DNA from: Acidobacteriota bacterium
Lineage (GTDB): Bacteria > Acidobacteriota > Vicinamibacteria > Vicinamibacterales > SCN-69-37
DNA length: 64,000 nt
Direction: 5' to 3'
Assembly: GCA_020853395.1 (NCBI GenBank)
Contig: JADYYY010000010.1
Span: forward strand, 516,075 to 580,074
The notes under the pieces were generated by a model. The model ran no database searches. It was not told the DNA's origin and saw only the letters and a list, made by a program, of their open reading frames with translations. The translations under genes were made by a program, and so were the position numbers. Below are positions 1 through 64,000 of the stretch, piece by piece. How positions within the stretch are numbered: position 1 is the first letter of the stretch; every line of letters starts with the position of its first letter.

Positions 1-1733
1 GCCAGCGCACGACGCACGTCGTCATGGCTCTCCACCAGCACGTATTGCAACAGCTCGCCGGCGAGCGCGTCGACCGCGCGTTCGTAGGAGCGCTCGACGT
101 CCAGATGGTCGGCGACGGAGCCGTGCTGGCGGATGCCGGCCTGCGTGTCGGCGAGCACGAGCCGCGCCGCGTCGCCGTAGGTCGCGCGGCTGGCTTCGAG
201 TTCCTCGAGCGATCGCAGCCTGGCTTGCCGGCCGGCGAGCTCCCGTTCCTGCCGGCCGAGCTCGGCCGAGAGCCGTTCGTGTTCCGCGCGCCGTGCGGCG
301 AGCGTGCGCTCCGCTTCCGCTCGCCGGGTTCGCACGGCATCGAGCACCTCGCGCATCGAGCTCAGCGTGTGGGTCTGCTCGTCCCGCTGGCCTCCAAGGC
401 GCTCGACCTCGGCCGCCAGCTCTCGCGCCTCCACGCCCAGCCGCTCGAGCTCGGCGGCAACGCGGTCCCGAACTGTCGCGGCGTGGTCTCTCGCCTGCCG
501 CAGCGCGGACAGCGTCGTGGTGGCGGCCATGACGGCCGCCCGCGTGCGGTCCGCGTCCTGCTCGATCACCTGCACGGCGGAGAGCGCGACGCGGTATTCC
601 GCTTCCCGCGCGGCGACGTCGGCCCCGGCGCCGTCGAGCGCGCCCTGCGCCTCCTGCGCGGCGGCCTGCCGGCCCGCCAACGTCTCGGCTGCCGGGCCGC
701 GCCGCTCCTCGAGCTCGTGGACTTCGGCGGCGAACCGATCGGCCTGCCGCGCCAGATCCTCGATCTGATGCCGGTTGAACGCGATCTGCTGCTGCAGCCG
801 CCCGATTTCCAGTTCGCGGCCGTGCGCATGATCCCGCGCAGCGGTCGCCGCGTGCTCGACTTCGGTCAGCGTGAGGCGCGCCGCTTCGAGCGCGCTCTCC
901 AACTCCGCGACGCGGGCCGCGGACGCAGCGGCGCGAACCGACGCGTCCTCGAACGCCGCCTCGGCGGCGGCGACGTCGCGCGACAGGAGCGCCGATCGCC
1001 GGGCGAACTGCACCTGTTCCCACTTGCGAAGCTCGTCGCGGAGCTGGCGGTAGCGGCGCGCGCGCGCCGCCTGGCGCTTCAGCGCGCCGCGCTGCTTCTC
1101 CACTTCGAAGACGATGTCCTCGACGCGCGTGAGGTTCTGCTGGGCGGCCTCGAGCTTCAGCTCCGCGGCCCGACGCCGCGACTTGTACTTGGTCACGCCG
1201 GCCGCTTCCTCGATCAGCATCCGGCGCTCGGCCGGCCGCGACGAGAGGATCTGCCCGATCTTGCCCTGCTCGATCACGGCGTAGGCCTTGACGCCCAACC
1301 CCGAGTCCATCAGCAGATCGTGGACGTCGCGCAGCCGGCAGACCTCGCCGTCGATCAAGTACTCGCTCTCGCCGGACCGGTAGAGCCGGCGGCCAATCTC
1401 GACGTCGCGCACGAGCACGGGCGGCTCGTCCACGAGCTGGTCGTCGGACGCTACCACCAGACCGGCCTGGGCCACCTGGGACAGCTTCAGCCGCACCTCG
1501 GCCGTCGCCGTCGGCTTGCGCCCCTCGCTGCCGTTGAAGATCACGTCTTCCATGCGCTCGCCGCGCAGGCTCTTGGCGCTTTGTTCCCCCAGCACCCACG
1601 TGATGGCGTCGACGACGTTGCTCTTGCCGCACCCGTTGGGGCCGACGATGGCGGTCACGCCGTCGCCGAACCCGAGTTCGGCGCGGTCCGGGAAGCTCTT
1701 GAAGCCGGCGATATGCAGTTTCGACAGTCGCAT
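1..1733 (-). CDS. smc: Chromosome partition protein SMC, N-terminal part (3' end lies beyond window start)
   Basis: ATG at 1733-1731. Reverse translation reads MRLSKLHIAGFKSFPDRAELGFGDGVTAIVGPNGCGKSNVVDAITWVLGEQSAKSLRGERMEDVIFNGS (SMC head, Walker A GPNGCGKS), followed by a long Ala/Glu/Arg/Leu coiled-coil. The frame stays open to position 1, so it is absent from the ORF track. Confidence 0.92.
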   Translation of the reverse strand, partial: MRLSKLHIAGFKSFPDRAELGFGDGVTAIVGPNGCGKSNVVDAITWVLGEQSAKSLRGERMEDVIFNGSEGRKPTATAEVRLKLSQVAQAGLVVASDDQLVDEPPVLVRDVEIGRRLYRSGESEYLIDGEVCRLRDVHDLLMDSGLGVKAYAVIEQGKIGQILSSRPAERRMLIEEAAGVTKYKSRRRAAELKLEAAQQNLTRVEDIVFEVEKQRGALKRQAARARRYRQLRDELRKWEQVQFARRSALLSRDVAAAEAAFEDASVRAAASAARVAELESALEAARLTLTEVEHAATAARDHAHGRELEIGRLQQQIAFNRHQIEDLARQADRFAAEVHELEERRGPAAETLAGRQAAAQEAQGALDGAGADVAAREAEYRVALSAVQVIEQDADRTRAAVMAATTTLSALRQARDHAATVRDRVAAELERLGVEARELAAEVERLGGQRDEQTHTLSSMREVLDAVRTRRAEAERTLAARRAEHERLSAELGRQERELAGRQARLRSLEELEASRATYGDAARLVLADTQAGIRQHGSVADHLDVERSYERAVDALAGELLQYVLVESHDDVRRAL

Positions 1734-1823
1734 GTGAAGGGAAAGCGAAGCCGGGTCTTCTGGCGGACCGTCTGGAACCCGTTTCGTTAGCGCGTCAGTT
1801 TAGCAAGCACCATTTGGCGGGGC

Positions 1824-1859
1824 AATAGAAAAGCCCGGCCCCAGATGTTGGGGCTGCGG
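1824..1859 (-). terminator. Candidate intrinsic terminator downstream of the S41 protease gene
   Basis: The minus-strand RNA reads CCGCAGCCCC-aacaucu-GGGGCCGGGC (imperfect GC stem, 5 perfect bp at the top), followed directly by UUUUCUAUU. It lies between the protease stop (1895) and the smc start (1733). Confidence 0.45.
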
Positions 1860-1894
1860 ATGACCCGCAAGACGAGGAAGGAGGATGGAACGGG

Positions 1895-3541
1895 TCAGCG
1901 CGATGCGAGCAGCTTCGCCGCGTCGTCGAAGAAGCCGAGCGCACCCCGGACCTGGGGATCGACGGCCGAGAGATTGCGGCGCGCCTCTTCTACGCCGAAC
2001 AGATCGACGTCCACCTCGTACTTGATCATGGCCTTGATAAACGGCAGATCGGCGGCAAAGGCGGCCTCGTCGATCGACAGGCGCTGGTCCTGGAGGTATT
2101 GCCGGAACTCCTGCACGAGATCGTCGGTCACTTGCCAGCCGGCCGACACCCGATGGGCTTTCGCCGACGAGCGGGAGCCCGGGCGCTCGTCGCCTTCTTT
2201 CGTGAAGCGCTCGGCAAATCCAACGAACCGTCCCGACTGCTGGAGCGACCGGCCGAACCGGCTCGGGTTGAATCCCTCGGGACCGGCGATGAAATGGTCC
2301 GGCTCGACGCCACCGCCGCTGTACACCTTGCGCTTGCCGTCCGTGAGCTTGAGGTCGGCCGGCGAATGGGGGCGCGGCTCTTCCTGATCGCGGAGCGCAT
2401 AGGTGAGGTACTCGTCGAAGGCGCCGTCCCACGGACGCTGGATCAGCCGGCCGCTGGGCGTGTAGTACCGGCCGGTCGTGAGTGCCAGCCCGGCGCCGTT
2501 CGAGAGGTTGTACACCGACTGGACGAGAGCCTTGCCGAACGTCGTCTCGCCGACGACGAGCCCGCGATCGTGATCCTGCATCGCGCCGCTCACGATCTCC
2601 GAGGCGCTGGCGCTCTGCCGATCGACCAGCACGATGAGCGGCACGTCGGTGTAGTCGCCCGTCTGCGGCGCCAGGTAGTCGTCGTCGGAATTGGGGATGC
2701 GGCCGCGCGTGTAGACGACCATCTCGCCTTTTCGGAGGAAGCGGCTGGCCACTTCGATCGCCTGGTTCAGCGGACCGCCAGGGTTGTCGCGCAGATCGAG
2801 CATCAGCCGCTGCATGCCCGCGGCCTTGAGCTTCGTCAGCGCCTGGCCCAGCTCGGCGTTGGTGGTCTCGGAGAAGTCCTGCAGGCGGACGTAGCCGGTG
2901 GCCGGCTCCAGCATGAACGACGCCCGGACGCTGGGGATCCGGATCTCGTCGCGCGCGACCGTGAGCGCAATCAGCTCGTCGACGCCTGGACGACGGATGC
3001 CGATGTTCACGGTGGTGCCCTTCGGCCCCTTCACGCGGTCCACGACATCCTGCGTGGACCAGGTGTCCTGCGCGTCCTCGCCGTTGATGCGCGCGATGAC
3101 GTCGCCGCGGCGAATGCCGGCCCGGTACGCCGGCGATCCCTCGAAGAGCGACGTCACGACCACGCCCGGCGGCGTCGTCATGGGCGCAATCTGGATCCCG
3201 ATGCCGGAATAGCGGCCTTCCTGCCGTTCGCGCATCAGCCGGAAGTCGCGCGGCGTGAAGAAGCTCGAGTGTGGGTCGAGCGTCCGCAGCATTCCGTCGA
3301 TCGAGTCGTAGACGAGCGCTTCCGTCCCACACGGCGCATCGCGGGAGCTCGTGCAGCGGGCGTCCACCGGCTCGACGTAGCCCTGCTCGATTTCCGCGAG
3401 CGCCTGCGCGTAGATCATGTAGCGGGCGCGCACGCGTTCCTGCGTCTGCGCCGTGGCGGCGCCGACGCCGAACCCGATTGCCGCGGCGAGCACGGCCACC
3501 ACGGCCGCAGAAGGCACGCGAACCCTGCGCATGGACATCAT
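1895..3541 (-). CDS. S41 family carboxy-terminal processing protease (CtpA/Prc family) with PDZ domain
   Basis: ATG at 3541 (MMSMRRVRVPSAAVVAVLAAAIGFG signal/anchor). PDZ segment GIGIQIAP...VVTSLFEGSPAYRAGIRRGDVIARING. S41 core LDLRDNPGGPL, VLVDRQSASASEIVSGA, GETTFGKA. The 117-aa Arg-rich N-terminal extension in the ORF track overlaps tatC and is rejected. Confidence 0.9.
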   Translation of the reverse strand: MMSMRRVRVPSAAVVAVLAAAIGFGVGAATAQTQERVRARYMIYAQALAEIEQGYVEPVDARCTSSRDAPCGTEALVYDSIDGMLRTLDPHSSFFTPRDFRLMRERQEGRYSGIGIQIAPMTTPPGVVVTSLFEGSPAYRAGIRRGDVIARINGEDAQDTWSTQDVVDRVKGPKGTTVNIGIRRPGVDELIALTVARDEIRIPSVRASFMLEPATGYVRLQDFSETTNAELGQALTKLKAAGMQRLMLDLRDNPGGPLNQAIEVASRFLRKGEMVVYTRGRIPNSDDDYLAPQTGDYTDVPLIVLVDRQSASASEIVSGAMQDHDRGLVVGETTFGKALVQSVYNLSNGAGLALTTGRYYTPSGRLIQRPWDGAFDEYLTYALRDQEEPRPHSPADLKLTDGKRKVYSGGGVEPDHFIAGPEGFNPSRFGRSLQQSGRFVGFAERFTKEGDERPGSRSSAKAHRVSAGWQVTDDLVQEFRQYLQDQRLSIDEAAFAADLPFIKAMIKYEVDVDLFGVEEARRNLSAVDPQVRGALGFFDDAAKLLASR

Positions 3542-3552
3542 CCTAGCAAGCC

Positions 3553-4356
3553 TCAGGCGTCGGCGGGGCGTTTCTTGCCGAACAGCCACGCCACCCCGAT
3601 GCTCACGATGTAGAGCACGATCATCGGCGCCGCGATGACCGTCTGGCTGACGACGTCGGCCGACGGCGTGATGACGGCGGCCAGCACGAAGATGACGAGC
3701 ACGGCGTACTTGAAATGGCGCGCCAGGAACTTCGCCGTGACGAGCCCGAAGCGCGCGAGTGCGAACACCAGCATCGGCAACTGGAAGACGATGCCGGCCC
3801 CGAGCAGCGTGTAGACGTAGAACCCGAACGTGTCGTCGAGCTGCGGCAGGAACTTCACGCCGGCGATCTGATAGCTCGCCAGGAACCGCCACATCGTCGG
3901 GAATCCCACGTAGTGCGCGAACGCGGCGCCGGCGAAGAAGAGCAGCGACGAGAAGAAGACGAACGGCACGGCCATCCGCTTCTCGCGACGGTAGAGACCG
4001 GGCGCGACGAACAGCCAGACCTGCATGAAGACGAAGGGCGACGCGACGACCAGCGCCGCGAGCCCCGAGACCTTCAGGCTGAACATGAAGCCGGCGGTGG
4101 CGTTCGTGTACACCACTTCGCCGCCGGCCGAGTTGTCGCGGAAGTAGCTCACGAGGTACCGGAACATCGGCTCCCAGTACCAGAACGTCACGGCCACGCA
4201 GCCGAGCACCGCGTAGAGCGAGTAGAGAATCCTGCGTCGAAGCTCGTCCAGGTGGTCGAGGAACCCCATCCTCGACCGGTCGTCGAGTTCCTCGGCCTGC
4301 TCGAATTCAGCGTCGTGGGCGATGGTCTGGCCGATGCGTGAGGAGTCGGTGCTCAT
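3553..4356 (-). CDS. tatC: Twin-arginine translocase subunit TatC
   Basis: FLDHLDELRRRILYSLYAVLGCVAVTFWY and a multi-TM profile typical of TatC. It sits immediately downstream of tatA. Start ATG at 4356; an internal Met 30 (MGFLDHL) is an alternative start. Confidence 0.9.
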   Translation of the reverse strand: MSTDSSRIGQTIAHDAEFEQAEELDDRSRMGFLDHLDELRRRILYSLYAVLGCVAVTFWYWEPMFRYLVSYFRDNSAGGEVVYTNATAGFMFSLKVSGLAALVVASPFVFMQVWLFVAPGLYRREKRMAVPFVFFSSLLFFAGAAFAHYVGFPTMWRFLASYQIAGVKFLPQLDDTFGFYVYTLLGAGIVFQLPMLVFALARFGLVTAKFLARHFKYAVLVIFVLAAVITPSADVVSQTVIAAPMIVLYIVSIGVAWLFGKKRPADA

Positions 4357-4374
4357 CGGCGGCGTCGGACGGAA

Positions 4375-4668
4375 TCACGCGGACTGCTGCCCCCGAGCCA
4401 CGGTGTCCGGCTCGACGGCAGGGGCGTCGTATGACGACGTGGCCGGCGCCTCGACACGGGCCGGCTCGACCGGCGTGGTGATCGCCGACCGCCGCTCTTC
4501 GTTGCGGATTTCGTCGTCGAGCGTGTTGCGCAGGTCGTTGGACGCCCGCTTGAACTCCGACAGGCCCTTGCCGAGCGACCGGCCCAGCTCGGGCAGCTTC
4601 CTCGGCCCGAACACGAGCAGAGCGATGACGAAGATCACGACCATTTCCGGAAAGCCAAGTGGACCCAT
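4375..4668 (-). CDS. tatA: Twin-arginine translocase subunit TatA/E
   Basis: MGPLGFPEMVVIFVIALLVFGPRKLPELGRSLGKGLSEFKRA: a single TM helix, an F-G-P hinge and an amphipathic helix, then an acidic/charged tail. Confidence 0.9.
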   Translation of the reverse strand: MGPLGFPEMVVIFVIALLVFGPRKLPELGRSLGKGLSEFKRASNDLRNTLDDEIRNEERRSAITTPVEPARVEAPATSSYDAPAVEPDTVARGQQSA

Positions 4669-4772
4669 AGTGCGCTCCTGACCCGCGATCGGTCTCCGGC
4701 CAGTATAACGTGTCCGACGCGGCGTGCCTCGCCATCATGGGGCCGATCGACGCGAGCGGGGGCGTGTTTTCG

Positions 4773-4802
4773 TTGACTTGTCTTCGGGGCGGGTACTACC
4801 AT
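4773..4802 (+). promoter_or_regulatory. Candidate sigma70-type promoter for the OmpA-family gene
   Basis: TTGACT (4773-4778), 18-nt spacer, TACCAT (4797-4802), about 70 nt upstream of the ATG at 4875. This is a motif match only. Confidence 0.3.
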
Positions 4803-4874
4803 GCCGAAAGGGGTCTCGGCGTGACCACCTGTCGCTTCCCAGCCGACCGCCGGGCCCTACATGACGGGATACCT

Positions 4875-6716
4875 ATGACGCGACTGGCTGGAGCAAGCCT
4901 CATCATCATGGTGGTCTCCGGATCCACCGCCCTCGCCGCCCCCCAGCAATCCAGCGCCCCCGCGCCGCAGCAGACCAGCGAGTCGACGTCAGCGCGCAAG
5001 ACCACGACGACGACCTCGGGCACGACCGGGATGTGGTTCGTGCCGACGAGCGACGTGCTGCCATCGCGGAAGTGGTCGGTCTCGTTCTACCGGACCAACC
5101 TCGATGACGGCCAGGGCTTCGCCGACATCTCGACGTTCCCGGCGACGGTCGCAGTCGGCCTCGGCGACCGTGCGGAACTGTTCGCCAGTTGGTCGCTCCT
5201 CACGCGCATCGACCGTGACACGCGTCCGCTCTTTTTCAGCGGAGACGACTCATTGGGCACCGGCGGCGGGATCATCCCGAACTTCCCGCTGCTGCGCCGC
5301 GAGTGGGTCAGCAAGCGGGGCGACCTCTGGCTCGGCGGCAAGGTGGGCTGGCCGGTCGGCGGACCAGGGGGGCCGGCCGGGTTCGCCGTGCGGGCCATGC
5401 TCAGAGCGCCCACGGGAGACAAGGACGCGGGTACCACCAGCGGCAAGGCTGACGTCGCCGTGGACGCCATCGTCTCGGGCGGCAACCGGGTGGTCGAAGT
5501 CGCCGGCTACGGCGGCTTCATCTCCCGTGGAAACCCGTCCGGCTACTCGTTGACGAACGGAATCCGCTGGGGCGTCGGCGCGGCGTTCCCTCAGCGCTAC
5601 AACCTCGGGCTCCGCGTCACGACCGAGCTCTTCGGCGAACGGTATCTCGACGACACCGTCACGGCGCCGGCCGGGCAGTTCGGCAGCGACGGGTCACCCG
5701 TGCCGACGAGCACCACGGTCAAGGGACCGGTGGTCGCCGCGATCGGCTTGACCTGGCAGGCACCGAACGGCTTCTTCGTCGGCGCGGCCGCGAGCTGGAA
5801 CGTCGGCATGCACAACCGCGAAGATGCCGGGTATCCGAACACGCCGAAGGACGACAAGGGCCTCCAAGTGCGAATCGGGTTCCACCCCTCCGGCCGGAGC
5901 GAACGCGCGCCGAGCCTGGCGGGGCCCGGTGGTCCCGGCGGTCCAGCCGGACCCGTTGCCGGCGGACCGGCAGGACCAGGCGGGCAGGCAGGACCGGGTG
6001 GGCCGGCGGCGGCCCCAGCGGGACCCGCCGGCGGCGGCCCCGCGCAGCCTGGCGCGGGCGGCCCTGGCGGACCAGGAGCGGCACCAGCGCCGACCGCGGC
6101 GGCCAACCGGCCGCCGACCGTGAAGGCCGACTGCAATCCCTGCTCGGTGGAAGTCGGCCGCACGTCGGTCGTCACCGCAGATGCCCAGGATCCAGACGGC
6201 GATCCGCTGACCTACCAGTGGACCGCCCCGTCGGGGACGCTGGCCTCGCCGGCCAGCCGGCAGTCGAACTGGACGGCGCCGATGAGCCCAGGGTCGGTCC
6301 CCGTCAGGGTCGGCGTCAACGACGGCCGCGGCGGCACGGCGAGCGACACGGTCACGATCCAGGTCACCCAGCCTCGGCAGTTCACGTTCGAGGACGTGCA
6401 CTTCGAGTTCGACCGGTTCAACCTCCGGCCCGACGCGCTCCAGGTGCTCGATCAGGCCGTGACGGCGATGCAGGCCAATCCGACGCTGCGTCTCGACATC
6501 GAGGGGCACACGTGCAGTATCGGCACGGCCGAGTACAACCTCGCGCTGGGCGACCGGCGCGCGAGAGCCGTCCGCGACTACCTACTCAGCCGAGGCATCC
6601 CCACCGCCCGACTGCGGACGGTCAGCTACGGCGAGGAACGGCCCAAGTACGACAACTCGCGCGAGATCACGCGGCGCCTGAACCGCCGCGCCGCGCTCGT
6701 CGTGACGCTGCAGTAA
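4875..6716 (+). CDS. Multidomain OmpA-family outer membrane protein (N-terminal beta-rich domain, Gly/Pro-rich linker, PKD/Ig-like module, C-terminal OmpA peptidoglycan-binding domain)
   Basis: ATG at 4875 gives the signal peptide MTRLAGASLIIMVVSGSTALAAPQQ. C-terminal OmpA_C motifs: FEFDRFNLRPDALQVLDQAV, IEGHTCSIGTAEYNLALGDRRARAVRDYL, NRRAALVV. Ig/PKD-like segment: DPDGDPLTYQWTAPSGTL...VNDGRGGTASDTVTIQV. The track start at 4710 adds 55 non-signal residues and is rejected. Confidence 0.85.
   Translation: MTRLAGASLIIMVVSGSTALAAPQQSSAPAPQQTSESTSARKTTTTTSGTTGMWFVPTSDVLPSRKWSVSFYRTNLDDGQGFADISTFPATVAVGLGDRAELFASWSLLTRIDRDTRPLFFSGDDSLGTGGGIIPNFPLLRREWVSKRGDLWLGGKVGWPVGGPGGPAGFAVRAMLRAPTGDKDAGTTSGKADVAVDAIVSGGNRVVEVAGYGGFISRGNPSGYSLTNGIRWGVGAAFPQRYNLGLRVTTELFGERYLDDTVTAPAGQFGSDGSPVPTSTTVKGPVVAAIGLTWQAPNGFFVGAAASWNVGMHNREDAGYPNTPKDDKGLQVRIGFHPSGRSERAPSLAGPGGPGGPAGPVAGGPAGPGGQAGPGGPAAAPAGPAGGGPAQPGAGGPGGPGAAPAPTAAANRPPTVKADCNPCSVEVGRTSVVTADAQDPDGDPLTYQWTAPSGTLASPASRQSNWTAPMSPGSVPVRVGVNDGRGGTASDTVTIQVTQPRQFTFEDVHFEFDRFNLRPDALQVLDQAVTAMQANPTLRLDIEGHTCSIGTAEYNLALGDRRARAVRDYLLSRGIPTARLRTVSYGEERPKYDNSREITRRLNRRAALVVTLQ
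5917..6105 (+). repeat. Low-complexity Gly/Pro/Ala-rich coding tract inside the OmpA-family gene
   Basis: Encodes GPGGPGGPAGPVAGGPAGPGGQAGPGGPAAAPAGPAGGGPAQPGAGGPGGPGAAPAPTAAA. The DNA is reiterated GGnCCn units without strict periodicity. Confidence 0.8.
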
Positions 6717-6731
6717 CGCCGCGCCGCGCGG

Positions 6732-8186
6732 TCAATACGCTTTGGCGAACCAGGCCTTCACGGAGGCCTGGTTCCCGCACCGCACGCAGCGCGCCTCGAC
6801 GCGCTCCACGGGAATCGGGATGTTGCGGAGCGTGGCCTGGGTCTCGGCCTTGATGGCCGCCTCGCAAACCGCGTCTCCGCACCACGGCGCGACCACGAAT
6901 CCAGGCCGCCCTTCCATCGCGGCCTGGAAGGCGTCCCAGCCACCAACCTCGACGGTGTGCTCGTCTCGGAACTGCCGCGCGCGCACGAACAGCGCGCGCT
7001 GGATGTCGCCCAGCATCGCCTCGACGCGGGCCGGCAGATCCGCGAGCGGCAGCGCCTCCTTGGCCCGCGTGTCACGCCGCGCCGAGAATACCTGCGCCTT
7101 CTCGATGTCCTTGGGACCGATCTCGAGGCGCAGGGGGACGCCGCGCAGCTCCCACTCGGCGAACTTCCACCCGGGCGAGTTCTCTTCGGACGCGTCGAGC
7201 TTCACCCGAATCCCGTGTCGCGTCAGCTCGTCGCAGAGCGCCTCGGCCTTCGGCAGCACGGTCTCCTTCCAGTTGCCGCGAGGAATCGGCACGATCACGA
7301 CCTGATAGGGCGCCACGTCGGGAGGCAGGATCAGCCCGCTGTCGTCGCCGTGCGTCATGATCAGCGCGCCGATCAACCGCGTCGACACGCCCCACGACGT
7401 CGTCCAGGCGTGCTGCAGGGCTTTGTCGCGGCCCTGGAACTGGATCTCGAACGCCTTCGCGAAGTTCTGCCCCAGGTTGTGCGAGGTGCCGGCCTGGAGG
7501 GCGCGCCCGTCGCCCATCAGCGCCTCGATCGAATAGGTGCGGGATGCGCCCGCGAACTTCTCGCTGTCGCTCTTGATGCCGGCGATGACCGGCACGGCCA
7601 GCGAGTTCTCGACGAAGTCCTGATAGAGCTCGAGGATCTTCAGCGTCTCGGCTTCGGCCTCCTCGGCGGTCTCGTGCGCGGTGTGCCCTTCCTGCCACAG
7701 GAACTCGGTCGTCCGCAGGAAGGGCCGGGTCACTTTCTCCCACCGGACGACGTTCGCCCACTGGTTGATGAGCACCGGCAGGTCGCGCCACGACTTGATC
7801 CACTTGGAGTACATCGTGCCGATGATGACTTCGGAGGTCGGCCGCACGACGAGCTTCTCCTCGAGATCCTCGTCGCCCCCCTTCGTGACCCACGCGACCT
7901 GCGGCGCGAATCCCTCGACGTGCGCCTGCTCCTTCAGGAGCAGACCTTCGGGGATGAACAGCGGGAAGTACGCGTTGACGTGGCCGGTCGCCTTGAACCG
8001 CGCGTCGAGAATCCGCTGGATGTGCTCCCAGATGGCGTAACCATAGGGACGGATCACCATGCAGCCCTTGACCGGCGAGTAGTCGGCCAGCTCGGCCCGC
8101 CGAACCACGTCGAGATACCAGCGGGAGAAGTCCTCCGATCGGGGCGTGATCTCCGTAACGAACGCGTCTTTCTTCTGCTCGGCCAA
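6732..8186 (-). CDS. proS: Proline--tRNA ligase, archaeal/eukaryote-like architecture (no editing insertion, C-terminal Zn-type domain ending in Tyr)
   Basis: AEQKKDAFVTEITPRSEDFSRWYLDVVRRAELADYSPVKGCMVIRPYGYAIWE, class II motifs, and a C-terminus ...CVRCGNQASVKAWFAKAY. The start codon at 8186 is TTG, preceded by GAGGAG 6 nt upstream. Confidence 0.92.
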   Translation of the reverse strand: MAEQKKDAFVTEITPRSEDFSRWYLDVVRRAELADYSPVKGCMVIRPYGYAIWEHIQRILDARFKATGHVNAYFPLFIPEGLLLKEQAHVEGFAPQVAWVTKGGDEDLEEKLVVRPTSEVIIGTMYSKWIKSWRDLPVLINQWANVVRWEKVTRPFLRTTEFLWQEGHTAHETAEEAEAETLKILELYQDFVENSLAVPVIAGIKSDSEKFAGASRTYSIEALMGDGRALQAGTSHNLGQNFAKAFEIQFQGRDKALQHAWTTSWGVSTRLIGALIMTHGDDSGLILPPDVAPYQVVIVPIPRGNWKETVLPKAEALCDELTRHGIRVKLDASEENSPGWKFAEWELRGVPLRLEIGPKDIEKAQVFSARRDTRAKEALPLADLPARVEAMLGDIQRALFVRARQFRDEHTVEVGGWDAFQAAMEGRPGFVVAPWCGDAVCEAAIKAETQATLRNIPIPVERVEARCVRCGNQASVKAWFAKAY

Positions 8187-8265
8187 GGGCAGCTCCTCGA
8201 GCCTGCTATCCTAACAGGCCCGCTCCCGCGGCACGCCTTGGCCTCGGGGAACGCCGGCAGTCGAC

Positions 8266-9351
8266 ATGGATCCCATCCGCCTGAACGTCAGGAGCGAACG
8301 CACCACGTATCCGGTGGTCATCGGATCCGGAATCCTCGAACGCCTGGGCGATCTGCTGGCCGAGCAAGGACTCGATCGTCAACGCATCGTGGTCAGCGCC
8401 TCGCCGGTCTGGCGATCCCAGGGCCATCGGCTCGATCGGCTGATGCAGAAGAAGGAACGCCCGCTGCTGCTTCCCGACGGGGAGCGCGCGAAGGTGCTGT
8501 CGACGGTGACGCGCATCTACGACGCCTGCGTGCGGGCGAACCTCGACCGCTCTGCGGCGCTCGTCGCCTTCGGCGGTGGCGTCGTCGGCGACGTGACGGG
8601 CTTCGCGGCCGCGACCTACCTCAGGGGCATCGCGCTCGTGCAGGTGCCGACGACGCTGCTGGCGCAGGTGGACAGCGCGATCGGCGGCAAAGTGGGCGTG
8701 AACCTCGCGGCCGGCAAGAACCTCGTCGGAGCGTTCCATTCACCAGCAATCGTCGTCTGCGACCCGAACGTGCTGGGGACGCTCGCGCGGCGCGAGTTCA
8801 GGTCGGGCCTCTACGAGGTCGTGAAGTACGGCGTCATCGCCTCACGCGCGCTCTTCGAGCGCGTCCGCGACGGGCTCAACGCGATCTTCAACCAGGATGC
8901 GGCGTATCTCACGCCGATCATCGCCGAGTGCTGCCGGATCAAGGCCGGAGTGGTCACGGCCGACGAGCGGGAGCAGGGACCGCGGCGCGCGCTGAACTTC
9001 GGGCACACCGTTGGACACGCTCTCGAAGCGGTCACGAGCTATCGCCGATTCCGGCATGGCGAAGCGATCGGCTACGGCATGCTCGCCGCCGCCAGGCTAT
9101 CGGCCGCGCGTGGGCTCATGTCGCGGGAGGACTCGCAGCAGCTCGGCGAACTGCTGCGGCACATGGGGCCGCTTCCCCCCGTGGCGGACCTGAAGATCTC
9201 GGACGCGCTCGACGTCATCGGCCACGACAAGAAGGTCGTGAGCGGCACGCTGCACTTCGTGCTCGCCCACGGCATCGGCGCGACGGAAATCGTACGCGAC
9301 GTGCACTCGCGCGAGCTCGTGGACGCCATGCGCGCGATCGGCATGAAATAG
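8266..9351 (+). CDS. aroB: 3-dehydroquinate synthase
   Basis: 361 aa. Motifs FGGGVVGDVTGFAAATYLRGIALVQVPTTLLAQVDSAIGGKVGVN and LNFGHTVGHALE are typical of AroB. Confidence 0.92.
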   Translation: MDPIRLNVRSERTTYPVVIGSGILERLGDLLAEQGLDRQRIVVSASPVWRSQGHRLDRLMQKKERPLLLPDGERAKVLSTVTRIYDACVRANLDRSAALVAFGGGVVGDVTGFAAATYLRGIALVQVPTTLLAQVDSAIGGKVGVNLAAGKNLVGAFHSPAIVVCDPNVLGTLARREFRSGLYEVVKYGVIASRALFERVRDGLNAIFNQDAAYLTPIIAECCRIKAGVVTADEREQGPRRALNFGHTVGHALEAVTSYRRFRHGEAIGYGMLAAARLSAARGLMSREDSQQLGELLRHMGPLPPVADLKISDALDVIGHDKKVVSGTLHFVLAHGIGATEIVRDVHSRELVDAMRAIGMK

Positions 9352-9359
9352 CCGCCGGC

Positions 9360-9388
9360 GCTGCGCCCGCAGACGCTACGGGCGCAGC
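9360..9388. terminator. Perfect 10-bp GC hairpin between convergent aroB and the minor-pilin operon (possible bidirectional terminator)
   Basis: GCTGCGCCCG (9360-9369), 9-nt loop, CGGGCGCAGC (9379-9388). No U-tract on either side. It overlaps the last codons and stop of the minus-strand gene. Confidence 0.35.
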
Positions 9389-9951
9389 CACCCCGGAGGC
9401 ACGCCGCGCCGCCGCGCATCCTCCCGCAGCTTGTCGATCTCGGCCTGGTTCGATTGCAGCGTCGTCCGCAGACGCTCGGCCTCGGCGAGCGCTTTCGACA
9501 GGCCCTGAGCCAGCGATGCGCGCTGCACGGGATCGTCGCGGCGCAACAGGTCGTTCTGCAACGCCGCCACGCGCGACTCCAGGGCCGCGGCGAGCGTGCG
9601 ATTGCGCTCGAGCTCCGCCGTCAGCCCGGCGACCTTCGTGCGCCACTGCGCCTCGTCGGAAGGAGCCGCTTTCGCGGGCTCAGCCGCAACAACGGGCTTC
9701 GCACCTGCCGGCGAGGTCTCCGCCGGCGACGACGTGTCCTGCTCCGGATCTTCGGGGGCGGGGGCAGGAACGGCGATGTCGCTCGGCCGAAGCGTTGGCA
9801 GCGTCTCGTTGGTCAGCACGGCGGACGCCGCGGGCAGGAGCGCGCGGCGCACCGCTTCGTGCCGCGCCGCGTCGGCCAGCGATACCGGCGGTGCGTTCAA
9901 CCAGGCGAGAATCGCTCCGATCAGGGCGGGTAACTGCCAAACGCTCGTCAC
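9376..9951 (-). CDS. Hypothetical membrane-anchored coiled-coil protein, last gene of the minor-pilin operon
   Basis: N-terminal hydrophobic helix VWQLPALIGAILAWL, a Pro/Ala/Glu-rich spacer, then heptad-like AQWRTKVAGLTAELERNRTLAAALESRVAALQNDLL...AEAERLRTTLQSNQAEIDKLRE. The GTG at 9951 forms a GTGA overlap with the upstream stop; the track start at 9966 is a TTG. Confidence 0.6.
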   Translation of the reverse strand: MTSVWQLPALIGAILAWLNAPPVSLADAARHEAVRRALLPAASAVLTNETLPTLRPSDIAVPAPAPEDPEQDTSSPAETSPAGAKPVVAAEPAKAAPSDEAQWRTKVAGLTAELERNRTLAAALESRVAALQNDLLRRDDPVQRASLAQGLSKALAEAERLRTTLQSNQAEIDKLREDARRRGVPPGWLRP

Positions 9952-10682
9952 GGAGCTTCCCTCCAAGCCATCACGCGCACGACGCCAGCCGAAGTGGAGT
10001 CGACGTCCTGCTGAGGCAAGAACTGCGCCACGCCTGGCGGCGTCGTCTCGGCGTCCTCGCCGGCAGGCGAATGGCCCGCGCTTACAGGACTGTCCGGCGC
10101 GCGCGTCGTCACGAACAACTCCAGCGTGCGCACGCGCCGGCCCAGCCTCGCCTGTGCCCGAACCATCACGATCCCGTCCGAGTCGAGATTCGAATCGCCA
10201 TCGCCGTCAGTGGGGTTGTCGGCGACCCACGCCGCGAGATACGGGCAGGACGCGGCCGCCTCCGCAGGAATCAGCCGGTCGAGCGCGCTCCACGCGAACA
10301 ACCGCCAGACCGGCGTGTCGCCGCCTCTCGGCCAGCGACGGTTCGTCCGCTCCTGCAACGTTGTCGTCTCCTGCTCGAGGTCGAACAGGTTGCCCCACGA
10401 AGTGCGAACGACGCGCGAGGAATCGGACAGTCCGGACCGTGCGTCGGCCTGAAGCGCTGCGCCGAACCCACCGGCACGTTTCAGCGCGCCGACCACGTAC
10501 GCGCCGATCGCATCGGCCGCGTACGCCACGCGGGCGTCGTCTCGGAAGTTCGCGGACATGGCACGATCCGAGGCGGACAACGTCATCAGGCCGGCGCTGG
10601 CAGCCAGGACGCACCCGAGCACCATCACGGCGAGCAACACGGCGCTGCCGCACTCACCCGCGCGCGCGCGATACACCCGCAT
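9948..10682 (-). CDS. PilX/GspK-like minor pilus protein (no canonical prepilin cleavage motif)
   Basis: ATG at 10682, 3 nt after the upstream stop. The N-terminus MRVYRARAGECGSAVLLAVMVLGCVLAASAGLMTLSA resembles the PilX_N/GspK-type hydrophobic N-terminus. Position in a pseudopilin operon supports the call. Confidence 0.6.
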   Translation of the reverse strand: MRVYRARAGECGSAVLLAVMVLGCVLAASAGLMTLSASDRAMSANFRDDARVAYAADAIGAYVVGALKRAGGFGAALQADARSGLSDSSRVVRTSWGNLFDLEQETTTLQERTNRRWPRGGDTPVWRLFAWSALDRLIPAEAAASCPYLAAWVADNPTDGDGDSNLDSDGIVMVRAQARLGRRVRTLELFVTTRAPDSPVSAGHSPAGEDAETTPPGVAQFLPQQDVDSTSAGVVRVMAWREAP

Positions 10683-10684
10683 CG

Positions 10685-11761
10685 TCACTCGACCTCCAGA
10701 TTCGGCGGCGCCACGTCGAACGACGCGGCGAGATCGGGCACCCACGCCCATGCGCTGCGACTCGTGCCCGCCAGCGCGAATCCGGCACCACGGCCGCGCA
10801 GCGTGCTCGACGCGACCTGGCCCGTGACCGTGACGCGCACACGACGGATCCGCAGGAGGTCGGCGTCGAACGCCGTCGCTCCTGTTCCGCACCATGGCCC
10901 GTCCGCCAGGATCGACAGCGGCAAAGCCGCAAGGCCGTCGTCATCCGGCGTGAGCAACGAGCCGCCGATCGGAGCGCCCGACGCCTCGTAGAGACAGTTG
11001 GCCGTTCCGGCGGGCGGCTTCGGTACCAAGGCCGGAGCCGGCGTCCCGAAGTACTCGATCGCCAGGCCGGCGATTTCGTCCAGGATCGTGACGTCTGCTG
11101 CTCCGTCGCTCAGCCGTAACTGCCGAGCCGATCGGTCGAACGTATAGGTGCGTGCGACCACGCTCGCGACCGTCGCGCCGGCCGCATAGGAAAATGGCGA
11201 CGTGCCGCCGCGCGGGCTGAGATGGATCTCGCCGCCAACCGCAGCCGTCACGGCGAAGAGATCGAAGTGCCCGACGCCGTCGGCGATCAACACCGTCGTT
11301 CCCTCGCCGAAGCCGCAGCCCGGCCGGCTGCCGTCGCAACCGGCTCCGGGCTCGAGCGTCGCCGTGCTCCCCACCATCGGCGCCGCGAGCGTGGTCTCCA
11401 CCCCATCCACCGGCACCCACAGCATCGTCACGGCGTCGGGCCGGACGACGGTCGACGCGTCGGGCGACGACGTGCCGAGACGACGGGGCACGAGAGGAGG
11501 TAGAAGACGACGGAGCGTGCCGGCTGCCGGACCGATGGCCAGGCCGGCGCCAGCCGCGCGCAAGTCGCGCTCGAGCGTGCGGCTTGCCGCCCGGACCCGC
11601 TGCTGCAAGTCGAGCGCTTCGGGCTGCGCACGCGCGCTCTGGACCGTCGGGATCATCATGGCGACCAGGCTGCCCGCCAGCACCATCGCCAGCACCAGCG
11701 CGACGAGCACTTCGATCAGCATGAACCCGCCTTCAGCGTGTCGCCCATCGCCCATCGTCAT
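10685..11761 (-). CDS. PilW-like minor pilin (prepilin-type N-terminal cleavage/methylation domain)
   Basis: ATG at 11761 (ATGA overlap with the upstream gene). MTMGDGRHAEGG|FMLIEVLVALVLAMVLAG carries the G|F..E5 prepilin signature. Large C-terminal domain with four Cys (GAGCDGSRPGCG, ANCLYE, PWCGTG). Confidence 0.75.
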   Translation of the reverse strand: MTMGDGRHAEGGFMLIEVLVALVLAMVLAGSLVAMMIPTVQSARAQPEALDLQQRVRAASRTLERDLRAAGAGLAIGPAAGTLRRLLPPLVPRRLGTSSPDASTVVRPDAVTMLWVPVDGVETTLAAPMVGSTATLEPGAGCDGSRPGCGFGEGTTVLIADGVGHFDLFAVTAAVGGEIHLSPRGGTSPFSYAAGATVASVVARTYTFDRSARQLRLSDGAADVTILDEIAGLAIEYFGTPAPALVPKPPAGTANCLYEASGAPIGGSLLTPDDDGLAALPLSILADGPWCGTGATAFDADLLRIRRVRVTVTGQVASSTLRGRGAGFALAGTSRSAWAWVPDLAASFDVAPPNLEVE

Positions 11762-12225
11762 CTCGGCAGTCGAACGGTCGATAGCTGCACGGAGGAGCCT
11801 CGCCGCGAAACCTGTCCATCGGCCGAGACGGCTGGCATCACGAGAACCGTGACCGTCTCGAGCGGCACGCCCGTCACCGCGACGAGATCGCCGGTCCACC
11901 GGCGGACGTAGAGGCCGGCAAATGGCACGTTCGATCCGCTGGCGAAGGGCTGCCCGCTGGAATCCACGACGTCGAAGAAGCCTGCGACGTTGCTGTCGAG
12001 TGCGCCCGGCGCGAGCGCGAGCGGTGCCGGGCTCGACCGCAGGCTCTCGAGCTTCTGACGGGCGAGCAGTGCCGCGATCGTCCTGGCGCGCGCCTCCTCG
12101 CTCGCACGGATCGACAGCCCCAGCAGCGCGCCCACGACGGAGAGCGCGATCGTGACCAGGTTGAGCGCGATCAGGACTTCGATCAGCGTGAAGCCATCCG
12201 GTGGCCGGCTAGCGGCGTTGCGCAT
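11758..12225 (-). CDS. PilV/GspI-like minor pilin (prepilin-type N-terminal domain)
   Basis: ATG at 12225 gives MRNAASRPPDG|FTLIEVLIALNLVTIAL, a class III signal peptide with Glu5. The track start at 12246 is a TTG and is less likely. Confidence 0.75.
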   Translation of the reverse strand: MRNAASRPPDGFTLIEVLIALNLVTIALSVVGALLGLSIRASEEARARTIAALLARQKLESLRSSPAPLALAPGALDSNVAGFFDVVDSSGQPFASGSNVPFAGLYVRRWTGDLVAVTGVPLETVTVLVMPAVSADGQVSRRGSSVQLSTVRLPR

Positions 12226-12294
12226 GCTGGACACGACGCATTGCAAGCGCCGATCCCTGGCGCAGCCGCGCCGTTCTATTGAGGCAGCCGAGAT

Positions 12295-12346
12295 GGATCG
12301 CAGTTACTGCGAGCTTGGCGACGCCGGCGATCGCAGGATCTGCGAG
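12295..12346. promoter_or_regulatory. Two copies of a 19-nt unit, each containing the palindrome TCGCAG-N3-CTGCGA, upstream of the minor-pilin operon
   Basis: GATCGCAGttaCTGCGAGC (12295-12313) and GATCGCAGgatCTGCGAGC (12328-12346), with starts 33 nt apart. They lie in the 112-nt gap between the pilD stop and the first minor-pilin gene. Confidence 0.4.
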
Positions 12347-12358
12347 CCCCGCGTGCGC

Positions 12359-13126
12359 TCACAGGAACTGGGCGTACCAATCGATGAGCGCTTCGCCCAC
12401 GAGCGACGCCACGAACGCCGAGAAGGCGAGGAACGTGCCGAACGGCAGGCGATAGTCGAGCGACTTCCGCTGGAGCGCAGCCACGCCGAGCCCGACGAAC
12501 GCACCGCTCAGGCTCGACAGGAACAACACGACGATCACCTGACGCCAGCCGAGAAAGGCACCGATCATGGCGAGCATCTTGACGTCGCCGAGCCCCATGC
12601 CGTCCACGCCGGTGGCCCGGCGCCAGGCCCATCGAATCAGCAGCAGGACGCCGGCGCCCAACGCCGCTCCGTACAAGCTGTCGGCAACGCCCGGCGGCAA
12701 CAGGAAGCTGAAGCTCACGCCGATGACGATCCCAGGCAGCGTGACGACGTTCGGAAGGCGCTGCGTCTCGAGGTCGGTGCCGAAGAGGACGATCAGCAGC
12801 ACGGTGAAGACCAGCCGCGCGGCGAGCAGGGGCCAGTCACCGCCCGTGAAGATCCCTTGGAGCACGAAGGCGCCGGCCGTGGCCAGCTCGACCAGCGGAT
12901 ATCGCAGCCCGATGGGCGCGCGACACGCGCGGCACCGGCCGCCGAGCACGAGGTAGCTGGCAACCGGCACGTTGTCGTGCCAGCGGATCGCCGTTCGGCA
13001 CGACGGGCAGCGCGACCCCGGCCAGACGATCGACTCGCCGAGCGGCAGCCGGCCGATGCACACGTTCAGGAAGCTGCCGATCACCAGGCCGAACAGCCCC
13101 AGCAGGATGAGCGCGATGGCGCTCAT
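12359..13126 (-). CDS. pilD: Prepilin peptidase / N-methyltransferase (A24 family)
   Basis: ATG at 13126. MSAIALILLGLFGLVIGSFLNVCIGRLP, Cys pairs CPSCRTAIRW...GGRCRACRAPI, and catalytic Asp contexts LFGTDLETQRLP and GMGLGDVKMLAMIGAFLG. The 570-aa track ORF is a run-on into the upstream gene in another frame. Confidence 0.92.
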   Translation of the reverse strand: MSAIALILLGLFGLVIGSFLNVCIGRLPLGESIVWPGSRCPSCRTAIRWHDNVPVASYLVLGGRCRACRAPIGLRYPLVELATAGAFVLQGIFTGGDWPLLAARLVFTVLLIVLFGTDLETQRLPNVVTLPGIVIGVSFSFLLPPGVADSLYGAALGAGVLLLIRWAWRRATGVDGMGLGDVKMLAMIGAFLGWRQVIVVLFLSSLSGAFVGLGVAALQRKSLDYRLPFGTFLAFSAFVASLVGEALIDWYAQFL

Positions 13127-14016
13127 CGGGCGAGCGCCTGGGGGAGGGGCGACAGGCTGGACTGCGGCGACAGCGAGACCGCGCCGGTGGTCTCGTCGTA
13201 GACGAAGGGCATCCCGGTCGGGTCGAGGGGGATGCCGGGAATGCGGCCAGTCCGCACGAGGTCTTGCCATTCGTGGGGCGGGCGTCCCGCGTCGCGCGTG
13301 TAGCGATCGACGTCGGCCTGGAGTCGATCGATCACGTCGAGCGCATCGAGCTGGGCGAGCGAGCGTTCGGCGGCGCTGCGGATATAGCGTTCCTCGGACG
13401 TCCGGAGCTCGTGGAAGAGCCGGCGCGCGCCGGCGCGATCGCCGCCCTGCGCAAGGGTGAGCGCCGCCAGCGGCTCGAGCCAGTCGGGCGCGCCCGGCAG
13501 CGCCGCCGCCTTCCGGAACCAACGCCCGGCCGACTCGTAGTCGCGCCGGTACCAGTAGTGGATGAACCCGACGTCGTGCGCGTACTGCCACCGCTGCGGA
13601 TTGGCCGCCATGCCCTTCTCGAGGAGCTGGACGGCCTGGTCCGGCCGGCCGGGGCCGTTCGGCGGGGCCATCGACAGGAAGATCGCGCCGAACCGGTACG
13701 CGATGTTGAAGTGCGGATCGAGCCTCGTCGTCAGATCCAGCAGCGGCTGGAGGAACTGGAACCGGTCGGTCGTCCGCGCCGATTTGCGGTCGCGCCCGTA
13801 GTGCTGGATCGTGCGAATCCAGTACAGGTCGGCGGCGATGGCATCGAAGGACAGGTACAGGCGATCGGCCACGGCGCCGGACGTGAGGTACATCAGCCGC
13901 GCCGTCGATTGGGGCAGCGGATGCCTCGTCTCCCTGGCATACAGCACGCCCGACGCGACGCCCAGGCACGCCAGCGCGAGGAGCGCTCGCACGAACGCCG
14001 CGCGGCGCGACGTCAT
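13123..14016 (-). CDS. TPR-like repeat protein with N-terminal signal or possible lipobox (PilF/Tgl-like candidate)
   Basis: ATG at 14016 (ATGA overlap with the permease stop). MTSRRAAFVRALLALACLGV fits a permissive lipobox pattern (LALAC). Helical repeat content follows (AIAADLYWIRTIQHYG, AYRFGAIFL, AVQLLEKGMAANP, AHDVGFIHYWYRRDYESAGRWFRKAA). Confidence 0.65.
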   Translation of the reverse strand: MTSRRAAFVRALLALACLGVASGVLYARETRHPLPQSTARLMYLTSGAVADRLYLSFDAIAADLYWIRTIQHYGRDRKSARTTDRFQFLQPLLDLTTRLDPHFNIAYRFGAIFLSMAPPNGPGRPDQAVQLLEKGMAANPQRWQYAHDVGFIHYWYRRDYESAGRWFRKAAALPGAPDWLEPLAALTLAQGGDRAGARRLFHELRTSEERYIRSAAERSLAQLDALDVIDRLQADVDRYTRDAGRPPHEWQDLVRTGRIPGIPLDPTGMPFVYDETTGAVSLSPQSSLSPLPQALAR

Positions 14017-14831
14017 ACGAACTCCCGCCGCCCGAAGACCGCGACGGCTGCACCGACCAGCCCCGCGGCATAGAGGATGGCGTAGGCGACGGTGAACGCC
14101 ACGAAGCCGTTCGGCAGCACCAGGCCGTGAACGACCGATGCCTTCACGTCGAACGCGGAGAACGCCGGCACGGCCCAGCCGACGAGCCCCACGAGCCAGG
14201 CGACGGCGGGCGAGACGTCCACGACGTCGCCGAACCCGCGAAGATCGGCGCTGTACAGCCCGGTGACGAACACGCCGACCGTGAAGGCCACCGACAGGAG
14301 GGCGTTGGACGAGAACGACGAGAAGAACAGCGCCACGGCCGTGAGCAGCGCCAGCTCGAGGAGGATCATCCCGACCGCCAGCAGGAGCCACGGATCCATC
14401 GCCGGCGCGTCCCAGGCCCGGCGCTCGACCGGCAAGGCCTGCCAGTCGAGATAGCCGAGGACGAGATACAGCGCGGCCGTCATCGCCGCGAGGTTCACCG
14501 CAATCGTGGCGACCAGCCCGATGTACTTCCCCGTGACGAACTCCCAGCGCGGGAGCGGCTTCGCGAGCAGGCTGAAGATGCTGCGCCGATCGATCTCGCG
14601 CGCCACGAGCCCCACGCCGATGAACACGCTCATCAGCGCGCCGGCCAGCTCAAGCGTCGAGAGCCCGAGGTCCTTGATGATCTTGACGTCCTCGCCGGCC
14701 GACAACTGCGCAATCGCGATCGACGCGATCACCAGCAGCAGCGCAAACGCGCCGATGCCGTAGAGCACGCGGTCGCGCACGCTCTCCTTGAAGACGTGCC
14801 AGGCGACGAGGCCGATCCGTCGCAGCGTCAC
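14013..14831 (-). CDS. ABC-2 type transporter permease (PilI-like position)
   Basis: GTG at 14831 (GTGA overlap with the ATPase stop). A 272-aa polytopic protein: LYGIGAFALLLVIASIAIAQL..., about six hydrophobic helices, NosY/GldF-like organisation. Confidence 0.8.
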   Translation of the reverse strand: MTLRRIGLVAWHVFKESVRDRVLYGIGAFALLLVIASIAIAQLSAGEDVKIIKDLGLSTLELAGALMSVFIGVGLVAREIDRRSIFSLLAKPLPRWEFVTGKYIGLVATIAVNLAAMTAALYLVLGYLDWQALPVERRAWDAPAMDPWLLLAVGMILLELALLTAVALFFSSFSSNALLSVAFTVGVFVTGLYSADLRGFGDVVDVSPAVAWLVGLVGWAVPAFSAFDVKASVVHGLVLPNGFVAFTVAYAILYAAGLVGAAVAVFGRREFV

Positions 14832-15769
14832 GCCGCCGGCGCCTCGCCCAGCGCCTTCAGGAACACGTCCTCGAGCGTCGTGCGCATCGGCGTCACCGAC
14901 ACGAGCGACGCGCCGCTGGCCGCGAGCTCCGCGATGATCGTCTCCGGACGCGCGGTCGCGTCGATCTCGAGGCTGTACCGGCCGTGGTCGATCCGTGTCA
15001 CGCGGCGCACCCGCGGCCGGATGCGTTCGATCACGTGCGGTTCGAGCCCGCCCATGACGATCTCGGCGCCGCCGGTGCCGTGGCCGGTGAGATCACTGAG
15101 GGCGCCGGACGCGACCAGGTGCCCTTTCGACAGGATGCCGACGCGGCTGCACAACAGCTCGGCATCGCTGAGGATGTGCGAGCTGAACAGCACCGTGCGG
15201 CCCTGATCCCGCCATTCCAGGATCATCTCGCGGACGTCGCGCCGGCCGAGCGGGTCCAGCCCCGACATCGGCTCGTCGAGGACGACGAGCGCCGGGTCGT
15301 TCACGATGGCCTGCGCGAGCCCGACCCGCTGCAGCATCCCTTTCGAGTACTGCCGCAGCGGCTTGTGGCGCTCGGCGTCCAGTCCCACGCGCGCGAGCGC
15401 TTCGCCGACGCGCCGGCGTCGATCGGCGCCCGCGAAGCCGAAGAGTCCGGCGAAGTAGGTGACGAGCTCCTCCGCCGTCAGATGATCGTAGAAGGTCGGG
15501 TTCTCGGGCAGGAACCCCAGCCGTTGGCGCGCTTCGACGTCGCCAGCCGGCCGGCCGAGCAGCTCGATCCGTCCCGACGTCGGGCGCAGCAGGTTCAGCA
15601 GCAGCTTGAGCGTGGTGCTCTTGCCCGCGCCGTTGGGCCCGAGCAGGCCGAAGACGACGCCCTGCGGGATGTCGAACGAGATGTCGTCCAGCACGCGCTT
15701 CGGACGCGGCCGCCAGAAGCCGGCGAGGAAGTCTTTGCTCAGTCGTTCGACCCGGACCACGGTTGTCAT
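14828..15769 (-). CDS. ABC transporter ATP-binding protein (PilH-like position)
   Basis: Walker A GLLGPNGAGKSTT, signature-like YSKGMLQRVGLA, Walker B LVVLDEPMSGLD, H-loop VLFSSHIL. ATG at 15769; the GTG at 15805 is an alternative start. Confidence 0.9.
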   Translation of the reverse strand: MTTVVRVERLSKDFLAGFWRPRPKRVLDDISFDIPQGVVFGLLGPNGAGKSTTLKLLLNLLRPTSGRIELLGRPAGDVEARQRLGFLPENPTFYDHLTAEELVTYFAGLFGFAGADRRRRVGEALARVGLDAERHKPLRQYSKGMLQRVGLAQAIVNDPALVVLDEPMSGLDPLGRRDVREMILEWRDQGRTVLFSSHILSDAELLCSRVGILSKGHLVASGALSDLTGHGTGGAEIVMGGLEPHVIERIRPRVRRVTRIDHGRYSLEIDATARPETIIAELAASGASLVSVTPMRTTLEDVFLKALGEAPAA

Positions 15770-15829
15770 CTGGGTCTCTCTCGGGGGCCGGCCGTCCGCA
15801 GCCACGACGCCGGCTCGCCGGCGCGCGGG

Positions 15830-17020
15830 TCAGGGACGATTCAGTTCGATCTCGATCGCCAGCTCGAAATACGCCGGCAGCATGCCGCTCGGCAGCTTCA
15901 CGCCGTTCAGGTAGTAGGTCGGCGTCCCCTGAATCCCCAGCACTCCTCCATCGGCAATATCGCTGCGGATCGCTGGAAGCTTCAGGGCGTATTCCTTGTC
16001 GAAGTCCTTCACGCCCAGGATTCGGCCCGCGGCTTCCCTCACCTGCGCCGGCGGCACGCCCTGGTGCGTGTAGAGCCAGCTCGTCATCTCCTCGTACTTC
16101 GCCGCGCTCTGATCCTTGGCGATGCGCGCCGCAGCCGCCGCATCGCACGCCGCTTCGTGCCCGGGAATCGTCGAGCGCGTGTTGAAGTTGCACTTGCTGT
16201 TCCAGGGCCAGTCCTTGACGACGTATTTCACCGCGCCGGGGCGGGAGGCTTCGAACTTCTTCAGCACCGGCTTGTAGAACAGCTCGGCCTGCGCGCAGGA
16301 CGGGCATTCGAAGTCGTTGAACTTCACGACCACGACTTTGGCGCCGTCGGCCGGCACGCCAACATCGACCCGCGGCTGCCTGGCCCAGGCGGCCTCGAAA
16401 TTCGTCCGGGCATCGCCCGTGACCGCCGGCGCCGACGCGGCCTGCTCCGAGACCGTCGACTCCCTTGGAAAGAACGCGACGACCGACGCGGCGCCCGCGA
16501 GGTACAGCAGCACCGCCGCGAGCACGACAGGCCGGCGCAGGGCCGTGCCGAGATCACCAAGGAGCCGAGCGGGAAGGTTGCCCAACGATTCCCCTTTCGC
16601 GCGCCAAGCCAGCACGAAGATGGCCGCGACGCAGACGTACGTGCCGATGCAGAGCAGACAGCCCGTCCTGATGACCAGCGACGAGACATACCCGAGGTAG
16701 AGCACCACGCCGAGCCCGACGACCGCGAGCGCCTGCAGGTAGCCAACCGCCGGGTTGTCCTCGCGGCGGCCGTCGCCGAACACTGCGATGAGCGCGACGA
16801 GACCGAACCAGATCAGCCCGCCAATGGCGACCGGCACGCCGAAGAGCGATCCGAACCGGCTGAGATACACCTGACTGCAACTGAAGGTGGTGTTGACGTC
16901 GCACGGGCTCACGTAGCCAGGATCGGTCAGCAGCCGATAGTGAACCCACGTTGACGATGCCGCCATGCCGAAGCCGACGGCCGCGAACGCCAGGATCAGC
17001 CAGCGAAGGCGTGAGGACAT
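15830..17020 (-). CDS. Vitamin K epoxide reductase (VKOR) domain fused to a DsbA-like thioredoxin-fold domain
   Basis: ATG at 17020. VKOR loop Cys pair CDVNTTFSC, in-membrane CLLC, about five TM helices. The C-terminal thioredoxin domain has FECPSC (CxxC). The 551-aa track ORF runs on through pilA out of frame. Confidence 0.85.
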   Translation of the reverse strand: MSSRLRWLILAFAAVGFGMAASSTWVHYRLLTDPGYVSPCDVNTTFSCSQVYLSRFGSLFGVPVAIGGLIWFGLVALIAVFGDGRREDNPAVGYLQALAVVGLGVVLYLGYVSSLVIRTGCLLCIGTYVCVAAIFVLAWRAKGESLGNLPARLLGDLGTALRRPVVLAAVLLYLAGAASVVAFFPRESTVSEQAASAPAVTGDARTNFEAAWARQPRVDVGVPADGAKVVVVKFNDFECPSCAQAELFYKPVLKKFEASRPGAVKYVVKDWPWNSKCNFNTRSTIPGHEAACDAAAAARIAKDQSAAKYEEMTSWLYTHQGVPPAQVREAAGRILGVKDFDKEYALKLPAIRSDIADGGVLGIQGTPTYYLNGVKLPSGMLPAYFELAIEIELNRP

Positions 17021-17026
17021 GCGCTG

Positions 17027-17069
17027 ATTATAAAGAAACCGGGTTTCCGCGGCCTGGCGCGGAAACCCG
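17027..17069 (-). terminator. Rho-independent terminator downstream of pilA
   Basis: The minus-strand RNA has CGGGUUUCCGCG-ccaggc-CGCGGAAACCCG (perfect 12-bp stem, 6-nt loop), followed by GUUUCUUUAUAAU. Confidence 0.7.
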
Positions 17070-17082
17070 TCGGAAGGTGCTG

Positions 17083-17124
17083 AGGCACCGGGTTTCCCGA
17101 ACAATCGGCGAAAACCCGGTGCCT
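17083..17124 (-). other. Second strong stem-loop in the pilA 3' UTR (13-bp perfect stem, 16-nt loop, no U-tract)
   Basis: AGGCACCGGGTTT (17083-17095) pairs with AAACCCGGTGCCT (17112-17124). It shares the CCGGGTTTCC core with the terminator hairpin. Confidence 0.6.
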
Positions 17125-17139
17125 GAGGCGCGCTGGACC

Positions 17140-17667
17140 TTACTGGACCGGCGTGACGGTCGCGCTGGCCGTGAACGGCTCGCCCGGGGCCACGCCCGTC
17201 GAGTCCTGCCAGATCGTGTTGCTCGCGTTGACGGCGAACCCGCGCGTGCCCGTCGTGCCGGCCGTCTGCGGGATGGCCGTCGCCAGCCACGCCGTGATCG
17301 TGGCTCGGCCCGCTCCATCGTTGGGTCCGGCGATCGAGCCGGCGCCCGCGCCGAGCACGAACCTGTAGCCGCTCTTGTCCACCGGGGCCGCGTGGCCGAG
17401 ATCCGCCGAGATGAACGCTTCCGTCGTGCCGGTCGGAGGCGTGCCCAGGATCTCGTAGGTCGCCGCGTAGCCGCCGTTCCCCCACGAGGCCGAGTACGCG
17501 ACCTGCGACGAGGTCGTGACCTTCAGCGACGCGATGGCGGACGTCTCGTTGCCGGTCATCCTGGCGCGAAGCAGCCCTGGCACCGCGATCGCCGCGATGA
17601 TGCTGATGATCGCGACGACGATCAGCAGCTCGATGAGGGTAAAGCCCTGTTCTCCTTTGGCCTTCAT
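17140..17667 (-). CDS. pilA: Major type IV pilin (prepilin-type N-terminal cleavage/methylation domain), cysteine-free
   Basis: ATG at 17667 with AGGAGAG 8-14 nt upstream. MKAKGEQG|FTLIELLIVVAIISIIAAIAVPGLL has the G|F..E5 signature. The 175-aa precursor has a Gly/Thr/Ala-rich C-terminal domain with no Cys. It sits between a sigma54 promoter and strong terminators. Confidence 0.88.
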   Translation of the reverse strand: MKAKGEQGFTLIELLIVVAIISIIAAIAVPGLLRARMTGNETSAIASLKVTTSSQVAYSASWGNGGYAATYEILGTPPTGTTEAFISADLGHAAPVDKSGYRFVLGAGAGSIAGPNDGAGRATITAWLATAIPQTAGTTGTRGFAVNASNTIWQDSTGVAPGEPFTASATVTPVQ

Positions 17668-17775
17668 TGTCTGTGCTCTCCTGAAGCTAGAAATGTGCAT
17701 GAACTCCAACATTCACAGGCGGCCAGGACGTTCGCGAGTCTTGCGCCATCAATCCCGCGCCGGTGCCCCACTAGA

Positions 17776-17790
17776 GCAACGGAGGTGCCA
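17776..17790 (-). promoter_or_regulatory. Sigma54 (-24/-12) promoter for pilA
   Basis: The minus strand reads TGGCAC-CTCCG-TTGC(T), a full match to TGGCAC-N5-TTGCW, about 110 nt upstream of the pilA ATG. In several bacteria pilA is sigma54/PilR dependent. Confidence 0.7.
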
Positions 17791-17972
17791 AACAGGGCTT
17801 TCGTTCGAGAACCGACGCTAACCTTCTGATTGTAGCCGGTTTGTCCAGCGCCAACCGTTTCGCCGCCACCCGCCGGCCCAGGCCGATCGCAACGCCTGCA
17901 TGACAGGCTTCGACGACGATCGACGTTTCTGACATCCTGCGGCCGCGACCGCCGGCCTCCATCCGCGGGGCC

Positions 17973-19166
17973 CTACGACAACTGGCTGATCAGGTCGAAC
18001 AGCGGCAGGTACATCGAGATGACGATGCCGCCGACGATGACGCCGAGCACGCAGATGAGCGCAGGTTCGAGGATCGTCAGCAGGCCGGCGACCGCGACGT
18101 CGACTTCGTCCTCGTAGAACTCCGCGATCTTCGCGAGCATCGTGTCGAGAGCGCCCGTGCTCTCGCCGGCGCCGATCATCTGCGCGACCATCGGCGGGAA
18201 CACGCCGCTCGCGCGCAGCGGCTGCGCGATGGTGTCGCCGCGCTCGATGCGCGCGCGCACCTGGTTAAGCGCGGTCTCGATCACGGCGTTGCCCGACGTC
18301 TTCGCCGTGATGTCGAGGCCGTCGAGGATCGGCACGCCCGATCCGAGCAGCGTCGACAGCGTCCGGCAGAACCTGGCGACCGCGACCTTGCGGAAGATCT
18401 TGCCCACGAGCGGCAGGCGCAGCAGCATCCGATCGATGCGCATGCGCCCCGCGGGCGTCTGGTAGTAGCGCCGCACCGCATACGACAGCCCGAGAGCCCC
18501 CACGACCATGAACGGCAGGGCGACGATGAGCTGCTTGCTCGCCCAGATGACGATGCGGGTCGGCAGCGGCAGCGTGGCGTTGAGCCCCTCGAAGAGCGCG
18601 GTGAACGTCGGGATGACCTTCCAGAGGATCACCATCACGACGACGACCGCGATGCTCAGGACTGCGATGGGATAGATCATCGCGGAGCGCACCTGCGAGA
18701 CGAGCTTCGCCTGCTTCTCGATGAACGTCGCCAACCGCTTCAGGATCACGTCCAGGATGCCGCCGGCTTCTCCGGCCGCCACCATGTTCGTGTAGAGGGT
18801 GTCGAACGCGTAGGGCCGCCGCTGCATCGCGTCGGCGAGCGAGGCGCCGCCTTCGACGTCGGCCTTCACCTGCTCGACCGCGGCCGACAGCCGCTTGTCG
18901 GGCTCCTCCTTCGCCAGCAGCTCGAGGCACTGCACGAGCGGCAGGCCGGCGTCGATCATGACCGAGAACTGCCGCGTGAAGATGGCCAGGTTCTTCGGCG
19001 GCACCCGCCGGATGCGCCGCTCCTTCCTCGGCGCCACCTGGACGCTCGTCACGAGGATCTGCTCGCGGCGCAGCGCGGCGGTGAGCGCCGTGCTCGATTC
19101 CGCCACGCGCTCGCCTTTCACGAGCTGGCCGGCGCGCGTACGTCCCGCCCACGCGTAGCTCGTCAT
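17973..19166 (-). CDS. pilC: Type IV pilus platform protein PilC (GspF family)
   Basis: 397 aa with two GspF-type repeats (FTRQFSVMIDAGLPLVQCLELL and FCRTLSTLLGSGVPILDGLDI) and three TM segments. ATGA overlap with the pilT stop. Confidence 0.92.
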   Translation of the reverse strand: MTSYAWAGRTRAGQLVKGERVAESSTALTAALRREQILVTSVQVAPRKERRIRRVPPKNLAIFTRQFSVMIDAGLPLVQCLELLAKEEPDKRLSAAVEQVKADVEGGASLADAMQRRPYAFDTLYTNMVAAGEAGGILDVILKRLATFIEKQAKLVSQVRSAMIYPIAVLSIAVVVVMVILWKVIPTFTALFEGLNATLPLPTRIVIWASKQLIVALPFMVVGALGLSYAVRRYYQTPAGRMRIDRMLLRLPLVGKIFRKVAVARFCRTLSTLLGSGVPILDGLDITAKTSGNAVIETALNQVRARIERGDTIAQPLRASGVFPPMVAQMIGAGESTGALDTMLAKIAEFYEDEVDVAVAGLLTILEPALICVLGVIVGGIVISMYLPLFDLISQLS

Positions 19167-20290
19167 CGCGTCGCTCCCTGGGTGACGCGGTACGGAGCCG
19201 CGACGGCAGGCGCCGGCACGGGATGGGCGGAGCCGCGCTCGAGCATGAGCGACAGCTCCTCACGATTCGACGACGTGGAGAACGCGACATCGCGGGTGAT
19301 CACGCGCCGCTCGACGTACCGCGCGAGCGCCTGGTTCATCGTCTGCATCCCGTACTTCTCCTGTCCGGCCTGCATCGTCCCGTAGATCTGGTGGATCTTG
19401 TCCTCGCGAATGAGGTTGCGGATGGCGGGCGTCGCGGCGAGGATCTCGAGTGCGGCGACGCGCCCCTGGCCGCCCGCTTTGGGGACGAGCGCCTGACAGA
19501 CGATCCCCTCGAGGACGAGCGACAACTGCGTGCGGATCTGCGCCTGCTGGTGCGCCGGAAAGGCGTCGACGATACGCGTGATGGTTTGGGCCGCCGAGTT
19601 GGTGTGGAGCGTGGCCATGGTCAGGTGGCCCGTCTCGGCCAGCTTCAGGGCCGCCTCCATCGTCTCGAGGTCGCGCATCTCGCCGACGAGCACGACGTCG
19701 GGGTCCTCGCGCAACGCGGCGCGCAGCGCCTTCGAGAAGCTCTGCGTGTCGGAGTGCAGCTCGCGCTGGTTCACGAGGCTGGTCTTGTGCTGGTGGAGAT
19801 ACTCGATCGGATCCTCGATCGTGAGGATGTGGGCGTGCCGCGAGAGGTTGATGCGATCGATCATCGCCGCGAGCGTCGTGGACTTGCCGCTGCCCGTGGG
19901 CCCCGTGACGAGCACGAGGCCGCGCGGCCGGTCGGCCAGCGCGGCGAGCACGGGCGGCAGCCCGAGCTCCTCGAGCGGGCGGATCTTCTCCGGGATGAGC
20001 CGGTAGACGGCGCCGACGCCCCCCTTCTGGTTGAACACGTTGCAGCGGAAGCGGCCGACACCGCGCAGGCCGAACGCGATGTCGAGCTCCCACGTCTCTT
20101 CGAACTTCTTCTTCTGCGCGTCCGTGAGCACGCTGTAACAGAGGGATTTGATGACGTCGGGCGTCAGATCCGGCAGATCCAGCCGGCGCAACTGTCCGTC
20201 CACGCGCACCTGGGGCGGCGAGCCCATCGACAGGTGCAGGTCCGAACCCTTCAGCTCGAGCGTCGCCTTCAACAGGTCGGGCAAATTCAT
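19163..20290 (-). CDS. pilT: Twitching motility retraction ATPase PilT
   Basis: ATG at 20290. Walker A GPTGSGKSTT, ILTIEDPIEY, Walker B VVLVGEMRD, PilT signature AIRNLIREDKIHQI. The 80-aa Arg-rich extension in the track is rejected. Confidence 0.92.
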   Translation of the reverse strand: MNLPDLLKATLELKGSDLHLSMGSPPQVRVDGQLRRLDLPDLTPDVIKSLCYSVLTDAQKKKFEETWELDIAFGLRGVGRFRCNVFNQKGGVGAVYRLIPEKIRPLEELGLPPVLAALADRPRGLVLVTGPTGSGKSTTLAAMIDRINLSRHAHILTIEDPIEYLHQHKTSLVNQRELHSDTQSFSKALRAALREDPDVVLVGEMRDLETMEAALKLAETGHLTMATLHTNSAAQTITRIVDAFPAHQQAQIRTQLSLVLEGIVCQALVPKAGGQGRVAALEILAATPAIRNLIREDKIHQIYGTMQAGQEKYGMQTMNQALARYVERRVITRDVAFSTSSNREELSLMLERGSAHPVPAPAVAAPYRVTQGATR

Positions 20291-20292
20291 CG

Positions 20293-22026
20293 TCACATCG
20301 TCTCCCGCACGACTTCGTCCAGCGTCGTGACCCCTTCGCGCACTTTCTGCAGCCCGCTCTGGCGGAGCGTGACCATGCCTTCGGCCATCGCGAGCTTCCG
20401 CAGATCGGTCGCCGAGGCGTTGCCGACGATCAGCTCGCGCAGCGCGTCGGTGACTTCCATGACCTCGAAGAGGCCGACGCGCCCCTTGTAGCCCGCCCCA
20501 CCGCAGCGGTCGCACCCGCGGCCGTGGCACGCGCGCACCGTGGTGGCCTCCTCACGGCTGAAGCCGGCTTCTACGAGCTTGGCGGGCGAGAGATCGAGCG
20601 GCTCGCGGCACGCGTCGCAGATGCGCCGCACCAGCCGCTGCGCGCAGACGAGATTGACGGAGTTGCCGACGAGGAACGGCTCGACGCCCATGTTGACGAG
20701 CCGGTTGAGGCTGCTCGGGGCGTCGTTCGTGTGCAGCGTCGAGAGCACGAGGTGGCCCGTGAGCGCGGCTTTCACCGCAATCGCGGCCGTCTCGCTGTCG
20801 CGGATCTCGCCGACGAGGATGATGTTGGGATCCTGGCGGAGGAACGCGCGCAGCACGTTCGCGAAGTTCAAGCCGATGTTCTCGCGGACCTGGACCTGGT
20901 TGATCCCCGGCAGGTTGAACTCGACCGGATCCTCGGCGGTGATGATGTTGACGCCGGGCTGGTTGATCTGCGCGAGCGACGAGTAGAGCGTGTTCGTCTT
21001 GCCGCTCCCCGTCGGCCCCGTCACGAGCACCATGCCCCACGGCTTGCGAATCGCGTGATCGAACTTCCGGAGCGCGTCGGGATCGAAGCCGAGCCGCGAC
21101 ATGTCGAGCTTCAGCCCCTCGGGATCGAGCAGCCGGAGCACGACCTTCTCGCCGAACAGCGTCGGCAGCACCGACACGCGGAAGTCGATGTCGCGGTTGC
21201 GCCCCCGATCCAGGAACCGCGCCTTGATCCGGCCGTCCTGCGGCAGCCGCTTCTCGGCGATGTCGAGCCGCGCCATGATCTTCACGCGCGACACGATCGG
21301 ATCGCGATAGCGGAGCGCCGGCGTCATCACCGGCAGGAGCTGTCCGTCGATGCGGAACCGGATCCGCATCTCCTTCTCGTACGGCTCGATGTGGATGTCG
21401 CTCGCGCCCTTCTGGATCGCCGAGAGCATCAGCGCGTTCACGAGCTTGACGATCGGGGCATCGCCGCCCTGCCGCTCGAGGGCCGCGGCGTCGATCTCCT
21501 CGGCGTCGGTGACGACCTCGAGGTTGTCGGTCTGCAGCCCGAGCTCCTCGAGCGCGCGATTGGCCAGATCGGCGCCCTTGCCGCCGGCGGCCGGTTCGGG
21601 ACGGGCCGTGTAGTACCGGGCGATGCCGTCGCGAATCGCCGTCTCGGAGGCGACCACCGGCTCGACGTGCAGGCCCGTCATGAACTTGATGTCGTCCATG
21701 GCGAACACGTTCGTCGGGTCCGCCATGGCCAGCGTGAGCGTCGTGCTGGTGCGTGCGACGGGCAGGACGTTGTACTTGATCGCGCTCTCGGCTGAGACGA
21801 GCTTGACGACGGCCGTCTCGAGCTCGACTTCGCGGAGGTTGATGGCCGGGACGCCCACCTGGCGGCTCACGGCCGCGGTGATGTCCTCCTCAGCGAGGAA
21901 GCCGAGCTTGACGAGGCTCGCCCCGAGCCGCCCGCCGTTGAGGCGTTGATGGTTCAACGCCTCCTGAAGCTGGTTGGGCGTGACGCGCTTCTCGCGCAGC
22001 AGGAGTTCGCCAAGTCGGACAGCCAT
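20293..22026 (-). CDS. pilB: Type IV pilus assembly ATPase PilB (GspE family)
   Basis: N-terminal GspE_N-like domain (LGELLLREKRVTPNQLQEAL), Walker A GPTGSGKTNT, IILVGEIRD, tetra-Cys CDAC...CDRCGGAGYKGR. Confidence 0.92.
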   Translation of the reverse strand: MAVRLGELLLREKRVTPNQLQEALNHQRLNGGRLGASLVKLGFLAEEDITAAVSRQVGVPAINLREVELETAVVKLVSAESAIKYNVLPVARTSTTLTLAMADPTNVFAMDDIKFMTGLHVEPVVASETAIRDGIARYYTARPEPAAGGKGADLANRALEELGLQTDNLEVVTDAEEIDAAALERQGGDAPIVKLVNALMLSAIQKGASDIHIEPYEKEMRIRFRIDGQLLPVMTPALRYRDPIVSRVKIMARLDIAEKRLPQDGRIKARFLDRGRNRDIDFRVSVLPTLFGEKVVLRLLDPEGLKLDMSRLGFDPDALRKFDHAIRKPWGMVLVTGPTGSGKTNTLYSSLAQINQPGVNIITAEDPVEFNLPGINQVQVRENIGLNFANVLRAFLRQDPNIILVGEIRDSETAAIAVKAALTGHLVLSTLHTNDAPSSLNRLVNMGVEPFLVGNSVNLVCAQRLVRRICDACREPLDLSPAKLVEAGFSREEATTVRACHGRGCDRCGGAGYKGRVGLFEVMEVTDALRELIVGNASATDLRKLAMAEGMVTLRQSGLQKVREGVTTLDEVVRETM

Positions 22027-22050
22027 GCGTCTCGGGAGCCATGGCGACCG

Positions 22051-23034
22051 TCACAGGCCGGCGCGCAGCGCAACGCCGAATTCACGAGCTTCGTCGCGGT
22101 CCCGGCGTTGAGCCCAGTGCCCGTCGAGCCACAGCCCGCGGCGGATGGCCACGCTCATCCCCGCGGACGCCGACAGCCGACGGGGCCCTTCGAGGCTCCA
22201 CTGGAGCCCCGACCGGACCGCCAGGTGCTGGCCGATCCGGCCCTCACCTCCCACGGCACACGCACGACGAAGGTCGCCCCCGAGGTCGACCGTCTCCAGG
22301 TCGAGGTCCATAGCAAGGGTCAGGCCATCGACCGGCAGGACCGCAAGACCAAGCCGCGCCTGCCTGGGCAGCGTCATCTCGCCCACGGCCGCATCGCCGA
22401 ACGAAGGGGATCGCAGATTCTTCCACGCGAGCCCGACGCGCAGCCGACCCATGTCGGCCATCAGGCCGGCGTCGAGATCCAGCGTGCCGCGCGTCTGCCC
22501 TTTCACGTCGTCGGTCCGATCGAGCGCTGCGCCGACCGTCAGATCGCTCGACAACGCCGAGACCACGCTCCCGCGCACGTAGTTGAGCGTCGCGCCGACG
22601 ACGAGCCCGTCGACGATGGTCTGCAGCACGGTCCCGCCGAGCTGCGTCGTGCGCAGCGTGCGCACCTCGACGTCGCTGCGCCCCTCGGGACCCGCGCCGA
22701 GCGTGGTCATCTCGAACGTCCCGTACGAAATGCCGAGCGGCCACGTCCCGAGGCTCGTGAACCGCGTGCTCCGTCGTCCGGGGCCGGCCGAGAGCGGGCT
22801 GTCCGGATTACCGGTTTGAAAGCGGTGCCACCCTATTGTCATGCCGGCCGGCCCGCCGACGGCGAGCCCGGCCGGATTCCAATGCGTCGCCGTCGCGTCG
22901 TCCGCGACGGCGACGAACGCTCCGCCCATGCCGAGCGCCCGTTCGCCGGCCGACTCGAACGTCGGCTGCGCGGCCGCCATCGTCGGCCGAAGCGCCGCCA
23001 GCAGCACGAAGACCAGACCTGCACACAACCGCAT
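22051..23034 (-). CDS. Putative outer-membrane beta-barrel protein (FadL/PorV-like N-terminal motif), first gene of the pilB-pilT-pilC transcription unit
   Basis: ATG at 23034. Signal peptide MRLCAGLVFVLLAALRPTMAAAQP. GMGGAFVAVADDATATHWNPAGLA resembles the N-terminal motif of FadL/TodX-like barrels. Alternating-residue strands run throughout. It ends 24 nt before pilB. Confidence 0.6.
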   Translation of the reverse strand: MRLCAGLVFVLLAALRPTMAAAQPTFESAGERALGMGGAFVAVADDATATHWNPAGLAVGGPAGMTIGWHRFQTGNPDSPLSAGPGRRSTRFTSLGTWPLGISYGTFEMTTLGAGPEGRSDVEVRTLRTTQLGGTVLQTIVDGLVVGATLNYVRGSVVSALSSDLTVGAALDRTDDVKGQTRGTLDLDAGLMADMGRLRVGLAWKNLRSPSFGDAAVGEMTLPRQARLGLAVLPVDGLTLAMDLDLETVDLGGDLRRACAVGGEGRIGQHLAVRSGLQWSLEGPRRLSASAGMSVAIRRGLWLDGHWAQRRDRDEAREFGVALRAGL

Positions 23035-23226
23035 CACCACGGACTCCCCGGCCGTGCTGGAGTTGTCGGCAGCGCCATGGCGAAACTTTGGATCGTCGCC
23101 TTTCGTAATTCGATCCGAGCCATTGCGGCTCCCTGCCGCCGATCGCCCCGCGGGCCCACAGGTTCACGGCTGAAAACGCACGGAACGCTCTAGTATGGTC
23201 TGGATCGGCCATACTCATCGGACCGG

Positions 23227-23970
23227 ATGAGGCCGCCTATGTCTCAGTCAGTCGCGGGAACCGAGTCGAACACCAGCATCCTCGCCCGTGCGATTGGCGT
23301 CGTGACCGCCCCGGCCGCCACGTTCGCGGAGGTCGTCCGCTCGCCCCGGCCGGCCGGCATCCTGCTCCTCGTCAGCCTGGTCGTCGGCCTCCTGACGGCC
23401 CTGCCGCAGTTCACCGAGCGCGGGCAGCAGCACCTGCTCGAGATGCAGCGGCAGCAGATCACCCGCATGGGCATCGCGATCTCGCCGGAGATGGAGGAAA
23501 CGCTCGCGCGCCGCGCGCCCTACCTCGGCTATCAGACGCTCGTGTCGGTGTTCGTCGCGCTGCCGATCGTTTCGGTCGTCATCGCCGCATTCTGCTGGGC
23601 GCTCTTCAACATCGTCCTGGGCGGCACGGCCACGTTCAAGCAGGTGCTCGGGATCGTGACCCACAGCCAGGTGATCAGAGCGCTCGGCGTCGTGGCGGCC
23701 GCCCCGATCATCTGGATGCAGGGCCTGCAGAACATGGCCGGCCCGTTCAACCTGGGTGCGCTCGCGCCGATGCTGGACCCGGCGTCGCGTCTCGCCGGCA
23801 TGCTGGCGGGCCTGGACTTCTTCACGCTCTGGCAGATCGTCGTCATCGGCATCGGCCTCGGCGTGCTGTATCGCCGCCGCGCGCTCGGCATCTCCGTCGG
23901 ACTGCTTCTGATCTACGTGGCCGTCGTGGCCGCGGTCACCGCCGCGTTCTCGGCGGTCTTCCCCAGGTAA
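23227..23970 (+). CDS. Yip1-domain-like polytopic membrane protein
   Basis: 247 aa with about five hydrophobic helices (GILLLVSLVVGLLTALP, LVSVFVALPIVSVVIAAFCWALF, FFTLWQIVVIGIGLGVLY, GLLLIYVAVVAAVTAAF). The stop is 4 nt before the HlyD-family gene. Confidence 0.6.
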   Translation: MRPPMSQSVAGTESNTSILARAIGVVTAPAATFAEVVRSPRPAGILLLVSLVVGLLTALPQFTERGQQHLLEMQRQQITRMGIAISPEMEETLARRAPYLGYQTLVSVFVALPIVSVVIAAFCWALFNIVLGGTATFKQVLGIVTHSQVIRALGVVAAAPIIWMQGLQNMAGPFNLGALAPMLDPASRLAGMLAGLDFFTLWQIVVIGIGLGVLYRRRALGISVGLLLIYVAVVAAVTAAFSAVFPR

Positions 23971-23974
23971 CCGC

Positions 23975-25327
23975 ATGACCCGTACAAAGAAGATCGCCAT
24001 CGCGATCGGTGTCGTCGCCGTCGTCGGCACGCTTGGATTCGTCAATTACCGGTACCGCAGGAACACCGCCCCGTCGGTCACGACCGAGAAGGTCGCGCGG
24101 CGGGATCTCGAAGCGATCGTGTCGGCGAGCGGCAAGATCCGCGCGAAGAAGACGGTCAACATCAGCGCCGAGACGATGGGGAAGATCGTGACGCTGGCCG
24201 TCACGGAGGGCGAGCGGGTCAAGAAAGGTCAGCTCCTGCTCGAGATCGATCCGCGGAACCTCGAGACCGCCGTGCAGAACCGCCAGGCCAGCCTCGACTC
24301 CGCCCGCTCGCAGCTCGAGCAGACCCGCGCCCAGGTCGAGAGCGCGCGTGTGGCCCTCAAGCAAGCGCAGGAGAACTACCAGCGACAGACGGATCTCTGG
24401 CGGGCCGGCCTGGTCGCTCGCGACGTCTACGAGCGGACGCAGAACGAGCTCAAGGCACGGGAAGCCGATCTGGCGGTCAGCGAGCAGGCCGTCCGCACGC
24501 AGGAGCAGCGCATCCGCGTCGAGGAGGCCAACCTCACGAGCGCCCGCTACGACCTCAACAAGGTTCGCGTCGAGTCGCCGATCGACGGCGTCGTGATCAA
24601 GCGAAACGTCGAAGAGGGCGAGACCGCGGTCGTCGGCACGATGAACAACGCCGGCACCGTGCTGCTGCAGATCGCCGACATGTCGGTCATCGAAGCCGAG
24701 ATCGAGGTGGACGAGACCGATATCCCGTTCGTGAACGTCGGCCAGCCGGCGCAAATCCAGATCGATGCCTTCCCGGACCAGAAGGTCCGCGGCCGGGTGA
24801 CCGAGGTCGGCAACAGCCCGATCACGACCACCGGAACCAGCAGCACGACCGGCCGCGCGACGAACTTCAAGGTCGTCGTCCAGGTCGAAGGACCGGTCCC
24901 CGACGTCCGGCCTGGTTTCACCTGCACGTCCGTGATCACGACCGCGACCCGCGCGCGTGCGCTGGGCGTGCCGATCCAGGCCATGACGATCCGCGAGTTC
25001 ATCGTCGACGCCGAGGGACAGGTCGTGAAGCCGCCCGCGGCCGCGGCGAACGGCTCCGGCAGCCCGCCGCCGGTCCAGGAGCCCGGACCAGGACAGGAGC
25101 GCAAGGAGCTCGAAGGCGTATTCGTGTACCGGCAGGACAAGGCCGTCTTCGTGCCGGTCCGAACGGGGATTGCCGGCGAGAAGTACTTCGAGGTGCTGAG
25201 CGGCCTCAACGAGGGTGACGAGGTCATCACGGGCCCGTTCGCGTCCGTCCGGTCGCTCAAGGACGGCGACGCCCTGCAGCGGGCGAAGGCCGACGCGAGC
25301 ACGGGAGCGGCAGCCACCACGCCGTAG
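23975..25327 (+). CDS. HlyD/MacA-family periplasmic adaptor (membrane fusion protein)
   Basis: N-terminal anchor IAIAIGVVAVVGTLGF, a long coiled-coil hairpin (LETAVQNRQASLDSARSQLEQTRAQVESARVALKQAQENYQRQ), and the lipoyl/barrel motif SPIDGVVIKRNVEEGE. Confidence 0.88.
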   Translation: MTRTKKIAIAIGVVAVVGTLGFVNYRYRRNTAPSVTTEKVARRDLEAIVSASGKIRAKKTVNISAETMGKIVTLAVTEGERVKKGQLLLEIDPRNLETAVQNRQASLDSARSQLEQTRAQVESARVALKQAQENYQRQTDLWRAGLVARDVYERTQNELKAREADLAVSEQAVRTQEQRIRVEEANLTSARYDLNKVRVESPIDGVVIKRNVEEGETAVVGTMNNAGTVLLQIADMSVIEAEIEVDETDIPFVNVGQPAQIQIDAFPDQKVRGRVTEVGNSPITTTGTSSTTGRATNFKVVVQVEGPVPDVRPGFTCTSVITTATRARALGVPIQAMTIREFIVDAEGQVVKPPAAAANGSGSPPPVQEPGPGQERKELEGVFVYRQDKAVFVPVRTGIAGEKYFEVLSGLNEGDEVITGPFASVRSLKDGDALQRAKADASTGAAATTP

Positions 25328-25332
25328 CCGCC

Positions 25333-26556
<1,224 letters not shown>

Positions 26557-26557
26557 C

Positions 26558-27841
26558 ATGCGCAGCGGGCTGTTCGCCGAGATCGTGGCGATGTCGTGGG
26601 AGACGGTGCGCGGCAACAAGCTGCGATCGTTTCTCACCGTGCTCGGCATCGTGATCGGCATCACGTCCATCGTCGGGATGACGTCGCTCATCCGGGGGTT
26701 CGACGAGTCGGTCCGCAGCCTGATGCGCGATCTCGGCCCCAACACGATCTTCGTGGCGAAGTTCTCGGGCGTGAGCTTCGCGTCCGGCGCCAGGTTCGAG
26801 GACCTGATGAAGCGGCCGAACATCACGCCGGCCGACGCGGAAGCCATCGCCAGGGACGCGCCCTCGATCGACATCGTGGACATCACGTTCGGCGGCGGCG
26901 GGCCAGGGTCGCAGCAGCAGCGCGTCTACTACGGCAACCAGCGGACGAAGCCGATCATGGTGTTCGGCACGAGCGAGCGCTGGCCGTTCGCCGTGCAGTT
27001 GAAGGTCGACAGCGGCCGGTACTTCACCGGCACCGAGGTCCAGCGGCGGGCCAAGGTCGTGGTGCTCGGCCAGTCCCCGGCCGACGCCCTGTTCCCGCAG
27101 CGGGATCCGCTCGGCAAGAAGGTGCGGATCGGCCTCGACGAGTTCGTGGTCGTCGGCGTCATGGCCAAGCGCCCGAGCCCCGGCGGCTTCAACATCGGCG
27201 CCGACGACTTCGTCGTCGTCCCCTACACCGCGTACGCGAAGCTCTTCGGCATTCGCGCGAACGACGTCGGCCGCGGCGAGATGCGGAGCACGCAGGTCGC
27301 CGCGGTCCCACGCGAGGGGATCTCGCGTGAGACGGCGATCCAGCAGGTCGAGCAAGTGATGCGGATCCGCCACGGGCTCCGGGTGGACGAGCCGAACGAC
27401 TTCGACCTCGTCACGCAGGATGCCGTGCTGGCCATCTGGGACCAGATCAGCCAGGCCAGCCTGCTGGCGCTCGTCGTGCTCTCGTCGATCGCGCTCATGG
27501 TCGGCGGCATCGGCGTGATGAGCATCATGACGATCAGCGTCACGGAACGAACGCGCGAGATCGGCGTCCGCAAGGCGCTCGGCGCCCGCCGGGTCGAGAT
27601 CCTGTGGCAGTTCCTGCTCGAAGCCGTGTTCCTGACGCTCGCGGGCGGCGTGCTCGGCGTGCTGCTCGGCACGACCGTCGGCGTCGGCGTCCACCTGACG
27701 ACCGGCTTCCCCGTGTCGCTCCCCTGGTGGTCGTTCGCGATCGGCGTCGGCTTCTCGGCGGGCGTCGGCGTCTTCTTCGGCATGGTGCCGGCCTTCCGCG
27801 CCTCCCGCCTCGATCCGATCGAAGCCCTCCGCTACGAATAG
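26558..27841 (+). CDS. MacB/FtsX-type ABC transporter permease without nucleotide-binding domain (copy 2)
   Basis: Same architecture as copy 1: LRSFLTVLGIVIGITSIVGMTSL, ERTREIGVRKALGARRVEI, ASRLDPIEALRYE. It starts 1 nt after the copy 1 stop. Confidence 0.88.
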   Translation: MRSGLFAEIVAMSWETVRGNKLRSFLTVLGIVIGITSIVGMTSLIRGFDESVRSLMRDLGPNTIFVAKFSGVSFASGARFEDLMKRPNITPADAEAIARDAPSIDIVDITFGGGGPGSQQQRVYYGNQRTKPIMVFGTSERWPFAVQLKVDSGRYFTGTEVQRRAKVVVLGQSPADALFPQRDPLGKKVRIGLDEFVVVGVMAKRPSPGGFNIGADDFVVVPYTAYAKLFGIRANDVGRGEMRSTQVAAVPREGISRETAIQQVEQVMRIRHGLRVDEPNDFDLVTQDAVLAIWDQISQASLLALVVLSSIALMVGGIGVMSIMTISVTERTREIGVRKALGARRVEILWQFLLEAVFLTLAGGVLGVLLGTTVGVGVHLTTGFPVSLPWWSFAIGVGFSAGVGVFFGMVPAFRASRLDPIEALRYE

Positions 27842-27963
27842 CCCACCGGCCGATCCGGGCATCGGATCGCCGGCCGTCACGCCGGCATCGTCTCCTCGCC
27901 GCGGCGGCCGGCGATGATCCGATGTCCGATGTATTAGGATTCGCCTATCGGGAGGCGATCCAT

Positions 27964-30060
27964 ATGAAGGTCTTCGACGCGGCGGCGATCCGGAACGTGG
28001 CGCTCGTAGGGCACAGCGGCAGCGGCAAGACGCAGCTGGCTTCCGCGCTGCTGTTCGACGGCGGCGCCTCGACCCGACTCGGGAAGGTGGACGAAGGAAC
28101 CACCGTGACGGATTTCGACGAGGAAGCCATCGCGCGCAAGCACACGCTCGCCGCGTCGCTCGCCTACTTCGAGTGGAACAAGTGCAAGATCAACCTGATC
28201 GACACCCCGGGCGCCGGCAACTTCCTCTCCGAGACGCGCGCCGCCTTGCGCGTCGTCGACGCCGCGGTCGTCGTCGTGGACGCCGTGGCCGGCGTCCAGG
28301 TCTCGACGGAGAAGGCGTGGGAAACCGCCGAAAGCCTGGGGCTGCCCCGGCTCGTCGTCTGTAACCGTCTCGATCGCGAGCGGGCGAGCCTCGATCGGGC
28401 GCTCGAGTCGATGCACGCCACGCTCGGCCGGGCGTGCGTGCCGGTGCAACTGCCGATCGGGGCCGAGCGCGACTTCCGCGGCGTCGTGGATCTCGTCACC
28501 ATGAAGGCGTTCACGTTCGCGACCGACGAGTCGGGCAAGACGACCGAGGGCCCGGTCCCGGACGCGCTCTCGGCCGAGGCCGAGGCGGCGCGGACGACGT
28601 TGATCGAGATGGTGGCCGAGGCCGACGACTCGCTGATGGAGAAGTTCTTCGAGGCCGGCACGCTGACGCAGGACGAGCTGACCGCCGGCCTCACCAGGTC
28701 GGTCCGGGCGGGCCGCCTCTTCCCGGTGTTCTGCGCCTCGGCGGTTCGGAACATGGGCGCGCAGCCGCTCGCGACGGCCATCGTCACCTACGTGCCGTCG
28801 CCAGCCGATCGACCGTTCAGCGGAACGACCTCCACGGGCGAACCGGCCACGCTCGAGGCCAGCGACGCCGCCCCGCTCCTGCTCTGGGTCTGGAAGACGA
28901 TGGCGGATCAGTTCGCGGGACGGGTGACGTTGTTCCGCGTGCTGTCCGGCGTGCTGCGCGCGGACTCCACCGTGCACAACCTCACTCGAGACGTCCCGGA
29001 ACGCATCGGCCACGTGCTCGTGCTCGAGGGCAAGACGCAGACGCACGTGCCGGAGCTGCACGCGGGCGACCTCGGGGCGGTCGCGAAGCTGCGCGATACG
29101 CGCACGAACGACCGGCTCGGCGACCGCAGCCTGACGTTCACGCCGGCCCCGATCACGTTCCCCAGCCCGGTGCTCTCGTACGCGATCGAGCCGAAGAACC
29201 GCAGCGACGAGGACAAGATCGGGCCGGCCATGCAGCGGCTGGTCGAGGAGGACCCCTCCATCGGCTACACGCGCGACCCGCAGACGCACGACCTGCTGCT
29301 GTCGGGACAGGGCCAGCTCCACATCGAAGTCACGGTGGCGAAGCTCAAGCGCCGGTTCGGCGTCGAGGTGACGCTGAAGCCGCCCCACATCCCCTACCGC
29401 GAGACCATCACGGTCCGGGCGGAGGCGCACGGCCGCCACAAGAAGCAGACGGGCGGCCACGGCCAGTTCGGCGACTGCAAGATCCGCGTCGAGCCGCTGC
29501 CCCGCGGCGCCGAGTTCGAGTTCGTCGACGACATCTTCGGCGGCTCGATTCCCAGACAGTTCATTCCGGCCGTGGAGAAGGGCATCCAGGATGCTCGGGT
29601 GCGAGGCCATCTCGCCGGCTACCCGATGGTCGACTTCCGCGTGGTGCTGACCGACGGGGCCTACCACGACGTCGACTCCAACGAGCTGTCGTTCAAGCTC
29701 GCAGGCCGGCTCGCCTACAAGGATGCGATGTCCAAGGCGCGGCCGACGCTGCTCGAGCCGATCATGACCGTCGAGGTCTATGCGCCATCCGATTTCGCCG
29801 GCGACCTCATGGGCGATCTCAACAGCCGGCGCGGCAGAATCGCCGGGATGGAGACACGCGGCAACGGAACGGTCATCAAGGCGAGCGTGCCGATGGCGGA
29901 GATGCTGACCTACGAGCAGACGCTGACGTCACACACCGGCGGCCGTGGCGCCTATCACATGGAGTTCTCCCACTACGAAGAGGTCCCGAGCCATCTGCAC
30001 GCGAAGATCATCGCCGCGTCGAAGGCCGAGCGTGGCGAGATGAAGGAAGAAGAAGCCTAG
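27964..30060 (+). CDS. Elongation factor G paralog (EF-G2/FusA2-like) with deviant GTPase motifs
   Basis: ATG at 27964. G1 is VGHSGSGKTQ (canonical AHIDAGKTT), G3 is DTPGAGNF (canonical DTPGHVDF), G4 is NRLD. EF-G domains II-V are recognisable (e.g. GHGQFGDCKIRVEPL, PIMTVEVYAP). The track start at 27604 overlaps the permease and is rejected. Confidence 0.88.
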   Translation: MKVFDAAAIRNVALVGHSGSGKTQLASALLFDGGASTRLGKVDEGTTVTDFDEEAIARKHTLAASLAYFEWNKCKINLIDTPGAGNFLSETRAALRVVDAAVVVVDAVAGVQVSTEKAWETAESLGLPRLVVCNRLDRERASLDRALESMHATLGRACVPVQLPIGAERDFRGVVDLVTMKAFTFATDESGKTTEGPVPDALSAEAEAARTTLIEMVAEADDSLMEKFFEAGTLTQDELTAGLTRSVRAGRLFPVFCASAVRNMGAQPLATAIVTYVPSPADRPFSGTTSTGEPATLEASDAAPLLLWVWKTMADQFAGRVTLFRVLSGVLRADSTVHNLTRDVPERIGHVLVLEGKTQTHVPELHAGDLGAVAKLRDTRTNDRLGDRSLTFTPAPITFPSPVLSYAIEPKNRSDEDKIGPAMQRLVEEDPSIGYTRDPQTHDLLLSGQGQLHIEVTVAKLKRRFGVEVTLKPPHIPYRETITVRAEAHGRHKKQTGGHGQFGDCKIRVEPLPRGAEFEFVDDIFGGSIPRQFIPAVEKGIQDARVRGHLAGYPMVDFRVVLTDGAYHDVDSNELSFKLAGRLAYKDAMSKARPTLLEPIMTVEVYAPSDFAGDLMGDLNSRRGRIAGMETRGNGTVIKASVPMAEMLTYEQTLTSHTGGRGAYHMEFSHYEEVPSHLHAKIIAASKAERGEMKEEEA

Positions 30061-31400
30061 GCCGGCGCGGACAGCCCGGCCGGCGGCGTCCATCCGCCGA
30101 ACAGATCGTCCCAGCACGCGTCGATCCGTGCCCGCTCCGCGTCGGGGATTCCGGCCGTGAACGGCAGCACCGGCATCCGGGAGAGATCGTCCAACCACGT
30201 GGCGACGGCCGACACGTCTCTCGCGATCACGCCGGTGGACACGCGGCTCAGATCGTCGTCCGGCCGATGATGGAAGAAGCGGCCGGTGTCGCAGTTGACG
30301 CGGTAGTGGAAGACCCCGGCGATGCCGCACGCGACGAACGGAAAATGATCCGCGTACGGCACGACGCTCGTGACGGTCTGGTAGTACAGGCCGGCCTCGC
30401 GGAACCGCGGGCGCAGCGCATCCTCGAAATCGGGATGGGCGTTGACGTGGAGCTGCAGCCAGCCGAGGTGCGAACCGTAGCTGTCGAGGTTGTACATCAG
30501 CCGCCCCCGGCGCGAGACCTCGGCACGATGCGCCCGCACGTACGTCGCGGCTCCGACCGACAACTGCTCTTCGGCGCCGAACGAGACGAGGCGAATCGTC
30601 CGGCGGCGCGGCCGGCCCGCGAGCAGGCGCGCCATCTCGAGCAGACCGGCGACACCCGATCCGTTGTCGTCGGCGCCGGGCGACGACGCTTGCGTGTCGT
30701 GATGAGCGCTCGCGTAGAGAATCTCGTCCGCGAGGTCGGTGCCCGGCAGATCGATCACGACGTTCTGTGACGTCGCCGCCTGCATCCCTCCCGTGACGCG
30801 GCAGCGTGCGCGAGAAGCGCCGCGGGCCACCCACGACCAGGCGTCCTGGTACGCGACATTGAGCGTCGGCACCGCGCCGATGGCCGACGTGTACGCGGGG
30901 AACATGCCGTCGGCGAGCGGCGTCGCGCCAGGAAAGCGGGTATCGACCATCAGCAGGAACGCCGGATGCGCGTCGATCAGCCGCCGGTAGGCCGCCCGCG
31001 ATTCGATGTGGCAGCCGAGGTGAATGACGGCCTTCCCGGTGATGTCTCCGAGGTCGTCGCGCTGGTAGTCGGTGGGCGTCAGGGTGACGAGCTCCCCGCT
31101 GCGCCATTCGCCGTCCGTTCCTGGAGTGCTGCTGAAGAGCGAGCACGGGTACGGGCGCCACGCGCCGTCGATTAGCACCTCCAGCGCTTCCTCGGCCACC
31201 TCCCTCGCGTGCACTGGGAAGGTCTCGTCCCAGACCTCGGCGCCAGCCTCGCGGGCGCGACGGACGACGTGGTCGGCGGCGGCACGTTCGCCGGCGGTAC
31301 CGGCAAGCCTGACGCCGATCTGCCCGGCGAGGACGTCGAGGTCGTGAGCGAGCCGGTCGGGCGAGGCGCGAAGCATGGGCGTGATCGGAGAAAACAGCAC
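30057..31400 (-). CDS. M28 family metallopeptidase (aminopeptidase-like)
   Basis: Zinc-ligand contexts YASAHHDT, GADDNGSGVAGLLEMARLL, VSFGAEEQLSVGA, HHRPDD. The start at 31400 is GTG; the ATG at 31376 is an alternative. Confidence 0.8.
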   Translation of the reverse strand: MLFSPITPMLRASPDRLAHDLDVLAGQIGVRLAGTAGERAAADHVVRRAREAGAEVWDETFPVHAREVAEEALEVLIDGAWRPYPCSLFSSTPGTDGEWRSGELVTLTPTDYQRDDLGDITGKAVIHLGCHIESRAAYRRLIDAHPAFLLMVDTRFPGATPLADGMFPAYTSAIGAVPTLNVAYQDAWSWVARGASRARCRVTGGMQAATSQNVVIDLPGTDLADEILYASAHHDTQASSPGADDNGSGVAGLLEMARLLAGRPRRRTIRLVSFGAEEQLSVGAATYVRAHRAEVSRRGRLMYNLDSYGSHLGWLQLHVNAHPDFEDALRPRFREAGLYYQTVTSVVPYADHFPFVACGIAGVFHYRVNCDTGRFFHHRPDDDLSRVSTGVIARDVSAVATWLDDLSRMPVLPFTAGIPDAERARIDACWDDLFGGWTPPAGLSAPA

Positions 31401-31481
31401 GAGCCGGCGCCTGTCGACATCCGGCGTCGGCGGGCATCGGCTCGTGCGATTGCCATCCGCGGGAGACGCCCGCGGCTGTTG

Positions 31482-32075
31482 CTAGCTGCCGCCTGCCTTG
31501 CGCGGGGTGGTGCTTCGGCGGCCGGCGCCCTTGGCGGCCTTGTCGGCCTTGGCCTTCGGCTGCTGGCTCTCGTCTTTCTTCTTCCGTCCGCCCGTGAGCG
31601 CCTCGCGGATGCGGCCGCCGACCGTCTTCTTCTTCGGCGCGTCCGGCGCGGCGTCGCCGCCCTTGGCCGTCTTCACCGCATCGGGGTTGAACTCGAACCC
31701 GACGAGCTCCACCTGCGCGACGTCCGCTGCGTCACCGCGGCGGTGACCGAGCCGGAGCAATCGCGTGTAGCCGCCCGCCCGATCGACGTACTTCGGCGCG
31801 ACCGTCTCGAACAGCTTCCGGAGCACGGCGCGGTCGACGATGTCCTGCCCGACGGTTCGGCGGGCGGTCACGTGATGCGTGCTGCCTTCCGGCGCGCCGA
31901 GACTGCGCTTGGCCACCGAGATGATCCGCTCGACGAACGGCCGCAGCTCCTTCGCGCGGGCGACGGTCGTCTCGATGCGCTCGTGCTCGATCAACGCCGA
32001 CGCCTGGTTGCGGAGCATCGCGATGCGGTGCTCCGTGACGCGGCCGAGCTTCCTGTATGCCACTCTGTGACGCAT
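31482..32075 (-). CDS. rplQ: 50S ribosomal protein L17 with long Lys/Ala-rich C-terminal tail
   Basis: MRHRVAYRKLGRVTEHRIAMLRNQASALIEHERIETT. It is 197 aa, with a basic low-complexity tail of about 70 aa. Confidence 0.93.
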   Translation of the reverse strand: MRHRVAYRKLGRVTEHRIAMLRNQASALIEHERIETTVARAKELRPFVERIISVAKRSLGAPEGSTHHVTARRTVGQDIVDRAVLRKLFETVAPKYVDRAGGYTRLLRLGHRRGDAADVAQVELVGFEFNPDAVKTAKGGDAAPDAPKKKTVGGRIREALTGGRKKKDESQQPKAKADKAAKGAGRRSTTPRKAGGS

Positions 32076-32175
32076 GTTCGATCCTTGCAGGCTCGAGCGA
32101 GGCGCCGTGAGTCGCGGGACTCACCGCGCATCGCTCTCGCTCATCACTCATTGCTGACCGACGTACCGCGACTCC

Positions 32176-33156
32176 TCACGCCCCCGTCTCGTCTCCCTGA
32201 TCGAGCCGCATGCCGAGGCTCAGGCCCAGGCTCGCGAGGATTTCCTTGATCTCGTTGAGCGACTTGCGCCCGAAGTTCTTCGTCTTCAGCATCTCGCCCT
32301 CGGTCTTCTGGACGAGCTCGCGCAGGGTGCGGATGTTCGCGTTCTTCAGGCAGTTGTACGACCGCACCGACAGCTCCAGCTCCTCGACGCTCTTGTCGAG
32401 GTGCTCGTTGACCGACGAGGCGGGCTGATCGGACGCGCCTTCCAGCGGCTGATCCGCGGCCTCGTCGAGGCCGACGAAGATCGTGAAGTGATCGCGGATG
32501 AGCTTCGCCGCGAGCGACACGGCATCGCGCGCCGTGACGGCACCGTTGGTCGACACCTCGAGCGTCAGCTTGTCGTAGTCGGTCACCTGGCCGATGCGCG
32601 CCGCCTCCACCGTGTAGTTCACGCGCTTGACGGGCGAGTGCACCGAGTCAATCGGAATCCAGCCGATGCCCAGGTCCTCGTCGAAGTTCTTGTCGGCCGA
32701 GACGTACCCGCGGCCGCGCTTCACGCGCAGCTCCATCTCGAGGCGGCCGCCCTCGCTGACGGTCGCGATGTGCGCGTCCGGCTCCAGGATCTCGACGTCC
32801 GCGTCGGCTTCGATGTCGCGCGCGCGCACCTCGCCGGGCTTCAGCGCGCGCACGAGCAGCGTCTTCGCCTGATCGGTGTGCAGCTTCAGCGGGATCTGCT
32901 TCAGATTCAGGATGATGTCGGTCGCATCCTCCACCACGCCCTGAATCGGCGCGAACTCGTGGAGCACCCCCTCGATCTTCACCGCGGTCACGGCCGCGCC
33001 CTCGATCGACGACAGCAGCACGCGCCGCAGCGCGTTGCCCACCGTCGTCCCGAACCCGCGCTCGAACGGCTGGGCGGTGAACCGGCCGAACCGGTCGGTC
33101 AACGTCTCCCGTTCGAAGTCGAGTCGCTTCGGACGCTGAAATCCCTTCCAGAGCAT
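32176..33156 (-). CDS. rpoA: DNA-directed RNA polymerase subunit alpha
   Basis: [32 protein letters not shown] plus the C-terminal domain [23 protein letters not shown]. Confidence 0.95.
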
Positions 33157-33281
33157 TGGTCTCGTTCCTTTCGCCTGCGCGCCGGCTCAGCCGGCGGCCA
33201 GACCTGCATGACGATCACCGGCCTCCCGCGGCAGGCCTGAGCGCTGCGGGCCGGTGACTGGCTTCATTGCCACGGCCGCGC

Positions 33282-33911
33282 TTACTTCGAATACAGCTCG
33301 ACGATCAACTGCTCCTGAACCGGCAGGTTGATCTGCTGGCGGGTCGGAAGCTGCACGACGCGGCCGGCCCGGCCGCCCGCGTCGAACAGCAGCCACTCGG
33401 GAATCCCGCGTCCCTTCACCTCTTCCATCGCGTGCTGGATGATGGCGTTCTCGCCGCTCTTGGCCCGCAAGGCGACCACGTCTCCCGATCGCACCGCATA
33501 GGACGGGATGTCCACCTTGCGGCCGTTGACGGTGAAGTGGCCGTGGCGGACGAGCTGGCGCGCCTGGGGACGCGACGTCGCGAAGCCCAACCGGTAGACG
33601 ACGTTGTCGAGCCGCCGCTCCAGCATCTGGAGGAGCAGCTCGCCGGTGATGCCCTTCTGCCGGTCGGCCGCCTCGAAATAGCGGCGGAACTGGTTCTCGA
33701 GCACGCCGTAGGTGCGCTTGACCTTCTGCTTCTCGCGCAGTTGAATCCCGTAGCCGACGAGCTTCGCCTTGCGGGATCGGCCGTGCTGACCGGGCGGCAC
33801 GTTCCGCTTCTCGATCGCGCACTTCTCCGTGTAGCAGCGTTCCCCCTTGAGGAACAGCTTCATGCCCTCGCGCCGGCACAACCGGCAGACCGGACCGATA
33901 TATCGAGCCAT
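33282..33911 (-). CDS. rpsD: 30S ribosomal protein S4
   Basis: [26 protein letters not shown]. Confidence 0.95.
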
Positions 33912-33992
33912 CTAATCCTCTTCAGCTAATCACGACCGCGCCACGCACCTCGCGCGGCCCGACGATCCGCCCCTGCGATTCCCCGCGCACGC

Positions 33993-34433
33993 CTAGACCC
34001 GCCGCCGCTTCGGCGGCCGGCAGCCGTTGTGCGGAATGGGCGTGACGTCGCGAATGGACTTCACGTCCATGCCGACCGTCTGCAGCGCGCGCACCGCCGA
34101 CTCGCGGCCGGCGCCCGGCCCCTTCACCCGCACTTCGAGCGATCGCATGCCGTGGGTCTTCGCCGCGTTGCCGGCCGCCATCGCGGCCTGCGTCGCCGCG
34201 AACGGCGTGCCTTTCCGGGATCCCTTGAACCCGATCCCTCCCGCGCTCGACCAGGCAATCACGTGCCCCTCGAGATCGGTGATCGTCACGATCGTGTTGT
34301 TGAACGACGCCTGAATGTGCGCGTAGCCGTGGTGGACGACGCGCTTCTCGCCGCGCTTCTTGAACGTCTTCTTCTTCGCGGGCGACTTGCCGCCCTCGGG
34401 AGCCGCTGCGCCTTCTGGTTGCGTCTTGGCCAT
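33993..34433 (-). CDS. rpsK: 30S ribosomal protein S11
   Basis: [42 protein letters not shown] ... [13 protein letters not shown]. Confidence 0.95.
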
Positions 34434-34442
34434 GTCCGTGTC

Positions 34443-34817
34443 CTACTCGACCTTCTTCTTCGGCACCGCGCCCTTGCGCGGGCCCTTGCGCGTGCGGGAG
34501 TTGGTGCGCGTGCGCTGCCCGCGCACGGGCAGGTTCCGGCGATGCCGCGCGCCGCGGTAGCTGCCAATCTCGACGAGCCGCTTGATGTTCATCGAGATCT
34601 CCTTGCGGAGATCGCCTTCCACACGCCCCTCTTCCTCGATGACGCGCGTGATCTTCCGCACATCGTCTTCCGACAGGTCCTTCACGCGGATGTCGGGGCT
34701 CACGCCGGCGGCGCCGAGAATCCGAGCCGATCGGGTCCGCCCGATGCCGTAGATGTACGTGAGGCCCACCTCGACCCTCTTGGTGCGGGGCAAATCGACG
34801 CCTGCAATCCGAGCCAT
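34443..34817 (-). CDS. rpsM: 30S ribosomal protein S13
   Basis: [30 protein letters not shown]. Confidence 0.95.
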
Positions 34818-34829
34818 TCTCGCCGTCTC

Positions 34830-34943
34830 CTATCCCTGGCGCTGCTTGTGCTTCTGGTTCGAGCAGATGATCCGCACGACGCCCTGCCGGCGCACCACCT
34901 TGCACTTGTCGCAAATCCGCTTCACCGATGCCCTGACCTTCAT
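34830..34943 (-). CDS. rpmJ: 50S ribosomal protein L36
   Basis: Not in the ORF track (37 aa). Hand translation gives [37 protein letters not shown]. It is in the canonical position between infA and rpsM. Confidence 0.9.
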
Positions 34944-34951
34944 CGCTGCTC

Positions 34952-35176
34952 CTACCGCTTTCCGACGATGCGCCCTCGCCCGGCGTCGCGCGGGCTGATG
35001 GCCACCTGAACCCGATCGCCGACGACCAGCCTCACGAACGTGCGTCCCGGCCCCGTGCGCGCGTGCGCGACGACCTCGCGCCCCTGGCCGACGCCCACTC
35101 GATACAGCGCCCGGGGCAGGATCGCCGTTACGGTCCCGGTGACGTCCGCCCCCGGCGTCTCCCGCTCGTCGTCCAT
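34952..35176 (-). CDS. infA: Translation initiation factor IF-1 (divergent sequence)
   Basis: The C-terminal 74 aa of the 361-aa track ORF read [74 protein letters not shown]. This aligns along its length with the S1-fold IF-1 pattern (G.V.E.LPN..F.V.L.NG..V.AH.SGKMR...IRI..GD.V.VE.SPYDL..GRI). It is in the canonical map-infA-rpmJ position. Confidence 0.8.
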
Positions 35177-35964
35177 CACGACCTGACGGGATGCATGCCG
35201 GCGAGCGGCCGGCCCGATCGCACCGTCAACACCTGCGGGCCGTCGGCCGTCACCGCGACCGTGTGCTCGAAGTGCGCCGCGAGGCTGCCATCCCGCGTGA
35301 CGGCCGTCCATCCGTCGGCGAGCACGCGCGTCTCCGGCTTGCCCATCGCCACCATCGGCTCGATCGCCAGCACCATGCCGGCCGCGAGCTTCGGCCCGCG
35401 TCCCGGCGGGCCGTAGTTCGGAATCTGCGGGTCCTCGTGCAGGCGCTCGCCGATGCCGTGCCCTACGAACTCCCGCACGATCGAGAACCCGTGCTGCTCC
35501 ACCCACTGCTGCACGGCGTGCCCGATGTCCGACAACCGTCCGCCCACCGCAACGGCCGCGATCGCGCGCTCGAGCGACTGGCGCGTCACGTCGAGCAGCT
35601 CCTGCGCCCGCTCGGCAATCCGGCCAACCGCCACGGTCAGCGCCGAATCGCCGTAGAACCCGTTCACCTTCACGCCCATGTCGAGCGAGATGATGTCGCC
35701 GTCGCGCAGCACCCGCTTCGCCGACGGGATCCCGTGCACCACTTCCTCGTTCACCGACGCACACAGCGTGGCCGGGTAGCCGCGATACCCCTTGAACGCC
35801 GGCTCGGCCCCCGCGTCGCGCACCAGGCGTTCGGCGAGCTGATCCAGGTCCTTCGTCGTCACGCCCGGTGCAACTTCCGCCGCGAGCGCCGCGAGCACGT
35901 CGGCCACCAGCGCATTGGCCGGCCGCATCCGCTCGATTTCCGCCTGCGACCGGCAGATGATCAC
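35176..35964 (-). CDS. map: Type I methionine aminopeptidase
   Basis: [23 protein letters not shown], metal-ligand contexts [43 protein letters not shown] at 35964 (GTGA overlap with the adk stop); the GTG at 35970 is an alternative. Confidence 0.9.
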
Positions 35965-36614
35965 GGCCACCCTCCCGCCACCGAGGCGATGGCCGCCGCG
36001 ATATCGGCCGCCACCATGTGTTCCGGCTGGTCGCCATCGACGGATCTGAACGTCGGACGCCGCCGGTAGTACTCGACGATCGAGCGGGTGTCCCGGACGT
36101 AGACCCGCAGCCGCTCGCGAATCACCTCGGGATCGTCGTCGGGACGCTGCACGAGCGTGCCGCCGCACTTGGCGCACTGCCGGTCGCCCGCCCGCGCCGT
36201 CGTCCCGCACTGCCCGCAAATCCTGCGCTGGCTGAGGCGGGTGACGAGCGCCTCCTCCGGCACCTCGATGTCGACGACGATGAGCGGCCGCCGCGGGTCG
36301 ACGAGATCGTCGAGCGTCTCGGCCTGCACCAGCGTCCGCGGAAAGCCGTCGAGCACGAACCCGCGCTCCGCATCCGGCCGCGTCAGCCGTTCCCGCACGA
36401 TCCCGATCACCAAGTCGTCGCTCACCAGGCGGCCGGCGTTCATCGTCGCCTTGGCGGCGCGGCCCACGTCCGTGCCGCCCTGCACCGCTTCGCGGAGGAT
36501 GTCGCCGGTCGCGATCCGCGGAATGCGGCGCTCCCGCGCGATCCGTTCCCCCTGCGTGCCCTTGCCCGCTCCCGGCGGCCCGAGCATCACCAGTCGAACC
36601 GCCCCGTCCGCCAT
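35961..36614 (-). CDS. adk: Adenylate kinase (Cys4 zinc lid type)
   Basis: ATG at 36614. RLVMLGPPGAGKGTQ, lid CGQCG...CAKCGG. Confidence 0.92.
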   Translation of the reverse strand: MADGAVRLVMLGPPGAGKGTQGERIARERRIPRIATGDILREAVQGGTDVGRAAKATMNAGRLVSDDLVIGIVRERLTRPDAERGFVLDGFPRTLVQAETLDDLVDPRRPLIVVDIEVPEEALVTRLSQRRICGQCGTTARAGDRQCAKCGGTLVQRPDDDPEVIRERLRVYVRDTRSIVEYYRRRPTFRSVDGDQPEHMVAADIAAAIASVAGGWP

Positions 36615-36643
36615 CTGTCGATCCCCGACGGCCACGCGGCGCG

Positions 36644-38029
36644 CTACCCGCGCCGGCCCCGGATCCGCGTCTTCTTCATGAACCCGTCGTAGTGCCGCAT
36701 GATCAACTGCGACTCGACCTGCTGCACGGTGTCCATCGCGACGCCGACGATGATCAGCAGCGACGTCCCGCCGAAGTAGAACGGCACGCCCAGCCCCTCG
36801 GTGATGAAGCGCGGCATGATCGCGTCCAGCCGGTCGCCGATGAACGGGATCGGCTGCACTTTGAACCCGGTCAGCAGCAGCTCGGGCAAGAGCGCGATCG
36901 CCGCCAGGTAGAGCGCGCCGGCGAGCGTCACCCGCGCCAGGATCTGATCGATGTGCTCGGCCGTCCGTTTGCCCGGCCGGATGCCGGGCACGAACCCGCC
37001 GTACTTCCGCATGTTCTCGGCGACGTCATCCGGATTGAAGATGATCGCCGTGTAGAAGTACGCGAAGAACACGATCAACCCGACGTAGAGCAGGTTGTAG
37101 AGCGGGTACCCGATGCTCAACTGGGTAATCGCCCGGTCGGCGAAGCTCGTCGCCGCGAACATCGGCTTCAGCGTCTGTGGAAACGCCAGAATCGACGACG
37201 CGAAGATCACCGGCATGACGCCGCCGGTGTTGACCTTGAGCGGGATGTGCGTGCTCGTGCCGCCCATCAGCCGCCGGCCGACCATCCGGCGGGCGTACTG
37301 CACGGTGACCCGCCGATGGCCGCGCTCGACGAAGACGACGGCGCCGACGACCGCCACCATCAGCACGACGAGGATGATCAGCGTGAACAAGCCGATGCTG
37401 CCCATGCGCAACTGCTGGATCGTGGCCAGCGCGCCGCGCGGCAGCCCGACGACGATCCCCGCGTAGATCAGGAGCGACATCCCGTTGCCGATGCCGCGCT
37501 CCGTGATCTGCTCGCCGAGCCACATCACGAGCGTCGACCCGGTCGAGAGCGTCAGCACCGTCATCAGGCGGAAGCCCCACCCCGGGTTGGTGACGATCTG
37601 GTAGCCGCCCGCCTGCGACGCGTTCTCGAGGAAGATCGCGATCCCGAGCGCCTGCACCACGCTCAGGAGGATCGTCCCGTACCGCGTGTACTGCGTGATC
37701 TTCCGGCGTCCGAGCTCGCCTTCCTTGGACAGCCGCTCGAGATACGGCCAGACCACGGTCAGAAGCTGCAGGATGATCGACGCGCTGATGTACGGCATCA
37801 CCCCCAGCGCGAAGACCGTCATCTGCGAGAGGTTGTAGCCCGAGAACATGTCGTACAGACCGAACAGGTTGCTCGCCGCCGCCTGCTGGGTCAGCTCGTA
37901 CAGCGCGTCCTTGTTGATCCCGGGCGTCGGGATGTGGCCGCCCAGGCGGTACGCCGTCAGGATCCCGAACGTGAACAGCACGCGCTTGCGCAGCTCGGGA
38001 ATCGCGAAGATGTTCTTCAGGCTGTCCAT
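36644..38029 (-). CDS. secY: Preprotein translocase subunit SecY
   Basis: 461 aa, 10-TM profile, ELRKRVLFTFGILTAYRLGGHIPTPGI. Confidence 0.95.
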   Translation of the reverse strand: MDSLKNIFAIPELRKRVLFTFGILTAYRLGGHIPTPGINKDALYELTQQAAASNLFGLYDMFSGYNLSQMTVFALGVMPYISASIILQLLTVVWPYLERLSKEGELGRRKITQYTRYGTILLSVVQALGIAIFLENASQAGGYQIVTNPGWGFRLMTVLTLSTGSTLVMWLGEQITERGIGNGMSLLIYAGIVVGLPRGALATIQQLRMGSIGLFTLIILVVLMVAVVGAVVFVERGHRRVTVQYARRMVGRRLMGGTSTHIPLKVNTGGVMPVIFASSILAFPQTLKPMFAATSFADRAITQLSIGYPLYNLLYVGLIVFFAYFYTAIIFNPDDVAENMRKYGGFVPGIRPGKRTAEHIDQILARVTLAGALYLAAIALLPELLLTGFKVQPIPFIGDRLDAIMPRFITEGLGVPFYFGGTSLLIIVGVAMDTVQQVESQLIMRHYDGFMKKTRIRGRRG

Positions 38030-38039
38030 AACGCCGCCT

Positions 38040-38489
38040 CTACGACGGGATGACCACCGCCGCGCCGCCGGCCGCCGCGATCTTGCCGGCCGCCGAGCCG
38101 CTGAACTTGTGCGCCTTGACGGTCAGCGGCTTCGCGATCTCGCCTCGGCCCAGCACCTTGATCGGGCCCGACGCATCGCGCACGACGCCCCGCTCGCGCA
38201 GGATCTCCGGCGTGACCGAAGCCCCCGACTCGAAGATCTGCTCCAGCGTATCGAGGTTCACCACGTGGTACTCCACGCGGAACGGGTTGGTGAACCCGCG
38301 CTTCGGCAGCCGGCGGTGCAGCGGCGTCTGGCCGCCCTCGAACCCGCGCTTGAACCGGTACCCCGATCGCGACTTGGCGCCCTTCGCGCCGCGCGACGCG
38401 GTCTTGCCGTGACCCGAGCCGGGCCCGCGCCCGACGCGCTTCCGTGGATGCTTGGCGCCCTTCGGCGGGCGCAGATTGTTCAGCGACAT
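38040..38489 (-). CDS. rplO: 50S ribosomal protein L15
   Basis: [34 protein letters not shown]. Confidence 0.95.
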
Positions 38490-38492
38490 GGG

Positions 38493-38678
38493 TTACTCCT
38501 CGACGCTCACCAGGTGCCGCACCTGAAGGATCAGGCCGCGCGTGGCCTTCGTGTCCTCGACCTCGACCGTCTGACGGATGCGCCGCAGACCGAGGCTCCG
38601 CAGCGCGGTCTTCTGCTTCTTGTCGAACCCGATGCCGCTGCGCAACTGGGTCACTCTGAGCTTCTTGTTCGCCGTCAT
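38493..38678 (-). CDS. rpmD: 50S ribosomal protein L30
   Basis: [33 protein letters not shown]. Confidence 0.93.
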
Positions 38679-38686
38679 GCCCGCCT

Positions 38687-39217
38687 CTACCGCGCCGCCG
38701 CGCCCGCGCCGACGAGCTCGTCGACGTCCTTGCCCCGCAACCGCGCGACCGACGACGGATCGCGAAGGTCCGTCAGCGCCGCGAAGGTGGCGCGCACGAC
38801 GTTGTGGCCGTTCGCCGACCCGAGCGACTTCGTCAGCACGTTGTGGATGCCGGCCGACTCGACGACCGCCCGGACCGCCCCGCCCGCGATGATGCCGGTG
38901 CCGTCCGGCGCCGGCTTGAGCAGCACGCTGCCGGCCCCGAACCGGCCGAGCACCGGGTGCGGGATGGTCGACCCGGCCATCGGCACGCGAATGAGCGACT
39001 TCTTCGCCGACTCGATCGCCTTCTTGATCGCAGACGGCACTTCCTTCGCCTTGCCGATCCCGAACCCGACCACGCCGTGGCCGTCGCCGACGACCACGAG
39101 CGCGCTGAAGCTCAGGTTCTTGCCGCCCTTGACGACCTTCGTCACCCGGCTGATGGACACGACCGTGTCCTTGAGTTCGAGCTCCGACGGATCGATCTTC
39201 TCGCGAGACTGCGCCAT
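38687..39217 (-). CDS. rpsE: 30S ribosomal protein S5
   Basis: [42 protein letters not shown]. Confidence 0.95.
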
Positions 39218-39234
39218 GAAATCCTCTCAGTGCC

Positions 39235-39609
39235 TCAGAACTCGAGCCCGGCCTTGCGCGCGGCCTCGGCCACGGCCTGGATCCGCCCGTGATACAGGTT
39301 CCCGCCGCGGTCGAACACGACGCGCGTGATGCCTTTGGCCTTCAGCCGCTCCGAGATCACGCGGCCGATGGCCTCGGCGCCGGCCTTGTTGCCGCCCCGC
39401 ACGTCGCCAGAAAACACGCTCTTCAGCGACGGCTCGATGCTCGACGCCGAGGCGATCGTGTGCCCCGCGAGATCGTCGACCACCTGGGCGTAGATGTGGC
39501 TGGCCGATCGGAACACCGCCAAACGCGGCCGCTCCGCCGTACCGTGAATCCGCTTCCGCTGCCGCAGCCGGATGCGTTCCCGCCGATCCTTCTTCGTCCG
39601 AATCTTCAT
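39235..39609 (-). CDS. rplR: 50S ribosomal protein L18
   Basis: [34 protein letters not shown] ... [20 protein letters not shown]. Confidence 0.95.
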
Positions 39610-39616
39610 GGCGTCC

Positions 39617-40153
39617 CTAGGCTCCCGTCTTGCCGACCTTCTTCTTCAGCACTTCGCCGGTGTAGCGCACGCCCTTCTGCTTGTACGGATCGGGCTTGCG
39701 CAGACGCCGGATGTCGGCGGCGACCTGCCCGACGAGCTGCCGATCGATGCCCGTCACGGTCACGTGCGTCTGCTTGTCGATCGTCACGTCGATGCCGGGC
39801 GGGATGTCGAACACCACCGGGTGCGAATAGCCCAGCGCGAAGACGACCTGCTTGCCCTTCACCTCGGCGCGATAGCCGACGCCCACGATGTCGAGCTCCT
39901 TCTTGAAGCCGTCGGTCACGCCGGCCACCGCGTTGGCGACCAGGCTGCGCGCCAGCCCGAAGTACTTCTTCAGCGCCGGGTCCTCGCGAACCATGTCGGC
40001 GCGCAGCTCGGCGCCGCTCTGCGAGAACGAGACGCCCGGCGGAAGGCGCTGCGTCAACGCGCCCTTCGGCCCCTTCACTTCCACGGCATCCGAATGCACC
40101 GTCACCGTGACGCCCTTCGGCACCGGGATGGGTTTTCTGCCAATTCGAGACAT
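39617..40153 (-). CDS. rplF: 50S ribosomal protein L6
   Basis: [19 protein letters not shown] ... [13 protein letters not shown]. Confidence 0.95.
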
Positions 40154-40221
40154 CTGCGATCCTTCTCAGGCTCTCAGGCCCAGGCGCCGGGCGCGCGGCC
40201 CGTCCGCCCCGGCCACGAGCC

Positions 40222-40620
40222 CTACCACACGTTGCAGAGCACCTCGCCGCCCACGCCGACGCGCTCGGCGTCGCGGCCCGTCATCACGCCGCGGGACGTC
40301 GTCAGGATGCTCGTCCCCAGGCCGCCCATCACCTTCGGCACCTCGTCACGTCCGAGGTACACCCGCCGGCCCGGCCGGCTCACGCGCTCGAGGCCCGAGA
40401 TCACGTTCTCGCCGCGCGGCCCGTACTTGAGCGTGATCCGGAGCGACGGACGCACCGCGTCCTCGGCCTCCACCACCTTCACGGCCGCCACGTAGCCTTC
40501 CTGCTCGAGGATCCGGGCGATATCCGCCTTCAGGCGCGACGCCGGGATGTCGACGCGCGGATGCCGCGCGTGCACCGCGTTGCGGATTCTCGTGATCATG
40601 TCTGCGATCGGATCAGTCAT
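40222..40620 (-). CDS. rpsH: 30S ribosomal protein S8
   Basis: MTDPIADMITRIRNA ... GGEVLCNVW. Confidence 0.95.
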   Translation of the reverse strand: MTDPIADMITRIRNAVHARHPRVDIPASRLKADIARILEQEGYVAAVKVVEAEDAVRPSLRITLKYGPRGENVISGLERVSRPGRRVYLGRDEVPKVMGGLGTSILTTSRGVMTGRDAERVGVGGEVLCNVW

Positions 40621-40689
40621 TGGTACCTTCTCGATTGCGTGCCGACGACGCCTGCGCTCTTCCGGTCCGCGCCGGGCGAACCGGCTCTG

Positions 40690-40878
40690 CTACCAGCTGC
40701 TCTTGATGACGCCCGCGACCTCGCCCCTCAGCGCGAGCTCGCGGAAGCACAACCGGCACAGCGCGAACTTGCGCATGTAGGCGCGCGGCCGGCCGCACTT
40801 GCCGCACCGGTTCCGGTGCCGGATGCCGTACTTGGCCGACTTCTTCAGGTCCTTGACGCTCTTCGCAATCGTCGCCAT
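40690..40878 (-). CDS. rpsN: 30S ribosomal protein S14, short zinc-binding (type Z) form
   Basis: 61-aa product with [20 protein letters not shown] (CxxC...CxxC). Confidence 0.93.
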
Positions 40879-40950
40879 CGTGTCTCAGTCCTCTCGTGCC
40901 GGCGGATCCTCCGGCGGGCCGCGGCCCTCCAGGCCGCGCCGACAATGCCG

Positions 40951-41493
40951 TCAGTTCTGCCGGAACGGCATGCCCATCAACTGGAGCAGCCGCCTCGCCT
41001 GTTCGTCGGTCGTCGCCGTCGTCACGACGGAGATGTTCATGCCGCGCGCCTTGTCCACCTTGAGATAGTCGATCTCGGGGAACATCAACTGGTCGCGCAG
41101 GCCCAGCGTGTAGTTGCCGCGGCCGTCGAACCCGCGCGCCGACACGCCCCGGAAGTCGCGCACGCGGGGCAGCGCGATCGCAATCAGCCGGTCCAGGAAC
41201 TCGTACATCCGGTCGCCCCGCAGCGTGACCATCGCGCCGATCGGCATGTTCTTGCGGACCTTGAACTGGGCGACCGACTTGGTCGCGCGACGAATCGACG
41301 CGCGCTGGCCGGTGATCTTCGCCAGCTCGTCCGCTCCGGCGTCGACGATCTTCGCGTTCTGCGTCCCTTCGCCGAGCCCCATGTTGATCACGATCTTCGT
41401 GATCTTGGGCACGGCCATCACGTTGGCGAAGCCGAACTCCTTGCGGAGCGCCGGCTGCACCTCGTTCACGTAGCGCGATCTCAGGCGGGTCAT
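40951..41493 (-). CDS. rplE: 50S ribosomal protein L5
   Basis: ATG at 41493 (ATGA overlap with the rplX stop). [39 protein letters not shown]. Confidence 0.95.
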
Positions 41494-41822
41494 TTGTCCA
41501 CGACTCCGTTGCACTTCACGCAGTACCGCACGCGCCGGCCGTCCTCGAGCTGCCGCCGGCCCACGCGCGTCTTCGCCCCGCACTCCGGGCAGACGAGCTG
41601 CACGTTGGACGCGTGCAGGGCGGCTTCGCGCTCGACGATCCCGCCCTTGATGTTGCGCTGCGGGTTCGGCCGCGTGTGCCGCTTGATCATGTTCACGCCC
41701 TCGACCACGACGCGGCCCTTGTCCGCGATCACGCGCAGCACGCGGCCGCGCTTGCCGGCGTCCCGGCCCGTGATGACGACGACGTTGTCGTTCTTCTTCA
41801 GCGCTCCAGCCGGTCGCCCCAT
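41490..41822 (-). CDS. rplX: 50S ribosomal protein L24
   Basis: [24 protein letters not shown] (KOW motif). Confidence 0.95.
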
Positions 41823-41824
41823 GC

Positions 41825-42193
41825 CTACAGCACCTCCGGCGCGAGCGAGATGATCTTCATGAACCGGCGCTCGCGCAGCTCGCGGGCCACCGGCCCGAAC
41901 ACGCGCGTCCCGATGGGCTCGCCATCGTTGTTGATCAGCACCGCGGCGTTCCGATCGAACCGGATGTACGAGCCGTCCTTCCGGCGCAGCTCCTTCCGGG
42001 TGCGGACGATCACCGCCTTGACTACCTGGCCCTTCTTCACGGTCGCATCCGGCGTCGCTTCCTTGACCGACGCCGTCACGATGTCGCCGATCCGCGCGTA
42101 GCGGCCGGTCGATCCGCCGATCGGGTTGATCACCGCGATCTTGCGCGCGCCGGAATTGTCCGCGACGTCGAGAATCGATCGCATCTGCACCAT
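41825..42193 (-). CDS. rplN: 50S ribosomal protein L14
   Basis: [27 protein letters not shown]. Confidence 0.95.
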
Positions 42194-42195
42194 GG

Positions 42196-42450
42196 CTAAA
42201 TCTCCTTCGCCCGCTCGACGATGCGCGTCACGACCCAGCGCTTGCGGCGCGAGAGCGGCCGGGAGGGCACGAGCGCCACGCGGTCACCCACCTTCGCCGT
42301 GCTCTCCTCGTCGTGGGCCATGAAGCGCGAGGTCAGCCGCTGCCGCTTGCCGTACGTGTCGTGCCGCACCTGCCGCTCGACCGTGACCACCACGCTCTTG
42401 GCCATCTTGTTGCTGACGACCGTGCCGACAATTTCCGCCTTTGCCATCAC
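42196..42450 (-). CDS. rpsQ: 30S ribosomal protein S17
   Basis: [32 protein letters not shown] at 42450 or ATG at 42447. Confidence 0.94.
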
Positions 42451-42656
42451 GCTTCTCCGACGCCCTTCTCCCGAAGGATCGTCCGGACCCGCGCCGATTC
42501 ACGGCGCAGCGGCCGGATCTTGTGGCCGGCCTCCGACTGCCCCATCGCCTTCTGCAGCCGCAGCCGGAAGATCTTCTCGTCCAGATCGCGGGCCCGCTGG
42601 CGGAGGTCCTCCTCCGGCAGCCCGCGCAGCTCCGTCAACAGATCGGTCACCTTCAT
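42447..42656 (-). CDS. rpmC: 50S ribosomal protein L29
   Basis: ATG at 42656 (ATGA overlap with the rplP stop). [35 protein letters not shown]. Confidence 0.93.
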
Positions 42657-43078
42657 GACGCCTGCTCCTGCCCGAACCGCGTCGCAAACCGCGTCTTCAT
42701 CGGCAGCTTGGCCTGCGCGAGCCGCATCGCGTCGCGGGCCTCGCCCACCGACACGCCTTCCATCTCGAACAGCACCCGGCCCGGCTTGACGACGGCCACC
42801 CACGCCTCGGGCGCGCCCTTGCCCTTGCCCATGCGCGTCTCCTGCGGCTTCTTGGTGATTGGCTTGTCCGGAAACACGCGGATCCAGATCTTGCCGCCGC
42901 GCTTGATTCCGCGCGCGAGCGCGACGCGCGCCGCCTCGATCTGCCGATCGGTCAGCCAGCACGGCTCGAGCGACACGAGCGCGTAGTCGCCGAACGACAG
43001 CGTGGACCCGCGCCAGGCCAGGCCGCGCATCCGGCCCCGCTGCTGCTTGCGGTACTTGACCTTCTTGGGCATCAACAT
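42653..43078 (-). CDS. rplP: 50S ribosomal protein L16
   Basis: [19 protein letters not shown]. Confidence 0.95.
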
Positions 43079-43091
43079 CGCGATACCTCTC

Positions 43092-43772
43092 CTACCCTCT
43101 CGCCGCGCGCCTTGGCTGCCGGTACTCTTCCTCGCGCCCGGTCCTCGGCGACAGCCGCTCGCCCTTGTAGAGCCACACCTTGACGCCGATCGCGCCGTAG
43201 GTGGTGTAGGCCTCCGCGAAGCCGTAGTCGATGTCCGCCCGGAGCGTCTGGAGCGGCAACTGCCCGTGCAGATACCACTCGGACCGCGCGATCTCGGCGC
43301 CGTTCAGCCGCCCAGACACGCGCACCTTGATGCCGCGCGCGCCGAACCGGAGCGCCGACTCGACCGCCTTCCGCATCGCACGGCGGAACGCGACGCGCTT
43401 CTCGAGTTGCATCGCCACGGACTCGGCGATGAGCTGCGCATCGAGCTCGGGCTTCTGGATCTCGAGGATGTTGATGAACACCTCGCGGCCGGTCGTCTTG
43501 TGCAGCTCCTGCCGGAGCTTGTCCACCTCGGTGCCCTTGCGTCCGATGATGATGCCGGGCCGCGACGTGTGGATGTCGACCTTGAGCTTGTTGGCCGCCC
43601 GCTCGATGTCGATGCGCGCGACGCCCGCGTGCGCGAAGCGCGACTTCAGCTCGCCGCGCAGCTTCAGGTCTTCGTGCAGCAGCTTCGCGTAGTCCTTGTC
43701 CGCGTACCACCGCGACCGCCACGTCTTGTTGAACCCCAGCCGGAAGCCGTAGGGATGAACCTTCTGCCCCAT
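43092..43772 (-). CDS. rpsC: 30S ribosomal protein S3
   Basis: [24 protein letters not shown]. Confidence 0.95.
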
Positions 43773-43812
43773 ACTTCACCAGTCCTCAGTCGCCCGTGTC
43801 GTCCGCCGACCC

Positions 43813-44238
43813 TCAGGCGTTCGTGTGATCCGACGTGCCGCCGGCCTTCGCCCGGCTCCCGCGCGCGCCGCGCACCGGGCTCGCCGCCCGCGCCGGCCGC
43901 TCCGCCACCTCGACGGTCAGGTGCGTCATCCGCTTGACGATCCGGAACGCACGGCCCATGGGCGCCGGCCGCGTCCGCTTCATGCTCGGCCCCTGACCCG
44001 CCCAGCAACGCGCCACGTAGAGCCGGTCGACGTCGCCGCCGAACCCGTCCTTCTGCTGCACGTTCGCGATCGCGGATCGCAGCGTCTTCTCGATGTCGCG
44101 CGCCACGAGCTTGCGCGAGAAGCGCAGCGTCGCGAGCGCCTTGCCGACGTCCGCGCCGCGGATGAGCGCCAGCACGAGCCCGGCCTTCTGCGCCGAGCTC
44201 CGGATGTACCGCGACGTCGCCTGCGCCGCGGCCATCAC
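43813..44238 (-). CDS. rplV: 50S ribosomal protein L22
   Basis: [27 protein letters not shown] at 44238 or ATG at 44235. Confidence 0.94.
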
Positions 44239-44558
44239 GCGCCTCCCCTTCCGCCGGCGGGAGACGCGCCCGCCGCCGCGACCTGCGCGGCCTTCTCGGC
44301 CTTCGTCGTGTGGCCCTTGAAGAAGCGCGTCGGCGCGAACTCGCCCAGCCGGTGACCCACCATGTTCTCGGTGATGTAGACCGGGATGAACTTCTTGCCG
44401 TTGTGCACGGCGATCGTGTGGCCCACCATTTCTGGCGTGACGGTCGACCGCCGCGACCAGGTCTTGATGACCTTGCGGTCGCTCTCGCGGTTCATCGCCT
44501 CGACCTTCTCGAGCAGGTGAAGATCGATGAACGGCCCTTTCTTGAGTGATCTGCCCAT
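44235..44558 (-). CDS. rpsS: 30S ribosomal protein S19
   Basis: ATG at 44558. [20 protein letters not shown] ... [16 protein letters not shown]. Confidence 0.95.
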
Positions 44559-44587
44559 AACGCTCTCGCTCTCGTCCCTGTCGCCGT

Positions 44588-45412
44588 CTACTTCTTCCGA
44601 CGCGCCACGATGAAGCGGTCGCTGCGCTTGTTGCGCCGCGTCTTGTAGCCCTTGGTCGGCACGCCCCACGGCGTGACCGGATGCCGGCCGCCCGAGGTCT
44701 TGCCTTCGCCGCCGCCCAGCGGATGGTCGACCGGGTTCATCGCGACGCCGCGCACGTGCGGCCGCCGGCCGAGCCAGCGGCTCCGGCCGGCCTTGCCGAT
44801 CGAGACGTTCTCGTGATCCAGGTTGCCCACCTGGCCCACCGTCGCCAGGCACTCGACGCTGATGAGCCGGATCTCGCCCGACGGCATCTTCACGGAGGCG
44901 TAGTCGCCTTCCTTGGCGACCAACTGCACGGCCGCGCCCGCCGACCTCGCGATCTGACCGCCCTTGCCCTGCTTGAGCTCGACGTTGTGAATCATCGTCC
45001 CAAGCGGGATCGCCCTCAGCGGCAGGCAGTTGCCCGGCAGGATGTCGACGGTCTCACCGGACATCACCGGATCGCCGACCTTCAAGCCAAGCGGGTGCAG
45101 GATGTAGCGCTTCTCACCGTCCGCGTACGTGATGAGCGCGATGCGCGAGGACCGGTTCGGGTCGTACTCGATCGTCGAGACCTTCCCCGGGATGTTGAAC
45201 TTGTCGCGCTTGAAGTCGATCACGCGATAGTTCCGCTTGTGTCCGCCGCCGCGCCACCAGGCCGTCAGCTCGCCGCGGTTGTTGCGGCCGCCCGATCGGT
45301 GGAGCTTCTCGACGAGCGGCTTGTGCGGCTCGCTCGCCGTGATGTCGTCGAAGGTCTGCACGGTCTGGAACCGGCGACCGGCGGAGGTCGGTCGATACGT
45401 GCGAATCGGCAT
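44588..45412 (-). CDS. rplB: 50S ribosomal protein L2
   Basis: [18 protein letters not shown] ... [29 protein letters not shown]. Confidence 0.95.
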
Positions 45413-45414
45413 GA

Positions 45415-45705
45415 TCAGGCCCCCTCCAGGAACTCCGGCAGCTTCTCGCCCGGCTTGAAGCGGACCCAGGCCTTCTTCCAGTCGGGCCGCTGGCCGACGA
45501 ACCGCCCCTGACGCTTGAACTTTCCGTGCGCGATCCCGGTCCGAACCGACGCGACCTTCGCGCCGAACAGCTTCTCGACCGCGCGCTTCACGTCGATCTT
45601 CGTGGCGTCGCGCGCCACCTCGAACACCGCGACGGCGGCCGTCTCGCGGGCGATCGTCGTCTTCTCGGTGACGAGCGGCCGGCGGATGACGTCGGTGAGC
45701 TTCAT
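45415..45705 (-). CDS. rplW: 50S ribosomal protein L23
   Basis: [16 protein letters not shown] ... KKAWVRF. Confidence 0.94.
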
Positions 45706-46322
45706 GCGAGCACCTCCTGCAGCCGCTCGAGCGCCGCGCGCGTCGCGATGATCCGGCGCGCGCCCACGACGTCGCGCGCCGTGAGACGGCCGCTCGCCAC
45801 GAGCGTGATGCCGGCGATGTTGCGCGCCGACCGGTTGAACTTGTCGTCGAGCTTCACGTCCACGACGAGCGTGCGCCCGCTCGCGCCGAGCCGGCGCAGC
45901 AGCTCGGCTGCGGCCTTGGTCTTGATCTCGGCGGCCTCGAGCGCGTCGACGACCGTGACGGCGCCTTCCTGCAACCGCGACGCCAGCGCCGCGCGCAGCG
46001 CCCCCCGCTCGACCTTCCGCGGGATCGCATACGCGTAGCTGCGCGGCTGCGGGCCGAACACCGTGCCCCCGTGCCGCCAGAGCGGCGTCCGCGTCGACCC
46101 GACCTGCGCGCGGCCCGTGCCCTTCTGACGATAGGGCTTCTTGCCGCTCCCGCTGACGAGCGCGCGGTTCTTCGTCATGTGGGTGCCGCGCCGCTCGGAC
46201 GCGTTCTGGTGCACCACCGACTCCCAGATGAGGTCGGTCTTGACGAGCCCCGCGAACACCGCGTCGTTCAGGTCGAGCGAGTCGATCTTCTGGTTCTGCG
46301 AGTTCACGACATCGAGTTTCAT
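45702..46322 (-). CDS. rplD: 50S ribosomal protein L4
   Basis: [36 protein letters not shown]. Confidence 0.95.
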
Positions 46323-46332
46323 GACGCAGTCC

Positions 46333-47010
46333 CTACTTCTTGCCCTTCTTCTTGACGACCTGCACCTGCGGCTCCGGCTTCGCCGCGACCGCCCGCCGCA
46401 CCACCACCACGCCGCCGGGCGCGCCCGGCACGGCGCCGCGCAGCACGAGCAGATGGCGCTCGACGTCCACGCCGACGACCTTCAGGTTGCGCGTCGTCAC
46501 GCGCCCGCCGCCCATCCGGCCGGCCGCGCGCATGCCCTTCACGACGCGCGACGGAAACGACGATGCGCCGATCGACCCGGGCGCCCGGTGGAACATCGAG
46601 CCGTGCGTCGCCGCGCCACCGGCGAAGTGATGCCGCTTCATGACCCCCTGGAACCCCTTGCCGCGGCTGGCGGCGACGACGTCCACGCGGTCGCCGGCGT
46701 TGAACATGTTCACGAGCACCTGATCGCCGGGCTTGGGCGCCTCAGCGCCCTTGACCACCTTCATCTCCCGCCGCAGAGCGGTCGGCGGCACGTTCGCGCG
46801 CTTGTGATGTCCGACCGTCGCCTTGTTCGCCTTCGCCGGCCGCTCGTCCACGAGGCCGAGTTGCACGGCCTCGTAGCCGTCCGTCTGCGCCGTCTTGGCC
46901 TGCACGACGACGCACGGCCCGGCCTTGATGACGGTCGCCGGCACGACGGTCCCGTCCGTCTCGAAGACCTGGGTCATCCCCACCTTGCGACCGATGATTC
47001 CGCTGACCAT
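46333..47010 (-). CDS. rplC: 50S ribosomal protein L3
   Basis: [16 protein letters not shown]. The ATG at 47010 lies 6 nt after GAGGGG; the GTG at 47013 is an alternative. Confidence 0.95.
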
Positions 47011-47071
47011 CACTCACCCCTCACAAACGCCGGGGCGGCACCGCGTGCACGCCCCGGGCGCTTCGTCGCGC

Positions 47072-47407
<336 letters not shown>

Positions 47408-47410
47408 GGG

Positions 47411-49516
47411 CTATTTCCCCTGCACCTTCGCAATGACTTCTTCACTGACCGACCCCGGCGCCTGTTCGTAGCGGTCGAAGTGCATCGAATAGGCGCCCCG
47501 TCCCTGCGTCCGGGACCGGAGGTCGGTCGCATAGCCGAACATCTCGGACAGCGGCACGCGCGCGTTGATGACCTGCGAACCGCCGCGCGCCTCCATCGAC
47601 TGCAGATGGCCGCGCCGGCTGGTGATGTCGCCGATCACGTCGCCCATGTACTCCTCGGGGACGACGACCTCCACCCGCATCACCGGCTCGAGCAGCACGG
47701 GATGGGCCTTCTTCGCCGCGTCCTTGAAGGCCATCGACCCGGCGATCTTGAACGCCATCTCGCTCGAGTCGACGTCGTGGAACGAGCCGTCGTACAGCTC
47801 GATCTTCACGTCGTCCATCGGGTACCCGGCGAGCACGCCCGTTGTCATCGCCTCGCGGATCCCCATGTCGATCGGCTTGATGAACTCCCTGGGGATCGAG
47901 CCGCCGACGATCTGGTTGTCGAACTCGTAGCCCTCGCCGGGCTTGCGCGGCAACAGCCGGATCTTCGCGTGGCCGTACTGGCCCCGGCCGCCCGTCTGCT
48001 TGACGTACCGGCCCTCGCCCTCGGCGCCGCGGGTGATCGTCTCCTTGTAGGCGACCTGCGGCTTGCCGACCGTCGCCTCGACGCCGAACTCGCGCTTCAG
48101 CCGGTCGACGATGATCTCGAGGTGCAGCTCGCCCATCCCGCGGATCACGACCTGCCCCGTCTCGACGTCGGTGTTGACGCGGAACGTCGGGTCCTCGGCC
48201 ATCAGCTTGGCGAGGCCGAGACCGAGCTTCTCTTGATCGGCCTTGGTCTTCGGCTCGATCGCGAGCGAGATGACCGGCTCCGGGAAGTCCATCGCCTCGA
48301 GGATGACCGGCGTCTTCTCGTCGCAGACGGTGTCGCCCGTCGAGACGGACTTGAGGCCGACCGCCGCGGCGATGTCGCCCGCGTAGACCTCCTTGATCTC
48401 TTCCCGCTTGTTCGCGTGCATCTTCAGCAGCCGCCCGATCCGCTCGGACTTCTGCTTCGTCGCGTTGTAGACCGCCATGCCGGAGGTCATGACGCCCGAG
48501 TACACGCGAATGAAGGTCAACTGCCCGACGAACGGGTCGGTCATGATCTTGAACGCCAGCGCGGAGAACGGCGCCTCGTCCTTCGCCGCGCGCTCGACGG
48601 TCGCGCCCTCGGCGCCGTTCGGATCGATCCCGGACACTGCCGGGATGTCCACCGGCGACGGCAGGAAGTCGACGACCGCGTCGAGCAGCGGCTGGACGCC
48701 CTTGTTCTTGAACGCCGACCCGCAGATGACCGGCACGAACGCCGCGTCTTCCGAGCGGACGGAGTCGACCGTGCGCTTGCGCAGCGCCGCCTTGATCTCG
48801 TCCTCGGTGACGTCCTGCCCGTGGAGGTACTTCTCGAGGATCCGATCGTCCACCTCGCTGACCTTCTCGATCAACTGCTCGCGGAACTCCTTCGCCTGGT
48901 CGACCATGTCGGCCGGGATCTCGCCGACGACGTAGGCGGCGCCCATGGCCTCGTCCTTCCACCGGATCGCCTTCATCTGGATGAGATCGACGACGCCGAC
49001 GAACTTGTCCTCGGTGCCGATGGGCAGGTGAATCGCGACCGGGTTGCCCTGGAGCTTCGTCTTGATTTGCTCGAACGTGCGCAGGAAGTTGGCGCCGATC
49101 CGGTCCATCTTGTTGACGAAGCAGATCCGCGGCACGCGGTACTTGTCGGCCTGGCGCCAGACCGTCTCGGACTGCGGTTCGACGCCGGCGACCGAGTCGA
49201 ACACCGCGACGGCGCCGTCCAGCACGCGCAGCGACCGCTCGACCTCGGCGGTGAAATCCACGTGGCCGGGCGTGTCGATGATGTTGATCCGGTGATCGCG
49301 CCACGTGCAGGTCGTCGCGGCCGACGTGATCGTGATCCCGCGCTCCTGCTCCTGCGCCATCCAGTCCATGACGGCGGTCCCTTCGTGCACCTCACCGATC
49401 TTGTAGGTGATGCCGGTGTAGAAGAGGATGCGCTCCGTGGTCGTCGTCTTGCCGGCATCGATGTGGGCCATGATGCCGATGTTCCGACAACGATTCAGGG
49501 GTACTTGGCGAGCCAT
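47411..49516 (-). CDS. fusA: Elongation factor G (canonical)
   Basis: [41 protein letters not shown]. Full five-domain length of 701 aa. Confidence 0.96.
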
Positions 49517-49568
49517 TGCAGCGTGTCCGATTCCTGGGCGCCGGCGTCAGGCCGTGGCGCCGCGTCCG

Positions 49569-50042
49569 TTACCAGCGATAGTGGGCGAACGCCTTGTTCG
49601 CCTCGGCCATGCGATGGGTGTCTTCCCGCTTCTTCACGGCCCCACCGCGGAGATTCGCCGCGTCGAGGAACTCGTTCGCGAGCTTCTCCTGCATCGTCTT
49701 GCCGTCGCCGCGCTCGCGCGCGTACGACGCCACCCAGCGAATCGCCAGCGACAGACGACGATTCGGGTTGACCTCGACCGGCACCTGATAGTTCGAGCCG
49801 CCGACGCGGCGCGACTTCACCTCGAGGCTCGGGCGCACGTTGTCGATGGCTTTCTTGAACACCTTGAGCGGATCGTCGGCCGACTTCTCCTTCACGATCT
49901 CGAGGGCCTGGTACATGATGCGTTCGGCCGTCGAACGCTTGCCGCCGCGCATGATCGTGCTGATGAACTTCGTCACGAGCGGGCTGCTGTAGATCGGGTC
50001 CGCCGGGACCTCGCGCTTCGGAATCTCTCGTCGTCGTGGCAT
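49569..50042 (-). CDS. rpsG: 30S ribosomal protein S7
   Basis: [40 protein letters not shown]. Confidence 0.95.
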
Positions 50043-50051
50043 GACCGGTTC

Positions 50052-50426
50052 CTACTTCTTCGGGCGCTTGGCGCCGTATTTCGACCGCCCCTGCATGCGA
50101 CCCGCCACGCCCACCGCGTCGAGCGTGCCGCGCACGACGTGGTAGCGCACGCCCGGCAAATCCTTCACGCGGCCGCCCCGAATCAGGACCAGAGAGTGCT
50201 CCTGGAGGTTGTGGCCGACGCCGGGAATGTAGGTCGTCACCTCGATGCCGTTCGTCAGCCTCACACGCGCGACCTTGCGCAGCGCCGAGTTCGGCTTCTT
50301 CGGCGTCTGCGTGAAGACGCGCACGCAGACGCCGCGCTTCTGCGGACTGCTCTGCAGCGCCGGGCTCTTCGTCTTGCTCAGCACCTTCTCGCGCCCTTGG
50401 CGGACCAGTTGGCTAATCGTCGGCAC
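50052..50426 (-). CDS. rpsL: 30S ribosomal protein S12
   Basis: The GTG at 50426 (GGAG 6 nt upstream) gives (M)[14 protein letters not shown]...[19 protein letters not shown]. The ATG at 50453 in the track adds 9 atypical residues. Confidence 0.94.
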
Positions 50427-50665
50427 TAGACACTCCACCCCGAAATGGGCCACCCACGCGCCGCCCGCGGCGCGCTTCCTTCGTCCCCGGCCTAAGAGGC
50501 ACCCCTCGGCGCCCGGGACTCTCCCCTATTGCTGCGAGTCAGCATGGCAGCGAGCCGTGCGACACCATCGGCGTCGCGTCGCTGCGCGGAAACAACCAGG
50601 AAGCTGAAGCGCTTCGACTGGAGCGAGCCTAGATAGGGTGTCCCAGGCTCGAAAATAACCTTGCG

Positions 50666-50694
50666 AGATTAGCACGGTGGTTCCGGCGCGTCAA
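50666..50694 (-). promoter_or_regulatory. Candidate sigma70-type promoter of the rpsL (str) operon
   Basis: The minus strand reads TTGACG (50694-50689), 17-nt spacer, TAATCT (50671-50666). This implies a leader of about 230 nt before the rpsL GTG. Confidence 0.45.
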
Positions 50695-50700
50695 GGAACC

Positions 50701-50728
50701 GGCGGCCGAGTCTTTGCTCCCGGCCGCC
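50701..50728 (-). terminator. GC hairpin just downstream of the last tandem paralog (possible terminator, no clear U-tract)
   Basis: GGCGGCCG (50701-50708) pairs with CGGCCGCC (50721-50728) around a 12-nt loop. It starts about 19 nt after the stop at 50747 and abuts the -35 of the rpsL promoter candidate. Confidence 0.35.
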
Positions 50729-50746
50729 TGACTCGCCCCGCCGCAA

Positions 50747-51982
50747 TCAGCGCGACCGCTCGTTGAGGCTGAAATACGAGGTGATCCGCCCGGCGGTCGC
50801 GTCGCGCACGAACGCCTTGATGGGGTCGAGCGCGCTCGCGCGCCCATCGGGGCCGAGCATCTCCCCGGCATAACCGAACCTCGCCGACACCGATCGGATG
50901 AACGTGCTCGACTCGTCGAGCGGCAGCGACGCGACGTTGTGCGCGAAATCGTCGAACAGGCCGTCCTGGAAGAGGTACTGCTCGACGTTGGAGACGTAGA
51001 AGGCCGACACCGTCGCGCCACGCTGGCGGAGGTACCGCCCGACGCCGCGCAGCGCCTTCGGCCCGGCGAAGTTGCCGACGACCGGCACGACCAGGTTCCG
51101 CTCCTGAAGGCCCCTGAGGAACCGGTAGTTCGCCTCGGAGGCGAGGTAGCTGCGCGGGCGCCCCTCCCAATCGGTCACGACCATCAGATCCTGATAGGTC
51201 GGGAAGTTGCCCGGCCCGCCGCGTCCGCGCCAGCCGAACGACGGCCCGGTGGAGTACCGCAGGCCGGGACCGTCCCAGAAGAACGCGAAGTAGATCGACT
51301 CGAGCTGATCGAGGTCCGTCGCCGACAGCGGCAAGCCGTGCTTCCTGAGCAGCACGTCGCGGATCCGCCGCGCGTTCTGGCGATAGAGGTCCTCGCTCGT
51401 CGCCACCGGCGCGAACGCGGCGAACAGCGCGTCGACGCTGGCCGACGCGGCGATACCCGGCGGCCGGGGCTTCGAGAAGAGCAGCGCCAGGAAGTCCGCG
51501 CGATCGGCGGACAGCTCGATGATGGCCTTGTACATCAGGTGCTCGAGCAGGTTGCCCCGCCGGATGTCCACGATGAAGGCCATGCGCGGCTCAGTCGCCA
51601 CGATGTAGGTGAAGTTCTGATCCGGAGCCACGCCCAGATAGACGCCGCCGCGCGGCACCAGCCGCTGGAGCGCCGGGATGACGTACTGATACGTGTGCTC
51701 GTTGGAGACGAGGTTCTCGGAGCGGAAGAAGCCGTTCGGCTCCGACAGCTCCGTCGACAACGTCCAGAACTGTTGATCGGTGAGCCGCGCCGGGAGGCGC
51801 GAGCGGGCCTCGGCGCGCGTCGCCTGCTGGACGGCCGGCGCATCCGCGCGCGCGATCCGCGTCCGGTCACCGACGCCGGACCGGTGTGCCCCGGCAGTGC
51901 CGGCCAGGCCGGCGAGCGCGGCGACGAGGACCGCGATCGGCCGCCACCACCTGACCACGAGCCGACGCGGTTCCCTCGGCAT
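50747..51982 (-). CDS. Tandem paralog E (fifth in transcription order) of an uncharacterised exported-protein family
   Basis: ATG at 51982, 3 nt after the paralog D stop. Signal-like N-terminus RWWRPIAVLVAALAGLAGTAGA. Family motifs LTDQQFW, SEPNGFFRSENLVSNE, VYLGVAPDQNFTYI, AFIVDIRRGNLLEHLMYKAIIELS, SYLASEANYRFL, NLVVPVVGNFAGPKALRGVG, AFYVSNVEQYL, SSTFIRS. C-terminus ...AGRITSY. Confidence 0.85.
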   Translation of the reverse strand: MPREPRRLVVRWWRPIAVLVAALAGLAGTAGAHRSGVGDRTRIARADAPAVQQATRAEARSRLPARLTDQQFWTLSTELSEPNGFFRSENLVSNEHTYQYVIPALQRLVPRGGVYLGVAPDQNFTYIVATEPRMAFIVDIRRGNLLEHLMYKAIIELSADRADFLALLFSKPRPPGIAASASVDALFAAFAPVATSEDLYRQNARRIRDVLLRKHGLPLSATDLDQLESIYFAFFWDGPGLRYSTGPSFGWRGRGGPGNFPTYQDLMVVTDWEGRPRSYLASEANYRFLRGLQERNLVVPVVGNFAGPKALRGVGRYLRQRGATVSAFYVSNVEQYLFQDGLFDDFAHNVASLPLDESSTFIRSVSARFGYAGEMLGPDGRASALDPIKAFVRDATAGRITSYFSLNERSR

Positions 51983-51985
51983 CGA

Positions 51986-53086
51986 CTACCGCACGGCGCC
52001 GCGGCTCGTCACGTCGGAATACACCGTGATGCGGCCGGCCTCGACCTGCTGCAGCAGATCCCGAATCGGGTCCATGACGTTGCGCTGCAGCGCCGACCGG
52101 ATGATCACGCTGCGCTCGTCGATGGGCAGCGCCCCCAGGTTCGCATAGAACAGCTCGGCGACGGCGTTGCGGAACAGGTACTGCTCCACGTTCGAGGTGT
52201 AGAACGCCGAGACCACCGCACCGCGGGCCGAGAGATAGGCCCCGATGGCCCGCAACGCCTTGGGGCCGGCGAAGTCGCCCACGACGGGGACGAGCAGATT
52301 CCGCGTCTGGAACGCCCGGAGCCACTGGTAGTTCGTCTCGGTCGCGAGGTACGAATGGCGCTCGCCGTTGAGATCGGTCGACGTCAGCATGTCGGCGTAC
52401 TCGGGCATGTTGCGCATCGCGAACCCGCCCATCGAGTACGTCAACGACGGGCCGTGCTCGAAGAACATCCGGTAAATGGTCGTGAGACCGCCGACGTCGG
52501 CCTCCGACAGGTCGAAGCCGTGCGTCTCGATCAGGTGCGCCAGGATCTGCTGCAGGTTCGCCGCGTACAGCTCCTCGCTCGGCACCGCCGGACGGTAGGC
52601 GTCCACCAACGCAACCACGGGCGTGCGGTCGTCGAGCCCGTCCGGCCGTGCTCTCGAGAACAGCCGCGACAGGGACTCCGCGCGGCTGGCCGACAGCTCG
52701 ATGATGGCCTTGTACATCAGGTGCTCGAGCAGGTTGCCGCGGCGGATGTCGACGATGAACGCGAGGCGCGGCTCGAGCGCAACGATGTAGGTGAAGTTCT
52801 GATCCGGCGCGACGCCGAGGTACACCCCCTGCCGTGGCATCGCGCGCAACGCAGGCACGACGTGCTGCAGCGCACGCTCGTTGCCGACGAGGTTCTCCGA
52901 CTGGAAATAGCCACCCGGCTCCGAGAGCTCGTCGACGAGCGCCCAGTACTCCTTGTCGCTGAGCGACTCGGGCAGGGCCTTGTTCTGGACGGCGCCCGAC
53001 GCCGGCAGCCACACCACCGAGGCCGCCAGCACCACCGCGACGGCCAGCCCGCGGCGACGACGATCCATGCGCACGGCGCGAATCAT
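51986..53086 (-). CDS. Tandem paralog D of the same family
   Basis: ATG at 53086. N-terminus DRRRRGLAVAVVLAASVVWLPASGA. Motifs SEPGGYFQSENLVGNE, VYLGVAPDQNFTYI, AFIVDIRRGNLLEHLMYKAIIELS, SYLATETNYQWL, NLLVPVVGDFAGPKALRAIG, AFYTSNVEQYL. C-terminus ...AGRITVY. Confidence 0.85.
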   Translation of the reverse strand: MIRAVRMDRRRRGLAVAVVLAASVVWLPASGAVQNKALPESLSDKEYWALVDELSEPGGYFQSENLVGNERALQHVVPALRAMPRQGVYLGVAPDQNFTYIVALEPRLAFIVDIRRGNLLEHLMYKAIIELSASRAESLSRLFSRARPDGLDDRTPVVALVDAYRPAVPSEELYAANLQQILAHLIETHGFDLSEADVGGLTTIYRMFFEHGPSLTYSMGGFAMRNMPEYADMLTSTDLNGERHSYLATETNYQWLRAFQTRNLLVPVVGDFAGPKALRAIGAYLSARGAVVSAFYTSNVEQYLFRNAVAELFYANLGALPIDERSVIIRSALQRNVMDPIRDLLQQVEAGRITVYSDVTSRGAVR

Positions 53087-53089
53087 CGC

Positions 53090-54202
53090 CTAACGTCCAT
53101 GACCGTGCGCGAGCACGTCCCGATACGACCGGACGCGGCCGGCGCTCAGGTCCGCGATCAGCCCCGGCATCGAGTCCAAGAGCGAGACGGCGCGCGATCC
53201 GCCGAACGAGGAGCAACTGTCGAAGCACGATCGGATGAACGTGCTGTGCGGCGCAAGCGGCATCGCCGCCACGTTGTTCATGAACGTCGTCCACGTGCCG
53301 TCCTGGAACAGATAGCGCTCGACGTTCGACGTGTAGAAGACGCTCACCACCCCTCCGTGACCGGCGACGTAGGCGCCAATCGCCCGCAACGCTTTCGGAC
53401 CGCCGAAGTTCCCGACGATCGGCACGATCGCGTTCCTCTGCTGGAGGTCCCTGAGCCGCTGGAACCGTTGCTCGTCGGCGAGATAGCCGCGCTGCTGGCC
53501 CGCCGCATCCGTCGCCACCTGGATCTCAGCGAACGTCGGATACCAGTTTCCGGACCGGCTGCTGACGAACCGGAGCTCCGGGCCAGCGGCAACGAACTGC
53601 TCGTAGACATGTCGAATCTCCGGCAGATCGTCCGCGTCGAGTGCAAACCCGTGGCCCTGCGTCAGGTTCTGCGCCACGGCCGCCATCGTTGCCTCGACGT
53701 ACTCGCGGTCGGGGCGCGCCTCGCCATAGGCACGCATCAACGACTCTACCGTGGAGCCGGGCCCCACGCCCGCCGGCACGCGCCTGCCGAACAGCCGCGA
53801 CAGGAACTCCGCGCGCGACGCGGACTGCTCGATGAGCGACTTGTAGAGCAGGTGGAGATGCAGGTTGCCACGCCGCACGTCCGTGATGAACGCCAGCGCC
53901 GGCCTGACCGCGATGATGTACGAGAAGTTCTGCTCGGGACCGACGCCGAGGTAGACGCCGCCGGGAGGAATCGTCTGGACGAGCTCGGGGATGACGGTCT
54001 GAAAGGTGTCCTCGTTCGACAGGAGGTTGTCGGAGTCGAAGTAGCCGTTGGGCTCGGAGAAGTCGGCGACCAGCCGCCAGAACTCCGAATCCGCCAGACG
54101 ATCGGGGAGCGTGGAGGGCGCTGCACGGGTGCCGAGCGACACCGACATCGACGCCGCACACAGCGCCAGCACGACACCGAGCAGCCACCGGCGTCTCGTC
54201 AT
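53090..54202 (-). CDS. Tandem paralog C of the same family
   Basis: ATG at 54202. N-terminus MTRRRWLLGVVLALCAASMSVSLG. Motifs SEPNGYFDSDNLLSNE, VYLGVGPEQNFSYI, AFITDVRRGNLHLHLLYKSL, GYLADEQRFQRL, NAIVPIVGNFGGPKALRAIG, VFYTSNVERYL, HSTFIRS. C-terminus ...AGRVRSY. Confidence 0.85.
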   Translation of the reverse strand: MTRRRWLLGVVLALCAASMSVSLGTRAAPSTLPDRLADSEFWRLVADFSEPNGYFDSDNLLSNEDTFQTVIPELVQTIPPGGVYLGVGPEQNFSYIIAVRPALAFITDVRRGNLHLHLLYKSLIEQSASRAEFLSRLFGRRVPAGVGPGSTVESLMRAYGEARPDREYVEATMAAVAQNLTQGHGFALDADDLPEIRHVYEQFVAAGPELRFVSSRSGNWYPTFAEIQVATDAAGQQRGYLADEQRFQRLRDLQQRNAIVPIVGNFGGPKALRAIGAYVAGHGGVVSVFYTSNVERYLFQDGTWTTFMNNVAAMPLAPHSTFIRSCFDSCSSFGGSRAVSLLDSMPGLIADLSAGRVRSYRDVLAHGHGR

Positions 54203-54214
54203 TGCCCGGCGCCC

Positions 54215-55387
54215 TCAGCGTGACGGCACGGCACATCCATGCGTCTCGGCCTGGATCCCCGCGAGCGACGACGTGAACATCGCGCCGCCGCGGCCACCGC
54301 CACCACGCACCGTCCGGACGAACGTGCTCGACGCCGTCGTCGGCATTGCCGCGACGTTGGCGCAGAACGCCGTCCACTTCCCGTCCTGCCGGAGGTACTG
54401 CTCCACGTTGGACAGGTAGAACGCGTCCACCGTGGCGCCGTGCTGGCGCGCGTACTGCCCCACGGAGCGCAACGCTTTGGACCCGGCGAAATCGCCCACG
54501 ACCGGCACGATGAGGTTGCGCATCTGGAGATCCTTCACGAAGGCGAAGTTCGCCTCGGTCGCGAGGTAGCTGCGCTGCTCACCGGCGCCGTCGTCCATGG
54601 CCATGAGATCGGCGTAGGTGGGCGTGCCCATTCCTCGTCCGCCGAATCCGCGCGGCCCCTGGCCCGTCAGGCGGTAATTCAGATCCGGACCGTCCGCGAA
54701 GAAGGCGGTCCGATAGACGTACTCGATGCCGGCGCGATCCTCGGCCGTCAAGGGCAGCCGCCGGCCCGTGGCGAGCCGTTCGAGCACATCGTTCAGCGTC
54801 CGGCGATACCGCGTTTCGCTGGCCGGCACGCCCTCGATCGCCGCGAACAGCGCTTCGACGCTCGCTCCTCGCGGCAGCGACGGCCGCTCACGCGAGAACA
54901 GCCGCGCCAGGAAGTCCGCGCGGTCGGCCGACAGCTCCATGAGCGCCTTGTACAGCAGATGCTCCTGCAGGTTGCCGCGGCGGATGTCCACGATGAACGC
55001 CATCCGGGGCCGCACGGCCGCGATGTACGTGAAGTTCTGCTCCGGGCCGACGCCGACGTAGAAGCCGCCCGGCTTCACCCGGCGAAGCAGGTCGGGAATG
55101 ACCGTCTGGAAGCGGCCCTCGTTCGACACGAAGTTGTCGGAGTGGAACGTCCCGCCTGGCTCGGAGAACGACGAGGACAAGGTCCAGAACTGCTGATCGG
55201 TCAGGTGCTCCGGCAGCTCCGCCGCCGTTGCAGCGATGCCAGCTCGGCCCAACATGGCCGGCCGCGCGGCCACCGCCCCGCCGATGGCGCAGAGCAGGAT
55301 CGCGGCGAACCACAGGCGGCGAAGGCGCCGGCGATCGTCAGACAGCCGGCGGCGCCCCACGACCATCAGTCCTGCGAACCGCCACAT
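54215..55387 (-). CDS. Tandem paralog B of the same family
   Basis: ATG at 55387 (the alternative ATG at 55366 gives a TGATG junction with paralog A). N-terminus RRLRRLWFAAILLCAIGGAVAARPA. Motifs LTDQQFW, SEPGGTFHSDNFVSNE, FYVGVGPEQNFTYI, AFIVDIRRGNLQEHLLYKAL, SYLATEANFAFV, NLIVPVVGDFAGSKALRSVG, AFYLSNVEQYL. Gly-rich tail GGGGRGG...AETHGC. The 703-aa track ORF is a run-on into paralog A out of frame. Confidence 0.85.
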   Translation of the reverse strand: MWRFAGLMVVGRRRLSDDRRRLRRLWFAAILLCAIGGAVAARPAMLGRAGIAATAAELPEHLTDQQFWTLSSSFSEPGGTFHSDNFVSNEGRFQTVIPDLLRRVKPGGFYVGVGPEQNFTYIAAVRPRMAFIVDIRRGNLQEHLLYKALMELSADRADFLARLFSRERPSLPRGASVEALFAAIEGVPASETRYRRTLNDVLERLATGRRLPLTAEDRAGIEYVYRTAFFADGPDLNYRLTGQGPRGFGGRGMGTPTYADLMAMDDGAGEQRSYLATEANFAFVKDLQMRNLIVPVVGDFAGSKALRSVGQYARQHGATVDAFYLSNVEQYLRQDGKWTAFCANVAAMPTTASSTFVRTVRGGGGRGGAMFTSSLAGIQAETHGCAVPSR

Positions 55388-56451
55388 ACGCGCGTTTCGG
55401 CCGCCATCGATCCCAGCCGGTTGGTCAACCCGCCGCCCCAGCCGAATCCGCCGCCGCCCGACCGGATGAACGTGCTCGACTCGTCGAGCGGCATCGTCGC
55501 CACGTTCGCGCAGAAGGTGCTCCAGATGCCGTCCTGGTTCAAGTACTGCTCGACGTTGGACAGGTAGAACGCCCCCACGACGGCGCCGTGTTCGCGAACG
55601 TACGCGCCGACGGCTCGCAGCGCTTTCGGCCCGCCGAAATTGCCGACGATCGGCACGACCAGGTTCCGCGCTTCGAGCGCGCGAAGGAAGGCGAAGGCTT
55701 CCTCGGACGCCAGATAGCTCGTCGCGGCGCCGGCATTGTCGGTCACGGTCATCAGCGCCGCGTACGTCGACATGCTGCTGCGGTTGCCGCCGCCGCTCGA
55801 CGAGTTGTAGGTGATCGAGGGGCCGAACCAGTAGAAGTTGCGATAGACGTACTCGATGCCGTCGAGATCCTCGGCCGAGAGCGGGAACCGGTGCGGCGAC
55901 TTCGTGAGATGGTTCCTGATGGCCTCGAGGTTCTCGCGATAGACCTCCTCGCCCGAGGTGGCCACTTCGGCGAACCGGCGCACGATCTCGGACACCGGCG
56001 CATCGTCGGCGAGCCCGTCGGGCCGCGGCTTCGTGAAGAGACGCGCGTAGAAGTCCGCGCGCGTCGTCGACATCTCGACGAGCGCCTTGTACATCAACTG
56101 GGTGTGGAGGTTGCCCCTCCGCACGTCGGTGATGAACGCCATCTTCGGCTTCAGCGCGACGATGTAGTTGAAGTTCTGCTCGGGGCCGACGCCGAGGTAG
56201 ACCGCGCCAGGCTTCACCCGCTGCAGAAGATCTGGGAGCACCGCCGGGTAGTAGATCTCGTTCGACAGCAGGTTGTCGGACCGGAAGTAGCCGTTCGGCT
56301 CCGACATCTGCTGCGAGAGCGTCCACAACTCCTGATCGGTGAGCCGCTCAGGGAGCGTGTCGGGCGCCGCACGCACCCGGACGGCCGCTGGTGCCAGCAC
56401 GACGAGCATGCACGCCGCAATGGCTGCGCCACGCACGCGGGTTGGAATCAT
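55366..56451 (-). CDS. Tandem paralog A (first in transcription order) of the same family
   Basis: ATG at 56451. N-terminus MIPTRVRGAAIAACMLVVLAPAAVRVRA. Motifs LTDQELW, SEPNGYFRSDNLLSNE, VYLGVGPEQNFNYI, AFITDVRRGNLHTQLMYKAL, SYLASEEAFAFL, NLVVPIVGNFGGPKALRAVG, AFYLSNVEQYL, SSTFIRS. Gly-rich tail GGGGFGWGGG...AETRVC. Confidence 0.85.
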   Translation of the reverse strand: MIPTRVRGAAIAACMLVVLAPAAVRVRAAPDTLPERLTDQELWTLSQQMSEPNGYFRSDNLLSNEIYYPAVLPDLLQRVKPGAVYLGVGPEQNFNYIVALKPKMAFITDVRRGNLHTQLMYKALVEMSTTRADFYARLFTKPRPDGLADDAPVSEIVRRFAEVATSGEEVYRENLEAIRNHLTKSPHRFPLSAEDLDGIEYVYRNFYWFGPSITYNSSSGGGNRSSMSTYAALMTVTDNAGAATSYLASEEAFAFLRALEARNLVVPIVGNFGGPKALRAVGAYVREHGAVVGAFYLSNVEQYLNQDGIWSTFCANVATMPLDESSTFIRSGGGGFGWGGGLTNRLGSMAAETRVCGGSQD

Positions 56452-56535
56452 AGGGAGTCTCGCGCTTCAGTCTACACCGGAGCCTCGAGCCGTGCGCGGC
56501 GCGCCGACGAGCAACGCGGTGGCGACCGGGCGCAC

Positions 56536-58977
56536 CTACCGGCCGAGCGTGCGACCGATCGTCCGCTGGATGCCGTCGCGAACCGCCTGGATCGACGCGG
56601 GCGATCCCTCGAACAGGTGCTCAGGATACTTGGCGTACTGGAGCATGTCGGCGTAGATCGGACCGCTCTGATAGAGGTTCAGCCCCATCCCGGCGAGATA
56701 CTGCAGCTTCAGGTTCCGGTCGCGATTGATCGCCGCGTCCTTGAGCCACGGCGCCAGGTCGCTGGCCGTGCCGGCGTAGTTCGAGAGCAGGTCCACGGCC
56801 GAGAAGATGCCGATCTCCGCCAGCGACTGCTTCACCTGCGCGAACTTCGGATCGTCGAGCCTGGCCTGCAGCTCGTCGACGTTGATCTTCGTCGGCTCGA
56901 CCTGGCCCATCAGCACGAGGTCGTAGCCCTGCCCGTTGTTCGTGTTCCCCCAGACGACGCCGTTGGGAAACGCCTCGAGGAAAGTGCCGATCTCGCTCTT
57001 CACCGCCGCGGGATTGCTCTCGTAGAGCTGCACGAACAGCGTCACGACGCCGCCGGGATTCAGATGCCGCTTCACGATCTCGAAGAACTCCCGCGTGTAG
57101 AGCGTCGCCGCCCCCTTCACCCACGGGTCGAGCGGGTCCGACGTGATCGCGTCGAACATCTGGTCGGTCGTCAGCAGGAAGTGGCGGGCATCGTCGATGT
57201 GGACCGTGACCTTGGGGTTGTCCACGACGTTGTAATTGTGCTCGCCGAAGTACTTCGAGACGGACGCCGGCACCAGCGGCTCGATCTCGGCGATCGTCAT
57301 GTGCTCGACGAGCGGGCCGATCGACACCGCGCCGGCCGTGACGCCGGCGCCGCAGCCGATGACGAGGGCGTTCTTCGGCGCCTTCGGAATCAGGTGCGTG
57401 AAGTGGCCGAGCATCCGCTGCAGCCGCATGTCCTGAGGCTCGCTCGAGGCCTGCACCTTGCCGGCGTTGTGGTAGTTGCGGACGCCGGTCGACGTCTGGG
57501 ACACGGCGACGAACGCATTCATCCCTTCGCCGACGTAGATGATGTCGGTGAGCCCGACCCAGGTCGCGGCGTAGCGGCCGTACGCGACGAGGATGCCGGG
57601 CACGTCCGGCATCGAACGCACGACGAGGCCGGCGGCACCGGTGGCGGCGACGAGCAGCACGGTCATCACCCATCGCTGCGTCCTCGACCCGACCTGCTCG
57701 GTAATCACGGGGGCGAGCAGCATCAGCCCGGACAGGGCCGAGACGATAATCAGGATCTGCTGGGCTTCGGGCGTGCCGAAGTAGACGACCATCACCAGCC
57801 CCGACACGAGCGATCCGACGATGGCCCCCACGGTATTGGCCGCGTACACGCCGCCGACGAGCCTGCCGGCATCCTGCCCAGGCGCGGCGACCGCAGCGAG
57901 CGCAAGCGGAAAGCTGGCGCCCCAGAGGATCGCGCCAGGCAGCACGACCCAGAGGCATCTCACCATGTCGAGCTGGAAGTTGAACCACGGGTCCGACGCA
58001 ATCGACGGATTGATGGGCCAATACGGCAGCGAGCGCATCAGCATGTATGCCGCCCAGCCCATGGCGCCGCAGAGCAGGAGCTGGCACCAGCCGAGCGCCG
58101 CGCGCGGCCGTGCCGTGCTGCGCGCGATCGCCGACCCCAGGCTGCTGCCGATGCCGAGGCCGAACAGGAACACGCCGAGAATCAGCGAGAAGGCATAGAC
58201 CGTCGCCCCGAACAGCAGCGACAGCAAGCGCGTCCACAGGACCTCGGACGCGAGCGCCGTCATGCCCGACAGCGCAATCGCCAGATAGACGACGCCCGAG
58301 CCTTCGGCCCGGACCACGCCGCCGGCCGGTTCCGGCTCGGGCTCGTGCGAGGTCACGCGCGTGATGGCGAGCGCCGCCACCGCCACCGCCACGTTGAGCG
58401 CCGCGGCGACGAACGTCGTGACGGCGCTGTCGTACACGCGCAGCAGATAGAAGCCGGCGCCGAGGCTGCCGAGCACGGCGCCCGCGATGTTGCCTCCGTA
58501 GAAGAACCCGAGCCAGGACACGCCTTCGGGCGTCGTTCGGACCCAGCGGGCGATGGCCGGCAGCGTCGCGCCCATCATCAGCGTCGGCGGCAGCAGGCAC
58601 AACGCGGCGACGATCGCGCGCACGGCCACGTGGCCGCCACCGATCGCCGCGTAGATGCCGTTGACGAGCGGCATGCCGAACAGCAGGAGCAATCCCATCG
58701 CGCCGATGCCGAGCTCGAGGTAGGCATAGACGCGAAGAGGATGGTGCCGCGGATCGATGTACCGAGGCAGGACGAAGCTGCCGAGGCACATGCCGCCCAT
58801 GAACGTCCCGAGCAGCACGCCCAGCGAGATCGCCGAGGACCCGATGACCAGCTGCAGGAGCTGGAACCAGACGATCTCGTAGATCAGGGCCGCGCACCCG
58901 CTGCCCACGAACAGCAGGAGAATCGCCGGGAAGTAGGGGTTGGCCGTGCTCAGGGGTGAGGCCGATCGGTCGTTCAT
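56536..58977 (-). CDS. Fused polytopic membrane (MFS-like) / spermidine-synthase-like (aminopropyltransferase fold) protein
   Basis: 813 aa. The N-terminal ~480 aa hold many hydrophobic helices (FPAILLLFVGSGCAALIYEIVWFQLL, GFFYGGNIAGAVLGSLGAGFYLL, LWTRLLSLLFGATVYAFSLILGVFLFGLGIG). The C-terminal domain has ALVIGCGAGVTAGA, MTIAEIEPLV, VHIDDARHFL, FDAITSDPLDPWVKGAATLYTREFF and LNPGGVV, the motif order of spermidine synthases. A helical tail follows. Confidence 0.85.
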   Translation of the reverse strand: MNDRSASPLSTANPYFPAILLLFVGSGCAALIYEIVWFQLLQLVIGSSAISLGVLLGTFMGGMCLGSFVLPRYIDPRHHPLRVYAYLELGIGAMGLLLLFGMPLVNGIYAAIGGGHVAVRAIVAALCLLPPTLMMGATLPAIARWVRTTPEGVSWLGFFYGGNIAGAVLGSLGAGFYLLRVYDSAVTTFVAAALNVAVAVAALAITRVTSHEPEPEPAGGVVRAEGSGVVYLAIALSGMTALASEVLWTRLLSLLFGATVYAFSLILGVFLFGLGIGSSLGSAIARSTARPRAALGWCQLLLCGAMGWAAYMLMRSLPYWPINPSIASDPWFNFQLDMVRCLWVVLPGAILWGASFPLALAAVAAPGQDAGRLVGGVYAANTVGAIVGSLVSGLVMVVYFGTPEAQQILIIVSALSGLMLLAPVITEQVGSRTQRWVMTVLLVAATGAAGLVVRSMPDVPGILVAYGRYAATWVGLTDIIYVGEGMNAFVAVSQTSTGVRNYHNAGKVQASSEPQDMRLQRMLGHFTHLIPKAPKNALVIGCGAGVTAGAVSIGPLVEHMTIAEIEPLVPASVSKYFGEHNYNVVDNPKVTVHIDDARHFLLTTDQMFDAITSDPLDPWVKGAATLYTREFFEIVKRHLNPGGVVTLFVQLYESNPAAVKSEIGTFLEAFPNGVVWGNTNNGQGYDLVLMGQVEPTKINVDELQARLDDPKFAQVKQSLAEIGIFSAVDLLSNYAGTASDLAPWLKDAAINRDRNLKLQYLAGMGLNLYQSGPIYADMLQYAKYPEHLFEGSPASIQAVRDGIQRTIGRTLGR

Positions 58978-59189
58978 AAGCTGGGGGATCCTATCTCAAA
59001 GCGACAGCGGCACGGGCCTTACTACGACAGGACGGGCGCTGGCGTTCACCGGGACCGGCGAACGGGCCGGCACCGCGTCTAGTCTACACAGCGAAGATGA
59101 CCGGATCGACGGCACGCGCGCGACCGCGCCGCGTCCTGAACACACGAACCAACGTTCGCCGCCGGTCGCAAGCGGCTCTGCTGTCCGCG

Positions 59190-59226
59190 CCAAACACAAC
59201 GGGCGCGCCGGTGTCCCGGCGCGCCC
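59190..59226 (-). terminator. Rho-independent-type terminator downstream of rpoC
   Basis: The minus-strand RNA has GGGCGCGCCGG-gaca-CCGGCGCGCCC (perfect 11-bp stem), followed by GUUGUGUUUGG, about 90 nt after the rpoC stop. Confidence 0.55.
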
Positions 59227-59314
59227 GTCGCTGACGCTCACTCGCGCGATCCGCCGATCCTCACTCGCCAGCGCAACCGGCCATCCTCGAATGGCCGATC
59301 GGTCCGGCGCGCCG

Positions 59315-63532
<4,218 letters not shown>

Positions 63533-63616
63533 GGATCTCCCTGTTGCTCAAACGTCCCATTACCGTGGCCGGCAGAGGCGCGTCGGCCGGTGTCGCGCCG
63601 TGACGCGCGATCACCT

Positions 63617-63658
63617 TTTCCCTCTTTCCTTTGCCCTCTGCCCTTTGCCCTTTGCCCT
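63617..63658. repeat. Tandem heptamer repeat in the rpoB-rpoC intergenic region
   Basis: The plus strand reads TTTCCCT CTTTCCT TTGCCCT CTGCCCT TTGCCCT TTGCCCT, six heptamers of which the last four are near-identical. This makes a purine-rich (AGGGCAA)n tract in the mRNA sense. Confidence 0.8.
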
Positions 63659-63662
63659 TGTC

Positions 63663-64000
<338 letters not shown>

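Follow-up and report, generated by a model that had tools for sequence, protein, structure and literature searches.

A fused membrane/SpeE-like gene and tandem exported DUF7790 paralogs form a conserved cluster upstream of rpsL in Vicinamibacterales, probably an envelope module

In a soil Acidobacteria genome (Vicinamibacterales), six co-oriented genes lie directly upstream of the ribosomal gene rpsL and probably constitute an extracytoplasmic amine-modifying envelope module. The first gene (gene 1) encodes a polytopic membrane protein fused to a domain resembling spermidine synthase (SpeE), and the remaining five (D1 to D5) encode exported paralogs of the DUF7790 family. Relatives keep DUF7790 genes next to the fusion gene in two different gene orders, which supports the proposal of the initial annotation that the genes act as one functional module.

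Gene layout and boundaries of the cluster

All positions refer to the window, the whole 64,000-nucleotide stretch of DNA that was analysed. We checked the open reading frames of the 8.9-kb interval between rpoC (59315-63532) and rpsL (GTG start at 50426, followed by rpsG and fusA), with these flanking genes identified by NCBIfam equivalog models. The coordinates verified the six minus-strand genes and their spacing as initially described: from gene 1 to D5, the distances are 84 nt, a 1-nt overlap (TGATG, joining the D1 stop and the D2 ATG), 12, 3, and 3 nt. The features, in the direction of transcription, are as follows.

59187..59237, minus strand: GC-rich hairpin followed by UUGUGUUUG, 3' of the rpoC stop (folding and shuffles)
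58988..58993, minus strand: -10-like hexamer TAGGAT, 10 nt before the gene-1 ATG (conservation across loci)
56536..58977, minus strand: gene 1, fused membrane/SpeE-like protein, 813 aa (Pfam, NCBIfam, AF2 model)
57616..58941, minus strand: membrane domain of gene 1, aa 13-454 (DSSP helices of the AF2 model)
56539..57555, minus strand: aminopropyltransferase-fold domain and helical tail of gene 1, aa 475-813 (Foldseek, residue alignment)
55366..56451, minus strand: DUF7790 paralog D1, 361 aa, signal peptide (PF25046, 98 bits; alignment)
54215..55366, minus strand: DUF7790 paralog D2, 383 aa, ATG overlapping the D1 stop (Pfam, alignment)
53090..54202, minus strand: DUF7790 paralog D3, 370 aa (Pfam, alignment)
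51986..53086, minus strand: DUF7790 paralog D4, 366 aa (Pfam, alignment)
50747..51982, minus strand: DUF7790 paralog D5, 411 aa (Pfam, alignment, AF2 model, Foldseek)
50701..50728, minus strand: hairpin 3' of D5 (folding, -26.2 kcal/mol)
50666..50694, minus strand: rpsL promoter candidate, TTGACG, 17-nt spacer, TGc-TAATCT with extended -10 (conserved in 12 loci)

The two hairpins that had been suggested to insulate the block differ in strength. The one behind rpoC folds with -46.4 kcal/mol (z = -6.5; none of 200 shuffles folds equally well) and is a probable intrinsic terminator marking the upstream boundary of the module; a consensus terminator scan missed it because its T-run is short. The hairpin behind D5 is present but weaker (z = -2.4), and might be a terminator at the downstream boundary. 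The previously proposed rpsL promoter does exist and recurs as an extended -10 promoter, with a generic consensus promoter scan not calling it. rpsL has its own conserved promoter together with a structured leader, and this promoter is a boundary feature outside the module.

In 14 of 14 loci, whose upstream DNA and genes are otherwise dissimilar, an invariant TA(g)nAT element precedes the ATG by 10-12 nt, and no Shine-Dalgarno sequence was found between TAGGAT and the gene-1 ATG. This conservation implies that gene 1 would have its own promoter and a leaderless or nearly leaderless mRNA. A transcript start had been anticipated anywhere between 58978 and 59190; since the conserved -10 element lies only 10 nt upstream, transcription most likely begins directly at the gene-1 ATG and probably not elsewhere in that range.

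Gene 1 combines a duplicated membrane domain with a SpeE-like domain

Pfam and NCBIfam matches, the AF2 model (pLDDT 82, pTM 0.82), and Foldseek agree with the earlier description of gene 1 as a polytopic membrane protein with a C-terminal spermidine-synthase-like domain. Gene 1 matches Spermine_synth with 74.5 bits, MFS_1 weakly, and the fused MFS/spermidine synthase model NF037959 with 115 bits, above its cut-off of 40. Its membrane domain has 13 transmembrane helices, namely 12 in a 6+6 internal repeat plus a thirteenth, and the two halves match each other by hhalign with 94 % probability (E = 1.4e-7). The C-terminal domain has the complete aminopropyltransferase fold, with T. thermophilus SpeE (1UIR) matched by Foldseek at E = 1e-9 and TMt 0.69. 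Positions 16-414 of the membrane-anchored SpeE type PRK03612 (e.g. M. tuberculosis Rv2601) align with gene 1 residues 224-646, which cover helices 7-13 and the catalytic domain, whereas the duplicated 6-helix unit distinguishes gene 1 from both NF037959 and PRK03612 proteins. We found no function or topology described for any NF037959 or PRK03612 member in the searchable literature.

The triamine/agmatine aminopropyltransferase SpeE of T. thermophilus (1UIR/3ANX) shares with gene 1 the N-terminal β domain and the Rossmann domain (TMt 0.6-0.7), and the ribose-binding Glu, Asp-Asp-Ala, D-x-x-D-P, and L-Y-T segment all align. The residue alignment assigned the G-loop GCGAG, E564, D595-D596, and D614-x-x-D617-P618 to the SpeE-like domain of gene 1, which therefore keeps the adenosyl-ligand residues (the G-x-G-x-G loop, the Glu ending strand 2, and Asp-Asp-Ala) and the first acidic residue of motif IV. 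Across gene 1 orthologs (72-91 % identity), the residues for adenosyl binding and those of motif IV do not vary; among paralogs of gene 1, the second Asp of motif IV is not kept. Judged from these residues, the domain is expected to be catalytically competent. Unlike SpeE, however, gene 1 has Leu in place of the active-site Tyr of the YHE/YQE motif, Arg after the conserved Gln, and GCGAG, lacking the acidic residue, where the loop typical of dcSAM-binding enzymes reads GGG(D/E)G. The loop makes a spermidine-synthase assignment unsafe. Gene 1 also missed all cut-offs of the SpeE equivalog models (72 versus 250, 85 versus 260, and 132 versus 472 bits), and the aminopropyltransferase label of the initial annotation is accordingly insecure.

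Another difference from SpeE is the position of the domain behind 13 transmembrane helices. Lys and Arg residues number 14 against 3 on the two sides of the membrane domain, and the bias is consistent across 25 homologs (12-25 on the N-terminal side versus 2-6 on the opposite side), including a paralog at 33 % identity. Because of the positive-inside rule and the odd number of helices, the SpeE-like domain is probably periplasmic, in the same compartment as the DUF7790 paralogs; the basis of this topology is the positive-inside rule and the predicted model only. The initial annotation had not considered the placing of this domain. Neither SAM nor dcSAM is known to be available in the periplasm, and a periplasmic adenosyl-dependent transferase would therefore need an unproven donor supply.

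The five paralogs belong to DUF7790

The initial annotation described five exported paralogs to which no function could be assigned, and this description holds. D1-D5 all pass the Pfam cut-off for DUF7790 (PF25046), an uncharacterised family of 4078 clusters at 50 % identity, and carry signal peptides for predicted Sec export and no lipobox. They share 45-58 % identity (44-59 % in tblastn pairs, 47-53 % with D1) and about 100 invariant alignment columns, and at the DNA level form five copies with a period of 1.1-1.2 kb and 60-76 % identity. D5 has the clearest one-to-one orthologs in relatives, with a lead of about 150 bits over the other paralogs, and the core order D1-D3-D5 is kept there. 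On these sequence comparisons, D1-D5 are old paralogs of conserved order.

Profile and AF2/Foldseek searches led to no well-characterised family of unrelated function. The D5 model (pLDDT 87) has its best structural match in an uncharacterised Leptospira protein (6ULO; E = 5e-14), which is also the best sequence match of the paralogs (about 18 % identity). The paralogs are remote kin of Leptospira LipL40 (LIC10091), with which they share SNE, GVG-EQN, the strand-2 Asp, GN, and Y-x-SN-E-x-Y, whereas they reach only 44-64 bits against the LIC_10091 equivalog cut-off of 350. LipL40 is described as a putative outer-membrane lipoprotein (PMC2935396), for which the assays concern host-ligand binding only (PMC2889836, PMC2935396). 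Like the LipL40 family, the DUF7790 proteins are presumably extracytoplasmic, as signal peptides, this relationship, and C-terminal fusions of some members to CarboxypepD_reg domains suggest. Their genomic settings differ: D1-D5 form a tandem array beside the fusion gene, whereas the Leptospira gene lies beside FGE-sulfatase and M14 peptidase genes.

After 6ULO, weak structural matches (TM 0.3-0.44) to Dam/N4C/N6A methyltransferases appeared in two independent libraries, and the best non-family match in the PDB and a viral library was the E. coli Dam type, a class I SAM-methyltransferase fold with an inserted helical domain. The elements come in the same order in both: strand 1 leads into a glycine-rich loop and strand 2 into an acidic residue, a helical insert comes next, and a conserved motif follows strand 4. 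The invariant polar residues of DUF7790 are located at strand ends. In contrast to Dam, DUF7790 proteins have neither FxGxG nor DPPY and are secreted, with no plausible DNA substrate; no methyltransferase family matched them at the sequence level. The DUF7790 profile showed no similarity to the fusion protein.

Conserved pairing of the fusion gene with DUF7790 in relatives

Among 80 loci selected through DUF7790, the fusion gene lies alongside in 26. Thirteen have the order fusion gene, 1-10 DUF7790 genes, rpsL; in at least six, the fusion gene directly follows a DUF7790 gene, with which it overlaps in some cases, while in others a SWIB gene lies between the two. In all three loci that were picked by the fusion gene, it is followed by 4-5 DUF7790 genes. 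The association recurs within Vicinamibacterales, and shared ancestry accounts for part of the synteny because all positive loci belong to one order-level lineage. It is also specific to lineage and ortholog since many DUF7790 members are far from any fusion gene: about two-thirds of the sampled DUF7790 loci have none nearby, as does the Leptospira locus, and many orphan DUF7790 genes occur elsewhere in the same genomes. The partnership is dedicated to the ortholog group of gene 1, and no DUF7790 neighbor accompanies the fusion genes of a TPR-bearing paralogous clade.

The location between rpoC and rpsL, emphasized initially, is only partly conserved. It holds here and in some relatives, and rpsL is constant, just downstream of the cluster in 13 sampled relatives. 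The rpoC side differs among relatives and can be occupied by DinB, GNAT, VWA-like, or M28 peptidase genes or by a 5-kb stretch of other genes, and in some relatives the array is broken up by additional genes, for instance an esterase-like one. Genes for secreted peptidases and esterases and genes resembling TonB receptors are frequent neighbors. In loci with DUF7790 upstream of the fusion gene, a GNAT of the diamine/thialysine acetyltransferase (SSAT) family lies three genes upstream, faintly hinting at polyamines.

A model for the cluster and its alternatives

Our preferred reading, to which we give somewhat less than even confidence, is that the block is native to Vicinamibacterales (Acidobacteriota), has been inherited vertically, and serves as an envelope module in which gene 1 and its DUF7790 partners would carry out extracytoplasmic amine alkylation. 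Transcribed from its own promoter directly before gene 1, the module would contain a transporter-like 12-helix (6+6) domain, with the thirteenth helix bringing the SpeE-fold domain to the periplasmic side. There, the domain would alkylate an amine-bearing substrate, transferring an aminopropyl, methyl, or related group. We consider alkylation the likeliest activity because the adenosyl-binding residues are kept and the dcSAM-typical acidic loop residue and Tyr are lost. Donor or acceptor may pass through the membrane domain of gene 1 itself, and the five DUF7790 proteins, with a Rossmann or amino-methyltransferase-like fold, would probably be substrate-specific partner enzymes or adaptors, physically or functionally associated with gene 1.

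The public annotation could instead be right, with gene 1 as a membrane-anchored, cytoplasm-facing aminopropyltransferase joined to an MFS-type polyamine exporter and DUF7790 unrelated and adjacent by descent. dcSAM is a cytoplasmic metabolite, which suits this reading, as do the full SpeE fold, the Spermine_synth, NF037959, and partial PRK03612 matches, the retained D-x-x-D-P and adenosyl-binding residues, and the frequency of DUF7790 without a fusion gene. We nevertheless regard it as rather unlikely: the odd helix count and strong Lys/Arg bias place the domain outside, the altered loop, Tyr-to-Leu exchange, and low equivalog scores argue against the enzyme class, and the adjacency, with start/stop overlaps, has persisted through rearrangement to a second gene order.

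The periplasmic SpeE-like domain might also have no catalytic role and bind a ligand as part of a transporter, with the DUF7790 proteins as periplasmic binding or processing proteins that deliver different substrates to it in an uptake or sensing system. The family can be likened to solute-binding protein families, which are expanded, often orphaned, and scattered over genomes. The 6+6 domain, the prediction of all parts in one compartment, the copy number of 1-10 with many orphans, and the peptidase, esterase, and TonB-receptor-like neighbors would all fit, but invariant adenosyl-binding and motif-IV residues speak for catalysis and against a binding module that has decayed, and the DUF7790 fold is methyltransferase-like, not Venus-flytrap. 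Moreover, MFS transporters are not known to work with binding proteins, and we give this reading little credence.

Distinctly improbable, too, is the absence of any functional unit, that is, six independent neighbors in an interval before rpsL that is prone to rearrangement, with an array produced by simple gene amplification. The variable rpoC side, the split arrays, and the 84-nt gap between gene 1 and D1 would be expected from it, but not the adjacency in two gene orders and at every fusion-ortholog locus seen, the tight packing and overlaps, or the conserved paralog order.

Finally, recent acquisition of the block as a genomic island or mobile insertion, which the initial annotation already doubted, is effectively refuted: although the block breaks the rpoC-rpsL adjacency common in many phyla, the region has no integrase among its ORFs, no tRNA, flanking direct repeats, or GC drop, the six genes have native codon usage, with GC and GC3 (the latter 0.87-0.93) similar to those of ribosomal genes, and the cluster is found at rpsL in many relatives.

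Organisation and origin of the rpoC-rpsL interval

The minus strand of the window carries rpoC, six open reading frames (ORFs), rpsL, rpsG and fusA, in this order, with the flanking genes assigned by NCBIfam equivalog models. The genes discussed below are:

59315-63532, minus strand: rpoC (NCBIfam equivalog model)
56536-58977, minus strand: gene 1, encoding an 813-residue fusion protein with a 13-helix membrane domain and a C-terminal SpeE-like domain
50747-56451, minus strand: D1-D5, five tandem genes for exported DUF7790 paralogs
50426, minus strand: GTG start codon of rpsL (NCBIfam equivalog model)

We recovered the six ORFs of the initial annotation with the same spacings, namely a gap of 84 nt after gene 1, a TGATG sequence in which D1 and D2 share one base, and then 12, 3 and 3 nt. 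The GC content of the window is about 0.66-0.70 with no compositional break across the region, and the GC3 of the six genes (0.87-0.93) is the same as that of the ribosomal genes. GC3 marks the minus-strand frames as coding, and the very long plus-strand ORFs at 50939-54223, 55228-58959 and 58940-63148 (1094-1402 aa), which lie antisense to real genes, are high-GC artefacts and not genes. The earlier view that the block is not a recent mobile insertion was borne out: neither an integrase or transposase, a tRNA or tRNA target, flanking repeats nor atypical composition was found at the block, and repetition within it is limited to the five paralogous genes, whose copies share 60-76 % DNA identity. 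By protein matches, the nearest relatives carry the label Vicinamibacterales, an order that ranks among the soil bacteria of highest abundance and has been cultivated least.

A SpeE-like domain with altered active-site motifs

Gene 1 matched the Pfam family Spermine_synth (PF01564) over residues 519-648 with 74.5 bits (gathering score 22.9) and passed the subfamily cut-off of the NCBIfam model NF037959, 'fused MFS/spermidine synthase' (115 bits, cut-off 40), but it fell far under the equivalog cut-offs of the SpeE models TIGR00417, PRK00811 and PRK03612 (72.5/249.6, 84.7/260 and 131.7/472 bits, respectively). Its orthologs are 72-91 % identical. The AlphaFold model (pLDDT 82, pTM 0.82) consists of 13 long helices (residues 13-454), a short helix and a two-domain aminopropyltransferase fold. 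Foldseek with the full-length model returned SpeE matches only; the SpeE-like domain matched T. thermophilus SpeE (1UIR) with E = 1e-9 and a TMt of 0.69, and the fold superposes with the T. thermophilus, plant, human and E. coli spermidine synthases at TM scores of about 0.6-0.7. Our literature search on 'fused MFS/spermidine synthase' and on Rv2601 found nothing on function.

We aligned the domain with 1UIR residue by residue and checked the conservation of each motif in orthologs and in fusion paralogs. The ribose-binding Glu (E564), Asp-Asp-Ala at 595-597, the D614-x-x-D617-P motif and the L-Y-T segment are kept and invariant in orthologs. The D-x-x-D-P motif after strand 4 reads D614-P-L-D617-P618 in gene 1, likewise invariant among orthologs, and its second Asp is replaced by His or Asn in the fusion paralogs. 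In contrast to these kept residues, the GGGEG loop of 1UIR is GCGAG in gene 1, so that the acidic residue is gone, and all fusion paralogs examined have G-x-G-[AST]-G without the loop acid. In structures of the human and T. maritima enzymes, the acidic residue of GGG(D/E)G touches the aminopropyl amine of dcSAM. The DEYIYHE segment of 1UIR aligns with QDMRLQR in gene 1, where Leu519 stands in for Tyr, Gln520 is retained and Arg521 takes the place of Glu; the residues of this segment are invariant across the orthologs. The kept adenosyl-site residues, together with the altered loop and Tyr motifs, give the domain the look of a functional enzyme with an adenosyl ligand, although its donor or its chemistry may not be that of a canonical spermidine synthase. 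The annotation of gene 1 as a spermidine synthase is unjustified, and we advise caution against assigning this activity automatically to such fusions in metabolic reconstructions from soil metagenomes.

Topology of the membrane domain

Helices 1-6 of gene 1 are homologous to helices 7-12 (hhalign probability 94 %, E = 1.4e-7), and the membrane part is thus a 6+6 unit with one extra helix. The 6+6 unit is like that of MFS transporters, which have 12 helices arranged as two homologous six-helix halves. The MFS_1 profile match was sub-threshold (17.6 bits versus 33.4, E = 0.002). The likeness to MFS transporters bears on a serious rival explanation, in which the locus encodes a transport or sensing system; on the other side, the attached domain keeps its adenosyl-site residues. 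Loop Lys and Arg residues number 14 on the N-terminal side of the membrane and 3 on the opposite side, and 24 homologs, one of them a paralog of 33 % identity, show the same bias (12-25 versus 2-6). According to the positive-inside rule, this bias would place the N-terminus in the cytoplasm, and the SpeE-like domain would then emerge in the periplasm.

DUF7790 proteins are probably exported and may adopt a Rossmann-type fold

The initial annotation could name no function for the five paralogs, and our profile search led to an uncharacterised family, DUF7790 (PF25046), which each of D1-D5 matched with 97-120 bits (gathering score 23). Identity to D1 is 47-53 % for D2-D5, tblastn pairs give 44-59 %, and about 100 invariant positions are common to all five, so that none of them appears decayed. 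The family comprises 4078 clusters at 50 % identity. The Leptospira lipoprotein model LIC_10091 (LipL40; NF047518) represents only remote kin, as D1-D5 reached 44-64 bits against its cut-off of 350. LipL40 appears in the literature only as a putative outer-membrane lipoprotein in host-ligand binding assays (PMC2889836, PMC2935396), and our searches on DUF7790 and LIC10091 found nothing on function.

The N-termini of D1-D5 begin with positive charges, followed by a hydrophobic stretch and a cleavage site of the A-x-A type, and a conserved lipobox was not found in them. We rejected Tat export, since the RR pair present in 4 of the 5 window paralogs occurs in 50/92 D5 orthologs and the twin-arginine motif in 32/92. 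As orthologs do not conserve the twin arginines and a lipobox is lacking, Sec is the likely export route, as judged from these signal sequences. Some members in our representative library (P0335, P0336 and P0386) bear C-terminal CarboxypepD_reg or DUF4850 domains, and the fusion partners of DUF7790 are exclusively extracytoplasmic beta-sandwich domains.

The AlphaFold model of D5 (pLDDT 87) gave the uncharacterised Leptospira protein 6ULO as the best Foldseek match (E = 5e-14); a search seeded with fragments of 6ULO yielded just 8 proteins. In both the PDB and the viral libraries, the model also matched Dam and other N6A/N4C DNA methyltransferases, weakly, with E of about 1e-3 and TM scores of 0.3-0.44. 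In the predicted structure, the invariant DUF7790 residues fall at what would be the ligand-binding positions of a Rossmann-type enzyme, namely GVGPEQN after strand 1, an Asp (D139) after strand 2, G-(N/D)-F-x-G after strand 4 and Y-x-SNVE-x-Y after strand 5. No Pfam methyltransferase family matched the DUF7790 proteins even at E = 10. We also discarded the idea that DUF7790 arose by duplication and divergence from the SpeE-like domain, as the hhalign probability against the fusion protein was 0.8 %.

The fusion gene and DUF7790 genes are paired in one lineage

We gathered 80 loci via DUF7790 from species-representative genomes and contigs, and the fusion gene lies alongside DUF7790 in 26 of them. 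Two arrangements were found. In order A, the fusion gene is followed by 1-10 DUF7790 genes and then rpsL-rpsG-fusA (13 loci including rpsL). In order B, a DUF7790 gene lies directly upstream of the fusion gene, sometimes overlapping it or with a small SWIB gene between the two, and a second DUF7790 gene lies a few kb downstream on the opposite strand. The order-B fusion proteins are 65-68 % identical to gene 1, and the pairing thus outlived a rearrangement. When loci were picked via the fusion protein, all three had 4-5 DUF7790 genes after the fusion gene, two had rpsL downstream and one had rpoB-rpoC 5 kb upstream. The D1-D3-D5 core order recurs in relatives, D5-type genes have clear one-to-one orthologs, and the paralogs of the array are old. 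The block had been described as wedged between rpoC and rpsL, which is correct for the window; across relatives, however, the constant anchor is rpsL and not rpoC, and the rpoC side varies, with acidobacterial VWA-like, M28 peptidase, DinB or GNAT genes. The cluster is among the most conserved non-housekeeping loci of Vicinamibacterales, within a ribosomal and RNA-polymerase gene neighbourhood.

The proposal that the six genes form one module gained support from the conserved adjacency in relatives, but in about two thirds of the DUF7790-selected loci a nearby fusion gene is missing. A SpeE-like gene is also missing from the Leptospira DUF7790 locus, where FGE-sulfatase and M14 peptidase genes are the neighbours. 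A TPR-type fusion paralog (1083 aa, 33 % identity, C-terminal TPR region; locus L059, 14832-18083) has the same K/R topology bias, and its clade had a DUF7790 neighbour in 0/10 metagenome loci (L085-L094). The pairing of fusion gene and DUF7790 is thus confined to one lineage. These solitary genes leave room for a second serious rival, the conventional reading of gene 1 as a cytoplasmic polyamine synthase with unrelated neighbours, to be weighed against the pairing retained in both orders and the K/R bias of the membrane domain.

Other recurrent neighbours were also inspected. Three genes upstream of the DUF7790/fusion pair, the order-B loci L025, L029, L040, L048 and L059 encode a 170-aa GNAT of the SSAT (diamine/thialysine acetyltransferase) family, which matches PDB entries with E = 1e-19 to 1e-37; two exported proteins, one with Ig-like domains, come after it. 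This GNAT is the sole recurrent neighbour pointing to diamines, and a weak pointer. Upstream of the fusion gene there are often one to three VWA-like genes (TIGR03436, encoding about 610-680 aa; L001, L002, L003, L005, L035, L043 and L062), and such genes also occur beside solitary DUF7790 genes (L028, L033 and L055), with none in the window; because they belong to a large acidobacterial paralog family, this adjacency is uninformative. Esterase-like, M28 and Ig-like neighbours were likewise uninformative as a pathway clue. In L002, L012, L019, L054, L062, L082 and L083, the DUF7790 array is broken or followed by an opposite-strand esterase-like gene of 550 aa, which is not present in the window.

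A possible extracytoplasmic function

Of the readings considered, we favour a native envelope module, in which an outward-facing, membrane-embedded SpeE-like transferase would work with secreted DUF7790 proteins. For the 'fused MFS/spermidine synthase' and DUF7790 families, both catalogued but unstudied, this offers a testable hypothesis of joint work outside the cytoplasm. Should an intact adenosyl-binding SpeE fold indeed face the periplasm, as predicted, the donor supply of periplasmic group-transfer enzymes becomes a general question. A more specific and rather unlikely scheme is self-supplying extracytoplasmic alkylation, in which the MFS-like domain would carry SAM or dcSAM to its own periplasmic SpeE-like domain, and perhaps also feed five methyltransferase-fold DUF7790 enzymes, with amine-bearing envelope or extracellular molecules as targets. 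If true, it would imply SAM-type group-transfer chemistry outside the cytoplasm, and it would account for SpeE-like domains often being fused behind an odd number of helices (7 or 13).

Putative transcription signals bracket the block

Three features of the flanking intergenic regions are relevant:

58993-58988, minus strand: -10-like TAGGAT, 10 nt before the gene 1 ATG; an invariant hexamer in relatives
50666-50694, minus strand: rpsL promoter, TTGACG-17-TAATCT, with TGc before the -10 (extended -10); conserved in 12 loci
50427-50660, minus strand: rpsL leader of about 200 nt

A very stable hairpin (-46 kcal/mol, z = -6.5) follows rpoC, and a modest one follows D5. We aligned the 225 nt that precede the fusion gene in 14 loci; the sole alignable element was an invariant hexamer, TA(g)nAT, located 10-12 nt in front of the ATG, and no Shine-Dalgarno sequence was found upstream of the ATG. 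TAGGAT without a Shine-Dalgarno sequence fits a dedicated gene 1 promoter and an mRNA with little or no leader. We set aside a promoter between gene 1 and D1, as the sole consensus match in the 84-nt gap overlaps with the start codon of D1 and the gap forms no better structure than its shuffles. The rpsL promoter was missed by a generic consensus scan; its form in relatives is TTGAC(C/G)-17-TGnTAAnCT. With a conserved -10 at gene 1 and a separately conserved rpsL promoter downstream, the block is bracketed by independent start signals, in agreement with the insulation proposed initially.

The rpsL leader is highly conserved, with long invariant blocks such as GGACACCCUAUCUAGG and CAGCAAUAGGGGA, in comparison with L001, L002, L004, L005, L012, L035, L043, L054, L056, L068, L082 and L084. 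An Rfam search gave no match with E < 0.8 for the gene 1 leader or elsewhere in the region, including the rpsL leader. RNAalifold predicts several helices in the rpsL leader, with compensatory changes in 18 of 48 pairs, and we consider it a candidate for a new leader RNA of ribosomal-protein genes (str operon) in Vicinamibacterales.

Follow-up and report, generated by a model that had tools for sequence, protein, structure and literature searches.

The window analysed here, a stretch of 64,000 nucleotides from an Acidobacteriota bacterium, carries five similar genes in tandem behind a gene for a large membrane protein, and this locus raises the question of what the five encoded proteins are, in which compartment they act and whether their function is tied to the membrane-bound neighbor. 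The genes concerned are the following:

59315..63532, minus strand, rpoC, upstream boundary of the conserved cassette
56536..58977, minus strand, membrane protein gene, 813 aa, 13 predicted transmembrane helices and a C-terminal spermidine-synthase-like domain
55366-56451, minus strand, paralog A, 361 aa, DUF7790 protein (PF25046, E 8e-28), tail class 1 (Gly-rich plus AETRVC), first-position orthogroup, two cysteines in the mature protein (in FCANV and at the C-terminus)
54215-55366, minus strand, paralog B, 383 aa from ATG, DUF7790 protein (PF25046, E 2e-34), tail class 1 (Gly-rich plus AETHGC)
53090-54202, minus strand, paralog C, 370 aa, DUF7790 protein (PF25046, E 1.5e-27), tail class 2 (AGRVRSY), conserved CFxxC pair
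51986-53086, minus strand, paralog D, 366 aa, DUF7790 protein (PF25046, E 9e-30), tail class 2 (AGRITVY), no cysteine in the mature protein, sequence used for the AF2 model
50747-51982, minus strand, paralog E, 411 aa, DUF7790 protein (PF25046, E 1.4e-34), tail class 2 (AGRITSY), longer linker after the signal segment, last-position orthogroup
50052..50453, minus strand, rpsL, downstream boundary of the cassette, with rpsG, fusA and rpsJ beyond it

The preliminary description of this DNA had proposed five tandem paralogs, and this was borne out by five minus-strand open reading frames at 50747-56451, all of which matched Pfam DUF7790 with E-values of ~1e-27 to 1e-35, a similarity that chance cannot account for. 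Paralogs B to E share 47-53% identity with paralog A, and a MAFFT alignment of the five contains ~95 invariant columns. Paralog B is 100% identical to the NCBI hypothetical protein IT184_11250 from an Acidobacteria MAG, for which NCBI calls a shorter version of 381 aa. Every motif of the ordered list drawn up earlier was found, with the correction that the pattern given for the first motif misses paralogs D (LPESLSD) and E (LPARLTD). The description was also right on the arginine runs, on FCANVA, on AET..C at the ends of A and B and on AGR(I/V)..Y at the ends of C, D and E, and the two C-terminal classes are kept in other genomes too. The intergenic distances across the array are -1, 12, 3 and 3 nt, the ATG of paralog B and the TGA of paralog A sharing one base, and due to this tight spacing (-1 to 12 nt) the array resembles a single operon. 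On sequence grounds, the array and the upstream gene for the 13-helix membrane protein form one predicted operon. A scan for promoters and terminators yielded nothing informative. Long antisense reading frames across the array (e.g. 50939-54223, plus strand) were dismissed as high-GC artefacts.

The five proteins had also been taken to define a family of their own. This view had to be given up, because the family is already catalogued as PF25046 and has a solved structure, 6ULO. All five paralogs matched PF25046 with 97-120 bits against a gathering threshold of 23, and all 124 aligned homologs matched it as well. DUF7790 is thus a catalogued, uncharacterised family, and the array does not represent a new one. 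The family is sizeable, comprising ~4,200 clusters when grouped at 50% identity (E up to 1e-3), and occurs mostly in soil Acidobacteriota and Gemmatimonadota. The family profile detected 6ULO, an uncharacterised protein from Leptospira interrogans, with an E-value of 6e-17, and in a Foldseek comparison the AF2 model matched it with E 8e-13 and TM-scores of 0.61 (query) and 0.69-0.71 (target). Common to 6ULO and the paralogs are YxGVGxEQN, an Asp after strand 2, PxxG(N/D) and YxSNxExY; the Leptospira protein is only ~14% identical to the paralogs and has neither RRGN nor their C-terminal tails. A further distant homolog, likewise exported, is the LIC_10091/LipL40 family lipoprotein (NCBIfam NF047518), for which the paralogs scored 44-64 bits against a curated cutoff of 350, marking them as distant relatives and not as members. 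LipL40 is described as a putative lipoprotein, and the papers on it report in vitro plasminogen-binding or its use as a control, nothing further. Our literature search returned no paper on DUF7790, PF25046 or 6ULO, and a homolog search with a 6ULO fragment, aimed at the genomic contexts in Leptospira, gave no matches.

What kind of domain is this? The AF2 model of paralog D (pLDDT 90.4, pTM 0.86) predicts a domain of ~330 residues in which two conserved alpha/beta halves surround a variable helical insert of ~130 residues. The elements follow the order b1-aA-b2-aB-(helical insert)-b3-aC-b4-aD-hairpin, with six strands, not seven. The GV(G/A)P loop lies after the strand formed by residues 88-91 and D113 closes the strand formed by residues 108-113, such that strand 1 leads into a glycine-rich loop and strand 2 ends in an acidic residue, as in class I methyltransferases. 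Among 53 array proteins, Y89, G91, V92, P94 and D113 are each conserved to at least 98%. Outside the family, the best-scoring Foldseek matches in PDB and BFVD were mostly class I methyltransferases, including Dam (prob 0.94) and NNMT (prob up to 0.96) in PDB and an N4-cytosine methyltransferase (E 2.7e-4) and D12 methyltransferases in BFVD. The probabilities of these matches were 0.8-0.98, but by TM-score (0.2-0.43) and E-value (3e-4 to 5e-2) the matches are weak. Dam, the D12-class N6-adenine methyltransferases and NNMT share with the paralogs the split architecture with a helical insert between the halves, the glycine-containing loop after strand 1 (GxGP in the paralogs, which we take to correspond to GSGP of NNMT) and the acidic residue ending strand 2. 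The paralogs have no DPPY/NPPY-type motif; SNVE holds that position. A Pfam scan with E-values up to 10 detected no methyltransferase profile in the 124 homologs or in cores from which the insert had been spliced out. The Rossmann/methyltransferase-like fold proposed earlier consequently stands in part: strand-helix order and Foldseek neighbors speak for it, whereas the TM-scores and the Pfam result speak against it, and we consider such a fold plausible, if weakly supported, on the basis of the model. The proposed specific kinship with the spermidine-synthase domain of the neighboring protein was not upheld, as the hhalign probability was 0.2% and none of the paralogs matched PF01564 (spermidine synthase). 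Resemblance between this domain and the paralogs exists only at the broadest level of the Rossmann methyltransferase superfold, with no detectable homology.

The same description had assigned export signals to the N-termini, and this assignment gained support from a segment conserved throughout the family, from cysteine statistics and from fusion partners. A hydrophobic N-terminal segment is present in 184 of 193 full-length homologs, and 187 of the 193 have a net-positive n-region ahead of it. Upon inspection all five paralogs displayed a positive n-region, a hydrophobic core and a small-x-small motif as is typical of Sec signals. Cleavage sites, like the topology of the neighboring protein, were assigned by manual rules, and the candidates found by eye in paralogs A to E are VRA|A, AVA|A, TRA|A, SGA|V and AGA|H, with VRA|AP as the probable site in paralog A. 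In the mature domains the number of cysteines is 0 or 2 for 52 of 53 array proteins and the cysteines form conserved pairs, while some homologs are fused to the extracytoplasmic domains CarboxypepD_reg, fn3 or DUF4850. None of the five paralogs has a lipobox cysteine where the hydrophobic segment ends (IAAC of paralog A marks the start, not the end, of the segment), and a lipobox-like motif occurs in only 16 of the 193 homologs. Paralog C carries the most Tat-like sequence of the five (TRRRWLL) and TRRAFLA of some homologs fits (S/T)RRxFLK; a loose twin-arginine pattern is found in only 56 of 193 homologs, and many have plain Sec-like signals. Export of DUF7790 proteins is a well supported prediction, and it sets them apart from Dam, D12 enzymes and NNMT, which are cytoplasmic. 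Alternatively, the proteins could be cytoplasmic SAM-dependent methyltransferases held on an N-terminal membrane anchor, in accordance with the resemblance to such enzymes at the level of the fold and with the availability of SAM in the cytoplasm only. We regard this as highly improbable, since the positive n-region before the hydrophobic segment predicts an N-in, C-out orientation and since the small-x-small motifs behind the segment in all five paralogs, the paired cysteines, the fusions to extracytoplasmic domains and the lipoprotein relatives also argue against it.

Conservation differs between the parts of these proteins: it amounts to 0.69-0.81 for the N-motif and both halves of the core, and drops to 0.56 for the insert and 0.34 for the tails. 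All orthogroups agree at more than 50 positions, of which many are polar, and the invariant polar motifs of the site read SEPxGxFxSxNxxSNE, YxGVxPxQN, DxRRGN, GxF and YxSNVExYL. In a neighbor-joining tree, copies cluster by position in the array and not by genome, and a core trio of A-, C- and E-type proteins occurs in the same order in other genomes, with B- and D-types as additional members. Judged from the sequences, the paralogs are ancient, position-conserved and non-redundant orthogroups. The invariant polar site in all paralogs together with the varying insert and tails suggests enzymes or binders of one common ligand. Our preferred reading, in which we place about as much belief as doubt, is that the paralogs are exported, probably soluble periplasmic DUF7790 enzymes or binders of a common small ligand; if pressed further, our best guess is periplasmic small-molecule-binding enzymes. 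The ligand may be of a nucleoside/SAM-like or a polyamine-like type, and the variable insert and tails would provide each paralog with a separate target in the cell envelope. If SAM-like ligands are used outside the cytoplasm, this would be unexpected; if they are not, a methyltransferase fold would have been turned to a different use.

The arrangement of a membrane protein gene followed by an ordered array of genes for exported paralogs is also the typical layout of a binding-protein system. By analogy with multiple binding proteins serving one TRAP, TTT or ABC transporter, the DUF7790 proteins could be non-catalytic periplasmic ligand-binding or adaptor proteins ('pseudo-methyltransferases') that feed different substrates to the membrane protein, with specificity residing in the variable insert and tails, and such a role would suit a periplasm in which SAM is not expected. 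We nevertheless deem it unlikely, because more than 50 invariant positions are better suited to a catalytic or cofactor site common to all paralogs than to diversified ligand pockets, because many DUF7790 genes lie far from any transporter gene and because, to our knowledge, MFS-type transporters are not known to work with soluble binding proteins.

The membrane protein itself bears on the place where periplasmic enzymes or binders would act. It matched NF037959, 'fused MFS/spermidine synthase', the name NCBI gives to an identical protein, with 115 bits (cutoff 40), and its AF2 model contains 13 long helices. Loops predicted to lie inside carry ~15 Lys and Arg residues compared with ~3 in those predicted outside, so that by the positive-inside rule the spermidine-synthase-like domain is predicted to be periplasmic. 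This domain matches SpeE structures (1UIR, E 8e-10). It differs from SpeE in having GCGAG for GGGEG and LQR for YHE, and its score of 72.5 with the SpeE equivalog TIGR00417 stays below the cutoff of 249.55. In SpeE, dcSAM is selected by the acidic residue of GGG(D/E)G. On our preferred reading, the DUF7790 proteins would act at the periplasmic face alongside this domain. A bolder version, which we consider decidedly improbable, unites the cassette into an extracytoplasmic alkyl-transfer system composed of an MFS-like exporter, a SpeE-like domain and periplasmic DUF7790 enzymes with a methyltransferase fold. The 13-helix MFS-like domain would export either SAM or dcSAM as a SAM-type donor, or else an amine acceptor, and deliver it to the periplasm-facing spermidine-synthase-like domain and the DUF7790 enzymes, each of which would modify a different envelope target. 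If true, this would mean SAM-type chemistry in the bacterial periplasm. Neither SAM nor dcSAM is known to be available there, and our literature search met neither the term 'periplasmic methyltransferase' nor useful information on spermidine synthases fused to membrane domains or on methyltransferases of the periplasm; this counts against our preferred reading as well.

Whether the two gene types belong together at all was approached from both sides. Among DUF7790-anchored loci that contain the membrane protein, its gene lies directly upstream on the same strand in 24 out of 27. With the membrane protein as anchor, 62 metagenome loci were compared: a DUF7790 gene lies directly downstream in 7, upstream in 4 and is not adjacent in 51. 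An obligate partnership was rejected on the basis of this reverse test, as only 7 of 62 indicates that the association is non-obligatory. The DUF7790 proteins could thus be independent of their neighbor, stand-alone non-SAM enzymes of the periplasm such as hydrolases or transferases with substrates in the envelope or the environment, the adjacency being mostly synteny inherited in one acidobacterial lineage. The 51 loci just mentioned are in line with this, as is the finding that roughly two in three DUF7790 loci lack such a membrane protein within 10 kb and that solo copies adjoin unrelated housekeeping genes. The many invariant Ser, Asn, Glu, Arg and Lys residues, atypical for methyltransferases, and the lack of a sequence-profile link to these enzymes point in the same direction. 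Against independence stand the tight packing in one operon and the recurrence of the adjacency in at least three arrangements with membrane protein partners that are 55-78% identical, which by a rough estimate clearly exceeds the few percent that chance would produce. We judge independence possible, although rather unlikely.

DUF7790 genes of Gemmatimonadota are mostly solitary and reside in unrelated contexts. Neighbors of solo DUF7790 genes, and those of further paralogs of the membrane protein, were identified by eye and revealed no common theme; topoisomerase I, an aldehyde dehydrogenase, TrmFO, a kinase, GlgC and an ABC ATPase are among them. For a sizeable family with a solved structure, export, the conserved polar site that the methyltransferase-like scaffold carries, the ancient ordered paralog arrays and the genomic context narrow the question of function and offer a concrete, testable point of departure. 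The rpoC-rpsL ribosomal-protein cluster is among the most conserved gene neighborhoods of bacteria, and it is inside this cluster that the cassette is wedged in one lineage: in Vicinamibacterales-like Acidobacteriota, the 13-helix membrane protein and then 3 to 10 DUF7790 genes are located between rpoC and rpsL.

ORF calling placed five genes, A to E, one behind the other on the minus strand (50747-56451):

55366-56451, minus strand, paralog A, 361 aa
54215-55366, minus strand, paralog B, 383 aa
53090-54202, minus strand, paralog C, 370 aa
51986-53086, minus strand, paralog D, 366 aa
50747-51982, minus strand, paralog E, 411 aa

The stop codon of A and the start codon of B overlap by one base (TGATG) and the remaining gaps measure 12, 3 and 3 nt; packed this tightly, the five genes look like a single operon. 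In an alignment of the five proteins, B to E share 47-53% identity with A, and all five agree in about 95 columns. This confirmed the five paralogs reported in the preliminary description, the interpretation of which proved largely sound. All of its ordered motifs were found in the alignment, the first motif being the sole deviation (LPESLSD in D and LPARLTD in E). The description also holds for the arginine runs, the FCANVA sequence and the tails, with A and B ending in AET..C (class 1) and C, D and E in AGR(I/V)..Y (class 2). On the plus strand, antisense ORFs (50939-54223, 54239-55567 and 55228-58959), the longest of 1,243 aa, lie over the array and the neighboring gene SPD. They were rejected as genes and are high-GC artefacts, the high third-position GC belonging to the minus-strand genes.

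The paralogs had also been said to define a family. This claim was not upheld, as Pfam PF25046 (DUF7790) matched all five proteins with scores of 97-120 bits (threshold 23), and a profile of 124 homologs matched one solved structure, 6ULO, an uncharacterized protein of Leptospira interrogans (E 6e-17). Since Pfam already lists the family as a DUF and one structure has been solved, the paralogs are members of it and do not constitute a new one. A word-sharing search returned more than 8,000 homologs, all with PF25046; clustering at 50% identity gave 4,169 clusters (E up to 1e-3) or 1,425 clusters (E up to 1e-30). A hypothetical protein from an Acidobacteria MAG matches paralog B with 100% identity. 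With NCBIfam NF047518, the LIC_10091 family lipoproteins, the five proteins scored 44-64 bits versus a cutoff of 350, which rules out membership and makes them distant relatives of this Leptospira subfamily. LIC10091 (LipL40) is a putative lipoprotein known only via in vitro plasminogen-binding screens (PMC2889836) and has been used as a non-binding control (PMC2935396). In our literature search, no paper was found that mentions DUF7790, PF25046 or 6ULO.

Export, predicted earlier from the N-termini, is well supported by sequence features across the family. A hydrophobic N-terminal segment is present in 184 of 193 full-length homologs and a net-positive n-region in 187, and inspection of the window proteins revealed a small-x-small motif directly behind the hydrophobic segment in all five. 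The Tat pathway would be a minority route at most, because no more than 56 of the 193 homologs conform to a twin-arginine pattern, even a loosely defined one, and ordinary Sec-type signals are common. Paired cysteines in the mature domain are what one would expect of extracytoplasmic proteins with disulfide bonds. In SPD-linked arrays, 52 of 53 proteins have exactly zero or two cysteines in this domain; the conserved pairs are FC.NV plus a C-terminal cysteine in class 1 and CxxxC in the C-type, with none in the D- and E-types. In longer homologs, a CarboxypepD_reg, fn3 or DUF4850 domain is found at the C-terminus. In three homologs (P0171, P0227 and P0263) we noticed C-terminal extensions of 350-400 aa without a Pfam match; by eye, one resembles a membrane domain, one Asp-rich calcium-binding repeats (DTDADG, DTDDDG) and one a helical TPR-like region.

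To describe the fold we used an AF2 model of paralog D (pLDDT 90.4, pTM 0.86), which contains the following elements:

88-91, strand, followed by the GVAP loop
94-104, helix
108-113, strand with Asp113 at its end
116-131, helix
about 135-261, all-helical insert
265-269, strand (VPVVG-D-F)
277-287, helix
292-298, strand (AFYTSNVE), followed by two helices
327-340, beta-hairpin

The top Foldseek match in the PDB was 6ULO (E 8e-13, TM 0.61-0.71). The other matches listed were mostly class I methyltransferases with TM-scores of only 0.23-0.43; matches included NNMT (prob up to 0.96) and E. coli Dam (E 6e-3, prob 0.94), whose split architecture resembles the DUF7790 core halves around the helical insert. 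BFVD independently agreed with this picture: an unnamed protein came first, followed by a Pandoravirus N4-cytosine methyltransferase (E 2.7e-4) and, lower down, D12-class adenine methyltransferases and cap methyltransferases. Pfam scans yielded zero methyltransferase families, both for the 124 homologs at E up to 10 and for DUF7790 cores with the insert spliced out. For the methyltransferase-like fold proposed earlier there is thus a weak structural resemblance that sequence profiles do not back. A core of class I methyltransferase type, split in the manner of Dam, is plausible, if weakly supported. The further suggestion, that the paralogs share their fold with the spermidine-synthase-like domain of SPD, gained no support from hhalign (probability 0.2%), and nothing points to a specific relationship with spermidine synthase. 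That the proteins are cytoplasmic methyltransferases tethered to the membrane is highly improbable, as both the signal features and the paired cysteines contradict it.

When 53 array proteins, taken from 12 genomes, were placed in a neighbor-joining tree, the copies clustered by array position and not by genome. The A-type clade is always first in the array and the E-type clade last among class 2 copies, with extra class 1 copies behind it in some longer arrays; C-type, D-type and B-type form further clades. Arrays of three copies consist of one A-, one C- and one E-type gene. The paralogs are therefore ancient, ordered and presumably non-redundant, and the two C-terminal classes noted earlier represent conserved features of position-specific orthogroups. 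Conservation, as mean majority fraction, reaches 0.69-0.81 in the N-terminal motif and both halves of the core but drops to 0.56 in the helical insert and 0.34 in the tails, and more than 50 positions, many of them polar, are conserved at >=98%. This pattern suits a shared catalytic or ligand site combined with variable specificity elements.

The window comprises a ribosomal-protein gene cluster, canonical except for a non-ribosomal cassette (50453-59315) of SPD followed by the DUF7790 array, inserted between rpoC and rpsL-rpsG-fusA. The GC3 of the array genes is in line with that of their neighbors. Many MAGs of Vicinamibacterales and Acidobacteriota share this layout, the number of DUF7790 genes varying from 3 to about 10 (Vicinamibacterales-like loci L001, L004, L006, L016, L019, L020, L025, L030, L033, L034, L074 and L080). 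Several genomes have an opposite-strand gene, about 555 aa long, within the array or at its end ahead of rpsL; by eye it is alpha/beta-hydrolase- or esterase-like, and it is absent from the window (L004, between 12249 and 14127; L015, 9871-11538; L018; L019; L020; L030, 12428-14281).

Among 79 DUF7790-anchored loci, 27 contain an SPD gene, which lies directly upstream on the same strand in 24. The pairing also occurs outside the ribosomal cluster, including DUF7790 followed by SPD and a pair with an SPD only 55% identical; a second such arrangement is SPD, one DUF7790 gene and a small ORF of 100 aa (L013, 12901-16675; L042, 12076-15943; L021, 4385-11158). By eye, this ORF resembles a stress-responsive alpha-beta barrel protein, and a gene resembling cystathionine beta-synthase is nearby in all three loci. 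In the reverse test, covering 62 SPD-anchored metagenome loci with enough downstream sequence, DUF7790 was directly downstream of SPD in only 7 and upstream in 4 more, ruling out an obligate partnership. Gemmatimonadota copies are mostly solitary in unrelated contexts. The association is enriched and recurrent, not obligatory. Independent periplasmic enzymes that are merely syntenic with SPD would be consistent with these counts, a reading we consider possible, if somewhat unlikely. Many SPD paralogs among loci L081-L160 (e.g. L087, L096, L098, L116 and L134) are without a DUF7790 partner, and in about 16 of these loci a gene of about 92 aa, SWIB/MDM2-domain-like by eye, directly precedes them.

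SPD itself (56536-58977, minus strand, 813 aa) matched NF037959, 'fused MFS/spermidine synthase', with 115 bits against a cutoff of 40. Its AF2 model (pLDDT 81) has 13 long helices, not 12, followed by a domain that matches SpeE structures (1UIR, E 8e-10). Averaged over the family, the loops on one side of the membrane carry about 15 K+R and those on the other about 3; together with the 13 helices, the positive-inside rule predicts an N-in topology with a periplasmic SpeE-like domain. To our knowledge, dcSAM is not expected in the periplasm. The domain retains the D..DP motif but has GCGAG for GGGEG and LQR for YHE, and it does not reach the cutoffs of the SpeE equivalogs; a canonical aminopropyltransferase is therefore improbable.

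The five proteins are exported DUF7790 members whose alpha/beta scaffold bears an invariant polar site, and their array shares an operon with the membrane SpeE-like protein SPD. We propose that they may act as periplasmic enzymes or as binders of one common small ligand, that the variable insert and tails would steer the paralogs to different envelope targets, and that at the window locus they could cooperate with the outward-facing SpeE-like domain. It is unlikely that they are non-catalytic binding or adaptor proteins serving SPD. SAM-type chemistry in the periplasm, of which we know no precedent, is still less probable. The location of the array is unusual, and the hypothesis is testable. 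The cultured Gemmatirosa kalamazoonensis, a possible experimental system, carries DUF7790 homologs of 40-47% identity on two megaplasmids (NZ_CP007130.1, 227093-227995; NZ_CP007129.1, 693748-694614), and one Streptomyces plasmid has a match with 28% identity.
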